Assembly (NCBI GenBank): GCA_963743305.1
Contig: CAVUPH010000024.1
Location: 56,603-120,602, forward strand
Length of the DNA stretch: 64,000 bases
Source of the DNA: an uncultured delta proteobacterium
GTDB lineage: Bacteria; Desulfobacterota; RBG-13-43-22
Reading direction: 5' to 3'
The notes beneath the pieces were generated by a model, which did no database searches, was not told the DNA's origin, and saw only the letters and a program-made list of their open reading frames with translations. Position numbers and translations under genes: made by a program. Of the stretch, positions 1 through 64,000 are shown in pieces (within the stretch, counting starts at the first letter, position 1; each line of letters starts with the position of its first letter).

Positions 1-2
1 CC

Positions 3-1256
3 CATCAGCTCATCCCTCCCCGGAAGGACGCCCGACCAAACCGCTTCCGCACCTGGAAATATCTTCTCCTGGGCTTTATTCTGCTGACCGCCTTGCTGGG
101 GCTGCCGCTGGTGGGTTACTTTGACCCCTTTTCCATCCTGGTGCGGAGTTTGACGGTCTCGGTGGATCCTTTTTTTAATCGGGTCATCACCGCCCCGTTC
201 GACTTCTTGTACCGTTACGGCCCCTCCTGGATTTCAGCCATCAGCGAACCGATTTACGGTGTGGTCAAAAAAACCCTTCTGCCTTATCAACAGAAAGTGT
301 TTACCCTTAGCCTGGTGTCCCTCCTCATTCTCCTCACGGTCTTTGGGCTGGAGCGTCTGGGGCGCCGTTTCTGGTGCCGCAATCTCTGCCCGCTGGGGGG
401 ACTGCTGGCGTTGCTTTCTCGGTTCTCCTGGCTGCGGGGACGCCACGATGAAACCGCCTGCACCCAGTGCGGTCTGTGCGCCAAAGTCTGCCGCCTCGGG
501 GCCGTCGATGCAGATCGCCGTATCTCCCCCGCGGACTGCAACCTCTGCCTGGATTGCCAGGACCTCTGCCCGGAGCAGATTATCGGCTTTACGTTTAAAA
601 AACCGGCCACCCCACAGCCGGCGCTCGGAATTTCCCGCCGGGCCTTCGCCGGAATGCTGGCTTCGGGTCTGGTGCTCCCGGCTTATTCCCAAATCGGGGC
701 CCAAAACAGACTGGTCAATCCGGAATTAATCAGACCACCGGGTTCCCTGGAGGAAAAACGATTCCTGGACCGCTGTGTGCGCTGCGGGGAGTGTCTGAAG
801 GTCTGCCCTTTGAACGCCTTGCACCCCATCGGTCTAGAATCCGGCTGGGGCGGTATCTTCACCCCCAGACTGATCCCCCGGATCGGCTACTGCGAGTTCA
901 ATTGCACCCTCTGCGGCCAGGTCTGCCCTACCGGGGCGATCGAGCATTTGGATCTCCCCCGAAAACAGAAGATCGTCATCGGTCTGGCCCATTTTGACAA
1001 AAACCGTTGTCTGCCTTATGCCCGCGGCGTCGCTTGTATCGTTTGCGAAGAGCATTGCCCCACACCGGACAAGGCCATCAAATTTAGGGAGGTCGAGGTA
1101 CTCGATCAAAACGGCCGACTGGTCCGGATGAAACAGCCCTACGTCATCGATCGCCTTTGTATCGGGTGCGGGATCTGCGAAAACAAATGCCCTCTGGAGG
1201 GGAAGGCGGCGGTCTTGGTGACCCGAGGTTCGACGGGGATGATGAATTATGGATAA
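3..1256 (+). CDS. 4Fe-4S polyferredoxin membrane protein (NapH/MauN-like part fused to NapG/MauM-like ferredoxin), 5' partial
   Basis: Frame is open from position 3. TM segments, RFWCRNLCPLG, multiple CxxCxxCxxxCP motifs, IRPPG...CVRCGEC. Confidence 0.85.
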   Translation, partial: HQLIPPRKDARPNRFRTWKYLLLGFILLTALLGLPLVGYFDPFSILVRSLTVSVDPFFNRVITAPFDFLYRYGPSWISAISEPIYGVVKKTLLPYQQKVFTLSLVSLLILLTVFGLERLGRRFWCRNLCPLGGLLALLSRFSWLRGRHDETACTQCGLCAKVCRLGAVDADRRISPADCNLCLDCQDLCPEQIIGFTFKKPATPQPALGISRRAFAGMLASGLVLPAYSQIGAQNRLVNPELIRPPGSLEEKRFLDRCVRCGECLKVCPLNALHPIGLESGWGGIFTPRLIPRIGYCEFNCTLCGQVCPTGAIEHLDLPRKQKIVIGLAHFDKNRCLPYARGVACIVCEEHCPTPDKAIKFREVEVLDQNGRLVRMKQPYVIDRLCIGCGICENKCPLEGKAAVLVTRGSTGMMNYG

Positions 1257-1261
1257 GTGGT

Positions 1262-2357
1262 TTATTGTTTTTTCTTGGTTTTAGACCACAAAAAGGCTTC
1301 AATAAAGGGATCAATATTTCCGTTTAAGACACTGTCCACATTTCCTATTTCCAATTGAGTTCGGTGATCTTTCACCAGTCGGTAAGGGGCTAAGGTGTAT
1401 GAACGGATTTGGCTCCCCCAAGATATCTCCGACTGCCCTTCGTGGAGTTCCCGCTTTTTTTCTTCTTTTTTCTGCAACTCCAATTCGTACAGGCGTGATT
1501 TCAGCACTTTAAAGGCCATATCCTTGTTCCGGTGCTGAGACTTTTCGTTTTGACATTGGACGACGATCCCAGTGGGAAAATGGGTCAGCCGAATAGCCGA
1601 ACTGGTTTTATTGACGTGCTGGCCGCCGGCGCCGCTGGCCCGAAAAGTATCCACCCGCACATCCGCTTCGTTGACTTCGATATCGAGGTCCTCTTCCACT
1701 TCCGGATAAACAAAAACGGAGGCAAAGGAGGTGTGCCGCCGTCCTCCGGCATCGAAGGGAGAGATTCGGACCAGACGGTGAATCCCGGTTTCAGAGTGAA
1801 GATACCCGTAGGCGTATTTCCCTTCCACGGTAAAGGTCACGCTTTTGGTGCCGGCCTCATCCCCGGGAAGCATATCGATCACTTCGGTCTTGTAATTCCG
1901 CGTTTCCGCCCAGCGCAGATACATGCGTAAAAGCATTTCGGCCCAATCCTGGGCCTCGGTACCGCCGGCCCCGGCATGAATGGCCACAATGGCATTGTTG
2001 CTGTCGGTTTCCCCGGAAAGAAGCTTGGTAAACTCCATTTGCGAAAGCTTTTTTTGGAGGGCCCCCAGCTTCTCCCGGACCTCGGCGAGCGTCTCGTTAT
2101 CCGCCTCTTCCTGGGCCAGATCAAGGAGGATCTCCGTTTCCTCCAATTGGTCCCGGGTCTCCTCCCATTCGCCGAGGGCGTTGAGGATTTTCCCCCGCTC
2201 CTTCAATAAAACCCGGGCTTGATCGGGCTGGTTCCAGAATTGGTCTTGGGCGATCGCCTTTTCTAAGACTTGTAAACGGGCCTGTTTCCCTTCCAGGTCA
2301 AAGATATTCTCCCAATTTAAATAATCGGTCTCTGGCCTGATCGATTTCTTCGCGCAT
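1262..2357 (-). CDS. prfB: Peptide chain release factor 2, expressed via programmed +1 frameshift
   Basis: GGQ (GAGGQHVN) and SPF motifs. ATG at 2357 gives 19 codons ending CTT-TGA-C; the +1 frame joins ORF 1262..2206. Confidence 0.97.
2297..2313 (-). promoter_or_regulatory. RF2 autoregulatory +1 frameshift cassette
   Basis: Minus strand reads GGGAG-AATAT-CTT-TGA-C: internal SD followed by the slippery CTTTGAC. Confidence 0.95.
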
Positions 2358-2362
2358 ATTCT

Positions 2363-3976
2363 TTATCTCCTTTTTTTTATTCTACTTTTACGAATGATCC
2401 ACCCTTTGCCGAGCAATCCGCTGATGACCACCAAAAAACAAATTCCCACCAGCCAATCACCGTAGCGGCTATAAAATGTGCTTCCTTCCCTCAAAGGTAT
2501 TATAGCCTGAATGGTGGCTTTTTCAAAGAGGGAACTTTTCCGAACTATTCGGCCGGAGGAATCGATCAGGGCACTGAAACCGGTATTGGCCGCACGGGCG
2601 ATCCAGACCCTGTTTTCCACCGCCCGTAAAGTTAACATGGAAAGGTGCTGGTAGGGGGCTGAAGTCTGCCCGAACCAGGCGTCATTGGTGATATTTACTA
2701 ATAGACGGCAACCGTCCTGTCTTAAAGCCCGACTGAGTTCGGGAAAGATGCTTTCGAAGCAAACCAAGACCCCGATTTTCCCCTGGGGAAGGTTGAGCCC
2801 ATAAGGCCGGGGACCGGCACTGAAATCACCAATCGATTCCACCATCCGGCTGACAAAAGGCAGGAACCGTTTCAGGGGAACGTATTCGCCGAAGGGCACT
2901 AAATGAACCTTATCATAATAGGCCACTTGACCGGACGGGGAGAGCAGGTAAGCCCGATTATAATATTGAAGACGATTGTTTTGTTGGCCCACGGCCGGGC
3001 TTCCAAAAAGCAAATAGGCATTGCTTTCACGACTCAACTCAAAAAGTCTTCCGGTAAGCCGTTGCTCATTGAGAAAGTAAAACGGGACAGCGGTTTCCGG
3101 CCAGATCAACAAAGGGCTGGTTTTACCTAAGAGGGCTTTTGTTTCTATTTTGGAGAGCGCCGAAAGGGATTCATTAGATAAATCGGTATAAATATTAATA
3201 GTTTTCTCTTGATAAGCAGGATCCCACTTTAATGATTGATCTATATTCCCCTGAATAATAGAGACCTCTAACTTTTCGGAGTGGTCATCAGCCTTCCGCT
3301 CTGCAGGCAAAGCAGCGTAACCATAGGCAATAACCAGGAGCATCAGACCTCCGGCCAGCACCGCTTCGCCCCATTTAGCGGACCACGGACGATAGTCGCC
3401 GGACTTTAGAAAAATATTGTAAAGGGCTTGATTTATTATGATAATTAAAAATGAAAGTCCATAAACTCCGGTGAATTCAACGATCTGAATCAGGGGAAGC
3501 ACGTTATACTGACTGTAACCGATCAAAGCCCAGGGAAACCCGGAGAGCAGGACGGCTCGCAGATACTCTAATCCGACCCACAGGGACGGGGCCCAGATCA
3601 GGGAGAAAAGCCCGCCAGCCGGGAATAAACCCCAAAGAAACCCGAAGACTGCTGGAAACAGGGCCAAATACAGGGCTAAAAGGACCAGCATGGAGATACT
3701 GATCGGGGCACTGAGGTGGCCGTAATAGCGCATGGAGTGGGTGACCCAGTAAAAAACACCCAGGGAATAAATAAACCCCATGGTGTAGCCAAGGGACAGG
3801 CGCTTCCGGGCGGGTTGACCTTCAAGGGACTTGAATAAGGGAATAAAAGCGATCCAGGCCAGTAACGACCAGGACGTTTTGGGAAATGAAAGGGTGAGTA
3901 AGGCGGCGCTTAAAAGAAGATAGCCAAGTTGTTGTCCTCTTTTATGGGAGAAAAGCGACTCCACCGTCGGCGACAT
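2363..3976 (-). CDS. lnt: Apolipoprotein N-acyltransferase
   Basis: TM N-terminus, QGNI, WPETA, YDKVHLVPFGEYVP, CFES, NITNDAWFG, RAANTG. Directly upstream of prfB. Confidence 0.95.
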   Translation of the reverse strand: MSPTVESLFSHKRGQQLGYLLLSAALLTLSFPKTSWSLLAWIAFIPLFKSLEGQPARKRLSLGYTMGFIYSLGVFYWVTHSMRYYGHLSAPISISMLVLLALYLALFPAVFGFLWGLFPAGGLFSLIWAPSLWVGLEYLRAVLLSGFPWALIGYSQYNVLPLIQIVEFTGVYGLSFLIIIINQALYNIFLKSGDYRPWSAKWGEAVLAGGLMLLVIAYGYAALPAERKADDHSEKLEVSIIQGNIDQSLKWDPAYQEKTINIYTDLSNESLSALSKIETKALLGKTSPLLIWPETAVPFYFLNEQRLTGRLFELSRESNAYLLFGSPAVGQQNNRLQYYNRAYLLSPSGQVAYYDKVHLVPFGEYVPLKRFLPFVSRMVESIGDFSAGPRPYGLNLPQGKIGVLVCFESIFPELSRALRQDGCRLLVNITNDAWFGQTSAPYQHLSMLTLRAVENRVWIARAANTGFSALIDSSGRIVRKSSLFEKATIQAIIPLREGSTFYSRYGDWLVGICFLVVISGLLGKGWIIRKSRIKKRR

Positions 3977-4003
3977 GGATTGGTTGGGGGGATAGAAAAG
4001 GGC

Positions 4004-4603
4004 TTAACTGAAATGGTTTAATTTATAATAAGTCTGGTAGCGCAGCACTTTGGAAAGATATTTTTTCGTGTCTTTAAAGGGCGGGACACCATTGTGGCGT
4101 AGGACCTGATTCGGGCCCGCATTATAGGCCGCTATAGCCAGATGTTTGTCTCCATTAAAAGCATCCAACATTTCCCGCAGGTAGCGAACCCCTCCATAGA
4201 TATTGTACTTGGGATTGAAGGGGTCGGTGATTCCCAATTCTTCTACCGTGATGGGATCAATCTGCATCAATCCCTTAGCACCTTTCGGAGAAACGGCCAA
4301 AGGGTCAAACCGGGATTCGGCATGAATTACTGCTTTTACCAGGGCTGGATCCAGGGCATACTTTTGGGATGCGCTCCGAATCCAATGATCGTAGGTGTTA
4401 ACCGAGGCTGATCGCTCTTCGAGGGTCAGGTGATATAAACGAGCGTCTGGAATTGGAGTCTGTTCCGCGAGGGCAATTTTTTCGCTGAAAAACTCCTGCG
4501 ATACCCCCTCTTTCTCGGGAAAAAGGATAAAGAATCCATTCAATCCCAGAATCAACCCTGCCACCCCTATATGAGCTATTTTTTGAATAATCTGTTTGGT
4601 CAT
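4004..4603 (-). CDS. Lytic transglycosylase (SLT domain)
   Basis: AVIHAES, GAKGLMQI, AAYNAGP motifs. Start chosen at ATG 4603, before a hydrophobic segment. Confidence 0.9.
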   Translation of the reverse strand: MTKQIIQKIAHIGVAGLILGLNGFFILFPEKEGVSQEFFSEKIALAEQTPIPDARLYHLTLEERSASVNTYDHWIRSASQKYALDPALVKAVIHAESRFDPLAVSPKGAKGLMQIDPITVEELGITDPFNPKYNIYGGVRYLREMLDAFNGDKHLAIAAYNAGPNQVLRHNGVPPFKDTKKYLSKVLRYQTYYKLNHFS

Positions 4604-5290
4604 AATCACAACCCGCCTTATTGCCGAAAACCCATTGCTTAAGTTTTCCCCGGTCGAATCGGTTGAGCGTTCGTACGAGTAACTATCTTGAACCAAGTTA
4701 TCAAGATGAGTAAGCAATAAAAAATAAAGCTCAACCTGTTCGGCATTTTTTACCCGGATGTTATTTTTTATGGAATAGGGTAGATAATAAGGATTTCCAG
4801 GATGAATGTCAATGACTAAGTTCGGAGTTAGTCGGCCTCAACCGCTCGACTGGCCTGATTAACAATCAGAATCAGCGACCTTTAGAAAAAAAATAGGTAT
4901 TAGTTTACAAATTAAAACTTATTGTTATTGTATAATTTTTTATAAATAACTTTATATTAATTCGAGAATGGAATTCCAACCTCCCAAGGGTCCAGACCGA
5001 CTCGTTCTTCAGAACAGGGTCGATCACTGCTTAAATGCTATTTTCTCGAAATGCCTTTCAGCCCATGACACCGAAAGAATTACACATCCCGAGCTCCGCA
5101 AGTCTTCGGGCTCCTACTCGATGTTCCGGTCCTGGTTATTCAAAGTGTTGCGATTTCATTACTATTTGGTTAGACTAAAAACCACTACTCGGGTTAAATT
5201 TATTGTGCGGATTATTCTTTAAAAAATTATTGAACGGGCTATTTAACCATTTATTTTCAGGCGAGTCTAATTAGTTGAAAAATTTGATTT

Positions 5291-5836
5291 ATGACGGATG
5301 ACCAATTAATCCACCGGATTCGGGACGGGGATATCGGGGCCTTTGAGCAACTGGTCATCCGTTATCAGAAACCGATATATTCCTTTGTGTTGAGGATGCT
5401 GAAAAATCCCATGGACGCGGAGGATACCGTTCAGAAAGTATTTCTGCTGGCCTTTCAAAACTTGAAAGGATTTCGTTTTGAATCCAGCTTTAAAACTTGG
5501 CTTTTTCGCATTAGCATCAACCAATGCCATAATCATTTCCGGCAACAGAAAAAGAGAGAATTCACTCCTTTGGAGGAAATACCCCTAGCCGACCCCCAAA
5601 ATAGTCAGGAGGATGAATTTTCACGAAGGGAATTAAGGGGACAGGCCCAAAAGGCCATTGAAAGGCTTCCCCCCAAACAAAAAATGGTACTATTATTACG
5701 GGTAGACCAGGACCTTTCCTTTGAAGAAATCGGAAAGGCCCTTAATATGAGAGCCAATTCGGCCAAGGTTAATTTTCACTATGCCCTGGAAAAAGTGAAG
5801 GACTGGATCAAGACCCACCATGAAAACCAAAGGTAG
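5291..5836 (+). CDS. ECF sigma-70 factor
   Basis: DAED, FKTWLFRI region 2 and a region 4 HTH. Confidence 0.92.
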   Translation: MTDDQLIHRIRDGDIGAFEQLVIRYQKPIYSFVLRMLKNPMDAEDTVQKVFLLAFQNLKGFRFESSFKTWLFRISINQCHNHFRQQKKREFTPLEEIPLADPQNSQEDEFSRRELRGQAQKAIERLPPKQKMVLLLRVDQDLSFEEIGKALNMRANSAKVNFHYALEKVKDWIKTHHENQR

Positions 5837-6500
5837 CTGCGCGAAAATCAGGATACGGCTGGGGGATTATGCCGGTCAACCGCTGACCGGCACCGGAGCC
5901 GAACGGGTCCGGGATCATCTTTCCCGTTGTCCGGATTGTCAAAGTTTTCACGAAGAAAACACCAAGATCATAGACGCCCTTCGAGAGGAAACCCCGCCCG
6001 ACCCCGGGTCGGAGTTCTGGAGCCGGATGACCTCCGGGATCATGGCCGAGGTACGTCATCTGGAAGGCCGGCCTCTGCCGTGGTACCGGAGACCCTGGTC
6101 CAACCCTTGGGCCTGGCCGGTGTACGCTTGGTCTCCGGCCCTGATTCTCCTGATCTTCATCGCCGGCTTCTATTATTATGCTTCTTTTTCCAAACCCATT
6201 TTATTAGTAAAAAACGGGTTACCCGCGGCCGAATCACGACTTGAGGATATCGGCGATTCCCTGGCGGACCCGCTCCTGACCCTGACCCCTCAGGAATCAA
6301 CCCGCCTGGGAAAAAGGATGGAGCGCCGATTGGCCCGCGAACTGTATGCCAAAAATGTTGAAGCGGAGGAAGCCGTGTTAGACTGGGATTTGTCCAACCG
6401 CCTGGAAACGTTATCCATCAAAGACCTAAATGAAGTAGCGGAAAAATTGCGGACCGGCACCCCTGCCGGGGCCAAGGAGGTCACGGAAAATGTGTCGTAA
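5820..6500 (+). CDS. Zinc-finger (ZAS) membrane anti-sigma factor
   Basis: HLSRCPDC (HxxxCxxC), single TM helix, overlaps the sigma gene end. Confidence 0.85.
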   Translation: MKTKGSCAKIRIRLGDYAGQPLTGTGAERVRDHLSRCPDCQSFHEENTKIIDALREETPPDPGSEFWSRMTSGIMAEVRHLEGRPLPWYRRPWSNPWAWPVYAWSPALILLIFIAGFYYYASFSKPILLVKNGLPAAESRLEDIGDSLADPLLTLTPQESTRLGKRMERRLARELYAKNVEAEEAVLDWDLSNRLETLSIKDLNEVAEKLRTGTPAGAKEVTENVS

Positions 6501-7023
6501 GTTACTACTAGGGACTTTGATCGGATGTCTGGCTTTCGGCACGGGCTCCCTCACGGCCCAAACCTACCGAGAACCCCTGGATCAACGGGAAAAATCACGG
6601 GAGCGGATTCAGATGGTCCGCATGTTGAAATTGACCCAGACCTTAAAGTTGGACCGGGAGTCGGCCGGCCGCTTTTTCGCTGTGGGCGCCCAATACGAGC
6701 AGACCAAACGGCATATCAGGCATGATCTTCAGGAGGATATTCAGCGCCTGCGGAACCTCACCCGAGATCTTAACGCTCCGGAAAAAGAACTGCGGGAGAC
6801 AGTCCTGCGGATCAAGAACCGAAAAAAGGATTTAAACGACCTGAATAATAGACAGATCGAAGAAGAATTGAGCCTCCTCCGGCCGGATCAACAGGCCCGC
6901 TACATCCTCTTTACGATTGACTTCCATAGGGAGATGGAAGGCATTCTTCGAGAAATCCGGGAAGAACGGCCGATGGAAAAGAGGCCAGAGCATGGACCCC
7001 GCCCTCCGCTGGAAGGGTCATAA
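6490..7023 (+). CDS. Exported helical protein, Spy/CpxP-like
   Basis: Signal peptide, charged helices, LRPDQQ motif; third gene of the ECF triad. Confidence 0.6.
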   Translation: MCRKLLLGTLIGCLAFGTGSLTAQTYREPLDQREKSRERIQMVRMLKLTQTLKLDRESAGRFFAVGAQYEQTKRHIRHDLQEDIQRLRNLTRDLNAPEKELRETVLRIKNRKKDLNDLNNRQIEEELSLLRPDQQARYILFTIDFHREMEGILREIREERPMEKRPEHGPRPPLEGS

Positions 7024-7050
7024 GGAAAGAAACCGCTAATTTAATTCCTC

Positions 7051-7795
7051 ATGAAACTGAAAGACAAAGTAATCCTGGTTACCGGTGCCGGCCAGGGGAT
7101 CGGCCGGGCCATCGCGGTGTTGTCCGCCCGTGAAGGCGCCCGAGTCGCCCTGGTCGACCGTAATGAAACCGCTGCCCGGGAAACCCTGGATCAAATAAAT
7201 TCACTCGGGAGCGAGGGGCTTTTAATCCTCAGGGATATAACTTTGGATCAGGCCGTTCCGGAAATCATCGAACAGGTCCGGGCCCGTTGGACTCGTCTCG
7301 ATATTTTAGTCAACAATGCTGGGTTTGACCGGCCCGCCGGCATCTTTAAGATCAAAGATCCGGAATGGGACGCCGTCCTGGGGGTCCACCTCAAAGCGGC
7401 CATGGCCTTTATGCGGGCCGCCATGCCGGTTATGAAAGACACAGGGCTACGGCCGGATCGTCAACCTCTCCTCCATCTACGGCAAAACCGGGGGTCAGGG
7501 AGAGATCGCCTACGCCACCGCCAAGGCCGGTATCATCGGCCTGACCAAGAGCGTGGCCAAAGAAGTGGGCAAGTTCGGGGTCTGCGTCAATGCCGTCCTC
7601 CCCGGCCTGACCGCCACCCCCGCCATCCAGACCATGATGGCTGAAAAATTCAAAGAAAAAATCCTCTCTCAAACCCCTTTGGGTCGCATGGCCCAACCCG
7701 AAGAAATCGCCCAAGCGGTGATCTTTCTGGCCTCCGACGAAGCCAGCTATATTACCGGCGCCTGTCTGGAGGTCTCCGGCGGCTGGGAGATGTAG
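7051..7795 (+). CDS. SDR-family oxidoreductase (FabG-like), split by one indel near 7440
   Basis: TGAGQGIG, NNAG; the shifted frame gives GYGRIVNLSS..YATAKAG and continues into ORF 7553..7795. Confidence 0.85.
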
Positions 7796-8044
7796 CATCC
7801 CTTGCCAAGTAGCATCATCTGTCCCTGTAAGCCTCCATATTCGTACATCTTTCCGACTTCGCTGCCAAGATCACTCAGTGGCTCTATACGAAATTTGGGG
7901 CATTGAATCCTCACTTCCTACCCCGTTGCCAATCCCCCAAGAGAGATAGGCGTGTACGAGTACATGTCGCCCTAAGATAAGCATTGACTTTTTCTTTCTC
8001 CCTTTTAGGCTACAAACTAGCGCTAAAGAAAAGGAGGAAGGTTA

Positions 8045-9320
8045 ATGAAAGGTATTTCAAAACTTTTGGGATCGTTCGGATTGTTTTTGGTTCTCTTAAC
8101 CTTTTCTGCATTTACGGTACAGGCCGCGGATCCGATCATTATCGGGGTACCCACCTCCCTTGGTTTTCTGGAGGGGGCGGAAGGGCTCAACAGCGTGCAA
8201 ATGGCGGTGGAGGAAATCAATGCCAAGGGCGGGGTAGCGATCAAAGGCGAAAAGCACCTGCTGAAGGTCGAGGCCATCGATATCCGTGATGCGGCGCCCG
8301 GGGTGCCGGTTCCGGAAGCCCTCCTGGGAATCGAGAAACTCATTCTGGAGAAGAAAATCAAGGCCATCGTGCTGGCCCCTTTTCGCTCGGAGGCCTTATT
8401 GGCCAGTATGGATTTAATCTCCAAATACAAGATCCCCATGCTGGCGACGACCGCCATGTCTCCGGCCTACACCAAGAAGGTTTTGGAAGATTATAACAAA
8501 TATAAATATTGTTTTCGGGTTTGTCTGGATGCCGGGTACCTGGTCGGCTATTTGAAAGGGTCCATGGAATCCATCCACAAGGAGTATGGTTTCAAGAAAG
8601 TGTATCTGATGCACCAGGATGTGGCCTGGGCGCGGGGAACGGCCAACGCCATGGCCGGCATATTAAAAGGGGCCGGCTGGGAAGTGCTGGGGGTGGAATC
8701 CTATCCCACCGGGGCCGGCGATTTTTCCGCCGGTTTGATGAAAGCCCGACAGGCCGGTGCCCAGGTCATCCTGCCGATCTTCGATATGCCCCAAAGCGGC
8801 ATTCTGGTTAAACAGTGGAACAGCATGAAGGTTCCGGCCCTGATGCTCGGTTTTATTTCGCCTCTGGCCGGCCCGGCCGCCTGGAAAAGTTTTGACGGTA
8901 AGATCGACGGGGCCATGAACCTGATTTTTGAAATCGGCAATATTCCGGTTAAAAAAGTACCCAAATCGGTTGTCTTCTATGACGCCTACAAAAAGAAATA
9001 CAACAAGGAGATCGAAGCCGGACACTGCCCGGCGCCGGCCTACGAATCCGTCTATATCCTGGCCGAAGCCCTGGAACGGGCCGGCACGATCGAACCGGAT
9101 GCCGTAGTCAGCGCCCTGGAGAAGACCGATCGTCAGGGGGCTATCGGCCGGATCCGGTTCGCCAAGAACCACCAGGTCGTCTATGGAAACGACCCCAAGG
9201 AGACGGCCCTGGCGGCCATGATCCAGTGGTCCAAAACCGGGACCCGGGAAATCGTCTTTCCTGAAAGCTATTGCCGACGCCAAGATCCACTTGCCGGAAG
9301 GGCTGAAATCGGCGAAGTAA
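8045..9320 (+). CDS. Liv-type ABC transporter substrate-binding protein (indel near 9265)
   Basis: Signal peptide, AVEEINAKGG, periplasmic binding fold. Corrected C-terminus reads EAIADAKIHLPEGLKSAK-stop at 9320. Confidence 0.88.
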
Positions 9321-9337
9321 CGGGCGAAAAAAAGAAC

Positions 9338-9450
9338 TGGAAGAATGGAATATTGGAATAATGGAAAAGGGCCCGCAGAGTCGAACATCCCCACTATGCT
9401 CCGTCTCCCTTCTTTTCATTATTCCATTATTCCACCATTCCAATATTTCC
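9338..9450. repeat. Inverted octamer-array palindrome, (TGGAATNN)n ... (NNATTCCA)n, copy 1
   Basis: tggaagaatggaatattggaataatgg ... cattattccattattccaccattccaata. Confidence 0.8.
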
Positions 9451-9502
9451 ATCCCGAATCCGCCTTTCTTTCCGGTACGGTAATTCCTGACCGGTTCAGC
9501 TC

Positions 9503-10375
9503 ATGATTCTCGGCACGCTGATCTATGGCTTCATCAACAGCGTCATCCTGGCCCTGGTGGCCCTGGGTTTCAATTTGACCTTCGGCATCAGCGGGGTGGC
9601 CAATTTCGCTTACGGGGCCTTTTACATTTTTGCCGGCTACGGGGCCTGGATACTAATGAACACCCTGAAATTTCCCTATGCCCTGGCGATCCTCGGGGCG
9701 CTGATACTGACCATGGTCCTCGGGGCGCTCATGTATCGGCTGGTCCTGCTTCGAATCCGGGGCCTGGTCATTTCCGAAGTAATCGCCACCTTCGGAATCG
9801 GTTTGGCCATCCTGGAGATCTTCCGCTACCTGGGGTTTATCGGTTTTGAATACAACCTCCCGGTCTTCATCGACGGCAGCCTGGAAATCCGCGGCGTTTT
9901 TGTGGATTATCAACGGCTCTTCATCGTCGGTCTGGGCTGCGCCATCGCCCTGTTCCTCTGGCTGTTTACCCACTACACCAAAATCGGTCTGGCCTTCCGG
10001 GGCATCGCCCAGGAAGAGCGGACGGCCCTGTCTCTGGGCATCAACTCCGATTGGGTGGCCACCTTGAGCGTGGCCTTCGGGGCCGGGTTGGCCGCCCTGG
10101 CGGCGATTCTGATCCTGCCCCTGGGGACCATTTCCGTGGAGGGGGGCTATGATATCCTGATCAATGCCCTGGCGGTCTGCATTGTGGGCGGACTGGGCAG
10201 CACCCTGGGGGTGGTCGTGGCCAGTTTTCTGATCGGCTACGCGCAGATGATCACCTCCACCTACCTGGAACCCCACTGGACCATGATCGTCAGCCTGGTG
10301 GCCATCCTGGCTATTCTGGCCCTTAAGCCTTCGGGCCTTTTCGGCAGCCAGAAGGAACTGGAAGAAAGGATCTAA
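9503..10375 (+). CDS. Branched-chain amino acid ABC permease (LivH-like)
   Basis: LVALGFNLTFGISGVANFAYG, GGLGS, KPSGLFG. Confidence 0.9.
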   Translation: MILGTLIYGFINSVILALVALGFNLTFGISGVANFAYGAFYIFAGYGAWILMNTLKFPYALAILGALILTMVLGALMYRLVLLRIRGLVISEVIATFGIGLAILEIFRYLGFIGFEYNLPVFIDGSLEIRGVFVDYQRLFIVGLGCAIALFLWLFTHYTKIGLAFRGIAQEERTALSLGINSDWVATLSVAFGAGLAALAAILILPLGTISVEGGYDILINALAVCIVGGLGSTLGVVVASFLIGYAQMITSTYLEPHWTMIVSLVAILAILALKPSGLFGSQKELEERI

Positions 10376-10384
10376 AACGAGCGG

Positions 10385-10483
10385 AAGGATGGAATGTTGG
10401 AATAATGGAATGATGGCGTACGGAAGCCGGTGTGGTTGCCTCTCTTCTCCATTATTCCATTATTCCAGTATTCCACTATTCCC
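10385..10483. repeat. Inverted octamer-array palindrome, copy 2
   Basis: ggatggaatgttggaataatggaatgatgg ... ccattattccattattccagtattccactattccc. Confidence 0.8.
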
Positions 10484-10500
10484 AGCTTTTAAAAAGCCCT

Positions 10501-11508
10501 ATGTATATCCGCAAAGAACGCATCGATCGGGGTATCAAAGTCAGGACGGGGGATATTTTTGCCCTGTCCTCGGGCTGGGATCTGCTCTACCTGCTGGTCC
10601 CCCGGGTGTTGCCGCTTCTGATCGTCATCATCCTGAGCTTCACGCTCAGTCTGTACTGGCAGAAGGTCCTCATCTCCACGGCCGTTTTTGCCCTGCTGGC
10701 CATCAGTTGGGACTTCCTGGCTTCAGCCGGCATGGTCTCCCTGGGCCAGGCCTATTTTTTCGGCCTGGGGGCCTACCTGACCGGCATCCTGTCCCATTAT
10801 TTTCATTGGCCCATTTGGCTGACCATTCCGCTCGGCGCGGTTTTGGGAGGCCTGGTGGCGACCATCACCCTGCTCCCGGTATTGAGGCTGCGGGGGATCT
10901 ATTTTTCCATGATCACCCTGGTCCTGCCCTTGATGCTGGTCCGGGTCATCGAGGCCACCAAGATCTTCGGCGGCACGGAAGGAATCAGCGGATTGGCCCC
11001 CTACCCCAACCGCTGGGTGGAGCTCTATCTCAGCTTGACCGCCGTCTGGGTCTGTCTCTTCGGCCTCCGGCGGCTCCTGAATTCCGATTACGGCCTGACC
11101 CTGAAGGCCATCTGCGACAACGATCGCTCGGTGATGAGTTCCGGGATCAATATTTACTGGTACAAGGCCCAGGCCCTCTTCGTCGCCGGAGCGGTGGGCG
11201 CTTTCGCCGGGGCCTTCATGACCCACTCCTACATGTTCGTGGGCATGCCGGTCTTCGCCCTGGACTATTCGATCCTGCCCATCGCCGCGGCCGTGGTGGG
11301 GGGCACGGGCACCATGGCCGGACCGCTGCTGGGAGCCTTTATCCTGGTCCCGCTCTCCGAAGCCCTGCGCGGCCTGGGCGGCCTGCGCATCGTCATTTAT
11401 GCCCTCTCCTTGACCGTGTTTACCGTGGCCCTGCCGGAGGGGATCTTCCATTACATTCAGCGCAAGTATCAACAGTTCGAACGCCAGGTAAAGGTGGAAT
11501 CCGAATGA
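10501..11508 (+). CDS. Branched-chain amino acid ABC permease (LivM-like)
   Basis: GMVSLGQAYFFGLGAY, LRLRGIYFSMITL, VVGG, PEGI. Start at ATG 10501, after the repeat. Confidence 0.9.
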   Translation: MYIRKERIDRGIKVRTGDIFALSSGWDLLYLLVPRVLPLLIVIILSFTLSLYWQKVLISTAVFALLAISWDFLASAGMVSLGQAYFFGLGAYLTGILSHYFHWPIWLTIPLGAVLGGLVATITLLPVLRLRGIYFSMITLVLPLMLVRVIEATKIFGGTEGISGLAPYPNRWVELYLSLTAVWVCLFGLRRLLNSDYGLTLKAICDNDRSVMSSGINIYWYKAQALFVAGAVGAFAGAFMTHSYMFVGMPVFALDYSILPIAAAVVGGTGTMAGPLLGAFILVPLSEALRGLGGLRIVIYALSLTVFTVALPEGIFHYIQRKYQQFERQVKVESE

Positions 11509-12260
11509 GCGCCCCGATCCTGAACGTTTCCAACCTTTCCAAACGCTTCGGCGGAGTCCAGGCCGTGGAGTCCATCTCCTTTAAGGTGCAGCCCGGTGAA
11601 TTGATGGGCATCATCGGACCCAACGGATCGGGCAAGACCACCTTGGTCAACCTGATCACCGGCTTTATCCGTCCGGACAGCGGCTCGATCCATTATCGGG
11701 ATCGGGAGATTACCGGCTGGATGCCTTATCGAATCAGCCGGCAGGGATTGGCCCGAACCTTTCAGATGGTCCGCCCTTTTTACCACCTGCCGGCCTTCAA
11801 GAATATGGTCATTCCCCTTTCCTCGCCCCGGGTCAAGAAGTTGTCCGGGGGGCGCTACGGCGACCGGGACGCGGTGGCCAAGGACCTGCTGGAAGAAGTG
11901 GGTTTTGAACGGGATTCCTCGGTGATCAACAAGGTGGCCGGCGCCCTGCCCCACGGCTATCTCAAGCGTCTGGAGCTGGCCAAATGTCTGGCCCTGCGGC
12001 CCGAACTGATCATCCTGGACGAGCTCTTTTCCGGTCTGAGTCTGGCCGAGGTGGCCGGGATCCTGCCGATCATCGAAAAAATGAAATCCGAGGGCAAGAC
12101 CATCCTGATGATCGAACACCGCTTGCGGGAACTCTTCCGTATCGCCGATCGGGTGATTGTCCTCAATTTCGGGCAAAAAATCGCCGACGGCCGGCCGGAC
12201 CAGGTCATGCAGGGCGACGAAGTTAAAAAGGCCTACCTGGGGACCGAGGGGGAAGGGTAA
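11505..12260 (+). CDS. ABC ATP-binding protein (LivG-like)
   Basis: GPNGSGKTT, LARTFQ, ILDE, KAYLG. ATGA overlap with the permease stop. Confidence 0.92.
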   Translation: MSAPILNVSNLSKRFGGVQAVESISFKVQPGELMGIIGPNGSGKTTLVNLITGFIRPDSGSIHYRDREITGWMPYRISRQGLARTFQMVRPFYHLPAFKNMVIPLSSPRVKKLSGGRYGDRDAVAKDLLEEVGFERDSSVINKVAGALPHGYLKRLELAKCLALRPELIILDELFSGLSLAEVAGILPIIEKMKSEGKTILMIEHRLRELFRIADRVIVLNFGQKIADGRPDQVMQGDEVKKAYLGTEGEG

Positions 12261-12337
12261 CAAAATAGTACTTTAAATGAATTATTGATCAAATTCAATG
12301 ATTGAATATTCGAAATCTCGCAAAAAGTCCAATGACC

Positions 12338-12425
12338 TGTCATTGCAGAGTCGAAGCGAAGCAATCCCTGCCAGTAACAGCTGATTCTTGGGGATTGCTT
12401 CGTCACTTCAATTCTCGCAATGACA
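12338..12425. repeat. REP-like palindrome TGTCATTGC..GAAGCAATCCC / GGGATTGCTTCG..GCAATGACA
   Basis: Long inverted repeat in the spacer between the two ATPase genes; a half copy lies at 30647. Confidence 0.75.
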
Positions 12426-12503
12426 GCGTCTTGGTATTTGAATTTCGTGCATTGAATTTGTATTTTGAAGTTGTTTCGGAGCGTGAGGGGATGAACCTCT
12501 CCC

Positions 12504-13298
12504 ATGGTTCGAAAAACCAAACGTCAATTATCAAAGGATAAAACGAAGGTGCTGCTGGACGTCAAACATTTGATGATTTTTTATGAGAACGCTCTGGCCC
12601 TGAACGACTTCAGCCTCCAGGTGGATGCCGGGGAGATTGTGGCCGTCATCGGCTCCAACAGCGCCGGGAAAACCACCCTGATGAATGCCATCTCCGGTTT
12701 GATCCTGGACATTCAGGTCAAGGAAAAGCGTAAGGGCGGAGAACGCATTACCCTACTGGGGGAAGTCTGGTTCAATCGGGAGGACCTTAGCCGGGTGAGC
12801 CCGGACAACCGGGTTAAAAAGGGGATCGTCCTCTGCCGGGAACGGCATCCCATTTTTCCCGAAAGCGATGTGCTGGAAAACCTCCACATTGCGGGCTATT
12901 TGCGCAGCCGGAAAGAAATCAAAGAAACGGTGGACCTGGTTTTCACCCTATTTTCCAATCTGGCCGGTCACAAAAACCAGAAGGCCGGCTTTCTGAGTGG
13001 CGGGGAACAGCAGATGCTGACCATCGGCATGGCCCTGGTGGTCCGTCCCAGCCTGCTCCTCCTGGACGAACCCCTGCTGGGTCTGAGCCCGGCCATGCAG
13101 ACCAAACTGCTCTCGGCCATCAAGACCATCCGGCAGGAAACCCGGGTAACGATTCTGATCAGCGAACAGTTCGCCCGGCCGATCCTGCCCATGATCGACC
13201 GGGGCTACGTGATCGAAAACGGCATGCTGACCCTATCCGGCACCAGCCGGGAACTCATGGAGAACCCGGAGGTAGTCTCGGCGTACTTCGGCGTTTAG
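12504..13298 (+). CDS. ABC ATP-binding protein (LivF-like)
   Basis: GSNSAGKTT, LSGGEQQML, LLDEP, AYFG. Confidence 0.92.
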   Translation: MVRKTKRQLSKDKTKVLLDVKHLMIFYENALALNDFSLQVDAGEIVAVIGSNSAGKTTLMNAISGLILDIQVKEKRKGGERITLLGEVWFNREDLSRVSPDNRVKKGIVLCRERHPIFPESDVLENLHIAGYLRSRKEIKETVDLVFTLFSNLAGHKNQKAGFLSGGEQQMLTIGMALVVRPSLLLLDEPLLGLSPAMQTKLLSAIKTIRQETRVTILISEQFARPILPMIDRGYVIENGMLTLSGTSRELMENPEVVSAYFGV

Positions 13299-13326
13299 AA
13301 CAATTCACCGCAGAGATGCAAAATAT

Positions 13327-13438
13327 GGGAATGATGGAATAGTGGAATCATGGAACTATGGGGCCGAAAGGCCTGAAGAGTGCAGAAAGTTTTTTTCCAT
13401 CACTCCATCATTCCATTATTCCACTATTCCACTATTCC
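13327..13438. repeat. Inverted octamer-array palindrome, copy 3
   Basis: gggaatgatggaatagtggaatcatggaac ... ccatcactccatcattccattattccactattccactattccc. Confidence 0.8.
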
Positions 13439-13467
13439 CAAGAGTAATTTAGGCGACGGTTAAAATA

Positions 13468-15141
13468 ATGCCTTCTGAACTTCCACATATCTGCCGGGCT
13501 TTCCAGGAACAGGCGGAGAAGACCCCCCGGAAAGCGGCCCTCGTCTACCTCGGCACTTCCTATTCCTACGCCAGACTTTTGAAGTCCGTGCGGGCTTTGG
13601 CCGCCAGTCTCCAGGCCTTGGGCCTGAAAGAAGGGGACAAGGTCGTTCTCTACCTGCCCAATTCCGTCCAGTGGGTCCTGGCCTGGCTGGCTGTTCAATG
13701 GATCGGCGGGGTGGCCGTGCCCATTACCCCCATCTACACGGCCCGCGACTTGAACTACATCGCGGGCGACACCGGCGCCGTGGCCGTATTCTGCTCCGAT
13801 CGAAACTTCGGCTATGTGCAACAGGTCCTGGATTCCACTCCGCTCAAAACCATCGTCGTCACCAACCTGGCCGACTTACTCCCCTGGTGGAAGCGGTTTC
13901 TGGGTTGGACCTTCGACATCATCCCCAAAGGGAGCGTGGCCAAAAGACCGGAGGTGCACCCCTTTCGCAGTCTCCTTTCCGGTCCGGCCGCTTCGATCCC
14001 GGAGATCCGAGGAGGCGGCGAAGGGATAGCCGAAATCCTCTACACCGGCGGCACCACCAAACACCCCAAGGGGGTGCCCATCAGCCACCGGCTCTACCTG
14101 GGCTGCGCCCAAGAACAGATCGGCGTCAGCGAACCCCTCTTTCCCTTGACCGAGAACGTGATCGCCGGCGGGGCCCCGCTGTTCCACGTCCTCGGACAGA
14201 CCTGCAGTCTGGGAACGATTTTCTTCGGGGGCACCCTGCTGGTCTTCCCCAAGGTGCAGTTGGACGCCCTGATGCACGCCATCCAGCGTTTCCGGGCCAA
14301 GACGCTGATCGGGGTGCCGGCCCTTTACCGGATGATCCTGGAACACGATCGACTGGATCTCTACGACCTCGGTTCCCTTCAATATTGCTTCAACGGCGGG
14401 GATGTGCTCCCTCTGGAAATTGAAAAAAGGTGGCAGGATAAGTTCCAAAAGCCTATCTTCCAAGGGTACGGCGCTACCGAAACCTGCGGCGGAGTGACCA
14501 TGGTGCCGACCGATCGTCCCACTCCGCCCCGGAGTATGGGCCGGGTCCTGGACAGTAAATCCGTTCGGATTATCGACGCCACTACCCGGGAGATCGTACC
14601 CCGGGGAGAACCCGGAGAGTTGATCGTCTCCTCTCAACCCATGGTCGAAGCCTATTGGAATAAGCCGGAAGAGACGGCCGAAGCCTTCGTCATCCTGGAG
14701 GGTAAGCGCTGGTACCGGACCAGCGATATCGTCTCCGAGGACGAAGAGGGGTACTTCTATTTTGTCGATCGCACCGTGGATACCATCAAACACAAAGGCT
14801 ACCGGGTTTCGGCTTCGGAGATCGAGGCCGTGCTTCAGGAGCATCCGGCGGTCATCGAATCCTGCGTGGTGGGCATCCCCGACGAGAAAGTGGGCCAGCG
14901 GATCAAGGCCTTTGTGGTCTTAAAAAAAGATATCAAGGGCGTCACCGGCTACGACCTGATCAAGTGGGCCCGGGAACGCCTGGTCTCTTACAAGCTCCCC
15001 CAATACATCGAGTTCCGGGACATGCTGCCCAAGTCCAAGGTGGGCAAGCTCCTGCGCCGGGAAATCCGCGGGGAGGAAGGCCGACGGCAGGAAAAGGATG
15101 AAAAGAGCGACGCCGTGATGAAGGACAGCGGAATGGGTTAG
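13468..15141 (+). CDS. AMP-forming acyl-CoA ligase (long-chain fatty acid-CoA ligase family)
   Basis: YTGGTTKHPKG, QGYGATE, WYRTSD, LPKSKVGKLLR. Confidence 0.92.
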   Translation: MPSELPHICRAFQEQAEKTPRKAALVYLGTSYSYARLLKSVRALAASLQALGLKEGDKVVLYLPNSVQWVLAWLAVQWIGGVAVPITPIYTARDLNYIAGDTGAVAVFCSDRNFGYVQQVLDSTPLKTIVVTNLADLLPWWKRFLGWTFDIIPKGSVAKRPEVHPFRSLLSGPAASIPEIRGGGEGIAEILYTGGTTKHPKGVPISHRLYLGCAQEQIGVSEPLFPLTENVIAGGAPLFHVLGQTCSLGTIFFGGTLLVFPKVQLDALMHAIQRFRAKTLIGVPALYRMILEHDRLDLYDLGSLQYCFNGGDVLPLEIEKRWQDKFQKPIFQGYGATETCGGVTMVPTDRPTPPRSMGRVLDSKSVRIIDATTREIVPRGEPGELIVSSQPMVEAYWNKPEETAEAFVILEGKRWYRTSDIVSEDEEGYFYFVDRTVDTIKHKGYRVSASEIEAVLQEHPAVIESCVVGIPDEKVGQRIKAFVVLKKDIKGVTGYDLIKWARERLVSYKLPQYIEFRDMLPKSKVGKLLRREIRGEEGRRQEKDEKSDAVMKDSGMG

Positions 15142-15574
15142 GGTAATGAGGGTTTATCACATCCCGGAGTTGATTGCTGCGAATCTAAACCGCATCCTGG
15201 ACGATCTCACGGTCCTCCTGACCCTGATGCAGGTAATCAACCGTCGTCGCCTGAGCTGCACTACCCATCATCACTGACGATCTTTCTCCTAAAAAATAGT
15301 ACGGGCCTTTCAGAATTTCCACTCATAAATTTCTTATTTAATTATTTCAACGTGTTGCTTCATCAACCCGGGGATTTAAGAAAATTTTCCGGTTACTCTC
15401 TGGTTACCTCCCCCGGGGTATATTCCCTCTTGTATCCTCCTCATTCCGATAGGGATTCCGCTTTTCGCGCCTCCTGAGCGGAGTCCCATCGGGTGCGGAG
15501 CTTTGCTCTTGGCTGGAGAGGCTTTTTTTGCGCCCTTCGCGCCGTGGCTACGAATAACCCTGGAGGGAAAACCC

Positions 15575-15874
15575 GTGCATCCCGAAGATGACCAGCGCCT
15601 TACCCCCCGTAATATCTTTGATCAACCCATCCAGTTAGAGCGGAGTCGGTTTTTTATCGAACAAGACACCCAGGTTTTCGAAATCGGCCAGACCATCGAT
15701 ATCAGCCTCCAGGGGATCGGGATCAAAACAGAAGCCCCATTACATCCCAAGGAAATGGTCCGAGTCTATCTCCCGGTCCAGGCCATGGGCATCCCCCTGC
15801 CAGTCTTTTCGGAGGTCAAATGGGTAAGATTTGATAACCATTTCTACCGAACCGGGCTACAATTTGTGCGCTAA
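15575..15874 (+). CDS. Stand-alone PilZ domain protein
   Basis: RxxxR (RLTPR) and DxSxxG (DISLQG) c-di-GMP motifs, C-terminal GLQF. GTG start at 15575 with upstream GGAGG. Confidence 0.8.
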   Translation: MHPEDDQRLTPRNIFDQPIQLERSRFFIEQDTQVFEIGQTIDISLQGIGIKTEAPLHPKEMVRVYLPVQAMGIPLPVFSEVKWVRFDNHFYRTGLQFVR

Positions 15875-15988
15875 CTTTTTGGATCGTTTGATATTTATTT
15901 CTATATTCTCAATTAAACGTTTCTGTTTTTTTTAGGCGGTCTACCAGCGCGGATAATTCTTCGCGAGGAAAAATTGGAGAACTTTGAT

Positions 15989-18900
15989 ATGGGCAATTCC
16001 CATTCGACCGGTTGCCGGATTAGATCTTTTAGTTATATTCTCCTTTTCACACTGAATTCCTTTTTACTTTCCGCCCTTATCCCTTCAACTGTTCAAGGAG
16101 AATTTTCCTGGACCCAGGTAGTTACCGGCCTCAACCATACGGTGGCCCTCAGAGCCGACGGGACTCTTTGGGCCTGGGGAGGAAACAATTATGGGCAATT
16201 GGGAGACGGAAGCACTTCCAATTCTTCTATACCTCTTCAAATTGGAAACGATACTTGGCAAGCTATTGCCGCCGGGGACTACCATACCTTAGCCATTCGT
16301 TCTGACGGGACCCTTTGGGCCTGGGGGTGGAATTATTATGGACAATTAGGGACAGGAAATAAAAACGATTCATCCCTACCGGTTCAAATCGGGACGGACA
16401 GCGAATGGATAGCTGTAGCCGCCGGATACGGCCATTCGCTGGCCATCAAAACGATATTCGGTGGAGAAGGAAGCGGCGTCTTTACTTGGGGGAGTAATAG
16501 TGACGGGGAACTGGGAACAGCCGGTGTGACGGAGCGGTTATCCCCCGGATTGATTGACAACAGCTTTTTCGGTGGTTCCTCGGCTATCAAACAGATTGCC
16601 GCCAACTGGACTTCCAGCTTTGCCATCGATCAATTTTCAAACTCGCTTTGGGCCTGGGGCTCCAACGTCTCCGGGCAATTAGGTCTGGGGGATACCGCGC
16701 CCAGGACCTCCCCCACCCTGGTCCCTTGGCCTTCGCCCGCCCATCCCTCCTGCTCAACCGGCTATAGCGGCTGGAACTCGGTGACTGCCGGTTACGGGAA
16801 TACCCTCGGCTTGGTCAACTGCTCTGAAGGCAAATATGCCTATGGCTGGGGTGACAATACTGGGGGACAAGCCGGAGACGGCACATCAGGGACTAACCGA
16901 TTAAGCCCCGTCCCTTTAACGGAGACGACTTTCCATATTTATGATGCCCTGGAAATGGCTGCCGGACAGGGCCATGCCCACGCTATCATCGGTCCCGGGG
17001 ATAACCCGAAAGTCTATTCCTGGGGGATGAATGCCTTCGGCGAACTGGGGTCCGGTTCCACCACTGCGGGCCCCAATCCCGTTCCCCTCCAAACAGTTCT
17101 TCCTTCATCAGGGGCCGGGAATTGGACCAGAATTGCCTCTTATGGGAACCATGCGTTTGCCTTAAGCGACTACGGTCAGCTCTGGGGATGGGGACCTAAC
17201 CAACAAGGAAACCTGGGAATCGGTGACTTCACCAGCCCGCAACCTACGCCGCAACAGGTCTGTTCCTTTGAAGTACAATCATCGCTCATCCAGATCGGGG
17301 CCGCGGGATGCGTTTCCTGCAGCCTGATGTTGTCCGAATTCAGCTCCAATAATTGCCCCTGGACCGCCACTACCGGGGAAACCTGGATCTCTCAAATCAG
17401 CTCTTCATCCGGATCGCCTGAAACCGGATCGACTATCGAGGTTTATTTTGATGCGGATCCTAATCCCGGTCCCGGGGCCAGGACCGGCCTGATCCGGATT
17501 GCCGGTATTAATCTGCTGGTGGAGCAGGAGGCCCCCGGCTTATTACCCCAAAAAATATCAATCGCCCCGGCCTCGCCCTTCGATTTTTCCAGTGTGGCGG
17601 TGGGTAACTCGGCGAGCCAAATCTTTAACCTCTCGAATTCAGGAGCGGTCGACCTCCTGGTAGATAGTATCGGCCTCAGCGGCGCAGCCGACTACAGCCT
17701 AAATCTGAACGGGGGGGGTACTCCCTGCGGCAGTTCCTTTCCCAGGACTTTGACTTCGGGCGCAAGCTGCACAGTGGCCGTGACCTTCCAGCCTTCCTCT
17801 CTCGGTTCAAAAACCGCGACCCTTTCGGTGCGTTCGAACGATCCCGTAATCTCGACGGCCACGGTGGCCCTCAGCGGCACCGGCACTAACGGCGCCTGTA
17901 ACTGGCTGGCAGCGGTTAACGGCAACTGGAGCGAGGCGACCAAATGGTCCTGCGGCCATGCGCCGGGGACCAATGATGAGGCGATCATAACCCTTGCCGG
18001 AACCTATACGGTGACTGTTAACGCCAACACAACCGTCAGTAGTCTTACCCTTGGCGGGTCCAGCGGGACCCAGAGCCTCACAGTTTCAGGACCTCTTACC
18101 CTGAACAATGCCAGCACCGTCGGGACCTACGGTGCACTCAATTTGAGTGGCGGCACCCTTGCGGGGAGTGGTACTCTCTCAGTCAGCGGAACGATGAACT
18201 GGACAGGGTATGGCGGCACCATGAGCGGGCCCGGGACGACGAACATTGCTGCGGGGGGGGCCTTCAACATCGATAACGGCGGTTACCCCACCACCAGAAA
18301 GAATCTCACTTCACGGACGCTGAATATCGCCGGAACGGCGACCATTATCAACAATACGGACATGAATCTCAGCAATGCAACCATCAACAACCAAACGGGG
18401 GCGTTGTTTAGCTTCCCGAGCGACAGTGCTTTGATCAACACCAGCGGAACCAATGCCTTTAACAATGCGGGGACGGTGACCAAGAGCGCGGGGACCGGAG
18501 CATCCACCATTTCCGTGCCGTTCACCAATACCGGCACGGTGAATGCCAATAGCGGAACCTTGAGTCTCGCCCTGGCCGGTGGTGGGACGAGCATTGGATC
18601 ATTCAGCGTCGTCTCCGGGGCAACGCTTCAGTTGGCACCGAGCGGCACCCACACTCTGGGTACGGGATTGAGCCTTACGGGAGCCGGGACGATGGATTTC
18701 TATTCCGGTACGGTGACCGTCAACTGCGCCTACAATGTGACCGGCACCACCAAGGTGAGCGGCGGGACCACGACCTTCGGCAGCGGAGCCGCAGTGAGCA
18801 CTGTCGGGAGCACACTCTGGGTTAATGGTGGCACGGCAAATTTCAACAACACGCAGGCCTGGACAGATCCCACCACTTTGACGATCGACGGCAGTAGTAC

Positions 18901-21900
18901 GGCCAACTTCCACAGGGGACAGGCTCTCAACATTCCCACAGTGAATGTATTTCAAGGCACCTTGGGGGGAACCGACACCCTCAATGTAAGCGGCACCCTG
19001 ACCTGGGGGAGGACTAATGCGGCCGGCGGGACCATGAGCGGGCCGGGGACAACGAACATCGCTGCGGGCGCGGTTTTCAAGATCGATAACGGCGGTTACC
19101 CCACCACCAGAAAGAATCTCACTGATAGGACCCTGAACATCGCTGGAACGACGATCTTTAGCAACAATACTGGCATCAATCTCGACAATGCAATCATCAA
19201 CAACCAAACGGGGGCGTTGTTTAGCTTTTCGAGCGACAGTATTTTGTACAACTACAGCGGAACCAATGCCTTTAACAATGCCGGGACGGTAACCAAGAAC
19301 GCGGGGACCGGAGCATCCACCATTTCCGTACCGTTCACCAACACGGGCACGGTGAATGCCAACAGCGGGACACTAAGTCTCGCCCTAGCGAGTGGAGGCA
19401 CTAGCAGTGGAGCTTTCAGCGTCGCCTCTGGGGCAACGCTTCAGTTGGCAGCGAACGGCACCCACACTCTGGATACGGGATTGAGTATAACGGGAGCCGG
19501 GACGGTGGATTTCTATTCCGGTACGGTGACCGTCAACTGCGCCTACAATGTGACCGGCACCACCAAGTTCAGCGGCGGGACCACGACCTTCGGCAGCGGA
19601 GCCGCAGTGAGCACTGTCGGGAGCACACTCTGGGTTAATGGTGGCACGGCAAATTTCAACAACACGCAGGCCTGGACAGATCCCACCACTTTGACGATCG
19701 ACGGCAGTAGTACGGCCAACTTCCACAGGGGACAGGCTCTCAACATTCCCACCGTGAATGTATTTCAAGGCACCTTGGGGGGAACCGACACCCTCAATGT
19801 AAGCGGCACCCTGACCTGGGGGAGGACTAATGCAGCCGGCGGGACCATGAGCGGGCCGGGGACAACGAACATCGCTGCGGGCGCGGTTTTCAAGATCGAT
19901 AACGGCGGTTACATCGCCACCAGAAAGGACCTCACTGATAGGACCCTGAACATCGCAGGAACGACGACCTTTATCAACGGTACTCCCATTAATCTCAGGA
20001 ATTCAACCATCAACAACCAAACGGGGGCGTTGTTCAGCTTCCCGAACGACGGTGCTTATTTGTACGACTACAGCGGAACCAATGCCTTTAACAATGCCGG
20101 GACGGTAACCAAGAGCGCGGGGACCGGAGCAACCACCATTGCCGTACCCTTCACCAATACCGGCACGGTGAATGCCAATAGCGGGACGCTTTCGTTCACT
20201 AACAACTTCACGAATTCAGCCTCCGGCGAGGTCCAGGGAACAGGCACACTCAGCTTCACCGGGACAACCTTTACCAACACCGGCGCCATCAATCCCGCCA
20301 CCTCAGGTACTCCCGGCAAACTTACCATCAGCGGTACGCTTCGACAAACCAGCGTGGTCAACGCCGACATCGGCGGCACTACTGCCGGCACTCAATATGA
20401 TCAGCTCGCGGTAAGCGGGGCCGCCACTCTGGGAGGAACACTCCACGTTAACCTGATCAACGGCTTCACTCCGTCTGCAGGAAACTCTTTCAAGATCCTG
20501 ACGTACGGATCAAAGGCCGGGAGCTTTGGCGTGGTGAACTTACCCACTTTAACGGGCAATTCCTGGAATACGACTTATAATGCGGGATCGTTAGACCTTT
20601 CGGTTTCACAATCGACCTATACTTTGACCTACGCGGCCGGGCCCAACGGAACCATTTCGGGCACCAGTCCACAGACAATCAGCTATGGCGGCAGCGGCAC
20701 GGCGGTGACGGCGGTTCCCAATACCGGCTACCACTTCGTAAGCTGGAGTGACGGTCTGCCGGCGGCTACCCGGACCGACACCAACGTAACCGCCAATATC
20801 TCGGTCACCGCTAATTTTGCCATCAATACTTATACCATCACTGCCTCGGCCGGACCCGGCGGGTCGATTCTCCCTTCCGGATCGATCCCGGTTAATCACG
20901 GATCGGATCAGACTTTCACGATCACTCCTGATGCGGGATATGACATCGTGGATGTCCGGGTGGACAACGTATCGCAGGGGCTGATTGCGAGCTATACGTT
21001 TACGGGTGTTACTGCCAATCAGACGATAGAGGCGATCTTTTCGGCTTCACCGAAGGTTTTATCGGCAGTGACCAACGCGGCCGGTAACATCATAACTATT
21101 TCATTCGACAAAGTGATGGCTGATCCCTCCAGCAAACAGGCACAGTTCAGCGTAACGGCTAACGGCTCGGTGTTGACCACAGCATCAGTTGCGCTCAAAA
21201 CGGATCAGACCAAATTCGACCTGAGGCTGCAGGCACCGGTAACATTCGGCCAGTTCGTACGAATCACTTATTCGGCGGGAGACGTGCATTCAGCGGATGG
21301 CGGAGTACTGGCGAGCTTTACGAATCTGGCCGTAGCGAATGCCGCCCATCTTCCGGCAGGCATGATCTCCAACCAGGATGGGTTAGGTTTCAGTGGGTCC
21401 ATGGCGGCGAATCCTCTGGGCGCTAATATTACCATGACGGGTTATAACGGCTGGCCGGCCGGGATAACTAACATCAGGAATTACGCTTTTCAAGGAGGGG
21501 TTTTTGATGGCCAGAACCTCTGGCTGATGCCGCTGAATGCCGACAGAACCGTAAAGATAGACAAGACCAGCGGGGCCATGATCGGATACGACTCCTGGCC
21601 TGCCGGATTTACAAAAGGACTTTGGGCTTTCAATTCCGGAGCCTTCGATGGCCAGAACATCTGGATGATCCCCTATAATGCCGACCATGTCGTCAGGGTA
21701 GACAAAGACACCGGCGCCATGACGGGCTACGCTTCCTGGCCGGCGGGGATCGCCAACATCGGCAATGGGGCCTTCGCCGGTGGGGTTTTTGACAGCCGGC
21801 ACTTATGGATGGCCCCATACAATGCGGACCGGGTGGTAAAAATAGACAAAGACTCCGGCGTCATGACCGGTTATAACGAATGGCCCGCAGGGTTTACCAA

Positions 21901-24900
21901 AGGCAATCAGGCTTTTGTCGGTGGAATTTTTGACGGCCAGAACATTTGGATGATCCCCTACGATGCCGACCGGGTCGTAAAGATAGACAAGGATACCGGC
22001 GTCATGACCGGCTATGCCTCTTGGCCGGCCGGGACCTCCAGCCTCGGTAACCGCGCTTTTGACAGCGGGGTCTTTGACGGCCAGAACATTTGGATGTTGC
22101 CCTATAATTCGGACAGCGTGGTAAAGATAGACAAAGACACCGGGGTCATGACCGGCTATAACTCCTGGCCTGCGGGGTTTATCAAAGGGGATCTGGCCTT
22201 TGCCGGGGGCGCCTTTGACGGCCAGAATATCTGGATGACTCCTCAGTTTGCCGACCGGGTGGTAAAGATAGACAAAGACACCGGCGCCATGACCGGCTAT
22301 AACGGCTGGCCGGTAGGGACCGCCAGCATTGGCAGCCTCGCCTTTACCGGGGGCGCCTTTGACGGCCAGAACATCTGGCTGATCCCCTGCCAGTCCGATC
22401 GTGCGGTCAAACTGGCCACGGCTGCAGCCGTGTACAACCTGACGGTAAACAAATCCGGCAGCGGGACGGTGACGAGCAATGCTCCACATATAGAGATAAA
22501 CTGCGGATCTTCGTGTTCCGCGTCTTATGATGCCGGTACATCAGTCATCTTAACAGCGGCAGCGTCAACCGGTTCTACCTTCACCGGTTGGTCCGGTGAG
22601 GGATGCAGTGGCACTGGCACCTGCACAGTGACCATGGACGCGGACAAGTCCGTTACGGCGACCTTTGCACTCAACACATATACCGTAACATTCAACGCGG
22701 GCAGCCATGGAAGTCTAAGCGGCACGACAATCCAGACGGGTATCCCTTACGGGGGCAGCGCAACGGCGGTCACGGCAGTGCCTGACATCGGGTATAGCTT
22801 CGTCAACTGGACCGGAACCGGAGGGTTTGTTACCACTGCCACGAACCCGCTTACAGTCACCAACGTGACGGCTAACCATACCATCTCCGCCACCTTCGCT
22901 TCCTGTTCTTACACCATCAGTCCAATCTCTAACAACTTTCCCGCAAGCGGGGGAACCGGGTCTGTCCAAATTTTTACCGATCCTGGTTGTTCATGGACGG
23001 CGGCTAACAATGATCCGAGTTGGATCACCGTTACCTCTGGGACTGGAGCGGGAAACGGATCCGTCAGCTACTCGGTTGCCTCCAATTCTTATGACAATGC
23101 CTACTATAGATCCGGGAGTATCGCCGTTGGCGGAAAAACCCACAATATTGACCAACCCCCCCTACTTCCTGGAAGTCCGACGCTCGCTTCTCCCCAAAAT
23201 GGTGCAACTGGAGTGTCCCTTTCACCCACAACGCTATCTTGGAATACAACCGAACGGGCGCTGACTTATGAACTGCATCTAGCCACTGATTCAGGCTTCA
23301 CTGAAAACGTTAGAAACGTCTTCCTTGACGGCAACACCAGCACTCAGGTGGAGTTCAACGATCTATCCGATAATACCCATTACTACTGGAGAGCTCGGGC
23401 CGGGAACTCTGCAGGCGCTGGACCCTGGTCGCAAGTCAGGAATTTTTCCACAGCGGCCAGCGCTTACAGCTTGACTATCACTACCCCGAGTCATGGGATA
23501 ATTAAAAGCCTGCCGGCAGGCATCGACTGTACTTCGACGGGCGCCGGCTGTATCGGAAATTTCAACCAGGGAACCATTGTTACTCTTTCGGCTATCCCTG
23601 ATCCAGGTTACTCCTTTTCCGGCTGGTCCGGCGGATGCAGCGGTCAGGCCTTGACCTGCCTGGTGACCATCGACCAGGCCAGAACGGTGACGGCCTTGTT
23701 CACCCAAGGAACCCCGGAAGTAAGCACCTGGGCCAAGGGGTTTGATCTTCAGGGACCGTCTTCGGCAATTCAAACCCAGGATGGGGGATATTTGTTAAGC
23801 GGGCACAATGCCGGAATGGTACTAATCAAATTAAATGGCACGAATATCCAAACGATAGACTGGCAACGACGATTCGGAAATTCGTACGACTCCCTCCAAT
23901 CAATTCGACAGACTTCGGATGGTGGCTTTGTAATCGGGGGGACGAGCCCTTATAATTATCAATCCCTGGGGGTTTATCATAGTTTCGTCCTCAAAATAAG
24001 CAACTCAGGGGCCCTGGAGTGGCAGAAAGTTTACGGGACCGGCAATATCACCCTTCTTAAGAGTATTCAAATTACAGCCGACGGCGGATATATAGTTACC
24101 GGGACCAATCGGGGGGGAACTAACGTCAATCACCCCGAAGATATCTTGATTTTGAAACTAGATGCTCATGGCGAGGTGGAGTGGTCAAAATCCCTCAGTT
24201 CGGACCTCGACGAAAGAGCGTATACCGTAATTCAAACCTCAGATCGCGGATATCTGGTTGGCGGATCAAAAAACAACACCGCAGACACCAACCTATTCTA
24301 TCTGGTTAAACTGCTTGAAAACGGAATGGTTGATTGGCAAAAATCATATGAGGTCAACGCCTCAGACGTCGGCGGTAATATCCGAACACTCAAGCAGACT
24401 TCAGACGGTAACTATATCATCGCCGGGGAAAGGATTAGTTATGGAAGCGGACCGGATGCCTGGATACTGAAACTAAACCCGAGCGGCGATATAATTTGGC
24501 AAAAGAATTATCAGTTAAATAAGGATGATTACGTCGGGTCAATTGTCCAGACAACCGATGGCGGCTATCTCCTGGGCGGCTCTACTAAGCCGGAAGCTGC
24601 ATCGAGTGACTTATTCGTTCTTCGTTTGAACTCGGACGGAGATCTCCTCTGGAATAAAAAAATAGACAATCTCAATAATAACAATAGTAATCTTGACACC
24701 TTACAGGAAACCAACGACATGGGGATTCTCGTTGGAGGTATTTTTAATTTCGACCCTTCAAATCCTTTTGGGGTTCTAAAATTGGACTCTAATGGAAATA
24801 CTTGCCGGTTGTGCATCCGAAATGATTTCCGAAGTAGACGTTACCGTTACTGATACACATATAGCTCCGGTTGCAGAAAATCTTGTTTCGCAAGCTCTAT

Positions 24901-27518
24901 CCACTTCTTCTGTTGAGGTCACATTAGCCGCCTTTACCCCATCCTTGGCTGCCACAGCTATCTGCTCCGGTGGGTTTTTCGAAACCATCTCCACCCCGGC
25001 CACCCCAACCGGCGAAACAATGGCCATCACCGGGATCAGCTACACGTATAGTTCCAACGGCTCCGCTTCCTCCGCCGGACATGTCCTCCAGTACAATTTC
25101 GATTTTGGCGATGGGACCTCCAGCGGGTGGCAGGACGCCCCCTCATTCCAAAAAACCTGGACCAATTCGGGGACCTACCAGCTAACGGTCCAGGCCCGCT
25201 GCCAACTCCATTCCGTCATTCTTTCCTCTGTTTCAGCCCCCCTGGCGGTGACGGTTTCCCTCACCACCTACACCTTGATCTATACGGCGGGGACCGGCGG
25301 CTCGATCACGGGCACCAGTCCCCAGACAGTCGGTTCTGGCGCCAGCGGCTCGGCGGTATTGGCAAGTCCCAACACAGGCTACCATTTCGTTAACTGGAGC
25401 GATGGGGTCCTAACGGCCTCCCGAACTGACACAAATGTAACCGCCAATGTATCGCGGACGGCCTATTTTGCCATCAATACCTACACGATTTCCGGACGCA
25501 TCACTCTCAACGGTTCCGTGCTTCCAGGGGTAACGCTCCAAGGACTCCCCGGAAACCCAGTCACAGACGCCGGAGGCAACTATTCGGCCGCCGTCTCTCA
25601 CGGTTGGACGGGGACGATTAGTCCAACCCTCGCCGGGTATGTTTTCAGCCCTCCTTCGACCCTGTATGCCGGCATTTCCGCGGACCGAGGCCAGGATTAT
25701 ATGGCCTTTATCGTACCACCCATTCCATCCTTAATCTCCCCGGCCAATGGGGCAAGCGGCGTTACCGCTGTCCCTGCTACGCTAAGTTGGGCGCCATCCT
25801 CAGGAGCGGACTCCTATCACCTTCAGGTAGCCACCGGTTCGGATTTCAGCGTTTCTACCTTGGTCGTAAATGCCGGACTCAGTCAAACGAGTCTCCAGCC
25901 CAACCTCCAACTCGGAACCACCTATTATTGGCGGGTCAATGCGACTAACCCTATTGCGGGGACCAGTGATTGGTCTTCGATCTGGAGTTTCACCACGATA
26001 AAGGCAAACACTTCTACGACCTTGACCTCAAGCAATCTCAACTCAACATACGGAAATCCCGTGCTTTTAACCGGAATCGTGTCACCAAGTTCAGCAACTG
26101 GATTCGTAACATTCAGAGAAGGTGCGGCAACGTTAAAAACAGTTGGCCTGAGCAACGGCCAAGCCGTCTTCAACCTCTCCTCTTTAACGGCGGGTACCCA
26201 CTTGATTACCGCCGAATATAGTGGAGACAGCACTTACCAAGGCAGTTCTTCTCCTTCTATAGGTCAAACGGTAAACAAAGCCACTCCGGTTCTCACTTGG
26301 GCCAACCCGGCGGATATCTCTTATGGGACGGCGCTCGGTTCCGCTCAACTCAATGCCTCGGCCTCGGTACCAGGGATATTTTCCTATAGTCCAACAACCG
26401 GGACCCTGCTGACCGTCGCTAACGGGCAGACCCTGTTGGTTAATTTCCTTCCGACGGATACCGCCAATTACACTAATGCCTCCGCCCATGTCGCCATTAA
26501 CATCTTGAGGGCCACGGTCACCGTTATTCTGTCCAATCTCACCCAGACCTATGACGGCACACCCAAGGCCGTCACGGCCACGACCAATCCGCCGGGACTA
26601 AGCGGACTTTCCATTACCTATAACGGATCGCCGCTGCCGCCCACCAACGCCGGGACCTATGCCGTGACGGCTTCTCTGGCTGATGCCCACTACCAGGCCA
26701 ATCCCGCCAGCGGCCTGCTGTTGATCAACAAGGGCGACCAGACCATCCGTTTTGATCCTTTAACGGATAAAATCGATGGCGGCCCGCCTTTTTCGGTTAC
26801 CGCCACCACCACAGCCGGCCTGCCCGTGAGCTTCAGCATTGTTTCCGGTCCGGCCTCGATAACCGGCAATCGGGTAACGCTTTCCGGGGAAGGAAGGGTG
26901 ACGGTCCGCGCTTCCCAATCGGGGGACGCCAACTGGAATGCCGCCCTGCCGGTGGATCGGTCTTTTACCGTCAATCCCGCCACGGTGACGATCAGCGCCT
27001 CCGCCGGGCCGAACGGGTCTATTGATCCCTCGGGGCCGGTAGCGGTAGGATTTGGAAACGATCAGTCCTTCAGCCTGACCCCAGCCGCCGGATATCATGT
27101 TTCTGAGGTGCGAATTGACGGGGTTTCCTCCGGGCCGGTAACGACTTATACCTTCCAGGCGGTAACCGCTCCTCATAGCATAGAAGCCTTCTTTTCAAAC
27201 GAATTCAACATAACCGTAAGTAAAGAGGGAGACGGCCAATGCTTGATTAGCAGTGACCCCGAAGGATTGATTTGTGGTGAGGTGTGCAGTAAAGATTTTG
27301 CTCCCGGTAGCCGGGTGATAATTAATTTCATTCCGGAGTCGGGATCGATTCTTGCGGATGTCACCGTGGACGGCTATTCCTACGGGCCGGTACCAAGTAT
27401 TACCTTCGGCAGTATTATGGATAGCCACCAGGTCGTGGCGGTGGTGCATTCACTGACTCCAATAGTGAACTTGAATCAAAAAGTCTTTCTTCCAATAATT
27501 GTACGGCCTGGAAATTAA
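15989..27518 (+). CDS. Giant mosaic secreted/surface protein (~3,840 aa once one indel near 24800 is corrected)
   Basis: Signal peptide, RCC1 repeats (LWAWG.N..GQLG), Ig-like domain, beta-helix repeats, 7-blade repeat, InlB-B/BACON/FN3/PKD/Ig-like modules. ORFs 15974..24853 and 24792..27518 overlap and join at LDSNGN/AGCASE. Confidence 0.8.
18210..20190 (+). repeat. Intragenic tandem repeat, period 813 bp (271 aa), ~2.4 copies
   Basis: GGTMSGPGTTNIAAG recurs at ~18212, 19025 and 19838; antisense ORFs at 18730 and 19543 are near-identical. Confidence 0.9.
21433..22415 (+). repeat. Intragenic 47/48-aa repeat x7 (probable beta-propeller)
   Basis: MTGYxxWPAG...FxGGxFDGQNIWMxPxxADRVVKIDKDTG repeated seven times. 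Confidence 0.9.
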
Positions 27519-27570
27519 CTTTATGGTCAAGCGGAAAGCAGTCAATGTGATATCTTGGAGGACCTGACCA

Positions 27571-29067
27571 ATGCGGAAATTTTTCCTGTGGCTTTTGACA
27601 TCCTGCTTTCTAATTTTCACCGTTTCTACGGCCCAGTCAACTCCGCAAAATTTTCTGGATAAGGGTGTCCGGGAATATCAAAACGAGAACTACGAAGAGG
27701 CCTTGGAATCTTTTAAACAAGCTGAGCATCTTTCAGCCGATTCGACTCTGCTTTCTTATTATCTGGGGATTACCTATAAACAAACGGGAAACTATCAGGA
27801 AGCGACCAGGTACCTCCGAAAAGCCCTGGAGCTGTCGCCTCCCGCCACTCAAGCCTATCCCGAACTGGTGGAAGTCCTTTTTAACCTTAACGACCTGACC
27901 CAGGCCAAAGAGTGGATCGTTCGGGCGGAAAAGGCGGGAGCCTACCCGGGCCTCATGGCCTTTCAAAAGGGGTTGATCCTTCAGAAGGAAGGAAAAGATA
28001 GCGCGGCCATTGAAGCCTTCACCCGGGCCAAAGAATTGGACCACGCACTCAGGCAAAACGCCGACTTCCAGATCGCCCTCTCTCTTTCCAAAGAAAGAAA
28101 ATTTTCGCAAGCCCGGGAAATATTGAAGGCCGTCATTCTCATCGACCCGACGACCGAGACCTCTTCCTACGCCCGGGAGTATGAGCAATCTCTGGCTAAG
28201 AGTCTGGCCAAATATAAAACTTGGGGAGGATCATTCGGCCTGGGCTACCAGTATGATACCAACGTAATTCTGAAGCCGGACAGCGGGATCCCGGGATCCA
28301 CCATCACCGGGGAAGAGGACAGCAGCATCCTGGCAACGTTCAGGGCTTATTACAACCCCCTGCTGGAGGGCCCCTGGCTCTTTAACGCCCAATACGGCCT
28401 TTACACCAACAACTACTTTAAGACCAAGACCCACAGTTTGATCAATCAATCCCTCTCCGTCAATCCCGGCTATACGCTCCCCTGGGGAGCCGTTACGCTG
28501 CCTCTTTCCTATAGCTATGCCTGGCTGGAAGGGGTCCCCTATACCGGGGTTCTATTGGCCAAGCCTACCTTGAATATTATCACCACCCGGGGTCAGATCG
28601 CGCAGCTTTCCGCCGGGTACGCCAAGAGAGACGTTTTCCCCGCCCCCCTGATCCCGGACGAGGACCGGGACGGCAATCTTTTTCTGGGGTCGCTGGCCTA
28701 TATCGTTCCCTTCGGGGATCGGGGGATCATCAACCTCTTCTATGAATATTCACGGGACGCGACTACCGGCCAAAACTGGGATAACAGCGGCAACCGCTTC
28801 AGCCTCAACCTGCTCATTCCCCTGGCAAAAAGATTCAGTCTGAACCTGTCCGCTGAATATTTTCAGCAGGATTATACCAACACCCATACCATTTTCGGAG
28901 TCAAACGGCTGGACAAGATGTATTCAGGTATCGCCGGTCTAATCTGGGAACTCCGGAAGGACCTCAAGTTGTATCTCCAATATTACGGGGCCAAAGTGGA
29001 ATCCAACATCCCGATTTATTCGTATAAGCGGAATGTCTTTACTCTAGGAACGGAATATTTGTTTTAA
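27571..29067 (+). CDS. TPR + outer-membrane beta-barrel protein (Slam/DUF560-like)
   Basis: Signal peptide, N-terminal TPRs, GYQYDTNV barrel start, SNIPIYSYKRN and terminal EYLF. Confidence 0.75.
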   Translation: MRKFFLWLLTSCFLIFTVSTAQSTPQNFLDKGVREYQNENYEEALESFKQAEHLSADSTLLSYYLGITYKQTGNYQEATRYLRKALELSPPATQAYPELVEVLFNLNDLTQAKEWIVRAEKAGAYPGLMAFQKGLILQKEGKDSAAIEAFTRAKELDHALRQNADFQIALSLSKERKFSQAREILKAVILIDPTTETSSYAREYEQSLAKSLAKYKTWGGSFGLGYQYDTNVILKPDSGIPGSTITGEEDSSILATFRAYYNPLLEGPWLFNAQYGLYTNNYFKTKTHSLINQSLSVNPGYTLPWGAVTLPLSYSYAWLEGVPYTGVLLAKPTLNIITTRGQIAQLSAGYAKRDVFPAPLIPDEDRDGNLFLGSLAYIVPFGDRGIINLFYEYSRDATTGQNWDNSGNRFSLNLLIPLAKRFSLNLSAEYFQQDYTNTHTIFGVKRLDKMYSGIAGLIWELRKDLKLYLQYYGAKVESNIPIYSYKRNVFTLGTEYLF

Positions 29068-29084
29068 CTGATTGGAGGACGGTC

Positions 29085-30531
29085 ATGAACGCCAGGTTTA
29101 AACAGGAGATAATCCCCCGGACCCCCCCTAAGGCAACCTTAAAGGCCTTGCTTTCTATCTTTATTATCGGCCTTATTTCCTGCCTCTGCTTGTCATTGTT
29201 CGTTCCCTTACCCGTCGCGGAGGGATCGGAGAGCATTGGAAAATTCACCCGAGTGACAGGTCGCGTCGATGTCCTCAGGGCCGGCGCCCTGCCGGCCAGA
29301 TCGGTGAAAGTGGATGATCCGGTTTACCGGAAAGACGTCGTGCGTACCAAGAGCAACTCACTGGCCGAGGTCCTCTTCGCCAATAATAATCTCATCAAAA
29401 TTGCTCAACGAAGCCGCATCGATATCGGCGAATATTTCTTTGACCATTCCACGCAGAAAGGGTCGATCGGCCTAACGCGCGGCATGGTTAGAGCCGTAGT
29501 GGACAAGGAGAACAGCAAAAAAATTAATCTAGCCCCGGGGGCCAACTCCTTCGAAATCCACACTCAAAATGCCGTAGCCGGGGTTCGGGGGTCCGACTTT
29601 ACCGTTTTCGAACAGAACGGGCAAACCGGGATCTTGGTTTATGAAGGTCTTATCCGGGCTTTCAACCCCTTTTTCAGGGCGGTAATAGAAGATATTGCAC
29701 CGAACCAGTTTACCATGATCCAACGGAACCGGCCTGTTCAACCACCTCAAATCGCCTCGGATTTCATGAAAAGTCGAATAGAGAAAAATTTCAACGTCCC
29801 GGGAAAAGAAATCAGAAGAAGCGCCGGGCTCAGGGGACGGTATTCCAGCGAAATCCAGCAGTCAGGCCCCGGTACTCCTAAGCGCGGAAGACGCTGCCAT
29901 TTCCGATCAGGATGCGTCCACGAGGCTCTTCAGTCTCAATGAATTCAGCGGAAGCGGGATCGTGGTCTCCCCCAAACCGATTTCGGAATCGTTTGGAGAT
30001 CTGGTCAAAAAGAAAGAACCGCCGTCTCCTCCTCCACCACCACCGCCTCCTCCTGCTCCATCGCCACCGCCGACGCCGCCTCCCCCCCCGCCGCCCCCTC
30101 CCCCGCCGCCGCCGGTGGAAGTGGGCCAAACCAATCTTTCCGGAATCCTGGTGGTCGGACCCAAAGGAGCGGTGGATTCTATTTCCTTAACCATGAAAAA
30201 TATGATCTTCCTGGCTCCCTCTACCGGTCAGGCGCCCACGATATGGAACACGAACGCTATTTCCGGAAACTATACTTTTGGACCCTTTCTCAACAACACC
30301 ACCATTACCAATCCCAGTAATGCGATCAATTTGACGAATGGGCAGGGTTTGTCGGCGGACATGCAATTTGTCGTCTGGAACTCTGCCGCCCAACGCTGGG
30401 AGGCGCAGGTAAACGGCCAGGGCACTTTAAAGGGAGGGGCTTATACCGGTCCGGTCACATTCTCCGGTTCAGCCGGAGGAAGCGCGGGCGGCGGGGCCTT
30501 AAACGGTTCGGGATCGGGGACTGCCCGATAA
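29085..30531 (+). CDS. FecR-domain protein with poly-Pro linker and C-terminal beta-rich domain (indel near 29800)
   Basis: DVVRT..S.AEV.F and FEIHTQNAVAGVRGSDF motifs. The shifted frame is open from ~29800 into ORF 29962..30531. Confidence 0.8.
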
Positions 30532-30646
30532 GCAGGGAAAGATAGCTTTTAAGACGGATATAGTTTCCGCGCAAAGCGGCGCTCAGATTCAGTAGTCCTT
30601 ACCATTTTTGTTATTCTGTCTGAATAATAGGTTGGGAGCTGCTGGG

Positions 30647-30680
30647 GGGATTGCTTCGTCACTTCTCTCCTCGCCATGAC
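30647..30680. repeat. Half copy of the 12338 REP-like element
   Basis: gggattgcttcgtcacttctctcctcgccatgac between convergent genes. Confidence 0.65.
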
Positions 30681-30705
30681 CGACCGACGGACCTTTGCGA
30701 ACACC

Positions 30706-32751
30706 TCACTTTTCATCCAGGGCAACCGCCTCGCCTTCGCGGCATTCGATCACCTCGCAGGCCGAATCCGGGTCCAGGGTAGAAAGATCGTAAACCTCGA
30801 CCGGAAACTTCTTCCCTTTGACCACAACCTTCTGGATTCCCCGACTGGCCAGATGGCCCAGTCGTCCCTTTTTGATATCGGGCAGGATTTTCTCCAGGGT
30901 GTGTTCCGTAATCAGGATATGGACATTATATTTCCGAGTCAAGGACTCCACCCGGGATCCCAGATTTACATGGTCTCCAATGACGGTATAATCCATTTTC
31001 TTGCCGGCGGCCCCGATATTGCCGACCAGGACCTCCCCGGTATTAAGACCGATTCCGGCATCCAGAACCGGCTTCCCCTCGGCCTGCCACTTATCCTGTA
31101 GTTCCTTCAATCGCTTGATCATGTGCAAGGCGCAGCGCACAGCCAGTTCGGCATGATCTTGCTGTTTCAAGGGAGCGCCCCAGAAGGCCAGGATGGCATC
31201 TCCGATAAATTTGTCCAGCGTTCCTTCCCAGCGAAAAATGACCTCGGTCATGGCCTCCAGGTATTCATTCAAGAGGGCTACCACTTCTTCCGGGGCATGT
31301 TTTTCCGAAAAAGAGGTGAACCCCCGCACATCGGAAAAAAGTATGGTCACCTCCCGCCGCTCACCGCCCAATCGAGCCAGGTCGGGGTTTTTGATGAGTT
31401 CATTGACCACCCGCTCCGTGACATAAGAGGAAAACAGGAATCGAATCCTCCGGGCGTATCGTTCTTCATCCGCGTAATTGTAGGCCGTTACTCCGATGAA
31501 AATAGCCAGTACATTCAAAGAAGGATAGGCGACATTTACCCAGAGCCCTTCACGGATTAAAAGCAAATACCCGGAAACCAGGATAATCAGGAGAAAGGCG
31601 AGGGTTAATAAAGAACCCCCGACCGCCTTCGTCCGCAGAATGACCAGAATAAACAACAGGCCGGTGACCGCCAGGACAATCAGATTAATGGCTGGGGGCG
31701 CTTTCTGCAGGGACCGGTTCTCCAGGATCGAGGCCATCACATTGGCGTGTTTTTCTATGCCCGACATGGCTGGGGAAAAAGGCGTCACCCGAAGATCATA
31801 AATACCCATGGCTGTGGGGCCCACCAGGACAATCTTCCCCGCCAGCAGTTGCGGTTTAATCTTGCCCTCCAATATATCGCTGGCCGAGTACTGGGGGAAA
31901 GTTTTTTCCGGCCCATAATAATAGATCAGGGCCCGTCCGTAAGGATCGGTCGGAATGGTCCTTTTACCACCCAAGCGAACGGACTCGGTGGCCCTCAGGG
32001 CTTTCTTTTCCGTCGGGATCCCCAGATAAAAGGAGGTGGCCTGCACATCGATGGACGGGTACAAACGGCCTTGATATCCGATCGCCAAGGCCTCCCAACG
32101 CACGGTGCCGTCCCGATCGGGAAACATGTTGATGTGCCCCAGGCCCATGGCCTCCCGTAATAGAATCGGGAGCGGAGAGAGGATGTTTTTGGCCATAATC
32201 GGCTGAAAACGGCTAAAGGCTGCCCGGTTTTCAACCCGCTGAAAGGCGGCTGGGAGGATCAAATCGTCGGGCGGATTCTTGGATTCACGGTCGAATTCAA
32301 ATACCAGAGGAAGCAGGACATTCCCCTGCTCTCCTATGACCCGAGCCAGAAAGGGGTCATTTTTTTCGGCTTCGCTCAGGATAATATCCAGAACAATCAA
32401 TTCCGCCCCGGCCTGACCCAATCGTTGGATCAACCGGGCCAAAACATCCCGGCTCCAGGGCCAGCGCCCGAGCTTTTCAAGGCTGCGGTCATCGATGGCG
32501 GCAATGAGGAGTTGGTCCGGGGTCTTTTGGACGCCCCTGATTTTTAAGCGGTAGTCATAAAGCTTGTCCTCCAGGGTTTCCAGCGGAGACCACTCCAGGA
32601 ACAAGAGGCATCCGAAGATCAGGGTCAGCGAAGAGGCGATGATCAGGTTGATAGGTTTCTGACGGGCAGTTTTACGAGAAAACAGATGCTCGACGGCCGA
32701 GAGGTAAACTCTGGCCAGAAAGTTTTTTTTGACTTGAAGAGGACTTTCCAT
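30706..32751 (-). CDS. CHASE2-domain class III adenylate/guanylate cyclase
   Basis: IDDRSLEKLGRWPWSR (CHASE2), 3 TM helices, FSDVRGFT, DKFIGDA, DYTVIGDHVNLGSR, VKGK. The K/D residues fit ATP specificity. Confidence 0.93.
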   Translation of the reverse strand: MESPLQVKKNFLARVYLSAVEHLFSRKTARQKPINLIIASSLTLIFGCLLFLEWSPLETLEDKLYDYRLKIRGVQKTPDQLLIAAIDDRSLEKLGRWPWSRDVLARLIQRLGQAGAELIVLDIILSEAEKNDPFLARVIGEQGNVLLPLVFEFDRESKNPPDDLILPAAFQRVENRAAFSRFQPIMAKNILSPLPILLREAMGLGHINMFPDRDGTVRWEALAIGYQGRLYPSIDVQATSFYLGIPTEKKALRATESVRLGGKRTIPTDPYGRALIYYYGPEKTFPQYSASDILEGKIKPQLLAGKIVLVGPTAMGIYDLRVTPFSPAMSGIEKHANVMASILENRSLQKAPPAINLIVLAVTGLLFILVILRTKAVGGSLLTLAFLLIILVSGYLLLIREGLWVNVAYPSLNVLAIFIGVTAYNYADEERYARRIRFLFSSYVTERVVNELIKNPDLARLGGERREVTILFSDVRGFTSFSEKHAPEEVVALLNEYLEAMTEVIFRWEGTLDKFIGDAILAFWGAPLKQQDHAELAVRCALHMIKRLKELQDKWQAEGKPVLDAGIGLNTGEVLVGNIGAAGKKMDYTVIGDHVNLGSRVESLTRKYNVHILITEHTLEKILPDIKKGRLGHLASRGIQKVVVKGKKFPVEVYDLSTLDPDSACEVIECREGEAVALDEK

Positions 32752-33181
32752 TCAGGCCGGTTCGGAAAAGGAGACGACGCGTTTTTTAAAATCCGTGCAG
32801 TCGAAGGTTATTATTGTGGCTTGGTTAACGCGACTGAGCGCGGCTAGAAAAAGATCCTGGATATCGATCCGGCTTTCCGGGTAGCGATTCAAGGCTTCGA
32901 AAAACACTTCTTTCGGGAACAGGGTTTTAATCCCTTTCAAGCGGACAACCTTGGAAAAGTCGGAGCGCTTCTTTCCGCGCCTTTTTCAGTGGAATTTTAT
33001 TTCGTCGGTAGTAGGAGTGAAAACTTCCCGCCAACACGTCGCTGTCACGCTCCGTTTTTTTCAGGATTCCCAAGCCTTCCTCTAAATGGATCGACAGCAG
33101 ATTTTGAATCGCCAGTTGGTTCCGGAGTTTCTTGGGAAGGGTAACCTGCCCTTTGGGTGTTACTTTTAGTATATATTCCAT
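32752..33181 (-). pseudogene. AbrB/MazE antitoxin plus C-terminal half of a PIN (VapC) toxin, internally deleted TA pair
   Basis: KVTPKGQVTLPKKLR antitoxin. The toxin fragment retains IQD...IITFD..DF but lacks the N-terminal PIN Asp motif. Confidence 0.7.
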
Positions 33182-33390
33182 AAATTAATCTTTATTGAAA
33201 GTTGTACTTATTAAAATAGGACACCTTTTTTCATACTTTGTCAAAAAACTTATTTCTTGTTTGGATCAGGTCGCTGAGGATGACGATCCCCGATCCGCCA
33301 CCGCGGTGGTCGAACAGGACGAGACGGATTTGGTCGCGGTGGCGGAACAGGTGGCCGGCCCGCGAGAGCCAGCGATGATGTGATTTTTGT

Positions 33391-33900
33391 TTAGCTGTTT
33401 TTCAGGCGGTCGTTGAAATCCTTCCAGAACTGCCCCTCCTTGTTTTGCCAGTCGGGGCCGAAGCGGGCGTTGAAGAAATTCCCCAGTTTATCGAAGAGCC
33501 GTTTCCAGCCGGGCAGTTGTTCATAGCGGAGGATATCCTCCAGAAAAGGGACGATCTCCCCCATTTTTTCTTTGGGCAGGTAAGCCCGGGCACCCAATTC
33601 AATGGACTGCTGTATCGCTTCCGGGGTCAGGGCATGAGCAGTCAGCATGGCTACCGGAAAATTTCGCACCCGGGCCAGGGAAAGGAGTTCAAACCCCCGC
33701 ACCCCCATGATATCCAACACCACCAGGTCGTAGGTCCAGGAGATCATGAGTTCCTTGGCCAGCTCAAAGGTGCCGGCCTCGTCGATCTGGCAGTCCGGAC
33801 AGGCTTCCTGGATTTCCTCCCGCAGCAGGTCCAACACATCCGGTTCATCATCGACAATCAGCAGACGCAAGTTTTTCAGCAGCGATTCTTTCATAGTCAC
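33391..33900 (-). CDS. Response regulator receiver protein with C-terminal GWxRLF..RFGPDWQ tail
   Basis: IVDDEPD, LDIMGVRG, MLTAH, YLPK. Confidence 0.9.
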   Translation of the reverse strand: MTMKESLLKNLRLLIVDDEPDVLDLLREEIQEACPDCQIDEAGTFELAKELMISWTYDLVVLDIMGVRGFELLSLARVRNFPVAMLTAHALTPEAIQQSIELGARAYLPKEKMGEIVPFLEDILRYEQLPGWKRLFDKLGNFFNARFGPDWQNKEGQFWKDFNDRLKNS

Positions 33901-33940
33901 TCCTCCTTCGATACTTTTTCAGATAATTTTTAAGGAAGGC

Positions 33941-35707
33941 TCACTCGATGTCTTTGAGTTCGACGGCCTTCAGCGCAATGCCGGCCTTCTTCACCTTTCG
34001 GGAAAACTCTTCCAGCAAGGTGTTGAGGGCCAGGCGATGATCTTCCCGGTAAAACAGGAAAAGACCCGTCATTTTCCGTTCGGCCCGGCCGCCTGCCGGA
34101 CCGACCAGGCCCAGGTCCTGAGATACCTGCTCTAAGAGGGCCAGGATTTCCAGCATGGTTTGAAAGCGGTCGTTGGGGTCTTTTCGGGTAGCCCTCCGGA
34201 TAAATCGGACGAGTCCTTCCGGCAAATCAGGGACCCAATTCCGGGGATCGGGAATTTCCCGGGTCAAATGGGATTCCATTATAATGGAAGGATCGTCCTC
34301 GGGAAAAGGCCGCACCCCGGTGATCAGCTCAAAAGTCATGATGCCCAGCGAATAAATGTCGGCCCGGCCGTCAACCATTTCCCCCTCGATCTGTTCCGGA
34401 GAAACATAATGGGGAGTTCCCAGGCCGCAGAGGGTATCCGTGCCCGGGGGACAGGCCAAACCGAAATCCAGGATTTTTAACTGATCGGTCGAGGGCAGAA
34501 AAATGTTGGCCGGCTTGACGTCCAGATGAACCAGCCCTTTATTATGGGCGTATTCCAATCCATAAACAATCGGATACAGCAATTCCAAAACCTGTTTGAT
34601 CGGCAGCGGCCCGACTTTCGAAAGGAGAACGTCCAGCGGGATTCCCTCCAGATATTCCATGATAATAAACAGGGTTCGATACCGCTCTTCAAAGTCGTAG
34701 ACCTTGACGATATTCGAGTGATTCAAGGCGGCCACGGTCCTGGCCTCCTGGCGAAAATTCCGGATAAAATCCGGATCCATGGCCATATCGTGTTTCATCA
34801 TTTTGATGGCCACCGGCATTTCGAGGTCCAGGTGTCGCCCTTTATAGACGATGCTGTAGCCCCCCTGGCCGATAATATCGGTGATCAAATATTTGCCGAT
34901 CGTCCGGTCGGCGGTGATATTGGAGGAAGCAAAACGGTAGGCTACCAGTTCGGTGAGGAATTCCCGCAAATCGGGATGTTCCGTGGAGAGGAGGTCAAAT
35001 CGCTCCTTGGTCAATCCCCAGAGCACCAGATCGGTCTCGGCCGTCACCCGGGCGTTGCGGGGTTCCCCGGTAAGCACCGCCATCTCACCGACCACATCCC
35101 CTTCCCGAAGACGGGAAATAAATATCAGTTCCCCGCCCTTTTCCAGATGAACCACGCAGGACCCCTGCTGGATAATAAAAAAAGTGTCTCCGGGATCTCC
35201 CTGGTTGATCAACCGTTCCCCGGCCGGAAGCGACACCCGGAAAATGCTGTTCAGCACAGGTGAGACCGCCTTGCGGGGGATAGCCCTCAGCAGCTTGGTG
35301 CGAATAAAAAATTCATAATCGGCCGTCAAGGGGCGAGGGGTATTTATCTTATCCAGAGCGTTGGGGATAAGCCATCTTTGATCCGCCGGATGGAGGTCCA
35401 GGCCTAAGTGAAAAAATCCTTGTTTTTGATTCACCGGGGCGCACCAGACGACTTGGCCCTGAAAAGGACTCCAGATTTTGTCTTTGGGGGAGTAGACTTC
35501 CAGGCCGATGGGAGTCCCCTCCTCCAGGGCGGAATCGGTCAGGGCCAAAAACCCGGTTTGGCTTTCATTGAGGAGATCTACAAAATGAGGAACCCCGTCC
35601 GTTGACGCCGGAGAAGACGGATCCTTGGGGGAATAATAAAGGGCGCCTATTTTCGGGACTGACCGTCCTTCCCTGGCCGAACGGCGCCGTTCCGTTTGAG
35701 GATACAT
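33941..35707 (-). CDS. PilZ-like / cyclic-nucleotide-binding / Ser-Thr protein kinase
   Basis: ERRRSAR..LNESQTG, GEMAVLTGEPRNARV, GQGGYS, VAIK, HLDVKPAN, DFG, SPE. Confidence 0.9.
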   Translation of the reverse strand: MYPQTERRRSAREGRSVPKIGALYYSPKDPSSPASTDGVPHFVDLLNESQTGFLALTDSALEEGTPIGLEVYSPKDKIWSPFQGQVVWCAPVNQKQGFFHLGLDLHPADQRWLIPNALDKINTPRPLTADYEFFIRTKLLRAIPRKAVSPVLNSIFRVSLPAGERLINQGDPGDTFFIIQQGSCVVHLEKGGELIFISRLREGDVVGEMAVLTGEPRNARVTAETDLVLWGLTKERFDLLSTEHPDLREFLTELVAYRFASSNITADRTIGKYLITDIIGQGGYSIVYKGRHLDLEMPVAIKMMKHDMAMDPDFIRNFRQEARTVAALNHSNIVKVYDFEERYRTLFIIMEYLEGIPLDVLLSKVGPLPIKQVLELLYPIVYGLEYAHNKGLVHLDVKPANIFLPSTDQLKILDFGLACPPGTDTLCGLGTPHYVSPEQIEGEMVDGRADIYSLGIMTFELITGVRPFPEDDPSIIMESHLTREIPDPRNWVPDLPEGLVRFIRRATRKDPNDRFQTMLEILALLEQVSQDLGLVGPAGGRAERKMTGLFLFYREDHRLALNTLLEEFSRKVKKAGIALKAVELKDIE

Positions 35708-35816
35708 GCTTCTCCTCCTGCTTCCGCGGGGGCAAGATGCTATAGGTATTATACCGGGAATTCGTCCTTACCTCGTTCGGAATTGAAATAAGAACTCGAA
35801 TAGTTCTGGTTGGGGT

Positions 35817-36362
35817 TTAATAGAACCCCAGCTTCTGGCCCGGCGTTTCCACGTAAGATTTGCCGTCGGTTTTCAATTTTTCATTAAATTCCTTCCAAAA
35901 GGGTTCATCATCCATTTGCCAATCCGGTCCAAAGCGCCGGCTGAAATAATCGCCCAACCGTTCAAACAGGCGCCGCCAACCTGTGATCGGTTCGTGGGCT
36001 AGGACATCCTCCAGGAAGGGAACTATTTCTCCGATCTTTTCTTTCGGCAGATAGGCCCGGGCGCCCTGTTCGATGGCTTTCTTCAGGGTTTCGGGAGATA
36101 AAGCATGGGCCGTGAGCATCACCACCGGAAATTTTCGCTTCACCGCCTGGGTCAGGAGGTCAAAGCCCCGAACGCCCATGATATCCAAAATGACCAGATC
36201 GTAGGTAATCGAGCCAAGCAAATCCATGGCCCACTCGTACGTCTCGGCCTTGTTCACCCGACAGTTCGTACAGGCCTCGCCGATCTCTTCCTCCAGCAGG
36301 CTGAGAATGTCCGGCTCGTCATCTACAATCAAGATATTTCTATTCTGAAGCTTGGAGTCCAT
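35817..36362 (-). CDS. Response regulator receiver protein (paralog of 33391..33900)
   Basis: Same receiver motifs and RFGPDWQ tail. Confidence 0.9.
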   Translation of the reverse strand: MDSKLQNRNILIVDDEPDILSLLEEEIGEACTNCRVNKAETYEWAMDLLGSITYDLVILDIMGVRGFDLLTQAVKRKFPVVMLTAHALSPETLKKAIEQGARAYLPKEKIGEIVPFLEDVLAHEPITGWRRLFERLGDYFSRRFGPDWQMDDEPFWKEFNEKLKTDGKSYVETPGQKLGFY

Positions 36363-36367
36363 GCCCC

Positions 36368-36556
36368 TTATCCTTTCTTGATTTCTTCCTGAAAATCCCG
36401 TCAGAATTTCTCGTCATTTTTTTGCCAGTCCGGACCGAACCGCTGGTCGAAAAAATCCCCTAATTTTTCCAGAAGCCTCTTCCTGCCGGGTGGGGCGTCA
36501 TGACGAAAGAGGTCCTCCAAGAACGGCAAGATTGCACCGAGCTTCTCTTTGGGGAG
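36368..36556 (-). pseudogene. Remnant of a fourth receiver paralog (C-terminal half only)
   Basis: Translates LPKEKLGAILPFLEDL...LGDFFDQRFGPDWQKNDEKF*RDFQEEIKKG*. The conserved Trp codon is TGA and there is no N-terminal half. Confidence 0.8.
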
Positions 36557-36564
36557 AGCTGCTG

Positions 36565-37872
36565 TTATTTAATTACCACCCGGTCGAAGCGGCCCCCGAT
36601 TTGGCCCGAAAAAGAGTTCCAGAACCGGGTATCCTTCTGCTGCCAATCCGGGCCGAAACGGCGGTCAAAAAAATCTCCCATGCGGCCGAACAGGCGATTC
36701 CAACCCTCTTCATTTTCGTATAGCAGGATATCCTCCAGGAAGGGAACCACATCCCCCAGTTTCTCCTTGGGCAGATAGGCCCGGGCGCCCTTCTCAATGG
36801 ACTTTTTCAGGGACTCCGCGGACAAGGCATGGGCCGTCAACATGGCCACCGGCAACCCTCGTCTTTTGGCCTCGTCCAGCAGCTCGAAACCCCGGACCCC
36901 CATAATGTCCAGGATCACCAGATCGAATGGTTCCTTGGCCAGATACTCCATGGCCTGATCATAGTTCGTGGCCCGTAGAATCCGACATCCCCGGCATTCC
37001 GCGTTAATCTCTTCCTCCAAGATATCCAGAACATCGGGTTCATCGTCCACCGCTAAGATAGATTTATCGTTCAGAATTGAATCCTTACCCATTGTCGACT
37101 CCTTTCTACGGTATAGAGGGGGAATGATAACGGTGAAGGTTGTACCCGCCCCTTCCCGACTTTTCAATGTGATTTCACCTCCCATGGCCTCGACCAGAGT
37201 CTTCACACCGGCCAAGCCCAGGCCCAACCCCGCCAAAGGAAAGACGGCAGCCGGCTCCAATTGAACAAATCGACCAAAAATCGTTTTCTGCCCCTCGGTC
37301 GAGATCCCCGGTCCGTCATCTTCTACCTGAATGACTAAATCCGCCTCTCCGGCAATCTGAATCCGTACTTTTTTTCGGCGGTATTTCAAGGCGTTGCTGA
37401 TCAGGTTGCGCAGTATTTGCTGGATCTTTCGTTGGTCATGGCAAAAAAAAGAGCTACAGAATCTTCCTTCGACCTGAAAGAAAATCCCCTGGGATTCCAA
37501 GAGGGTCTGAAATTCATGGGGTTGGACGGCTTGGAGAAGCCGATCATGAATCTGGGGCAGCGTTACCCCCAGGGCATCCATCAAGGCCTCCCGCAAAGCC
37601 GGTTCCAGGTAGAAATATTCCCGTTGGAAAATCCCCTCCTCGGAGCGCAGGATTTCAATCATCTCCTGGATCAAGCACTGGGACTTTTGGACGTTCCGGG
37701 CGATTCGCTCCATAACCTGACTCTGTTTTTCATTCAAAGGCCCGTACCGTTCCCCTCGATGGAGGAGGTTATGGACACTGGTGGCCGCAACCGCCAAGGG
37801 ACTGCGCAGGTCATGGATGAGCAGGTCAAAAAGACGTTCCTTATCCTGGAAAGGGTATTTATCCCGGTTCAT
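36565..37872 (-). CDS. Histidine kinase (HisKA + HATPase) read in frame with a receiver domain
   Basis: HDLRSPL, NLISNALKY, VEDDGPGI, GLGLGL, then AVDDEPD receiver. An SD (AAGGAG) precedes internal ATG 37093, so this may be two genes. Confidence 0.8.
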   Translation of the reverse strand: MNRDKYPFQDKERLFDLLIHDLRSPLAVAATSVHNLLHRGERYGPLNEKQSQVMERIARNVQKSQCLIQEMIEILRSEEGIFQREYFYLEPALREALMDALGVTLPQIHDRLLQAVQPHEFQTLLESQGIFFQVEGRFCSSFFCHDQRKIQQILRNLISNALKYRRKKVRIQIAGEADLVIQVEDDGPGISTEGQKTIFGRFVQLEPAAVFPLAGLGLGLAGVKTLVEAMGGEITLKSREGAGTTFTVIIPPLYRRKESTMGKDSILNDKSILAVDDEPDVLDILEEEINAECRGCRILRATNYDQAMEYLAKEPFDLVILDIMGVRGFELLDEAKRRGLPVAMLTAHALSAESLKKSIEKGARAYLPKEKLGDVVPFLEDILLYENEEGWNRLFGRMGDFFDRRFGPDWQQKDTRFWNSFSGQIGGRFDRVVIK

Positions 37873-38400
37873 AGCGCTCCTGATGGTTCCGAGGCTACCA
37901 GAGGGTTTTCGAAGTTCCCCTCGGGCATGGAGAAGGTTAAAGTAAATAAAGTGCCTCCGTTGGACAGGCAGTCCTCCGGCCCGAGGCAAAACCGGCAAAG
38001 AGAGATCTTGCCGGGGCAGAGGTCCTCTTTCCGGGCTAAATGGCGGCACCGTTCGCTTTGAATCCCCGACCTCAAAACCGAAGCGCCGGCCGGCAGCCTG
38101 GTCCGCAGCAGGTCCATTCCTTTCGCCTCGGCTTTAAATTCGGCAAGGGCTTCTTGGAAGACAAAGGACGGTTTCCTGGGTCTGAAACAGACCGTCCAAA
38201 AGATACTTCTGAGTCCTCCCGGCTGATCCAGTCCGCGTCTTGAACGTCCCAGTAGTACCCGCGGATTGCAGCATGCGGGATTGTTCCCGGTAAAAATGGA
38301 ACAGCCGCCCGTCCTCATTGCGGCGACTGGCCTTCCGCCGATCCTGGGGATTCGGTGTGGGATTCGGATCACTGCCTGCTGGAGACTCGGGAAAAACCAT
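37869..38400 (-). CDS. Hypothetical protein, apparently frameshifted, first gene of the kinase operon
   Basis: Overlapping ORF pieces 38134..38478 and 37869..38372. Stop overlaps the kinase ATG (ATGA). Confidence 0.35.
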
Positions 38401-38556
38401 GGCCTTCTTCCGCACCGACGTCTGAATATTCTGAAGGGCTGAAATGTTCCTTTCCCTCGGGTCGTTCAGAATGACCAAAAAAGATTTTTAGGATAGGATT
38501 AATTTAGCTCAAGAATTTGTTTTTATCAACTTCTTTTCAAGCGATACCGGGAAATC

Positions 38557-38585
38557 TTGACAGTCCGGGGAGATTCGATTATAAA
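38557..38585 (+). promoter_or_regulatory. Sigma-70 promoter of the bio operon
   Basis: TTGACA-N17-TATAAA. Confidence 0.75.
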
Positions 38586-38615
38586 TGTAAACCATATTGA
38601 ACAAATTGGTTAACA
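38586..38615. promoter_or_regulatory. BirA operator
   Basis: TGTAAACC-N14-GGTTAACA palindrome directly after the -10 and upstream of bioB. Confidence 0.88.
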
Positions 38616-38628
38616 GACAGGAGAAGTC

Positions 38629-39621
38629 TTGAATCTATCCCCTTTGGCCGATTACGGCCGGAAAGTGATGTCTGGCGAGGCTCTCACCAAAGAAGAAGCC
38701 CGACGGGTAGCCCGCTTAAAAACGCCGGAAGATATTATGGAACTGCTCTTTTGGGCGAATCAGGTACGGCATCTTCACAAAGGAAGAACGGTCGATCTAT
38801 GCGCCATCATCAACGCCAAGTCCGGGAGCTGTTCGGAGGACTGTACCTTTTGCGCCCAATCTTCCCATTATCCGGCCAGGACCAAAAAGTATCCCCTGCT
38901 GAGCGAATCCGACCTCCTGGAGGCCGCCGGCCGGGCCAGGTCCCTGGGGGCGGCCCGGTTCAGTCTGGTCACCAGCGGCCGTTCCCTGCTGAGTCCGAAG
39001 GAATTGGACCGGATCTGTCGGGTGGTCTCCCACCTGGGGGAAAAGAAGAAAATCAGCCCCTGCGCCTCTCTGGGCCTATTGACCCCGGAACAGGCCGGGT
39101 CTTTAAAGAAAGCCGGGCTTGTCCGCTACCATCACAATCTTGAGACCGGCCCGCGGCATTACCCATCCATTTGCACGACCCACTCTTTCTCCGATCGCCT
39201 GGCCACGCTCCGCACCGCCCGGGAGGCCGGCTTCGATCTTTGTTCCGGAGGAATTTTCGGATTGGGCGAAACACTGAACGACCGGGTGGAGCTGGCCTTC
39301 ATTCTCAAAAAAATGAAGGTGGACTCGGTGCCCTTGAATTTTTTGAATCCTATCCCCGGGACGCCGCTGGCCTCCCAGCCGCCCCTTTCGCCGCTGGAGA
39401 TTTTGAAATCTATCGCTTTGTTCCGTTTGATCCTGCCCCAAGCCGACATCCGCACCTGCGGGGGCCGAGAAAAAGGGCTGCGAACCCTGCAGCCGCTGAT
39501 GTACCTGGCCGGCTGTAACGGGACCATGATTGGGAATTATCTGACCACCGAGGGGCGGAACCCGGAAACGGATATACAGGAAATAATCGACCTGGGGCTT
39601 ACGCCCAGGGTGCAGGTATAA
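38629..39621 (+). CDS. bioB: Biotin synthase
   Basis: NAKSGSCSEDCTFCAQS radical SAM motif, YHHNLET, CSGGIFGLGE, GNYLTT. Confidence 0.96.
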   Translation: MNLSPLADYGRKVMSGEALTKEEARRVARLKTPEDIMELLFWANQVRHLHKGRTVDLCAIINAKSGSCSEDCTFCAQSSHYPARTKKYPLLSESDLLEAAGRARSLGAARFSLVTSGRSLLSPKELDRICRVVSHLGEKKKISPCASLGLLTPEQAGSLKKAGLVRYHHNLETGPRHYPSICTTHSFSDRLATLRTAREAGFDLCSGGIFGLGETLNDRVELAFILKKMKVDSVPLNFLNPIPGTPLASQPPLSPLEILKSIALFRLILPQADIRTCGGREKGLRTLQPLMYLAGCNGTMIGNYLTTEGRNPETDIQEIIDLGLTPRVQV

Positions 39622-39622
39622 G

Positions 39623-41104
39623 ATGGAAGACGGAAGAAGGAAGAGGGAAGAAAAAAAACGGCGGGAAAAGAGTAACCCGGCCTCTTTGGCGCTCAGCGCT
39701 CAGCGCTCAGCTCTTAGCGCTTTGCGTGAAAAAACTGAACCCGCTCAAGAGCGGAACCAAAAGAAACTAGCCCGCTGGGATCATCACTATCTGTGGCACC
39801 CTTTTACTCCCCAGCAGTATTGGGAAAGGGAAGAACCGTTGATCATCGAGCGCGGTCGGGGCTTCTATCTTTATGATACCCGGGGTAATCGCTATATCGA
39901 CGGCGTTTCCTCCCTCTGGGTAACCGTACACGGGCATGGCCACCCGAAACTGAATCGGGCCATAAAGGCTCAACTCACCCGGGTTGCCCATTCTACCCTC
40001 CTCGGCCTTTCCCACCCGCCGGCCATTACCCTGGCCAGGGAGCTCATTCAGGCGGCGCCCAAAGGTCTGCAACGGGTCTTCTATTCCGACGCCGGATCTA
40101 CCGCGGTGGAGGTCGCCCTGAAGATGGCTTACCAATTCTGGGCGAATCAGGGGCGGCGGGACAAAAAAACCTTCCTCTGCTTGGAAAATGCCTACCACGG
40201 GGATACGCTGGGGGCCGTCAGCGTGGGAGGCATCCCGCTGTTTCACCAGGTCTATCAGCCCCTGCTCTTTAAAACGGTTCAAGCCCCTTCCCCCTACTGT
40301 TACCGCTGCCCTCTCCGAAAAAGACCGTCTACCTGCCGGAACCAATGCCTGGAAAGGCTGGAGCAAATCATGGCCCGGCGACATCGCTCCCTGGCCGCCT
40401 TTATTCTGGAACCGCTGGTTCAAGGAGCGGCTGGGATGATCACCTTCCCCTCCGGGTACTTGAAAAGGGCGCGCGAACTATGTGATCATTATAAAATCCT
40501 GATGATCGCCGATGAGGTGGCCGTGGGTTTTGGCCGGACCGGGACCCTTTTTGCCTGTGACCAGGAAAAAGTAACCCCGGACCTGCTCTGCCTGGGAAAA
40601 GGGATTACCGGCGGGTATCTTCCCCTGGCGGCCACTTTGACCACCGAACCCCTGTACCAGGCCTTTTTAGGTCCGGTGGAGGCCCTAAAAACTTTTTACC
40701 ACGGACACACTTACACAGGGAATCCTTTGGCCTGTGCTGCGGCGCTTGAGAATCTAAGTCTGATGCGCGAACAGAATTTTTTTAAAAAACTTCAAGAAAA
40801 GATTCTGTATATGAAAAGTCTCCTGGAACCTTTTGACGGACTGAGACAGGTGGGGGAGGTCCGACAGAAGGGGTTGATGGTGGGCATCGAACTGGTTCAA
40901 GACAAAGAATCCAAAATCCCTTACCCGCTGGAAACCCGCCTGGGTCATCGGGTTATTCTCGAGGCCCGGAATCAGGGGATCATCATCCGTCCCTTGGGAG
41001 ACATCATCGTTCTCCTGCCGCCACTGGGTATCTCGCTGCCGGGCTTGAAACAGTTGGTTCAGGGAACCTACCGGGCCATCGCCGAGGTGACCGGGGCTGG
41101 CTAA
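39623..41104 (+). CDS. bioA: Adenosylmethionine-8-amino-7-oxononanoate aminotransferase (true start probably ~39722)
   Basis: LWHPFT, DGVSSLW, AYHGDT, DEVAVGFGRTG, GKGITGGYLP, HGHTYTGNP. Confidence 0.95.
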   Translation: MEDGRRKREEKKRREKSNPASLALSAQRSALSALREKTEPAQERNQKKLARWDHHYLWHPFTPQQYWEREEPLIIERGRGFYLYDTRGNRYIDGVSSLWVTVHGHGHPKLNRAIKAQLTRVAHSTLLGLSHPPAITLARELIQAAPKGLQRVFYSDAGSTAVEVALKMAYQFWANQGRRDKKTFLCLENAYHGDTLGAVSVGGIPLFHQVYQPLLFKTVQAPSPYCYRCPLRKRPSTCRNQCLERLEQIMARRHRSLAAFILEPLVQGAAGMITFPSGYLKRARELCDHYKILMIADEVAVGFGRTGTLFACDQEKVTPDLLCLGKGITGGYLPLAATLTTEPLYQAFLGPVEALKTFYHGHTYTGNPLACAAALENLSLMREQNFFKKLQEKILYMKSLLEPFDGLRQVGEVRQKGLMVGIELVQDKESKIPYPLETRLGHRVILEARNQGIIIRPLGDIIVLLPPLGISLPGLKQLVQGTYRAIAEVTGAG

Positions 41105-41149
41105 ATTTAGTGGAACGTTCGATGTTCAATGTTCGACGTTCATTACTGT

Positions 41150-42322
41150 ATGATTCCTGATTCTTTCCTTCGATTCTATAAAGCGGAGCTGACCCGTCTA
41201 CGCCAGCATGGCCTGTACCGCTCGTTGCGTGTGGTGCAGGGCCCGATCGGTCCGACTATCCACATCGATGGCCGGTCCCTGATCCAGTTTTCCTCCAATG
41301 ACTATTTAGGGCTGGCCACCCATCCCCGGATGATCGAAGAGGCCGAGGCCGTCACGAGACAACTGGGGACCGGTATGGGGGCCTCCCGGCTGATTTCCGG
41401 AAATCAACAAAACCATGCCCAACTGGAAAAGGAATTGGCTCTTTTCAAGGAAACCGGGGCGACCCTGATATTCTCCTCGGGTTATCTCACCCATATCGGG
41501 ACCATTCCCGCACTGGTGGGGGAAGGTGATTTGATCTTCAGCGATGCCCTCAACCACGCCAGTTTGGTGGATGCCTGCCGCCTCAGTTCGGCCAAAGTGG
41601 AAATTTACCCTCACTTGCAATTTGATTTTATAGAAAAACGGCTCCAGGGTACCCCCCCTAAACCCGGCACCCGGATACTCATAGCCACGGACGGGGTTTT
41701 CAGCATGGACGGCGACCTGGCACCGCTTCCGGAACTGATGAAGCTGTCTGAAAAATTCGGCGCTCTGGTTCTGGTCGATGACGCCCATGCCACCGGGGTT
41801 TTGGGTCCCCAGGGGGAAGGCTCAGCCGTATACTGGCAACTGGACCCGGAGGGACTGTTGACCATGGGGACTTTCAGCAAGGCCCTGGGGTCCCTGGGCG
41901 GTTTTATTAGCGGTCCTGAAACGGTGATCGATTACCTGCGCAACACCGCTCGAACCTTCTTCTATTCCACGGCCCTACCCCCCTCGGTCTGCGCGGCCGC
42001 CCGGTGCGCTTTGCGTCTGCTGGCGGAAGAACCCGAACGACTCCAAACGCTCCGGAATAATATCGTCTATTGTCAACAAGGGCTGAAAAAGATCGGGATC
42101 AATCCTTCCGTTCATCCGGTCCCGATCATCCCGATCATCGTGGGGTCGGAGGACAAGGCCCTGCATCTTTCCCAAGCTCTATGGGACCGGGGGCTCTATA
42201 TACCGGCCATCCGCCCGCCCACCGTTCCGCCCAACCAGTGCCGGCTACGGATCAGCCTGATGGCCACCCATACCCGGGAACACCTGGATGAGCTCTTGGA
42301 GGCGCTGCGAGAGCTGCTATAA
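41150..42322 (+). CDS. bioF: 8-amino-7-oxononanoate synthase
   Basis: FSSNDYLGL, GASRLISG, NHASLVD, VFSMDGD, DDAH, TFSKALG, IRPPTVP. Confidence 0.95.
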   Translation: MIPDSFLRFYKAELTRLRQHGLYRSLRVVQGPIGPTIHIDGRSLIQFSSNDYLGLATHPRMIEEAEAVTRQLGTGMGASRLISGNQQNHAQLEKELALFKETGATLIFSSGYLTHIGTIPALVGEGDLIFSDALNHASLVDACRLSSAKVEIYPHLQFDFIEKRLQGTPPKPGTRILIATDGVFSMDGDLAPLPELMKLSEKFGALVLVDDAHATGVLGPQGEGSAVYWQLDPEGLLTMGTFSKALGSLGGFISGPETVIDYLRNTARTFFYSTALPPSVCAAARCALRLLAEEPERLQTLRNNIVYCQQGLKKIGINPSVHPVPIIPIIVGSEDKALHLSQALWDRGLYIPAIRPPTVPPNQCRLRISLMATHTREHLDELLEALRELL

Positions 42323-42385
42323 TACCGAAACCTATTCCAGCTTGGGAGAGCGGAAGCTCAGAATTTGGGGCTGTTTTCTGAGGCT

Positions 42386-42422
42386 CCCTCCCCCCCTCGA
42401 GGGAGAGGGTTGGGGTGAGGGG
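42386..42422. repeat. REP-like palindrome CCCTCCCCC..GGGAGAGGG..GGGGTGAGGGG
   Basis: Hairpin-forming GC-rich element in the bioF-bioD spacer. Confidence 0.6.
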
Positions 42423-42473
42423 ACCTCTCTGTCTGGTTCAACAATTTACCTCATGAAAGATAAGCGACAACCC

Positions 42474-43217
42474 ATGAATCAAAAACGATCGACCCCGCGG
42501 ACCAATTCCGGCCTTTTCATCACCGGAACCGACACCGGCGTGGGAAAGACCATCGTTTCCGCCGCCCTGATCCTGGCCTTAAAAAAACAGGGGATCGACT
42601 GCGGCTACTTCAAGCCGGTGGCCAGCGGAGCGGAAAAAACCAAGACCGGGTGGCTGTCCCCGGACCTGCGGCTGATCCTGAATACCACCGGGCTGATGGA
42701 TCCTCCGCCTTTGATGAATCCGGTCTGCCTCGTTCCCCCCCTGGCCCCACTGCCGGCCGCTGAATACTCCGGGGTCGAATGGTCTCGATCTATAATCAAT
42801 AAAGCCCTCAAACTTCTCCGGAGTTATCACGACTTCCTGGTGGTGGAAGGGGTGGGTGGGCTGATGGTGCCTTTGAAAAGAAAGTACTGGGTGATCGACT
42901 TGATTAAACAAGTGGGCTTCCCGGTCCTGGTCATCGGACGCCCGGGACTGGGCACTATCAATCATACCCTGATGACCCTGACCATGCTTAAACTGCACGG
43001 GATCAAAGTGGTGGGATTTTTGTTTAACGGGCAAAAAGGCAAACCCGGCCTGGCCGAAAAAACCGCCCCTCAAATTATCCAAGACTATTCAAAAATCCCC
43101 TATTGGGGGACCCTGCCCTGGGACCCAAGGGTGTCCGAAGAAAAATTTCGGCTGGGTTCAATTCCCGACAGGTTGGAAGCGATACTGAAAAAGAACTGGC
43201 GCCCGAATAAATCATGA
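42474..43217 (+). CDS. bioD: Dethiobiotin synthase
   Basis: FITGTDTGVGKT, FKPVASG, VEGVGG, LGTINHT. Confidence 0.95.
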   Translation: MNQKRSTPRTNSGLFITGTDTGVGKTIVSAALILALKKQGIDCGYFKPVASGAEKTKTGWLSPDLRLILNTTGLMDPPPLMNPVCLVPPLAPLPAAEYSGVEWSRSIINKALKLLRSYHDFLVVEGVGGLMVPLKRKYWVIDLIKQVGFPVLVIGRPGLGTINHTLMTLTMLKLHGIKVVGFLFNGQKGKPGLAEKTAPQIIQDYSKIPYWGTLPWDPRVSEEKFRLGSIPDRLEAILKKNWRPNKS

Positions 43218-43483
43218 AACTCTGCCTGACTTTCCTGGAAGGGACCCGGACCTGCGCCCGTTGCGGTCTAAGAAAAATCGACCTGGATTTTGCCGGGCAG
43301 ACGCTGGAAGATCTGATGCGCTTGCTCCCGGAGAATCTGGGTCCGGAGGTGGAAAACGACTTAAAAGATCCGGCGTTGCAACTGATTCTCAACGGCCGGA
43401 TTCTGGCTGCCCCCTTTGATCGGCGAGAGGAATTGCATCCCGAAGATCAGCTCACTTTTTTGAAGGCCCTCGATGGAGGCTGA
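43214..43483 (+). CDS. MoaD/ThiS-family ubiquitin-like protein
   Basis: 89 aa, LILNGR, C-terminal GG, ATGA overlap with the bioD stop. Confidence 0.8.
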   Translation: MKLCLTFLEGTRTCARCGLRKIDLDFAGQTLEDLMRLLPENLGPEVENDLKDPALQLILNGRILAAPFDRREELHPEDQLTFLKALDGG

Positions 43484-43584
43484 TCCTAATATAATTCTTG
43501 ACAATTACCGGGTTCTTTTTGGATACTAGACCCGCCTGCTTATTGCAAGCACCCCTGAAGTTGGAAAGGGTTGTACCTAGGTTT

Positions 43585-43608
43585 GGTCGGCGGGGTCGCC
43601 GACCCTAC
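43585..43608 (-). repeat. GTAG-family REP
   Basis: Minus strand reads GTAG-GGTCGGCG-ACCC-CGCCGACC: a perfect 8-bp stem preceded by GTAG. Confidence 0.75.
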
Positions 43609-43657
43609 GAAAACCACTTCAAGATTCAACGTTCGCTATTCGATTTATTTTCAACCT

Positions 43658-44236
43658 ATGACCTCCCCTGCTGAAAAAAAACGGAAATTCACCTACGGCG
43701 ATTATCTGGAATGGCCGGACGAGGAACGTTGGGAACTGATTAATGGCGAAGCTTTTAATATGACTCCCGCCCCTTCCCGGACTCATCAAAAGGCCCTGGG
43801 TGCTCTTTTCACATCTTTTCATAATTATCTGGAAGATAAATCCTGTGAAGTGTATATGGCCCCGTTTGACGTCCGGCTTCCGGAGGGCGATCAATCCGAG
43901 ACGGATATTACGACGGTGGTTCAACCGGACCTGACCGTTATCTGCAATCCCGCCAAACTGGACGACAAGGGCTGCCTGGGCAGTCCGGACTTGATCATCG
44001 AAATTATTTCCCCCTCCACCGCCGCCCATGATTTTATCGAAAAACTGGCCTTGTACGAAAGCCGGCGGGTCCCGGAGTACTGGATCGTGCATCCCATCGA
44101 TAAGACCACCATGGTCTTTCACTTGAACGAGAACCATGAATACGGAAAACCGCGCGTCTACGCTCGGGATCATCAAATTCAAGTCGGCCTGTTCCCGGAC
44201 TTGGTCATCGATCTAAAAAAGATATTCAGGGATTAA
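43658..44236 (+). CDS. Uma2 (DUF820) family endonuclease
   Basis: RWELINGE..MTPAP..HQ, VQPD, PDLIIEIISPS, EYWIV. Confidence 0.92.
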   Translation: MTSPAEKKRKFTYGDYLEWPDEERWELINGEAFNMTPAPSRTHQKALGALFTSFHNYLEDKSCEVYMAPFDVRLPEGDQSETDITTVVQPDLTVICNPAKLDDKGCLGSPDLIIEIISPSTAAHDFIEKLALYESRRVPEYWIVHPIDKTTMVFHLNENHEYGKPRVYARDHQIQVGLFPDLVIDLKKIFRD

Positions 44237-44289
44237 CGATAGACACGGAATGTTTGAGTTATTGCTTTGAACCGAAACCCGAAGGGCTA

Positions 44290-44380
44290 TTGTTTCGATC
44301 ATTTGGATTTTGAACATTCGGGTTTGTCTCGGCCTGCGACGAGCTCAGCGTGTCGATTTCGTGCTTCGAATTTCGGATTT
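44290..44380. repeat. Degenerate heptamer repeat tract (TTTCGGA/TTTCGAA-like)
   Basis: ttgtttcgatcatttggatttt...gatttcgtgcttcgaatttcggattt; a related tract lies at ~12430-12480. Confidence 0.5.
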
Positions 44381-44390
44381 AGGGATCACC

Positions 44391-44924
44391 ATGGAAATAT
44401 ATCCCCCTGATTTACAAGAAACCGTCCGTTTCCACGGACATCTCTGTCCGGGCCTGCTCATCGGCTACCGGGCCGCGAAGGCGGCGATGGAAAAACTGGG
44501 CGTGACCCGGTCCGAAGACGAGGAACTGGTGGCTGTAGTGGAAAACCAGAGCTGCAGCGTCGACGCCGTGCAGTTCTTGTGCGGCTGCACCTTCGGCAAG
44601 GGCAATCTCTTTTTTCTGGATTATGGAAAACAGGTGTTTACGATCGGATCGCGCAAATCGGGGAAAGCGGTTCGGATCGCCCTGCGGGGAGACCTGGTCA
44701 GGCCGACCGGTCCCGACGGCCGACCAGACCGAGAGAAATTCATCGAGCAGCTTTTGAACGATCCCCTGGAGTCGCTCTACCGGGTTTCGGACCCTCCATT
44801 CGAATTCCCCGCCGAAGCCCGGATTTTCCCCACCCTCGTCTGCAGCCGCTGCGGCGAAGGGGTCATGGAAACCCGCACCGTCACTCGCGACGGGCGCATC
44901 TACTGCATACCCTGCGCCCGATAA
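44391..44924 (+). CDS. FmdE-family protein with C-terminal zinc finger
   Basis: FHGHLCPGLLIGYR, CSVDAVQ, GCTFGKGNL, CSRCGE..CIPC. Confidence 0.9.
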   Translation: MEIYPPDLQETVRFHGHLCPGLLIGYRAAKAAMEKLGVTRSEDEELVAVVENQSCSVDAVQFLCGCTFGKGNLFFLDYGKQVFTIGSRKSGKAVRIALRGDLVRPTGPDGRPDREKFIEQLLNDPLESLYRVSDPPFEFPAEARIFPTLVCSRCGEGVMETRTVTRDGRIYCIPCAR

Positions 44925-45113
44925 TGATGTGATCGGGTACCCTTCCCGGAAATCACCGGCCAGCTCCAATACCCGCTACAACGTGAATCTGTATACCGGG
45001 GCCTGCGTAGACTTGGGATTTGGAAAGCCCTTTCGCTCCGACCCGGCGGCCATACCAGATATAGGGGTACCCACCCAAAAGGGCGAAGCGTCACAACTAT
45101 TTAATATGTCTCG

Positions 45114-46214
45114 TCATTGGGAAAGACGGGCGGCGAAAAACCCGGCGATACCCTTGTAGATGGGTGTGAGAGAAGAGCGGTCGAAGCCGGGAGGGTCCTT
45201 AGCCCACACCCCCAGACCACGAACGATCTCATCAGGCAGGGGGGAGAGGATCGACATGTGACCTCCTCCCTTGAGCGTGCCAAGGGCCGTGCATGAGGAA
45301 CAGGTCTCTTCCACGGCGAGTACGTGCCATCGGGGAGCGAGCACCTGATCCTTGTCTGCAGAGATGAGACCCGTTGAAGCGCGGGGGGCGCGGAGGCTTG
45401 CCGGGTCGATGACGGCAGCCACCGGCACTGCCGCAACCACCGCCTTCACCCGGCCGTCCTGATGGCCGTATTCCCTGCTGTCCACCTTGCCGGACTTGGC
45501 CCCCTCAATGAATTGTGTCTTGAGACGTCCCATCATCTCCTGGTCGAGTTTTCCCGCGACCATTTCCCGGAAGGCGCAGAACCCCTTATCTTCTTCAAGG
45601 TGTTCGGCACAATGCTGGACGAGACGATTCAGGCTCCAGGTGGCGCCCGCAAACTCGAGGGCCGTGAGCCCTCCCGCCGACATGCCGTAGACACCGACTT
45701 TGTCCCTGTTGACCAGGGGGGCAAAACGCGGTTCTCCCTGAACCCGGTCAATAGCCGAGGACACCTCGGCAGGTCGTAGCTTCCAGGAGTCAGGGCCGGT
45801 CTTCGTCTGATCCCTCCAATTGTCGCCCTGGTGTTCCGGCGCCGCCACGACGAACCCTGCCTCCACGAGGACGCGCGCCAGGTCATAATACAAGAAGGCG
45901 GAGCCCCCCGACCCGTGAGAGAGTATGATCAGGCCGCCGTTACCGCGAATGGGCGCACCATCCCAAGCGGCGCTCAGCACGAAGGGACCCCTGGTGAGGG
46001 TAGTTTCCGGAGCATCGCTCGGGTACCAGAGGGTGATTGGGCCGGAAGGCGATCCCTGACCCGACAGCGCGGGAATTATGGCGCTACCCATGGCCCTTAC
46101 CGAAGAAGGACCGGCCAGAACCATTGCCAATATGAAGAACGGAAGAAAAGAAAAAACGGTCGAAATTGCGAAACATCGACTAAGACGGGTCATGACGAAA
46201 TTCCTCACTTTCAT
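45114..46214 (-). CDS. Secreted alpha/beta hydrolase (dienelactone hydrolase-like)
   Basis: Signal peptide, LSHGSGG, GMSAGG nucleophile elbow, GGHM. Confidence 0.85.
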   Translation of the reverse strand: MKVRNFVMTRLSRCFAISTVFSFLPFFILAMVLAGPSSVRAMGSAIIPALSGQGSPSGPITLWYPSDAPETTLTRGPFVLSAAWDGAPIRGNGGLIILSHGSGGSAFLYYDLARVLVEAGFVVAAPEHQGDNWRDQTKTGPDSWKLRPAEVSSAIDRVQGEPRFAPLVNRDKVGVYGMSAGGLTALEFAGATWSLNRLVQHCAEHLEEDKGFCAFREMVAGKLDQEMMGRLKTQFIEGAKSGKVDSREYGHQDGRVKAVVAAVPVAAVIDPASLRAPRASTGLISADKDQVLAPRWHVLAVEETCSSCTALGTLKGGGHMSILSPLPDEIVRGLGVWAKDPPGFDRSSLTPIYKGIAGFFAARLSQ

Positions 46215-46244
46215 AGGTGACTTTTCGATGAGGTCGGGCCCAAG

Positions 46245-46382
46245 GCCGTTAACTTAAGGATAATCCCTTTGTCCAAAGCGTCACCCCGGTGAAAACCGGG
46301 GTCCAGAAAGCCTAGAGAACCTACATTCCGGACATTCGACTAGGCGCATGGCCCTGAGTAATCCGAAGGGCTTCCGCTGAAT
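46245..46382. repeat. ~140-bp dispersed palindromic element, copy 1
   Basis: GCCGTTAACTT..CGTCACCCCGG-gaaa-CCGGGGTCCAGAAAGCCT..CATTCGACTAGG..GAAGGGC; matches 62200..62346. Confidence 0.8.
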
Positions 46383-46453
46383 TTTAGATATCATGCTCAG
46401 TAGTTTAGATATACCTTCTACCGGCCTAGTGCAGCCAGTACATCATCATGTAT

Positions 46454-47122
46454 TTAGCCTTCTCGTTTCATCTTCTCACGACGTGCGACTTCCGCCGGTG
46501 TGGGAGGGACCATAGTGAAATCCCCAGTCTTTACTGCACCGTCGCGTACATACTTCGCAATTAAGATGCCATTGGGCGATGTCCGGTTCGCAATTAGTCG
46601 AAACGCCCCAGCTCTTGAGCCAGCGCCAAACAACTTCTTGCCTTGCCCGAGGACGATTGGGAATGTAAAAATATTGATCTGATCGACGAGGTCATCCGCA
46701 AGCAGCGTTTGGATCAAGTCGGTACTGCCCTGTGTAAGAAGCGATGGTCCTTCCTGCCGTTTCAGCTTGGCGACGTCTGACGCTGCGTCACTGAGGGCCA
46801 CCGAACCCTTCCAGGTCAGATCCAAGCCCTTCCGGGTCGCAACATACTTCGTGACTGAATTGAAAGTTTTGGCAATGGGATCATCGGGCCCGCCCTCGGC
46901 ATAGGGCCAGTGGGCCGCGAAGATCTCGTACGTCTTTCGACCGAGCAACAAGTCGTACGGCTCGCTTAACATCTTGCCAATCTCTTCGCCGAAAACATCG
47001 TCCACCAGTGGCGCTACCCAGCCGCCGTGGTTGAATCCCATAGTAGGATCTTCAAGGGGGCCTCCGGGCGCCTGCATGACGCCGTCCAAAGAAACCATGG
47101 CTCCGATTATTACTTTTCTCAT
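46454..47122 (-). CDS. Dihydrofolate reductase / RibD C-terminal family protein
   Basis: VSLDGVMQAPGG, LLLGRKTYEIF, PIVLGQGKKLF. Confidence 0.9.
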   Translation of the reverse strand: MRKVIIGAMVSLDGVMQAPGGPLEDPTMGFNHGGWVAPLVDDVFGEEIGKMLSEPYDLLLGRKTYEIFAAHWPYAEGGPDDPIAKTFNSVTKYVATRKGLDLTWKGSVALSDAASDVAKLKRQEGPSLLTQGSTDLIQTLLADDLVDQINIFTFPIVLGQGKKLFGAGSRAGAFRLIANRTSPNGILIAKYVRDGAVKTGDFTMVPPTPAEVARREKMKREG

Positions 47123-47249
47123 AAATCACACTCCTCTCGTGCCCCATCGTGTAAGGGAAAAATGAGCATGGTTAACCCGCCACTCGTTCGGGCGGGAACA
47201 TGTTACCCCCAAGGTCGAAAACCAAAAGTAGGAATATGGGACGTTCGTT

Positions 47250-48251
47250 CTAAATTGCATAATTCGAGTAGCCGAGGCCAGGCATTTCCGGAGCGTTTGC
47301 CAACCGGGTAACGGATGATGTCGTTGTTCCTAAGTAGCGCGCTACTTCCGCCCCCGAATATCCTAATTTTTTGACCGCCAGTTGACAGAAAAGTCTTCGG
47401 GTCTTCACTACCTCAGCGGCTCGGCTTCCGGACCGAACCAAGTCCCAATCTGTTCCTTCTGATCGGGAAACCCGGGAGGCCAGGGTACCCAGTCCAACTT
47501 TCCGAGCTTTGAGTCGGAGCGTTTTCTCTAATTGTTTTTCCGCCTGGGACATGACCTCTTCAATGAACTCTCCGCTGCCCAAGATTCGCTCATCCGAGGC
47601 CATACGCTGTTTATGCCGTCGCAGAGACAGCACCTGGGACCAACCGCCGGCACTGCGGATCAACCCTCCGCCAACCAAATCAGGCCGCCGCCCCATCGGG
47701 ACCCCGTCGCCCACAAAGCGCTCATATTCCGCTCGCGCCTTCTGCAATTTTGGGCTAAAAAAGGAAAGGATCGATTCGGTGTCCTGCCAGTCCCGCCCCA
47801 TTTTCCCCATTAAAGCCGAATGCCCGGTCCAAGGGTATTCCTTTAATTTAGGCAAATCAGCCACCATTCCTCCACGAAGGGGATTGAGGTGAATATAGCG
47901 CGTTAACTCCAGGAGGTAGGACTCTTCCTCGCAGACAATAGATTTATAGCGATTCTGGAAAAGGTGACCCAACCGTTTATGACGCCGGTTGAAATTTACC
48001 ACATATCCGGTCATCACTTTTCTCATATTCGTAGAGAGAGGTTGGAGACCGGTACGAACCAATAAATGCATATGATTGGGCATCAGCGCCCAGGCATAGA
48101 CCACCCACGCCCCGGCGCGAGCCCGTTCCTCCAGACGCGAGAGGAAATCCTCCCGGTCTTTCGGGTTTCGAAAGATTTTGGTTTTCTCTATCCCTCGGGC
48201 CATGACATGGTGCAGGACCCCCGGAGCGTCTAATCGTGCTTGTCTAGGCAT
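47250..48251 (-). CDS. Y1 tyrosine transposase (REP-associated type) with C-terminal HTH
   Basis: MPRQAR..HHVMARG, LMPNHMHLL (HUH), GHLFQNRYKS, YIHLNP, YPWTG; C-terminal GYSGAEVARYLG. Confidence 0.92.
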   Translation of the reverse strand: MPRQARLDAPGVLHHVMARGIEKTKIFRNPKDREDFLSRLEERARAGAWVVYAWALMPNHMHLLVRTGLQPLSTNMRKVMTGYVVNFNRRHKRLGHLFQNRYKSIVCEEESYLLELTRYIHLNPLRGGMVADLPKLKEYPWTGHSALMGKMGRDWQDTESILSFFSPKLQKARAEYERFVGDGVPMGRRPDLVGGGLIRSAGGWSQVLSLRRHKQRMASDERILGSGEFIEEVMSQAEKQLEKTLRLKARKVGLGTLASRVSRSEGTDWDLVRSGSRAAEVVKTRRLFCQLAVKKLGYSGAEVARYLGTTTSSVTRLANAPEMPGLGYSNYAI

Positions 48252-48257
48252 GTTGAA

Positions 48258-48286
48258 ACTTTATTGCATTTACTCGGCTCTGTCAA
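48258..48286 (-). promoter_or_regulatory. Promoter for the Y1 transposase, probably leaderless
   Basis: TTGACA-N17-TAAAGT, then 6 nt to ATG 48251; no SD. Confidence 0.6.
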
Positions 48287-48383
48287 TGCAATTTAGAAAC
48301 AACGTTATATATTGCCAGAATTTGGCATAGGCTCCCGAGCCTGCGCCAGAAAAAAAATTCATATAATCTATCCAAAAAAGAAA

Positions 48384-48437
48384 CCTCCTGTTAAGAGAAA
48401 AGTAAGCATCACCAAACTTCAACTCTCAAACAGGAGG
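48384..48437 (+). promoter_or_regulatory. Hairpin sequestering the IS110 recombinase Shine-Dalgarno
   Basis: CCTCCTGTT-AAGAG ... CTCTC-AAACAGGAGG just upstream of ATG 48444. Confidence 0.6.
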
Positions 48438-48443
48438 TGTTCA

Positions 48444-49724
48444 ATGAACGAAGTAGAGGATATCAGGCTCACGGAGTTTCGTCAATTCAAGAAAGAGATC
48501 CGGGGATCGAAGGACCATTTGATCGTCGGTATTGACATCGCCAAGGAAAAGCACCACGCTTTTTTTGCTACAGCCACCGGGAAGACGCTATTCAGACGAC
48601 TGATCTTTGACAATACCATCGAGGGTTTTGAGAAGCTGCTGACCCAGGTCAGAGCCATCCAGGTGGCCCAGGGTCTGGAGAAGGTGGTCTTTGGTTTGGA
48701 ACCCACGGCCAACTATCACAAGCCGCTGGGAGAGCATTTGATTAAATGCGGCCGGATGGTGGTCCTGGTTTCCGGGGTAGCGGTCAAGCACAACCGGGAG
48801 CTTCTGGATGGGCGTTGGGACAAACACGACACCAAGGACGCGGCCAATATTGCCGATCTGATTTCCCAGGGCAAGTGCTTGTACTACGAGTACCCGGAGA
48901 TGGGGCTCCGGGATCTGCGCACCCTATTGTCGCTCAAAAAGAAGCTGAAGAAGCAGGAGCATGGGTATCGGGTGCGTATTCGGAACCAGCTCCTGGCCCA
49001 GTACTTCCCCGAATTGGATCGTTTTAGCGGGCGACCGGAAGTGGAACCGATTGTCCGTTGGTGTTTGGACACTTCCGAACTGGCCGGTTTGGAGTTCGCT
49101 CAATTCGTCCAACGGGTGGTGCCCGGGCGTAAGACCCTGGCCCAGCAGCAGCGTTTGCAGACCATCCAGCAAATGGCTATCGACTCCATCGGTTGCGAGA
49201 TGGGGGAAGGGGCCCACTTTGAGGCCCGGGTGATGGTGGACGGGTTGCGGCAACTCCGGGAGACGATAAAGACGACCGACGAACAGATCCGCGAGACTTG
49301 CCGGCAGTTTCCAGAATATGGGTATCTGCTCACTATCCCCGGCTTTGGACCGGACGTTTCGGCCAAGGTGATCGGTGCGATCGGCAATCCCTTCCGCTTT
49401 CAAAACCGGAAGCAGGTGCTCAAGATGGCCGGATTGGATCTGGGCGCCTACCGGAGCGGGGAAACCTCGAATACGGCGACCCCGGTCATTTCCAAAAGGG
49501 GAAAAGCCGATCTGCGCTATGCCTTATACCAGGCGGCCCTGATCGCCTCTACTCGCTGTCGACCCTGGATCGAACATTACACCGATCAATTGCAGGGACG
49601 GGCCAAAGAACCCGGGATCAAAACCAAACGGTATGTCAAGCTATCGGCCAAGTTCTTGATCATCGCTTGGACGATCATGAAGAAAAAGGAGCCTTATAAC
49701 CCGCGATATTTAACTCGAGATTAA
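48444..49724 (+). CDS. IS110-family DEDD recombinase/transposase
   Basis: VGIDIAK, LEPTANY, KHDTKDA, LLTIPGFG, GLDLGAYRSG, ISKRG..LR..LY. Confidence 0.95.
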   Translation: MNEVEDIRLTEFRQFKKEIRGSKDHLIVGIDIAKEKHHAFFATATGKTLFRRLIFDNTIEGFEKLLTQVRAIQVAQGLEKVVFGLEPTANYHKPLGEHLIKCGRMVVLVSGVAVKHNRELLDGRWDKHDTKDAANIADLISQGKCLYYEYPEMGLRDLRTLLSLKKKLKKQEHGYRVRIRNQLLAQYFPELDRFSGRPEVEPIVRWCLDTSELAGLEFAQFVQRVVPGRKTLAQQQRLQTIQQMAIDSIGCEMGEGAHFEARVMVDGLRQLRETIKTTDEQIRETCRQFPEYGYLLTIPGFGPDVSAKVIGAIGNPFRFQNRKQVLKMAGLDLGAYRSGETSNTATPVISKRGKADLRYALYQAALIASTRCRPWIEHYTDQLQGRAKEPGIKTKRYVKLSAKFLIIAWTIMKKKEPYNPRYLTRD

Positions 49725-49737
49725 CCGAACCTTATCC

Positions 49738-49918
49738 ATCCCCTTGGCGAGCCCGGTGAACTACGTGGAGGCCTTTCGTGGACCTCGGACGGGACAATCA
49801 TGGGCCGCTCACTAAACTTTAAAACCTGGATAAGGGATGCTGGGTGCCCGTCTCGGGCGGGATGCCGGATACTGATAACGCTGAGGTTTAAAGTTCGCGG
49901 TTGGTGAGCACTGGGGAT
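49738..49918 (+). ncRNA. Putative bridge/seek RNA of the IS110 element
   Basis: Closing stem ATCCCC/GGGGAT. Two internal-loop hairpins carry AACTACGT+GGGAC (target match) and GGATG+ATAAC (donor match). Confidence 0.72.
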
Positions 49919-50065
49919 ATCAAATAAATCACGTCAGCCCGTCAGGCGTATAAGGGAGGTGCGTTCAAAAAATGGCCCAAATCCTATCTCATCGAAATCG
50001 TTGTCTTTCTCAAAATGAACTTTTCCCTCTTGACAGGGTGATTATAGGATGTCCCCCTTTAAAGA

Positions 50066-50624
50066 ACATGTTGTCCACTACCAGTTCCGAACAGACGCCT
50101 CCAAAGAAGAGAAAGGCGTTCAACAGGGCCTGGTGGAGGGCCTCCTGCTTCTGGGAGTGGGTGAACTCCCCGTAAAGCAGCCGGCTATGCGCTTCAATAA
50201 TCGCCAGGCAGTACAGCTTCCGGGGGGTCTTCCCGTAGAGCAGGGAGCCGAAGTGGCCCCAGTCCACTTGAAACTGTTTTCCGGGAGCCGATTCGAAGCG
50301 GAGATAGGCCCGTTTTTCTTTGGGCCGGATCTCCTGGAGGTACTCCCGGAGAATGGAGGTCTTCCCGGTATAGCCCTGGGGGATCAACCGTTGGAATAAG
50401 ACCGCGCTGCTGACCGTGGGGTCCTTTTCCAGCAACCGTCGGATCTCCTCCCGGAAGGGGTCCAGCTTGCTGGCCCGGACGATCACCGGCTTGGGCGGGT
50501 TGGGCTGATCCAGGTATCTTTTGACGCTGTCCCGGCTGAGCTTCAGGGTCCGGGCGATTTTGCGGATCCCATAGCCTTCATGGAACAACCGGTGGATCTC
50601 GAAGACGGTGCGGCGGTCGATCAT
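50066..50624 (-). pseudogene. istA: Truncated IS21 transposase of element A
   Basis: HTH, RFESAPGKQFQVDWG, ELVVDNM, then unrelated sequence. Confidence 0.85.
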
Positions 50625-50725
50625 GCGGGCCTCCTTTCCGGCAAGGACAAGACCTGGAACAGGGGCTCCTGAAAGGCCACCAGGTCCCGGGTGTCAAGGA
50701 TCATGTTAATTCCCCCCCCTCGGGA

Positions 50726-51503
50726 TCAACACAATTCACCCCTTTTGGGAGGTGAGGTGGTTAAAGGGTTAGGGGTCAAGTTTTTCCGATACGACTCACC
50801 CTCCAGGATAATGTGGTGGGCGTGATGGGCCAGACGGTCCAAGGCCGAGTTGGCCATGACCGGATCCGGGAAGAGCGGGATCCAGTCCTGGGGCGGCCGG
50901 TTGCTGGTAATGATGATCGAGGACTTGAGATGCCGCTCGGCCACGATTTCGTAAAAATCTTCCGCCTGGGGAAGCGTCAGGGCCGTCAGCGCGAAGTCGT
51001 CGATGATCAAGAGATCCGGGGTCAGATAGCGTTTTATCCGTTTTTCCCAGGAATGATCGGCCCGGGAGGCCAGCAGGTTGCGGAACAGCTTGACGGCTTT
51101 GACGAAGAGTACGTCGTAGCCTTTCCGGCAGGCCAGATGTCCCAGGGCCTGGGCCTAGGTGGGTCTTGCCGACCCCGGCCGGGCCATAGAGTAGGACATG
51201 CTCGGCTTTCTCGATGAACAGGCCGGTAAAAAGGTCCCGGACCCGTTTGGGGTTAATCTGCGGCCTCCAGGAGAAGTCGAAGCCCTCCAGGGTCTTCTCC
51301 TGCTCGAAAGAGGCTCTCTGGAGACGCGAGTGTAGTTTTTTGGCCTCCCGACGCTCCAGCTCGTCCTGGAAGAGCAGTTGGAGGAACTCCAGGTAACCGA
51401 GGGAAGCCTGTTGGGCTTCCTGCAGACGCAGGTCCAGGCTTTCCAGCAGGCCGCCGAGCCGGAGGGTTTTCAGTTGAGTCAGGACGGTAGGTTCCAGGTT
51501 CAT
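50726..51503 (-). CDS. istB: IS21 helper AAA+ ATPase (indel near 51155)
   Basis: LKTLRLGG, GPAGVGKTHL, IIDDF, IITSNR, LDRLAH, GESYR. Confidence 0.85.
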
Positions 51504-53066
51504 TGGAGCACCTCCGGTTCGGGGACATAGTAGGTGGGAGGCCGGAGGAACCGTTCTCCTAAAGGCGACCGGGGCCAAACGATGGCGGCCGGGGGTTCCG
51601 GCAGCGTCCCAGCCCTTTTCCAGGATGGTCTTGATACTGTTCATCCGCAGGTTGCCGAAAAACAGGGTCCGGGCGGCGGCCCGTTCCATGGCCACGGGAC
51701 CGTATTTTTTAGCCAGGCCCAACAGACCCTGGACCTTGCGCAGATTCTTCAGGGCGTGTTGTTGGAGGATGATCGTCACCAGCTTTTCGGTTTCCGGTCC
51801 GATGGCCGCGGCCTGGTTGCGGCAAAAGGTCGGGGCGGGCATCAGGTAGGCCAGTTTCTCCGGCGGGTAGTCCGCCGGATCGGTTCGCCAAGTGCCGGGT
51901 TTCAGCGCCCGCAGATGCGTTTTAACCAGCTCTTCGTTGAGCAGGATCTGGACCAGCCGGGAGGTACCCCGGGCCCAGACCTTCCGGCCGATGAACCGGG
52001 TGGGCAGGGAGTAATAGGAGCGATCGAAAACGATATGATGATCGGGATGGGCGGTGCAGCGTTTCCACAAGGGGCACTCAAAACGCTCCCGGGGCAGGGG
52101 CTTCAGGTGAGGCCGTTCCTCGGCCTGGAAAACCTCATAGGGCCGGCGTTTGGTGGTGCCGTGGATCTCCATCCCGACCTCCTGCGTACACCAGATCGGG
52201 GCCCGGGTATTGGCCTCTTCGATATCTCGGAAGTTCCGGCCGGCAACCAGTTGTTGACGGACTACCGGTACGACTCGCTCCACCTTACCTTTGTGCCGAG
52301 GTTCCCCCACTTTGGCCGGATCGGCCACGAAACTGTAGTGCCGTTCCAGGTCCCCATAGGCCCGGTTCAACGTGGGATCGTAGATATCCGGCTTCACCAC
52401 CCCGGCCTTGAGGTTGTCCAGGATGATGGTTTCCGGGACCCCGTTAAAAAACTCGAAGGCCCGGATATGGCAGTCGATCCAGGTGGCCACATCCTGGCGG
52501 AAGACAAAACGGACAAAACGGTGGCGGCTGAAGGACAAGGTCATGATAAAGGCCCAGGTCTTTCTCAAAGCCCCGGTCTCGGGATCGACCATCCGACCCA
52601 TATACCCGAAATCCACCTGGGCCTGGCTCCCCGGGATCACCTCCAGGCGAACCGTCACCCGCGGCGCCCGATAACCCAAACGGGCTCGCAAATAGCGTTT
52701 TACGGTGCAATACCCGATCGCCGTTTCGGTCCGCTCCTGATAAAGACGCCAGACTTGCTTGGCCGTCATCTGCTCTTCCTTCAGCAACTCCTGAAACCAC
52801 TCCTGATGCGGATCCAGCAGGTCCTGGGCCGGTGTTTCCCGAAGCAGTTCCGATTGACTCAGGTTTTTAAGCCGTTTAACCAGGTCCGATTCCGCTGGAA
52901 AAGGTTCGCCGCGCTGCACTCCGGCTTCCTGGCCCAGTTGGACATACTTCCGGATGGTCTTGCGGTCAAATCCCAGGGATCGCCGAATGCTCTTGAAACC
53001 GGCTCCCTGATGCCACTGGTAAATCAACTCAACAATCTCGTTCATGGTAATCTCCCTCCTGGCCAT
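51500..53066 (-). CDS. istA: IS21 transposase (indel near 51590)
   Basis: PGSQAQVDFG, ILDNLKAGV, KGKVER, HGTT, YYSLP. Confidence 0.88.
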
Positions 53067-53797
53067 GCCGATGTCTCCTTTCGGATCGCTTGCGATCTAT
53101 CCAGATTCATCGGCTGGCGGTTACCTCTGGCCTCCTGGAGGGGGGTGAATTAACGTGATCCCGGGGGGGGGAAATGTCATGATCCCAACCCCGTCTAAAG
53201 GGTCCATTTATCATGATCCTCGACACCGGGTGATCAACCCGTTCAAGGCCGCGCCGGTATTGATCCGGATTCAGTTGCAAACGCTCCCCGATGGTCTCCG
53301 GGCGGTAATAGGAAAGCCCCTGTTCATCGGCGGCCAGGACCAGAAAAAAATAAAGCTGCCGTTCTTCCGGACTCAGGCACTTAATCCAGCCCCGGAAACG
53401 ATGTTCGATAAAGGCGAAGCTGCTGTTGATTTTTCGTATCCGGCAGGGGTTCAAAACTTTTTTCTGGATCATGGGCGCCTCCCGATGTTTTGGAGGGCAT
53501 CGTAAAAGAACTCCAGCTTTAAAGTCTATCGAGTCCTTCTTTGCAAGATGGACCCCGTGGTGTCCAACTTGCCGGAATAATGAATATTTTTTGGGCTAAC
53601 GCGTCCATCTTTGCAAGATCGGGGGCAATAAAATAAGTTCCTGAGCTTATAAAAGAAAGAGGCTTGAACGCGTCCATCTTTGCAAGATTCGTTAACCGGC
53701 GTTTTCGATCCCGACTTTTTGCCTATTCCGCTCAAACTGACCACCGGTTCCGGTCAAACTGACCAGAGATCGGAGCGCAGCGACGCAGGAGAAAAGA

Positions 53798-54556
53798 TTA
53801 TACTACGGACTGGTCAGTTTGAGTCAAGGGGGAACGTGTTTTCCGCATGGATTCTCCTTTCAAGGTGATTTTGTGGGCCTGGTGAACCAGGCGATCCAGG
53901 ATGGCATCGGCCAGGGTGGGTTCCCCGATGGTTTCATGCCAGGTGGAGATGGGGAACTGGCTGGTGACCAGGGTCGAGGACCGGTCATAGCGATCCTCCA
54001 GGACCTCCAGGAGGTCATGGCGTTCGGCCGCCTGCAAAGGGTTGAGACCCCAATCGTCGAGGATCAGCAAGGGGAGTTTGGCCAGGCGGGCCAAGACGCG
54101 GGAGTAGGAGCCATCGGCCTTGGCCATCTGGAGTTCATGGAGGAGCTTGGGGATCCTGGTATAGCGAGTGGAGAACCCCAGACGGCAGGCCTGATGAGCC
54201 AGGGCGCAGGCCAGGTAGGTTTTTCCGGAACCGGTGGGTCCGATGATGATGACGTTCTGGTGATGGGTCAGCCACTGGCCGGAAGCCAGGCTTTGCAGGA
54301 CGGCCTGATGCAGGCCCCGTTTGTGCCGGTAATCGACCTCTTCCAGACAAGCCGGTTCCCGGAGTTTGGCGGCCTTCAGGCGCCGTTTCAGGTGTCGGTT
54401 CTCGCGATAGGTCCACTCCCGGTCGACGAGCAGACCGAAGCGCTCTTCGAAGCTGAGGGCTTGGGTGGCGGGTTGGTTCAGTTGTTCCTCGAAGGCGCGG
54501 GCCATACCGAAGAGCTTCATCCGCAACAGGTAGTCGACGGTCGGTTGGATCAACAT
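53798..54556 (-). CDS. istB: IS21 helper AAA+ ATPase
   Basis: GPTGSGKTYLA, LILDDWG, TSQ, ADAILDRLVH, GESMRK. Confidence 0.95.
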   Translation of the reverse strand: MLIQPTVDYLLRMKLFGMARAFEEQLNQPATQALSFEERFGLLVDREWTYRENRHLKRRLKAAKLREPACLEEVDYRHKRGLHQAVLQSLASGQWLTHHQNVIIIGPTGSGKTYLACALAHQACRLGFSTRYTRIPKLLHELQMAKADGSYSRVLARLAKLPLLILDDWGLNPLQAAERHDLLEVLEDRYDRSSTLVTSQFPISTWHETIGEPTLADAILDRLVHQAHKITLKGESMRKTRSPLTQTDQSVV

Positions 54557-54567
54557 AGATTCCTCCT

Positions 54568-56109
54568 TTACTGGTAATAGTCCTTGCCCCGGATATGGGG
54601 ATGCAGACGGATCGGGGGTTCTGGAATAGGGATTAAGAGTTGTCGGTCCAAACCGGAGGTCAGGATCGACTTGATGTTTTGATAACGGTATTGCTTCATC
54701 TGGGTCGCCCGTTGGCAGGCGGCCTCCAGTCGCTCGTGGGAAAAGCGATCCCCCAGACGGATCAAGCCCAAACAGGCCCGGAAGCCCTGTTCCGGGTAGT
54801 CTTTGGCCTGGAGGATTTCCCGGGCGACGGCGGCGGTGTAGGGGCCTATTTTTTCGATCCAGCCCAGGATCCGTTCCGGGGTCCAGGCCCGGTGGTGTTG
54901 ATGGGGCGGCGGGAGATGTTCCGGCCGGGTGGTGTAGCCGCCCTTACGGAAACTGCGGACATGGCTGGCCACCCGGCGGTTTTTAAACAGGACCTCGACG
55001 ATGGACCGGGTGAGACGGACATCGACCTGTTCCCGGACCAGCGGATAGGGAACGCTGTAAAAGTGGCCGTCCACTTCGATGTGGACGTCGACATTGACCC
55101 GGGCCTTGAGCCAGTCGGCGTATTCGTAGGGAGGTCCGCTTAAGCGTTGGGCGGCCGGTTTATCCAGGGTGAGGAAGCGCTCCCGCCGGGAGCCGGAGAC
55201 CTTCTTAAAGGGTCTTTGGTTCAGCCGGATCAACAGTTCCCGGATGGCCTGGTTGGCCTCGGCCAAGGAAAAAAAGGTCCGGTGGCGCAGAGCGGCCAGG
55301 ATCCAGCGCTCGACCAATAAAACGCCGGCCTCCACCTTGGCCTTATCTTTGGGTTTGCGGACGCGGGCGGGGATGACCGCCAAGCCGTAATGACGAGCCA
55401 TTTCCTGGTACGTCGGGTTGATATCCGGATCATAACGGCAGGCTTTATTAACGGCCGCTCCCAGATTGTCGGGAACCAGGACCTTGGGCAGACAGCCGAA
55501 GAAACCAAAGGCCCGGACATGGGCCCCGATCCAGTGTGGTAGTTTCTCGGACAGACAAGCTTCGGCGTAGGTATAGTTGCTGGCGCCCCAAACCGCTACG
55601 AAGAGGGTATGAAAGGTCACCTCGCCGGTTTCCGGATGGGTGATGGGGATGCCTTGGCCGGAGAAGTCCACGAACAGCTTTTCTCCGGCCCGGTGTTCCT
55701 GCCGAAGGCACCAGTCCAGTTTTTTGGCCCAGCGCCGGTATAGTTCGCAGAACTGGCTGTAGCGATACCCCTGGGGATGTTGCTCCTGGTATTCATGCCA
55801 GAGCAACTGGAGGGTCATGTCCGGCCGACGGAGTTCCTCATGGAGCTCCGACCAATCCGGGACGGGCCGAGGATGGGTGGGAACAGGAAGCGTGGGGGAT
55901 GGGAACAGCAGTGCCGCTAAGGCCTGATCGTCCAGATGCTCCGGTAAGGGCCAGGACAGCCCGGCCTCCTGAGCCCGCTGTTCATACTCGGCTACGGTGT
56001 TGTGGGAAATGGAACAGCTTCGCCCTGTCTGGCGACGCCCTAATCCCACCTCCCAACGTAAACGTAAAACTTCTTTGATCTTGCGCATGGATAACCTCCG
56101 GTTGGCCAT
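54568..56109 (-). CDS. istA: IS21 transposase
   Basis: MRKIKEVLRL, HRAGEKLFVDF, VPDNL, KPKDKAKVE, YSVP, HIRGKDYY. Confidence 0.95.
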   Translation of the reverse strand: MANRRLSMRKIKEVLRLRWEVGLGRRQTGRSCSISHNTVAEYEQRAQEAGLSWPLPEHLDDQALAALLFPSPTLPVPTHPRPVPDWSELHEELRRPDMTLQLLWHEYQEQHPQGYRYSQFCELYRRWAKKLDWCLRQEHRAGEKLFVDFSGQGIPITHPETGEVTFHTLFVAVWGASNYTYAEACLSEKLPHWIGAHVRAFGFFGCLPKVLVPDNLGAAVNKACRYDPDINPTYQEMARHYGLAVIPARVRKPKDKAKVEAGVLLVERWILAALRHRTFFSLAEANQAIRELLIRLNQRPFKKVSGSRRERFLTLDKPAAQRLSGPPYEYADWLKARVNVDVHIEVDGHFYSVPYPLVREQVDVRLTRSIVEVLFKNRRVASHVRSFRKGGYTTRPEHLPPPHQHHRAWTPERILGWIEKIGPYTAAVAREILQAKDYPEQGFRACLGLIRLGDRFSHERLEAACQRATQMKQYRYQNIKSILTSGLDRQLLIPIPEPPIRLHPHIRGKDYYQ

Positions 56110-56745
56110 TCCCGTTACCTCCCCTGTTTAGTTGGGAGGCAGGGTAGCACCAGATTTTATCCTGCGCCGCTGTTAACTTTTTCGATTCCGGCCTAGCTGT
56201 TTTACTGGTCAGTTTCCCGCCGGAATCGGTGGTCAGTTTGCTCCGGAATCACTGGTCAGTTTCGATCGGAATGGGTGGTCACTTTGGTCCGGAATACACA
56301 TTTTCTGTTTCTGCCGGTTGGTTTGCACATAGGAGGGGTGCCGGGTCCGATAGTTCTTCCAATAGTCGGGATGGTGCTTCAGCCAGTTCTTTTGGGCATC
56401 CTGATGGTCGGCCTGGTAGTCAGGGTCTTGGCGAACCTTTTCCCGTTGCCAGTGGGTTTTGCGGGCCTGCTGGCATTCCGGTCGGCTACAATACTGTTGG
56501 TTCTTTATCCGGGGATTCGGAAGAAAAAAAGATTGGCAATGCCGACATCGTTTTCGGTCCATGGCTTCCCTCCCGGGGAAACCATAAATCGGTCAGCGGT
56601 TCTCTGAAACGGAAGAATATTAAAAAATGAGGGATGGTAGGGGAAGAAAAAGGAAGAAAATAGATCCTTGGCCGGGTTCTACTCCGGTGCCCCTGGACTA
56701 CTTCTTAACCGAAGTAAATGGTAGGCTTACTGAGTGGTGATATCA

Positions 56746-57476
56746 GGCGGCTCAATGGGCGAACCCATTGGCTGTGGTGCTTTACCACCCAGACCCTTTG
56801 TTACTACCTGATCACACCCGGTCGGGGATCTCCGGTTATTCGTCAAGTCTTAGGCGAACTATTTTCCGGTATCCTGGTTGTGACTTCTGGGGCGCTTACA
56901 ATAAAATCGGCACCCTGGCCAAGCAGCGGTGTTTCTTTCACCTGTTCACCGAACTGGTTAAGGTCGATAAACTCAACCGGGCTCCGGCCTGGAAAGCCTT
57001 TCGAAAAAGCCTGACCCGTTTGTTGAAAGATGCGGTCCGGCTTTCGGAACAGAAAAAACACAAAGCTCCCGAGGTTTACGCCCGCTTGGTCCAAAGGTTG
57101 AAAGACCGGTTGGCCCGACTGCTGGAAACCGAAAGCGGTGACCGGGACGTCCGGCGACTCTTGAAACGACTGAAACGGCATCGAAACGAACTCTTCACGT
57201 TCCTGGATTATGAGAAACGTCAGCCCCTATAACAACCATGCGGAACAACAGATGCGCAAACCAGTCTTGACCCGTAAAGTCTCCCAACAAAACCGTTCCG
57301 ATCAAGGGGCTAAAACCCAGGCCATCTTGATGACCCTGTTCCGTACAGCCGAATTGCAAGGAGAAAACCCCATGGAGGCTATCCTGAGCTTGGCGAAATC
57401 CTTTGTCCAGAATAAGCACGGTCAGGATTTAAACCTGAAATTGGCCGCGTAATTTTTCACAGAACTAAAGTGTTAC
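56746..57476 (+). pseudogene. 3' remnant of an IS66-family transposase and right end
   Basis: RLNGRTHWLWCF, CDFWGAYN, QRCFFHL, PYNNHAEQQMR, LMTLFRTA across frameshifts; ends in TTAC (GTAA terminus). Confidence 0.8.
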
Positions 57477-57545
57477 GAAAAAGGTAAATACTCTTCACGA
57501 CCGAGAGGTGGTAAATTTACCTGATTGGACCAATCTTCAGAAAAA

Positions 57546-58748
57546 TCAACACTTGATAGAGATTTCTTCTTTAATCTCATCACAATCGCTATTGTATTCC
57601 AGAGTAAACCTCAAACCTAAAGAAGGGTTTGTCGAATCTAGTTTTTGAAGAGCATTTCTCTTCCCATTAAATGCCTTGCGGATATTTTCTTTAACTTCGT
57701 CCTTCCAACCCTTGTGGTGTAAATGGTGTATAAGGCGAATATGACCCTCCTCATCATCTAAAATAACATCCTCCAAATCACACTCGGGCCAGGCTTCTTC
57801 TTGCCTTGTGGAACGGTCCCATTCTTGAAATTGATCTGTTATACAAAGCAAGAAGGCGATCAAATTATTTTCAGGGGTTAAGTTCCGCCACCAATCCGTC
57901 TCATTCATGTCATGAAAAAAAACTGCCACCATTGCATGTAATAGCATTCGAAACAGCGCAGAGCTTTTAAAGGATGACCAGTTATAATTATTAGAATTTA
58001 ACCCATGTTGAATAACATTACGAGCTAATATAATTGCTCCCAAATAACCATGAGCTATTTGAGATCGCCTTTCTTTTACAATATTCTCGGCCACTTTTAA
58101 TTCTATACATAAAGTACGGCTAATTTGTTCCACTAAGAGGTTATGCAGGACCACATATTCTTGTGAATAGTTTCGTGCCATTGGAGATTGGACACATATT
58201 CTATTGAAGGCATCATCATCTTTTAATTCAGGATCTTTAGCAGCATAGGCATAAAATTGGCTAATGCTTTTAATACCGAAAACTTCGAAAAGTTTACTCA
58301 TTTTATCATTGAGTTTTTTAATTTCAGCAATCGGACGGCCAAAATCATGTGTGGATGAAGCCAATATCCAAATCCCGATTATTTCGTTTATATCCGATAT
58401 GTCTGAGAACCCAAGCTTTTTACCTTCTCGTTCGGATTTGAAATTCAAAAGTTTTATAACGTTTAATCCAAGTAAAACCACATGAAATTGATGCAAAAAA
58501 TGGTCTCTTTGGCCAATTGCTATTAATAAATTTTCAAACTTCTCAAAAATGTCGAAAAAGTCACTTCTTATCTCTTCAGGCCAAAGTTCTTTTAAAATAT
58601 ATTTAACCAAAGCAGGTTTTGAGTTCCCCTCTGCAGTAGTATAGGTCGCCAAAGGAATGCTGATATTGTTCGAGAACAACTTAGGATCTTTAAAAAGTGG
58701 TACTATTAGTTTATGCAAACCCGTCTTAAAAGAATTTCTTAGTTTCAT
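57546..58748 (-). CDS. HD-superfamily metal-dependent phosphohydrolase-like protein
   Basis: RDHFLHQFHV, STHDFG, AHGYLGA, FFHD, LCITDQFQEWDR; AT-rich. Confidence 0.7.
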   Translation of the reverse strand: MKLRNSFKTGLHKLIVPLFKDPKLFSNNISIPLATYTTAEGNSKPALVKYILKELWPEEIRSDFFDIFEKFENLLIAIGQRDHFLHQFHVVLLGLNVIKLLNFKSEREGKKLGFSDISDINEIIGIWILASSTHDFGRPIAEIKKLNDKMSKLFEVFGIKSISQFYAYAAKDPELKDDDAFNRICVQSPMARNYSQEYVVLHNLLVEQISRTLCIELKVAENIVKERRSQIAHGYLGAIILARNVIQHGLNSNNYNWSSFKSSALFRMLLHAMVAVFFHDMNETDWWRNLTPENNLIAFLLCITDQFQEWDRSTRQEEAWPECDLEDVILDDEEGHIRLIHHLHHKGWKDEVKENIRKAFNGKRNALQKLDSTNPSLGLRFTLEYNSDCDEIKEEISIKC

Positions 58749-58763
58749 TGACTCTTTCCCTCA

Positions 58764-61025
58764 TTAAGATTGACCTTCGGAGCCTGTTGCAAATTCTTTC
58801 CTCAATTGTCTTACGCTGGCATTCCAAAACGTGAGTACTGCAGCAATTTGTGAGGAGAAGCTTAGTTCTTCACCCTCTTTAAAAGACGGTACAATAGATA
58901 TTCTGGATATTCGATCCCATAGGGCCAAATACGACCATTTTTTATTGCGTCAACAATTTTATTTAAATTATCATCGTTATCTGGATGTTGTGGAAAAAAG
59001 GAAGTTCTTTTTTCTGATTCAAACTTTCTTATATTTTTGTGTAAACTAACCGCGACACTGTACAAACTGGCTATTGTTGGTGCATGGTAGCTAGCAAAGA
59101 ATTCTATTTCATGGCTTTCCCCCAGATCATAGCCGGTGGCTTTAATTTTTCTTAGATGGGATATTAATTGTTCTTGAGCTTTTGATTGGTCTGAAAATTG
59201 TTCAGGTGGATCTGGAGGAGACTTCAAAAACAAGCGAAAGTACATTTCAACAAAAAAAGATCGGATTATGTATTTATCAATGAAATCCATCTTTGTTGGT
59301 AAAGTGCTAAGCTTATTCAAAAGAGTCCAGAGATTTTTTATAAAACAGTCTACATCCCCAAAAAAACCCAATAAAAAACCGAGAACTTCAGCCTCTAGTT
59401 CCATTAATAGTCTTCGGTAAAGTTCTCGATCATGTTTAGGCATATCACGTAAAAACTTATCCACTACGGGGTTGGAATCAGGTCCTTCACACCGAAGCCA
59501 TGGGGTTCTAAATTCGATTATGTGGCCAATCTCATGATAAATTTGCCACCATGGAGGTTAAGGACGCCAAAGATCACTAAAAGGAACAACGATAACCTCA
59601 TTATAATGAGCAAATTTCGGATCTTCCGCTATTAGAAATCCATACCAGCGGGCTTTAATACGATTTAAAACGTAGGACGGGATGTATTCCAATGCTAACA
59701 GGGCTCGTTGGACCCCTCCGCCAACAAACGAAAGGTCTCCCGGGGGACCCTCTTGGAAACCATAAATACCATATTGTCGGACTGCTGCTCCTCGACTAAT
59801 ACTGTAGGTTGCATTTAAAAATAATTCTTCGCTTGTTTCTTCTGTGGAGGAGGGACTGTTTTTTATACGTGTGGCGGATCTCAATAGAAACTCATAATAC
59901 TCAGACATATCCCAAAATACATTTCCATGCATAGGATTTTGAAGAGCTTCCTTAATACTGAAAAAATATTTCGTCAACTTCTTACTATTGATCATGCCAA
60001 ACAATTTTTCCGATTCATTTTCATTCTCGTTAAAATATTTTAGCATTTTTGATATAATATTTTGGGAGGCTTCAGAAATCGCGTTGTTTCCATTACCTGA
60101 ATCCGATAATTTAGGTGGAATAACCTCATAATTTAAACTAATATTAGTTGATGTTGCAAGGATTCGATCGCGAAATTCGTATCGGAAATGCAAGATATGG
60201 GCTAAGAAATTAGCCCAGGTCGTACGCTCAGGGACCCCCACAATAATGTCAAATCGACCGATAACATCTGTTGGGAAAAACCCTTCCTCTTCCCAATATC
60301 CTCTAATTGAATTATAATACAAGGGAGTTGCGGCTATGCTTACAGAAGGGATAATTGCCGGCCCAATTTCTTCTTTGAGTCCACTATGAATCAACAGATC
60401 TTGTTCAATCTTAGCTAAGGTTTGATCCGGTCGTGGCGATGGCAGTTTTTTATGATTGATCCCAATTGTAGAAAAAGTTTTTAGTAGATAGTTTGACATA
60501 GCCCGCGAATCGGTTTTCTGGTCATAACTAAAGTGGAGCAGGTTTTGGGCAACCTGACCCAACTTATCAGATTTAATAAATAAAATCAACTCGTTCCAGC
60601 CTAAGGTGCCCAAAATAAACCAGTTATCGTTAAGAGTTGACTTAAGATATTCCACTAAACTTACTTCGATTTGGATTATTTCGGCCTTTGCGAGAGGGTT
60701 TAATTTTAAAAGACCGACACCGATGAATGTGGTATCCTGTAAACTCTCAAACATAGCGTCTGCATGTCGACCCAGAAAAGAGAAACAATTAAACACATGA
60801 GAATTAAGAATATTTTCAATCGGACCTACATCCGTAAGATAAGGCTCGAAGCTTGGAGATTCATAAATTAAAAAAACATCGCAAAAGCCTAATCCTTTTA
60901 AGACAAGGTGAGGGGTTTTTAAGAGACTCACAGCCTTTCTTCAAATCTTCAACTACAGAAAACTCGGTACCCGGTACCACCTGAAGGCATGCCATCTTCA
61001 ATGCACTTTTTCCTATCTTTTCCAT
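58764..61025 (-). CDS. ~750-aa uncharacterised HExxH protein, reconstructed over two indels and one in-frame TAA (may be a pseudogene)
   Basis: ATG 61025 (MEKIGKSALK..). Indel ~60918. ORF 59558..60931 reads through TAA in frame to PPWWQIYHEIGH and into ORF 58862..59464. Indel ~58880, then AAVLTFWN..GQS* at 58764. Confidence 0.6.
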
Positions 61026-61039
61026 CAAGGCCTCTTATC

Positions 61040-61074
61040 AAAAAAAAAGAGCCGAAAATCCGACTCTTTTTTTT
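61040..61074. terminator. Intrinsic terminator-like hairpin between the small ORF and the HExxH gene
   Basis: A-tract-GAGCCGA-AAAT-CCGACTC-T-tract. Confidence 0.7.
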
Positions 61075-61081
61075 AAAAATA

Positions 61082-61311
61082 TTATGGGGGAAACTGTAAT
61101 CCCTGTATTTTCCTACTTTTACCGAGTGGGTATTGGGAAAATATCCTCTCGAATGGGTTCTGCGTTCTCCGGTATTATTATCTAAAAATTCTTTAAGATA
61201 ATTTCGCCGTTCAGTAAGCATATCTTTGGCGTTAGATAATAATGATGTTTCGTTAATATCGTTTAAAGAATCCTCTTCCCATGATGGACCACTAAGAAAG
61301 TAAAGTCCCAT
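61082..61311 (-). CDS. Small protein/peptide (~76-80 aa, 3' end uncertain)
   Basis: Strong SD AAGGAGGAGG before ATG 61311. Annotated as 120 aa, but one extra base in a homopolymer would stop it before the hairpin. Confidence 0.5.
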
Positions 61312-61769
61312 CGAACCCTCCTCCTTTTAAAGACCCCCGCCCCTTTTTCACTTCATTCTTTGCTGCACGCAAAGTTTTGAATATAATTGGTAAATAAAAG
61401 GATGTCAAACGCTTTTTTTTAATAAATTTCTGTTCCCCTTTATTTAATCCTCCTTAAATTCTATATTTTTTTACTACATATAGTATAAAAACAAAAATGT
61501 CAAACAATATATTGTATTTTGTCTGTTTTTTCACTTTTTTTCCGATTCAGAAAATATTTTTAAAAACCATTAGTTATCTCTCCTTCGGTTTTTCCCAAAA
61601 AACTTTATAAGTTGCTAATTTTTAATAATAATCATGCGGTAATCTAAATCAATCCTATCTCTGCTAAAAATTTTTAGGCTATATTCTAGGCGGTTATATA
61701 GTGACTGCTGTTTAGTTTTAAAAACGATATTTTTCTAATATTATCAATTAATTAAAAATTACTAATCTG

Positions 61770-62165
61770 GGGTATCTACTATACTCCAGTAGACCCAATA
61801 TGTTGTGGTTGATCGAAAACAAAATCGTCAAAATCATCACCTTCCCGGGATAGACCGTTGGCTTTTAGCTTTTTCCCAGGAACCGGATCTACCTGGAGCG
61901 CCTGCTTAACCAAACGATAAAGAAGCTTTCTGCGAAAATGCGAAGTGCGTCGATTAAATCGAAACGTAAACGCATCCAGATAGTAGGCCAACTGGGAAGG
62001 CCTAACTGCACCCTGATATGTTCCCAAAAGCCACCTTTTGAGCAACGAGGCGACCATGTGCGGCAGCTTGAGTTCCTTGGAGGAAAGGATTCTTCTTGGA
62101 AAGCCCTGTTCAGGCAGTTGGCTATATCCATTCCAGTCATCCGTCTTGACCACGCTGCCCGGTGC
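61770..62165 (-). pseudogene. 3' remnant of an IS1595-family transposase with terminal repeat
   Basis: PGSVVKTDDWNGY, SLLKRWLLGTYQG, YLDAFTFRFNRR; end GGGTATCTACT. Confidence 0.8.
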
Positions 62166-62199
62166 AACCATTGGCATTGGGCATTGGGTCGGATCCAAT

Positions 62200-62346
62200 G
62201 CCGTTAACTTCAGGATAATTCCCTTTTCCAAACAACGTCACCCCGGCGGAAGCCGGGGTCCAGAAAGCCTGAAAAACCTGGATTCCGGCCATTCGACTAG
62301 GCTCATGGCCCTGAGTAAGCCGAAGGGCTTTCGCCGGAATGACGGC
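62200..62346. repeat. ~140-bp dispersed palindromic element, copy 2
   Basis: Matches 46245..46382; ends GCCGGAATGACG. Confidence 0.8.
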
Positions 62347-62553
62347 AAGGAATTAATTTCAGGACTAAATGCAGGTCATGGTTAGGCCGTGTGCTTAAAA
62401 TCCGATAGGGTTGAATCAGCACTTCAGCGGAAATACCTAATCCATCATGAAAGTTTCGAATCATCTATCCGGTCGTACTCCTGGTGGGTTCGACAAAACT
62501 GAATAGTTGGTCCGACCGCCATTTCAAGCCTATGGTTCGAGCAATGCCGGGTA

Positions 62554-62862
62554 TTAAGCGGCATTGGAAAGTGGGTGCACTTCCTTATCCAGGCGATCAT
62601 CCAGAGCCTCCAGCGCCACTTCCATATCATAATGTGTCTGAAGATTAAGCCAGAATTCAGCTTCCATAGTAAAGAAGCGCCCCAGACGGAGTGCCGTGTC
62701 GGCGGTTATGGCGCGCCGCCCGTGTATGATTTCATTCATTCGGCGCGGGGTCACTCCAATATCTTTGGCCAATCGGTACTGGGTCACCCCCATCGGCTCC
62801 AGAAATTCTGTCAACAGGATTTCGCCAGGGTGGATTGGGGGAAAATCACGTTTAGTGTGCAT
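62554..62862 (-). CDS. higA: HigA-family antitoxin, no intact HigB upstream
   Basis: PIHPGEILLTEFL, GRRAITADTALRL, FWLNLQ..YD. Confidence 0.9.
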   Translation of the reverse strand: MHTKRDFPPIHPGEILLTEFLEPMGVTQYRLAKDIGVTPRRMNEIIHGRRAITADTALRLGRFFTMEAEFWLNLQTHYDMEVALEALDDRLDKEVHPLSNAA

Positions 62863-63091
62863 TTGAGCGTCATTGCCGCCGTTCACCGGAGGGACCGTGG
62901 CAGCCTGGCGGAAAAGATTTCTTTCGCGTGGCCAATGCCTACCTCACGAAACGAGGAGAGAGTTTAAAATAGAAGAAAGAATTGCGACTGATATTGATAA
63001 TCCAATTAAAATTAGCTATTTGTCAAATAAAAAAATATAATTGGCCTATGTAAAAGGACAGTGGTTCGATTAATATTGTGGGACGAAAAGG

Positions 63092-63120
63092 CTGGATGCC
63101 GGATCGGGTCCGGCATGACG
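63092..63120. repeat. REP-like hairpin CTGGATGCCGGA-TCGGG-TCCGGCATGACG
   Basis: ATGCCGGA/TCCGGCAT stem ending in TGACG. Confidence 0.6.
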
Positions 63121-63163
63121 ACTTAAAACAGATACGGAGAATATATCCAAGAGGAGGGGAAGG

Positions 63164-63931
63164 ATGATGACTGCCTTTGAACTATCGAACCGAAAGATCG
63201 GACTTTGGTGGGTTTTGGTATTACTGGTACTCTTTTCTTTTCAGGGAAACCTTGTGGGCGGCGGCGCCGACGGCGGGCGAGGAGACGGCACTAAAAAATA
63301 ACCGCAAACATCCACTGGCTGGGGCATGACAGTTTCCGGATCGACGGGGAGGGCGTGGTGATCTATCTGGATCCCTACAAGCTCAAGGAAGGACCCCAGG
63401 CCGATCTGATCCTGATCACTCACGACCATCAGGACCACGCCTCGCCGGCCGACGTGGCCAAAATCCAGAGGCCGGATACGATCATCGTGACCATCGCCAA
63501 AGCCGCAGAAAAGTTTACCGGAGAGATCAAGACCGTGAAGCCGGGCGATGAATTGACGGTCAAAGGCGTTAAGATCAAGGCCGTTCCGGCCTACAACGTC
63601 AACAAATTCCGCAGCCCGGGAGTGCCCTTCCATCCCAAAGAGGCCGGGAATGTGGGGTATGTCATCACGGTCAAGGGGGTCCGGATCTACCACACCGGTG
63701 ATTCGGATTTCATTCCGGAGATGAAAGGCCTAGCTCCGGACGTAGCTTTGCTACCCGGTCAGCGGGACCTATGTCATGACCGCTGAGGAGGCTGTCGAGG
63801 CGGCGGCGGCCATCCAGCCCAAGGTGGCTATACCCATGCACGTCGGGGAAGGGATCGGCTCTCTGGCCGACGCCCAGCGCTTTAAGGAAAAGGCCGCGGT
63901 CCCGGTGATCGTTTTGCCTATAGAAAAATAA
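63164..63931 (+). CDS. MBL-fold metallo-hydrolase (two indels)
   Basis: IHWLGHDSF, THDHQDH, PAYN, YHTGDSD, then GTYVMT..IPMH in the shifted frame. Confidence 0.8.
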
Positions 63932-64000
63932 AAGGTCGAAGGCAAGAAAAAAATCAGGAGAGGACGGCGCTTAGGGGTATGGCCCAGAGGCGGTCCCCCA

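What the first reader, a model, noticed from the sequence alone, without database searches (positions are those of the whole stretch)
48304..50055. IS110 bridge RNA whose loops match its own target and donor; target is the terminal repeat of a Y1 element
Seen: GT occurs at both ends (48304-05, 50051-52). The empty site reads AACAAC[GT]CCC and the circle junction TAGGAT[GT]TATAT. The non-coding region after the recombinase folds into two internal-loop hairpins. Loop 1 carries AACTACGT (49759-66; 7/8 to the left target AACAACGT) and GGGAC (49791-95; reverse complement of GTCCC). Loop 2 carries GGATG (49835-39; left donor) and ATAAC (49875-79; reverse complement of GTTAT). Circularisation would join TTGACA (50030-35) to TATATA at 17 bp. 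Established: IS110/IS1111 recombinases use bridge/seek RNAs with target and donor loops, and IS621 targets REPs. Inference: this is a GT-core bridge system programmed against the ends of another mobile element. The donor matches are only 5 nt each.
Basis: partly seen in the sequence, partly recalled or inferred. Interest (0 to 1): 0.78.

Follow-up and report, generated by a model that had tools for sequence, protein, structure and literature searches.

The report
IS110 bridge-RNA element in Y1 repeat

Summary
Window 48304-50052 is an IS110-family element. It has a 426-aa DEDD recombinase (48444-49724) and a roughly 165-nt structured RNA just after the gene (about 49746-49911).

- **Boundaries:** sibling copies in the same genome share the ends, with GT at both junctions. 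Uninterrupted sites exist at the ends of other Y1 genes.
- **Structure:** in 68 aligned non-coding regions, 36 base pairs in 5 helices are 93.5% paired, against 30-45% for slid controls. 22 pairs show compensatory changes.
- **Target loop:** it covaries with each copy's own flanks in 58 loci. Left guide: 5.53 of 7 matches against 3.40 shuffled. Right guide: 3.67 of 5 against 2.91. In both, 0 of 20000 shuffles reached the observed value.
- **Donor loop:** it covaries with changed element ends in 4 loci.
- **Target:** a 20-nt inverted repeat flanking a Y1 (RAYT-like) gene. Eight loci from other genomes show the same placement.

Correction: the loop polarity, the 426-aa protein and the lack of subterminal repeats are IS110/IS621-like, not IS1111-like. 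Only the 3' position of the RNA is IS1111-like.

I rate it a new member of a known kind. RNA production and the circular intermediate remain untested.

The parts
48304..50052 (+). IS110-family insertion sequence including both copies of the GT core (48304-05 and 50051-52)
   Evidence: The same ends occur in sibling copies and in 80 homologous loci. Empty sites are seen.
48306..48443 (+). Left non-coding end. It starts with TATATA (48306-11), the -10-like half of the putative junction promoter. A Shine-Dalgarno-like AGGAGG precedes the ATG.
   Evidence: Sequence. The start of the left end is conserved in the loci listed.
48444..49724 (+). DEDD recombinase/transposase gene, 426 aa
   Evidence: Pfam DEDD_Tnp_IS110 (E 2.5e-24) and Transposase_20 (E 3.9e-19). 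NCBIfam NF033542 'IS110 family RNA-guided transposase' scores 168.8 bits against a cut-off of 140. It is homologous to the IS621 transposase 8wt6 (E 1.1e-16) and the ISCro4 transposase 9t56.
49746..49911 (+). Bridge RNA (predicted). It consists of a target-binding hairpin followed by a donor-binding hairpin enclosed by a long-range helix.
   Evidence: Conserved in 71 of 80 loci. 36 pairs in 5 helices are 93.5% paired, and 22 pairs have compensatory changes.
49751..49805 (+). Target-binding loop hairpin. The outer stem is 49751-54 with 49802-05, around an inner hairpin of about 49768-86.
   Evidence: Helices 1 and 2 (98.4% and 94.8% paired).
49758..49766 (+). Left target guide: 7 nt plus the GT core, same sense as the top strand of the left flank
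   Evidence: Own-flank matches are 5.53 of 7 against 3.40 shuffled, with 0 of 20000 shuffles as high (58 loci). Sibling copies covary.
49787..49795 (+). Right target guide. GGGAC at 49791-95 is the reverse complement of the core plus the first right-flank bases.
   Evidence: Own-flank matches are 3.67 of 5 against 2.91 shuffled, with 0 of 20000 as high. In the 8 distinct loops whose flank does not start CCC the values are 3.5 against 1.81.
49807..49813 (+). 5' strand of the long-range helix that encloses the donor hairpin. It pairs with 49903-49909.
   Evidence: Helix 3: 7 pairs, 5 with compensatory changes, 95.9% paired. RNAalifold also predicts it.
49815..49895 (+). Donor-binding loop hairpin. 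The outer stem is 49815-27 with 49884-95 and the inner stem 49843-48 with 49860-66.
   Evidence: Helices 4 and 5 (87.6% and 97.9% paired; 8 and 4 pairs with compensatory changes).
49834..49839 (+). Left donor guide. It matches the last bases of the right end plus the first core base.
   Evidence: In the 3 of 68 rows where the right end has a changed base (L046; L080 and L082), the loop carries the same change.
49875..49879 (+). Right donor guide: the reverse complement of the core plus the first bases of the left end
   Evidence: R-TAAC is kept in nearly all of the 68 rows. L054 has changed both the loop and the start of the left end in step. It is absent from the L003-type copies of the own genome.
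50030..50035 (+). TTGACA, the -35-like half of the putative junction promoter
   Evidence: Sequence. It is present or near-identical in most right ends listed. Function is inferred.
47250..48251 (-). Y1 (HUH tyrosine) transposase gene of the targeted element, 333 aa
   Evidence: Pfam Y1_Tnp, E 1.6e-09. NCBIfam REP_Tyr_transpos scores 62.1 bits, below the cut-off of 80.
47241..47260 (.). Far arm of the Y1 element's terminal inverted repeat, not occupied by an IS
   Evidence: Inverted repeat I1, 20 nt and 90% complementary, with 48286-48305. Confirmed.
48286..48303 (.). Near arm of the Y1 terminal inverted repeat, split by the IS. It resumes at 50053 and probably ends at 50066.
   Evidence: The outer end at 50066/50067 is inferred from contigs of three runs that diverge leftwards of 50067 (table 7) and from where the IS21 IstA frame stops making sense.
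50067..50624 (-). Truncated IS21-family istA fragment abutting the Y1 element (context, not part of the IS110 element)
   Evidence: Pfam rve and HTH hits on the ORF 50010-50624.

Best explanation
Window 48304-50052 is an IS110-family insertion sequence that moves by bridge-RNA-guided recombination.

The region after the recombinase gene would give an RNA of about 165 nt with two internal-loop hairpins.
[quoted passage not shown] - **Donor loop.** It does the same with the joined element ends (right end, GT, left end).

The DEDD recombinase would exchange strands at the shared GT core, so no target duplication arises.

The guide is set to the tip of the terminal inverted repeat of a small Y1 (RAYT-like) element. 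The insertion lies 52 nt upstream of the Y1 start codon.

Excision as a circle would assemble a TTGACA-17-TATATA promoter that could drive the recombinase gene and the RNA behind it.

**Shown here:** the boundaries, the empty sites, the helices, and the covariation of guides with flanks and ends.
**Inferred:** that the RNA is made and bound by the recombinase, the circular intermediate, and promoter activity.
For: - **Protein.** Both IS110 domains are present, and the score is above the NCBIfam cut-off for 'IS110 family RNA-guided transposase'. It is homologous to the solved IS621 and ISCro4 transposases.
- **Boundaries.** Identical ends and GT junctions are seen in 5 left and 5 right junctions of the own genome. 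Five uninterrupted sites exist.
- **RNA conservation.** The 3' non-coding region is found in 71 of 80 homologous loci whose proteins are 49-92% identical.
- **Structure.** On 68 sequences (63 distinct), 36 pairs are 93.5% paired against 30.0-45.4% when partners are slid. 22 pairs and 218 cells have changes on both sides, against 13.0 and 64.5 in shuffles (0 of 500 as high).
- **Target guides.**
  - 58 loci: left guide 5.53 of 7 against 3.40; right guide 3.67 of 5 against 2.91. In both, 0 of 20000 shuffles were as high.
  - The result holds for 45 distinct loops.
  - It holds for the 24 loops whose left flank does not end CAAC (5.13 against 2.84).
  - It holds for the 8 loops whose right flank does not start CCC (3.5 against 1.81).
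  - Within the genome, L002a (loop ..AACAAC, flank ..AACAAC) and L003 (loop ..AACTAC, flank ..AACTAC) covary.
- **Donor guides.** All 3 rows with a changed right end (L046; L080 and L082) carry the matching loop change. L054 changed the loop and the left end together.
- **Architecture.** The target loop comes first. The 5' sides pair with the bottom strand and the 3' sides with the top strand, and the core is included. This is as described for IS621 (passages read).
Against: - **No direct evidence of the RNA or a circle.** Rfam gave no hit. A single-sequence fold of 49725-49925 is no more stable than shuffles (z -0.32). No promoter-like site was found on the + strand inside the linear element, and no terminator-like site. 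RNA-library material consisted of contigs only, and no end-to-end joint was listed.
- **This copy's own left guide is imperfect.**
- **Some loci fit badly.** L068 scores 0 of 7 and 0 of 5 (my left boundary there may be wrong). L022 scores 2 of 7; L074 and L054 score 3 of 7; L039, L049 and L071 score 4 of 7. L075 scores 4 of 9.
- **Other mismatches.** L050 has a right flank that its loop does not match. L061 has AT at the left core while its loop keeps GT.
- **Donor guides are short and nearly invariant,** so their support rests on few events.
- **Siblings are damaged.** Of the other two near-full-length copies, L002a has a broken reading frame and L003 lacks the right donor guide.
Confidence: 0.9

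Rival explanations
1. The element belongs to the bridge-RNA kind, but this copy (and perhaps the whole family in this genome) is a fossil that no longer moves.
For: Most copies in the genome are degraded. L005, L006 and L012 are deletion derivatives. L002a has a broken frame. L003 has a roughly 20-nt insertion that removes the right donor guide. The copies are only 88-93% identical. The window copy's left guide differs from its own flank.
Against: The window copy has an intact 426-aa frame. It has both canonical loops and ends identical to the family consensus. A mismatch in a flank after insertion does not prevent a move to a better-matched site, and perfectly matched empty sites exist in the genome.
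Confidence: 0.2
2. The conserved 3' region acts as DNA (recombinase-binding end sequences), or gives a small RNA that regulates the transposase gene. It does not act as a guide.
For: A family member (ISPpu9) has a small RNA gene downstream of the transposase that is reported to regulate it; I saw only the abstracts listed. No RNA was demonstrated here.
Against: Compensatory changes in 22 of 36 pairs point to a folded single strand. A purely regulatory RNA or a DNA binding site gives no reason for two loop segments to track each copy's flanking DNA, or for the other loop to track changes in the element ends.
Confidence: 0.04
3. The loop-flank matches arise because the 'flanks' are really part of a larger composite element that is copied as a whole (Y1 element plus IS). 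Shared ancestry, not guiding, would then produce the correlation.
For: The window and L003 share sequence beyond both junctions. Several loci from different genomes have similar extended left flanks. Related sequences inflate shuffle tests.
Against: Empty sites show the IS is a separate insertion. Only 13 of 80 loci have a Y1 gene within 1.5 kb. The signal persists among 45 distinct loops and in subsets with unrelated flanks, such as flanks ending ..GGAC..GGGC..GCTTA and ..AAGC. Flanks diverge a few bases beyond the guide-matched positions.
Confidence: 0.03

Closest known systems
IS621 (IS110 group) bridge recombinase and bridge RNA (Durrant et al. 2024, PMC11208160; structures 8wt6-8wt9)
   Same: It has a DEDD recombinase with the same two domains. 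The RNA has the target-binding loop first and the donor-binding loop second. [quoted passage not shown] A dinucleotide core is included in all four pairings (passages read, compared). It targets a repeat associated with a Y1 transposase.
   Different: The RNA lies after the gene in the right end, not before it in the left end. The core is GT. The recombinase has 426 aa against 328 in the solved chain, and sequence similarity is remote (E 1.1e-16). The donor guides are shorter (about 4-5 and 3-4 nt with the core).
IS1111-group elements with a downstream seekRNA (ISEc11, ISPa11, ISKpn4; Siddiquee et al. 2024, PMC11187229)
   Same: The long non-coding region and guide RNA lie downstream of the transposase gene. 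A promoter is assembled at the circle junction. The targets are specific repeated sequences (sections 6, 9 and 13 read; passages).
   Different: In the IS1111 members tested, the segment complementary to the top strand lies 5' of the one complementary to the bottom strand; here the order is the reverse. IS1111 transposases have 330-350 aa and the elements have subterminal inverted repeats. Here the protein has 426 aa and no significant subterminal repeat was found.
ISEc21 (IS110 type) and IS4321/IS5075 (IS1111 type): family members that insert into other mobile elements
   Same: The guide or target is set to a conserved sequence of another mobile element. ISEc21 inserts into IS3-family transposase genes (section 12). 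[quoted passage not shown]
   Different: The victim here is a Y1 (RAYT-like) element, hit at the tip of its inverted repeat. I found no paper describing this pairing (search for IS110 with RAYT: 16 papers, listing only, none on this by title or abstract; search: 0 papers).
RAYT/REP systems (for the targeted element)
   Same: A single Y1/HUH transposase gene is flanked by inverted repeats. REPs are known targets of IS110-family elements (reference title seen; abstracts seen).
   Different: The score is below the NCBIfam cut-off for REP-associated tyrosine transposase. The 10-nt core of the repeat is not over-represented in the genome (35 sites against about 37 expected). The genome holds 3 full-length and several fragmentary Y1 copies, unlike a typical single-copy RAYT.

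Membership tests
IS110 family (bridge-RNA-guided DEDD recombinase elements) | N-terminal DEDD/RuvC-like domain and C-terminal Transposase_20 domain | tested here: met
   PF01548 E 2.5e-24 and PF02371 E 3.9e-19. NF033542 scores 168.8 bits against a cut-off of 140. The alignment to IS621 covers both domains.
IS110 family (bridge-RNA-guided DEDD recombinase elements) | Site-specific insertion without target duplication; the same core dinucleotide at both junctions and once in the empty site | tested here: met
   GT is at both junctions in the own-genome copies and occurs once in 5 empty sites.
IS110 family (bridge-RNA-guided DEDD recombinase elements) | Structured non-coding RNA with two internal loops | tested here: met
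   36 pairs are 93.5% paired, and 22 have compensatory changes.
IS110 family (bridge-RNA-guided DEDD recombinase elements) | Loop sequences covary with target flanks and with donor ends | tested here: met
   Target: (0 of 20000 shuffles as high for both guides). Donor: 4 loci with co-changes. One locus, L061, has an unmatched left core.
IS110 family (bridge-RNA-guided DEDD recombinase elements) | RNA is transcribed and bound by the recombinase; a circular intermediate with a junction promoter forms | not testable with these tools
   The promoter halves are present in the sequence. The RNA-library data were contigs only and listed no end-to-end joint.
IS1111 subgroup | Long non-coding region / guide RNA downstream of the transposase gene | tested here: met
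   328 nt lie after the stop codon against 138 nt before the start.
IS1111 subgroup | Subterminal inverted repeats of 7-17 bp | tested here: not met
   The best local alignment of the left end against the reverse-complemented right end scores 7, and 115 of 500 shuffles do as well.
IS1111 subgroup | Transposase of about 330-350 aa; the top-strand-complementary segment lies 5' of the bottom-strand-complementary one | tested here: not met
   The protein has 426 aa. The 5' guide has top-strand sense and the 3' guide is complementary to the top strand. The criteria come from PMC11187229 sections 6 and 9; I did not see its figures.
IS110 subgroup (sensu Durrant / Siddiquee) | Guide RNA in the left end, upstream of the gene | tested here: not met
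   The RNA lies in the right end. The paper notes that some IS110-type members have a downstream non-coding region.
IS110 subgroup (sensu Durrant / Siddiquee) | IS621/ISEc21-like guide polarity; at most a very short subterminal repeat; longer transposase in the IS110 branch (395-455 aa) | tested here: met
REP-associated tyrosine transposase (RAYT) system, for the targeted element | Y1/HUH transposase that passes the RAYT model | tested here: not met
   Pfam Y1_Tnp is met, but NF047646 scores 62.1 bits against a cut-off of 80.
REP-associated tyrosine transposase (RAYT) system, for the targeted element | Gene flanked by inverted repeats | tested here: met
   The window copy has a 20-nt repeat, 90% complementary. 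No such repeat was found for the C30 and C6 copies.
REP-associated tyrosine transposase (RAYT) system, for the targeted element | The repeat is highly abundant in the genome | tested here: not met
   There are 35 sites of the 10-nt core pattern against about 37 expected.

The most novel reading that the evidence does not exclude
This could be an undescribed subfamily of IS110-type bridge recombinases with four distinctive traits:
- a 426-aa protein;
- a GT core;
- IS621-like loop polarity, but with the RNA encoded after the gene;
- a long-standing specialisation as parasites of the terminal inverted repeats of Y1 (RAYT-like) elements in Desulfobacterota, Nitrospirota and Chlorobiales.

Its natural series of at least 45 distinct guide/target pairs would document how retargeting proceeds in nature. 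It would also offer a new compact scaffold for programmable recombination.
Probability: 0.5. Interest if true: 0.5.

Novelty: new member of a known kind. Interest (0 to 1): 0.35.

Why it matters
- It is a clean natural example of bridge-RNA programming. The same RNA scaffold is retargeted in dozens of genomes, with target and donor guides readable from sequence alone.
- It shows an IS621-like RNA architecture placed at the opposite end of the element. This bears on how the RNA moved between ends when the IS110 and IS1111 groups diverged.
- It documents one mobile element using the terminal repeat of another as a safe landing site.
- None of this changes the known mechanism. The value lies in cataloguing and possibly in tool mining.

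Tried and rejected
- **Rfam.** There was no hit in 47000-51500 at E up to 1, so no curated family covers this RNA.
- **Single-sequence fold.** The fold of 49725-49925 is no better than shuffles (z -0.32). Only the comparative analysis revealed the structure.
- **RNAalifold.** It missed the outer stem of the donor hairpin and proposed three other pairs (columns 98-100 with 107-109). I replaced these with the stem read from the sequences, and one search supports it.
- **Regular expression for the target hairpin.** It found the hairpin in only 4 of 72 sequences, so I abandoned it for the alignment.
- **REP idea.** The target is not an abundant REP.
- **Plasmid search.** Only relatives of about 30% identity or less, mostly annotated 'IS110 family transposase', were listed. 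This was no help for naming.
- **Sequencing runs.**
  - No run held half of the words.
  - Contigs of two RNA libraries from one study (X15, X16) lay on 29 and 24 of 30 bins, including 49784-50047.
  - They are contigs of relatives at 90-99% likeness. They carry no strand or end information, and DNA carry-over cannot be excluded.
  - The bin 49718-49783 had almost no cover. Contigs run on there into the L002a-like variant (loose ends at 49713).
  - No joint of the right end to the left end was listed.
  - The skips near 49527-49811 match the deletion copies also present as DNA.
  - None of this counts for or against transcription.
- **Inverted repeats of the other Y1 copies.** I looked around the C30 and C6 copies and found none.
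- **Not used.** I did not run the large protein searches, structure prediction or complex prediction, because the family assignment was already clear.
- **Supplements not seen.** The supplementary tables of PMC11208160 and PMC11187229 (lists of predicted bridge RNAs and targets of ISfinder entries) were not seen. They may already include relatives of this element.

**Rows dropped or adjusted.**
- 6 of the 71 non-coding-region hits were cut short and left out of A1.
- 10 of the 68 A1 rows were left out. Nine lacked a readable flank on one side. L020 was dropped because its left flank looks like the element's own right end.
- In L044 one extra T lies between the conserved right end and GT. I set the flank to start at GT.
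Full report
**The element and its boundaries**

The sequence between 48304 and 50052 holds one long frame. Its likely start is the ATG at 48444, which an AGGAGG precedes.

The 426-aa product has the two domains of IS110-family recombinases:
- DEDD_Tnp_IS110, E 2.5e-24.
- Transposase_20, E 3.9e-19.

It passes the NCBIfam model 'IS110 family RNA-guided transposase' with 168.8 bits against a cut-off of 140. It aligns over both domains with the solved IS621 transposase (E 1.1e-16) and with the ISCro4 transposase.

The window's own genome (43 contigs, 4.9 Mb) gave 13 BLAST matches to the region.
- Besides the window copy there are two near-full-length copies: C29 at 93% (L002a) and C16 at 88% (L003).
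- A third copy (L002b) is cut by a contig end.
- There are several deletion derivatives (L005, L006, L012).

Five left junctions read ..AC|GT followed by the same left end. Five of six right junctions read the same right end followed by GT and CC.

Searching with the left flank alone led to five places where the same kind of sequence runs straight through ..AC GT CC.. without the element. So the boundaries, the single GT core and the absence of a target duplication are established.

**The target**

The left flank is the region upstream of a 333-aa Y1 (HUH tyrosine) transposase gene on the minus strand, 47250-48251 (Pfam Y1_Tnp). The insertion lies 52 nt from its start codon. That is 18 nt beyond a promoter-like TTGACA-17-TAAAGT on the minus strand.

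The last 20 nt before and including the core (48286-48305) form a 90% complementary inverted repeat with 47241-47260, at the other end of the Y1 gene.

Other points on the target:
- The repeat's 10-nt core is not abundant in the genome (35 sites against about 37 expected). The Y1 protein scores below the RAYT model cut-off. I therefore call the element RAYT-like rather than a REP/RAYT system.
- The genome has three full-length and several fragmentary Y1 genes.
- For the C30 and C6 copies I found no second repeat arm.

The same placement recurs elsewhere. Of 80 homologous loci from other genomes, 13 have a Y1 gene within 1.5 kb.
- In 8 of them (L015, L019, L029, L044, L050, L053, L080, L081) the Y1 start lies about 52-59 nt left of the element's left end, in divergent orientation, as in the window (positions).
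- In L021 the distance is about 106 nt, because the repeat tip is present twice.
- In L014 and L072 the element sits just past the 3' end of the Y1 gene.
- L014 and L081 are two copies on one contig that occupy both repeat arms of one Y1 gene.
- Many loci without a Y1 gene still have extended left flanks resembling such repeats.

**The RNA**

The 328 nt after the stop codon are conserved in 71 of 80 loci, whose proteins are only 49-92% identical to the window's.

I aligned 68 of these regions: 65 loci with complete cover, plus the window, L002a and L003. RNAalifold predicted 27 pairs, 14 of them with compensatory changes.

With the outer stem of the second hairpin added by inspection, the structure has 36 pairs in 5 helices:

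| Measure | Observed | Control |
|---|---|---|
| Cells paired | 93.5% | 30.0-45.4%, partners slid by 1-3 columns |
| Pairs with changes on both sides | 22 | 13.0 in shuffles |
| Cells with changes on both sides | 218 | 64.5 in shuffles |
| Shuffles reaching the observed values | 0 of 500 | |

In window coordinates:
- Target hairpin 49751-49805: outer stem, internal loop, inner hairpin.
- Long-range helix 49807-13 with 49903-09.
- Inside that helix, the donor hairpin 49815-49895: 12-bp outer stem with one bulge, internal loop, inner stem-loop.

**Guides and targets**

For 58 loci with both flanks readable, I compared loop positions with each copy's own flanks and with flanks dealt out at random.

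| Comparison | Rows | Own flank | Shuffled | Shuffles as high |
|---|---|---|---|---|
| Left guide, 7 nt 5' of the loop's GT | 58 | 5.53 of 7 | 3.40 | 0 of 20000 |
| Right guide, reverse complement of 5 nt before the loop's AC | 58 | 3.67 of 5 | 2.91 | 0 of 20000 |
| Left guide, distinct loops | 45 | 5.47 of 7 | 3.48 | 0 of 20000 |
| Right guide, distinct loops | 45 | 3.67 of 5 | 2.95 | 0 of 20000 |
| Left guide, flank not ending CAAC | 24 | 5.13 of 7 | 2.84 | 0 of 20000 |
| Right guide, flank not starting CCC | 8 | 3.5 of 5 | 1.81 | 0 of 20000 |

The rows with unusual right flanks include clear cases such as L077 and L033 (5 of 5) and L069, L054 and L037 (4 of 5).

Inside the window's genome the same behaviour is visible:
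- L002a has ..AACAAC in both the loop and the flank.
- L003 has ..AACTAC in both.
- The window copy has the ..AACTAC loop in an ..AACAAC site. Its loop matches perfectly the empty sites at C30 and C9.

Misfits exist and are listed under evidence against:
- L068 matches nowhere.
- L022, L074, L054, L039, L049, L071 and L075 match poorly on the left.
- L050 matches poorly on the right.

**Guides and donor**

The 5' side of the second loop carries GG-G-ATG against the right end ..AG-G-AT plus the first core base. All three rows in which the right end differs at the middle base (L046, and L080 with L082) carry the same base in the loop.

The 3' side carries R-TAAC, the reverse complement of the core plus the first bases of the left end. 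L054 has changed both in step. L061 has AT instead of GT at the left junction without a loop change.

Their support therefore rests on two or three independent events.

**Classification**

The loop order and polarity are as follows:
- The target loop comes first.
- The 5' sides pair with the bottom strand over the longer stretch.
- The 3' sides pair with the top strand over the shorter stretch.
- The core is included in the pairings.

This is what Durrant et al. describe for IS621 (passages read). It corresponds to the order reported for the IS110-type ISEc21 (section 12), and not to that of the IS1111 members tested (section 9).

The protein has 426 aa. That lies within the 395-455 range given for the IS110 branch and outside the 330-350 range of IS1111 transposases (section 6). 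I found no significant subterminal inverted repeat.

Only the position of the RNA, after the gene, is IS1111-like. Siddiquee et al. note that some IS110-type elements have a downstream non-coding region. The element is therefore best filed as an IS110-type member with a 3' bridge RNA.

Relatives on plasmids are at most about 30% identical. My two literature searches for this pairing or clade found nothing specific. I could not see the papers' supplementary tables.

**What is not shown**

No tool result shows that the RNA is made.
- Rfam has no model for it.
- The linear element has no promoter-like site on the + strand. This fits, but does not prove, dependence on the junction promoter (TTGACA at 50030-35, 17 nt, TATATA at 48306-11 after end-joining).
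- Contigs from RNA libraries cover relatives of the region but cannot show strand, ends or transcription, and no circle joint was listed.

**State of the family in this genome**

- The window copy is the only recovered copy with both an intact frame and canonical loops.
- L002a's frame is broken near residue 153-155.
- L003 keeps a 426-aa frame. It shares a roughly 20-nt insertion that removes the right donor guide with the fragments L005, L006 and L012.

**Verdict**

The thing is a new member, possibly a new subfamily, of a kind of system described in 2024.

Noticed in passing
L003 (own genome C16:18651-20454, minus strand); also L005 (C23), L006 (C6), L012 (C23): A lineage of copies carries a roughly 20-nt insertion in the 3' side of the donor loop that removes the conserved TAAC guide. 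L003 still has an intact 426-aa recombinase frame. It may depend on RNA from another copy, or be inactive.
   Followed up: partly
L002 (own genome C29:89748-91513): This 93% copy has a loop that matches its own left flank, but its recombinase frame is broken near residue 153-155 (the frame stops at 164). The break could be real or an assembly error.
   Followed up: partly
own genome C6, about 110190-110230: Upstream of the full-length Y1 gene on C6, the repeat tip ..AACTAC GT is followed by sequence that is neither the empty-site continuation nor this element's left end. It may be a different insertion at the very same GT.
   Followed up: no
L014 and L081 (contig CAWJJC010000015.1): Two copies of the element flank one Y1 gene (91% identical to the window's). 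One sits in each arm of its inverted repeat.
   Followed up: partly
L020:1330-1350: The left flank of this copy ends like the element's own right end rather than like its target guide. It may be a remnant of a tandem or circle junction, or an insertion into a donor-like site.
   Followed up: no
L021:200-270: The repeat tip (left target, GT, right target) occurs intact about 45 nt left of the occupied copy, so the target is duplicated there.
   Followed up: no
L054 and L068: In this divergent pair the loop carries GA at the position of the GT core. In L054 the left junction reads GA while the right junction reads GT, and the right donor guide has changed in step. L068 fits none of my boundaries.
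   Followed up: partly
window 50010-53066: To the right of the Y1 element lie an IS21-family istA fragment (ORF 50010-50624, minus strand) and a longer 756-aa ORF (50796-53066, minus strand) that I read by eye as IS21-type. Contigs from three runs diverge leftwards of 50067, which marks the outer end of the Y1 element. The region is a nest of insertion sequences.
   Followed up: partly
window 48258-48286 (minus strand): A promoter-like TTGACA-17-TAAAGT for the Y1 gene lies inside the inverted repeat, 18 nt from the insertion point. The insertion separates the Y1 promoter from whatever lay upstream.
   Followed up: no
window 49912-50029: The stretch between the bridge RNA and the -35 box is also conserved to the very end of the element in most loci (nhmmer alignments reach position 327-328 of 328). 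I did not test whether it holds a further hairpin or protein-binding sites.
   Followed up: no
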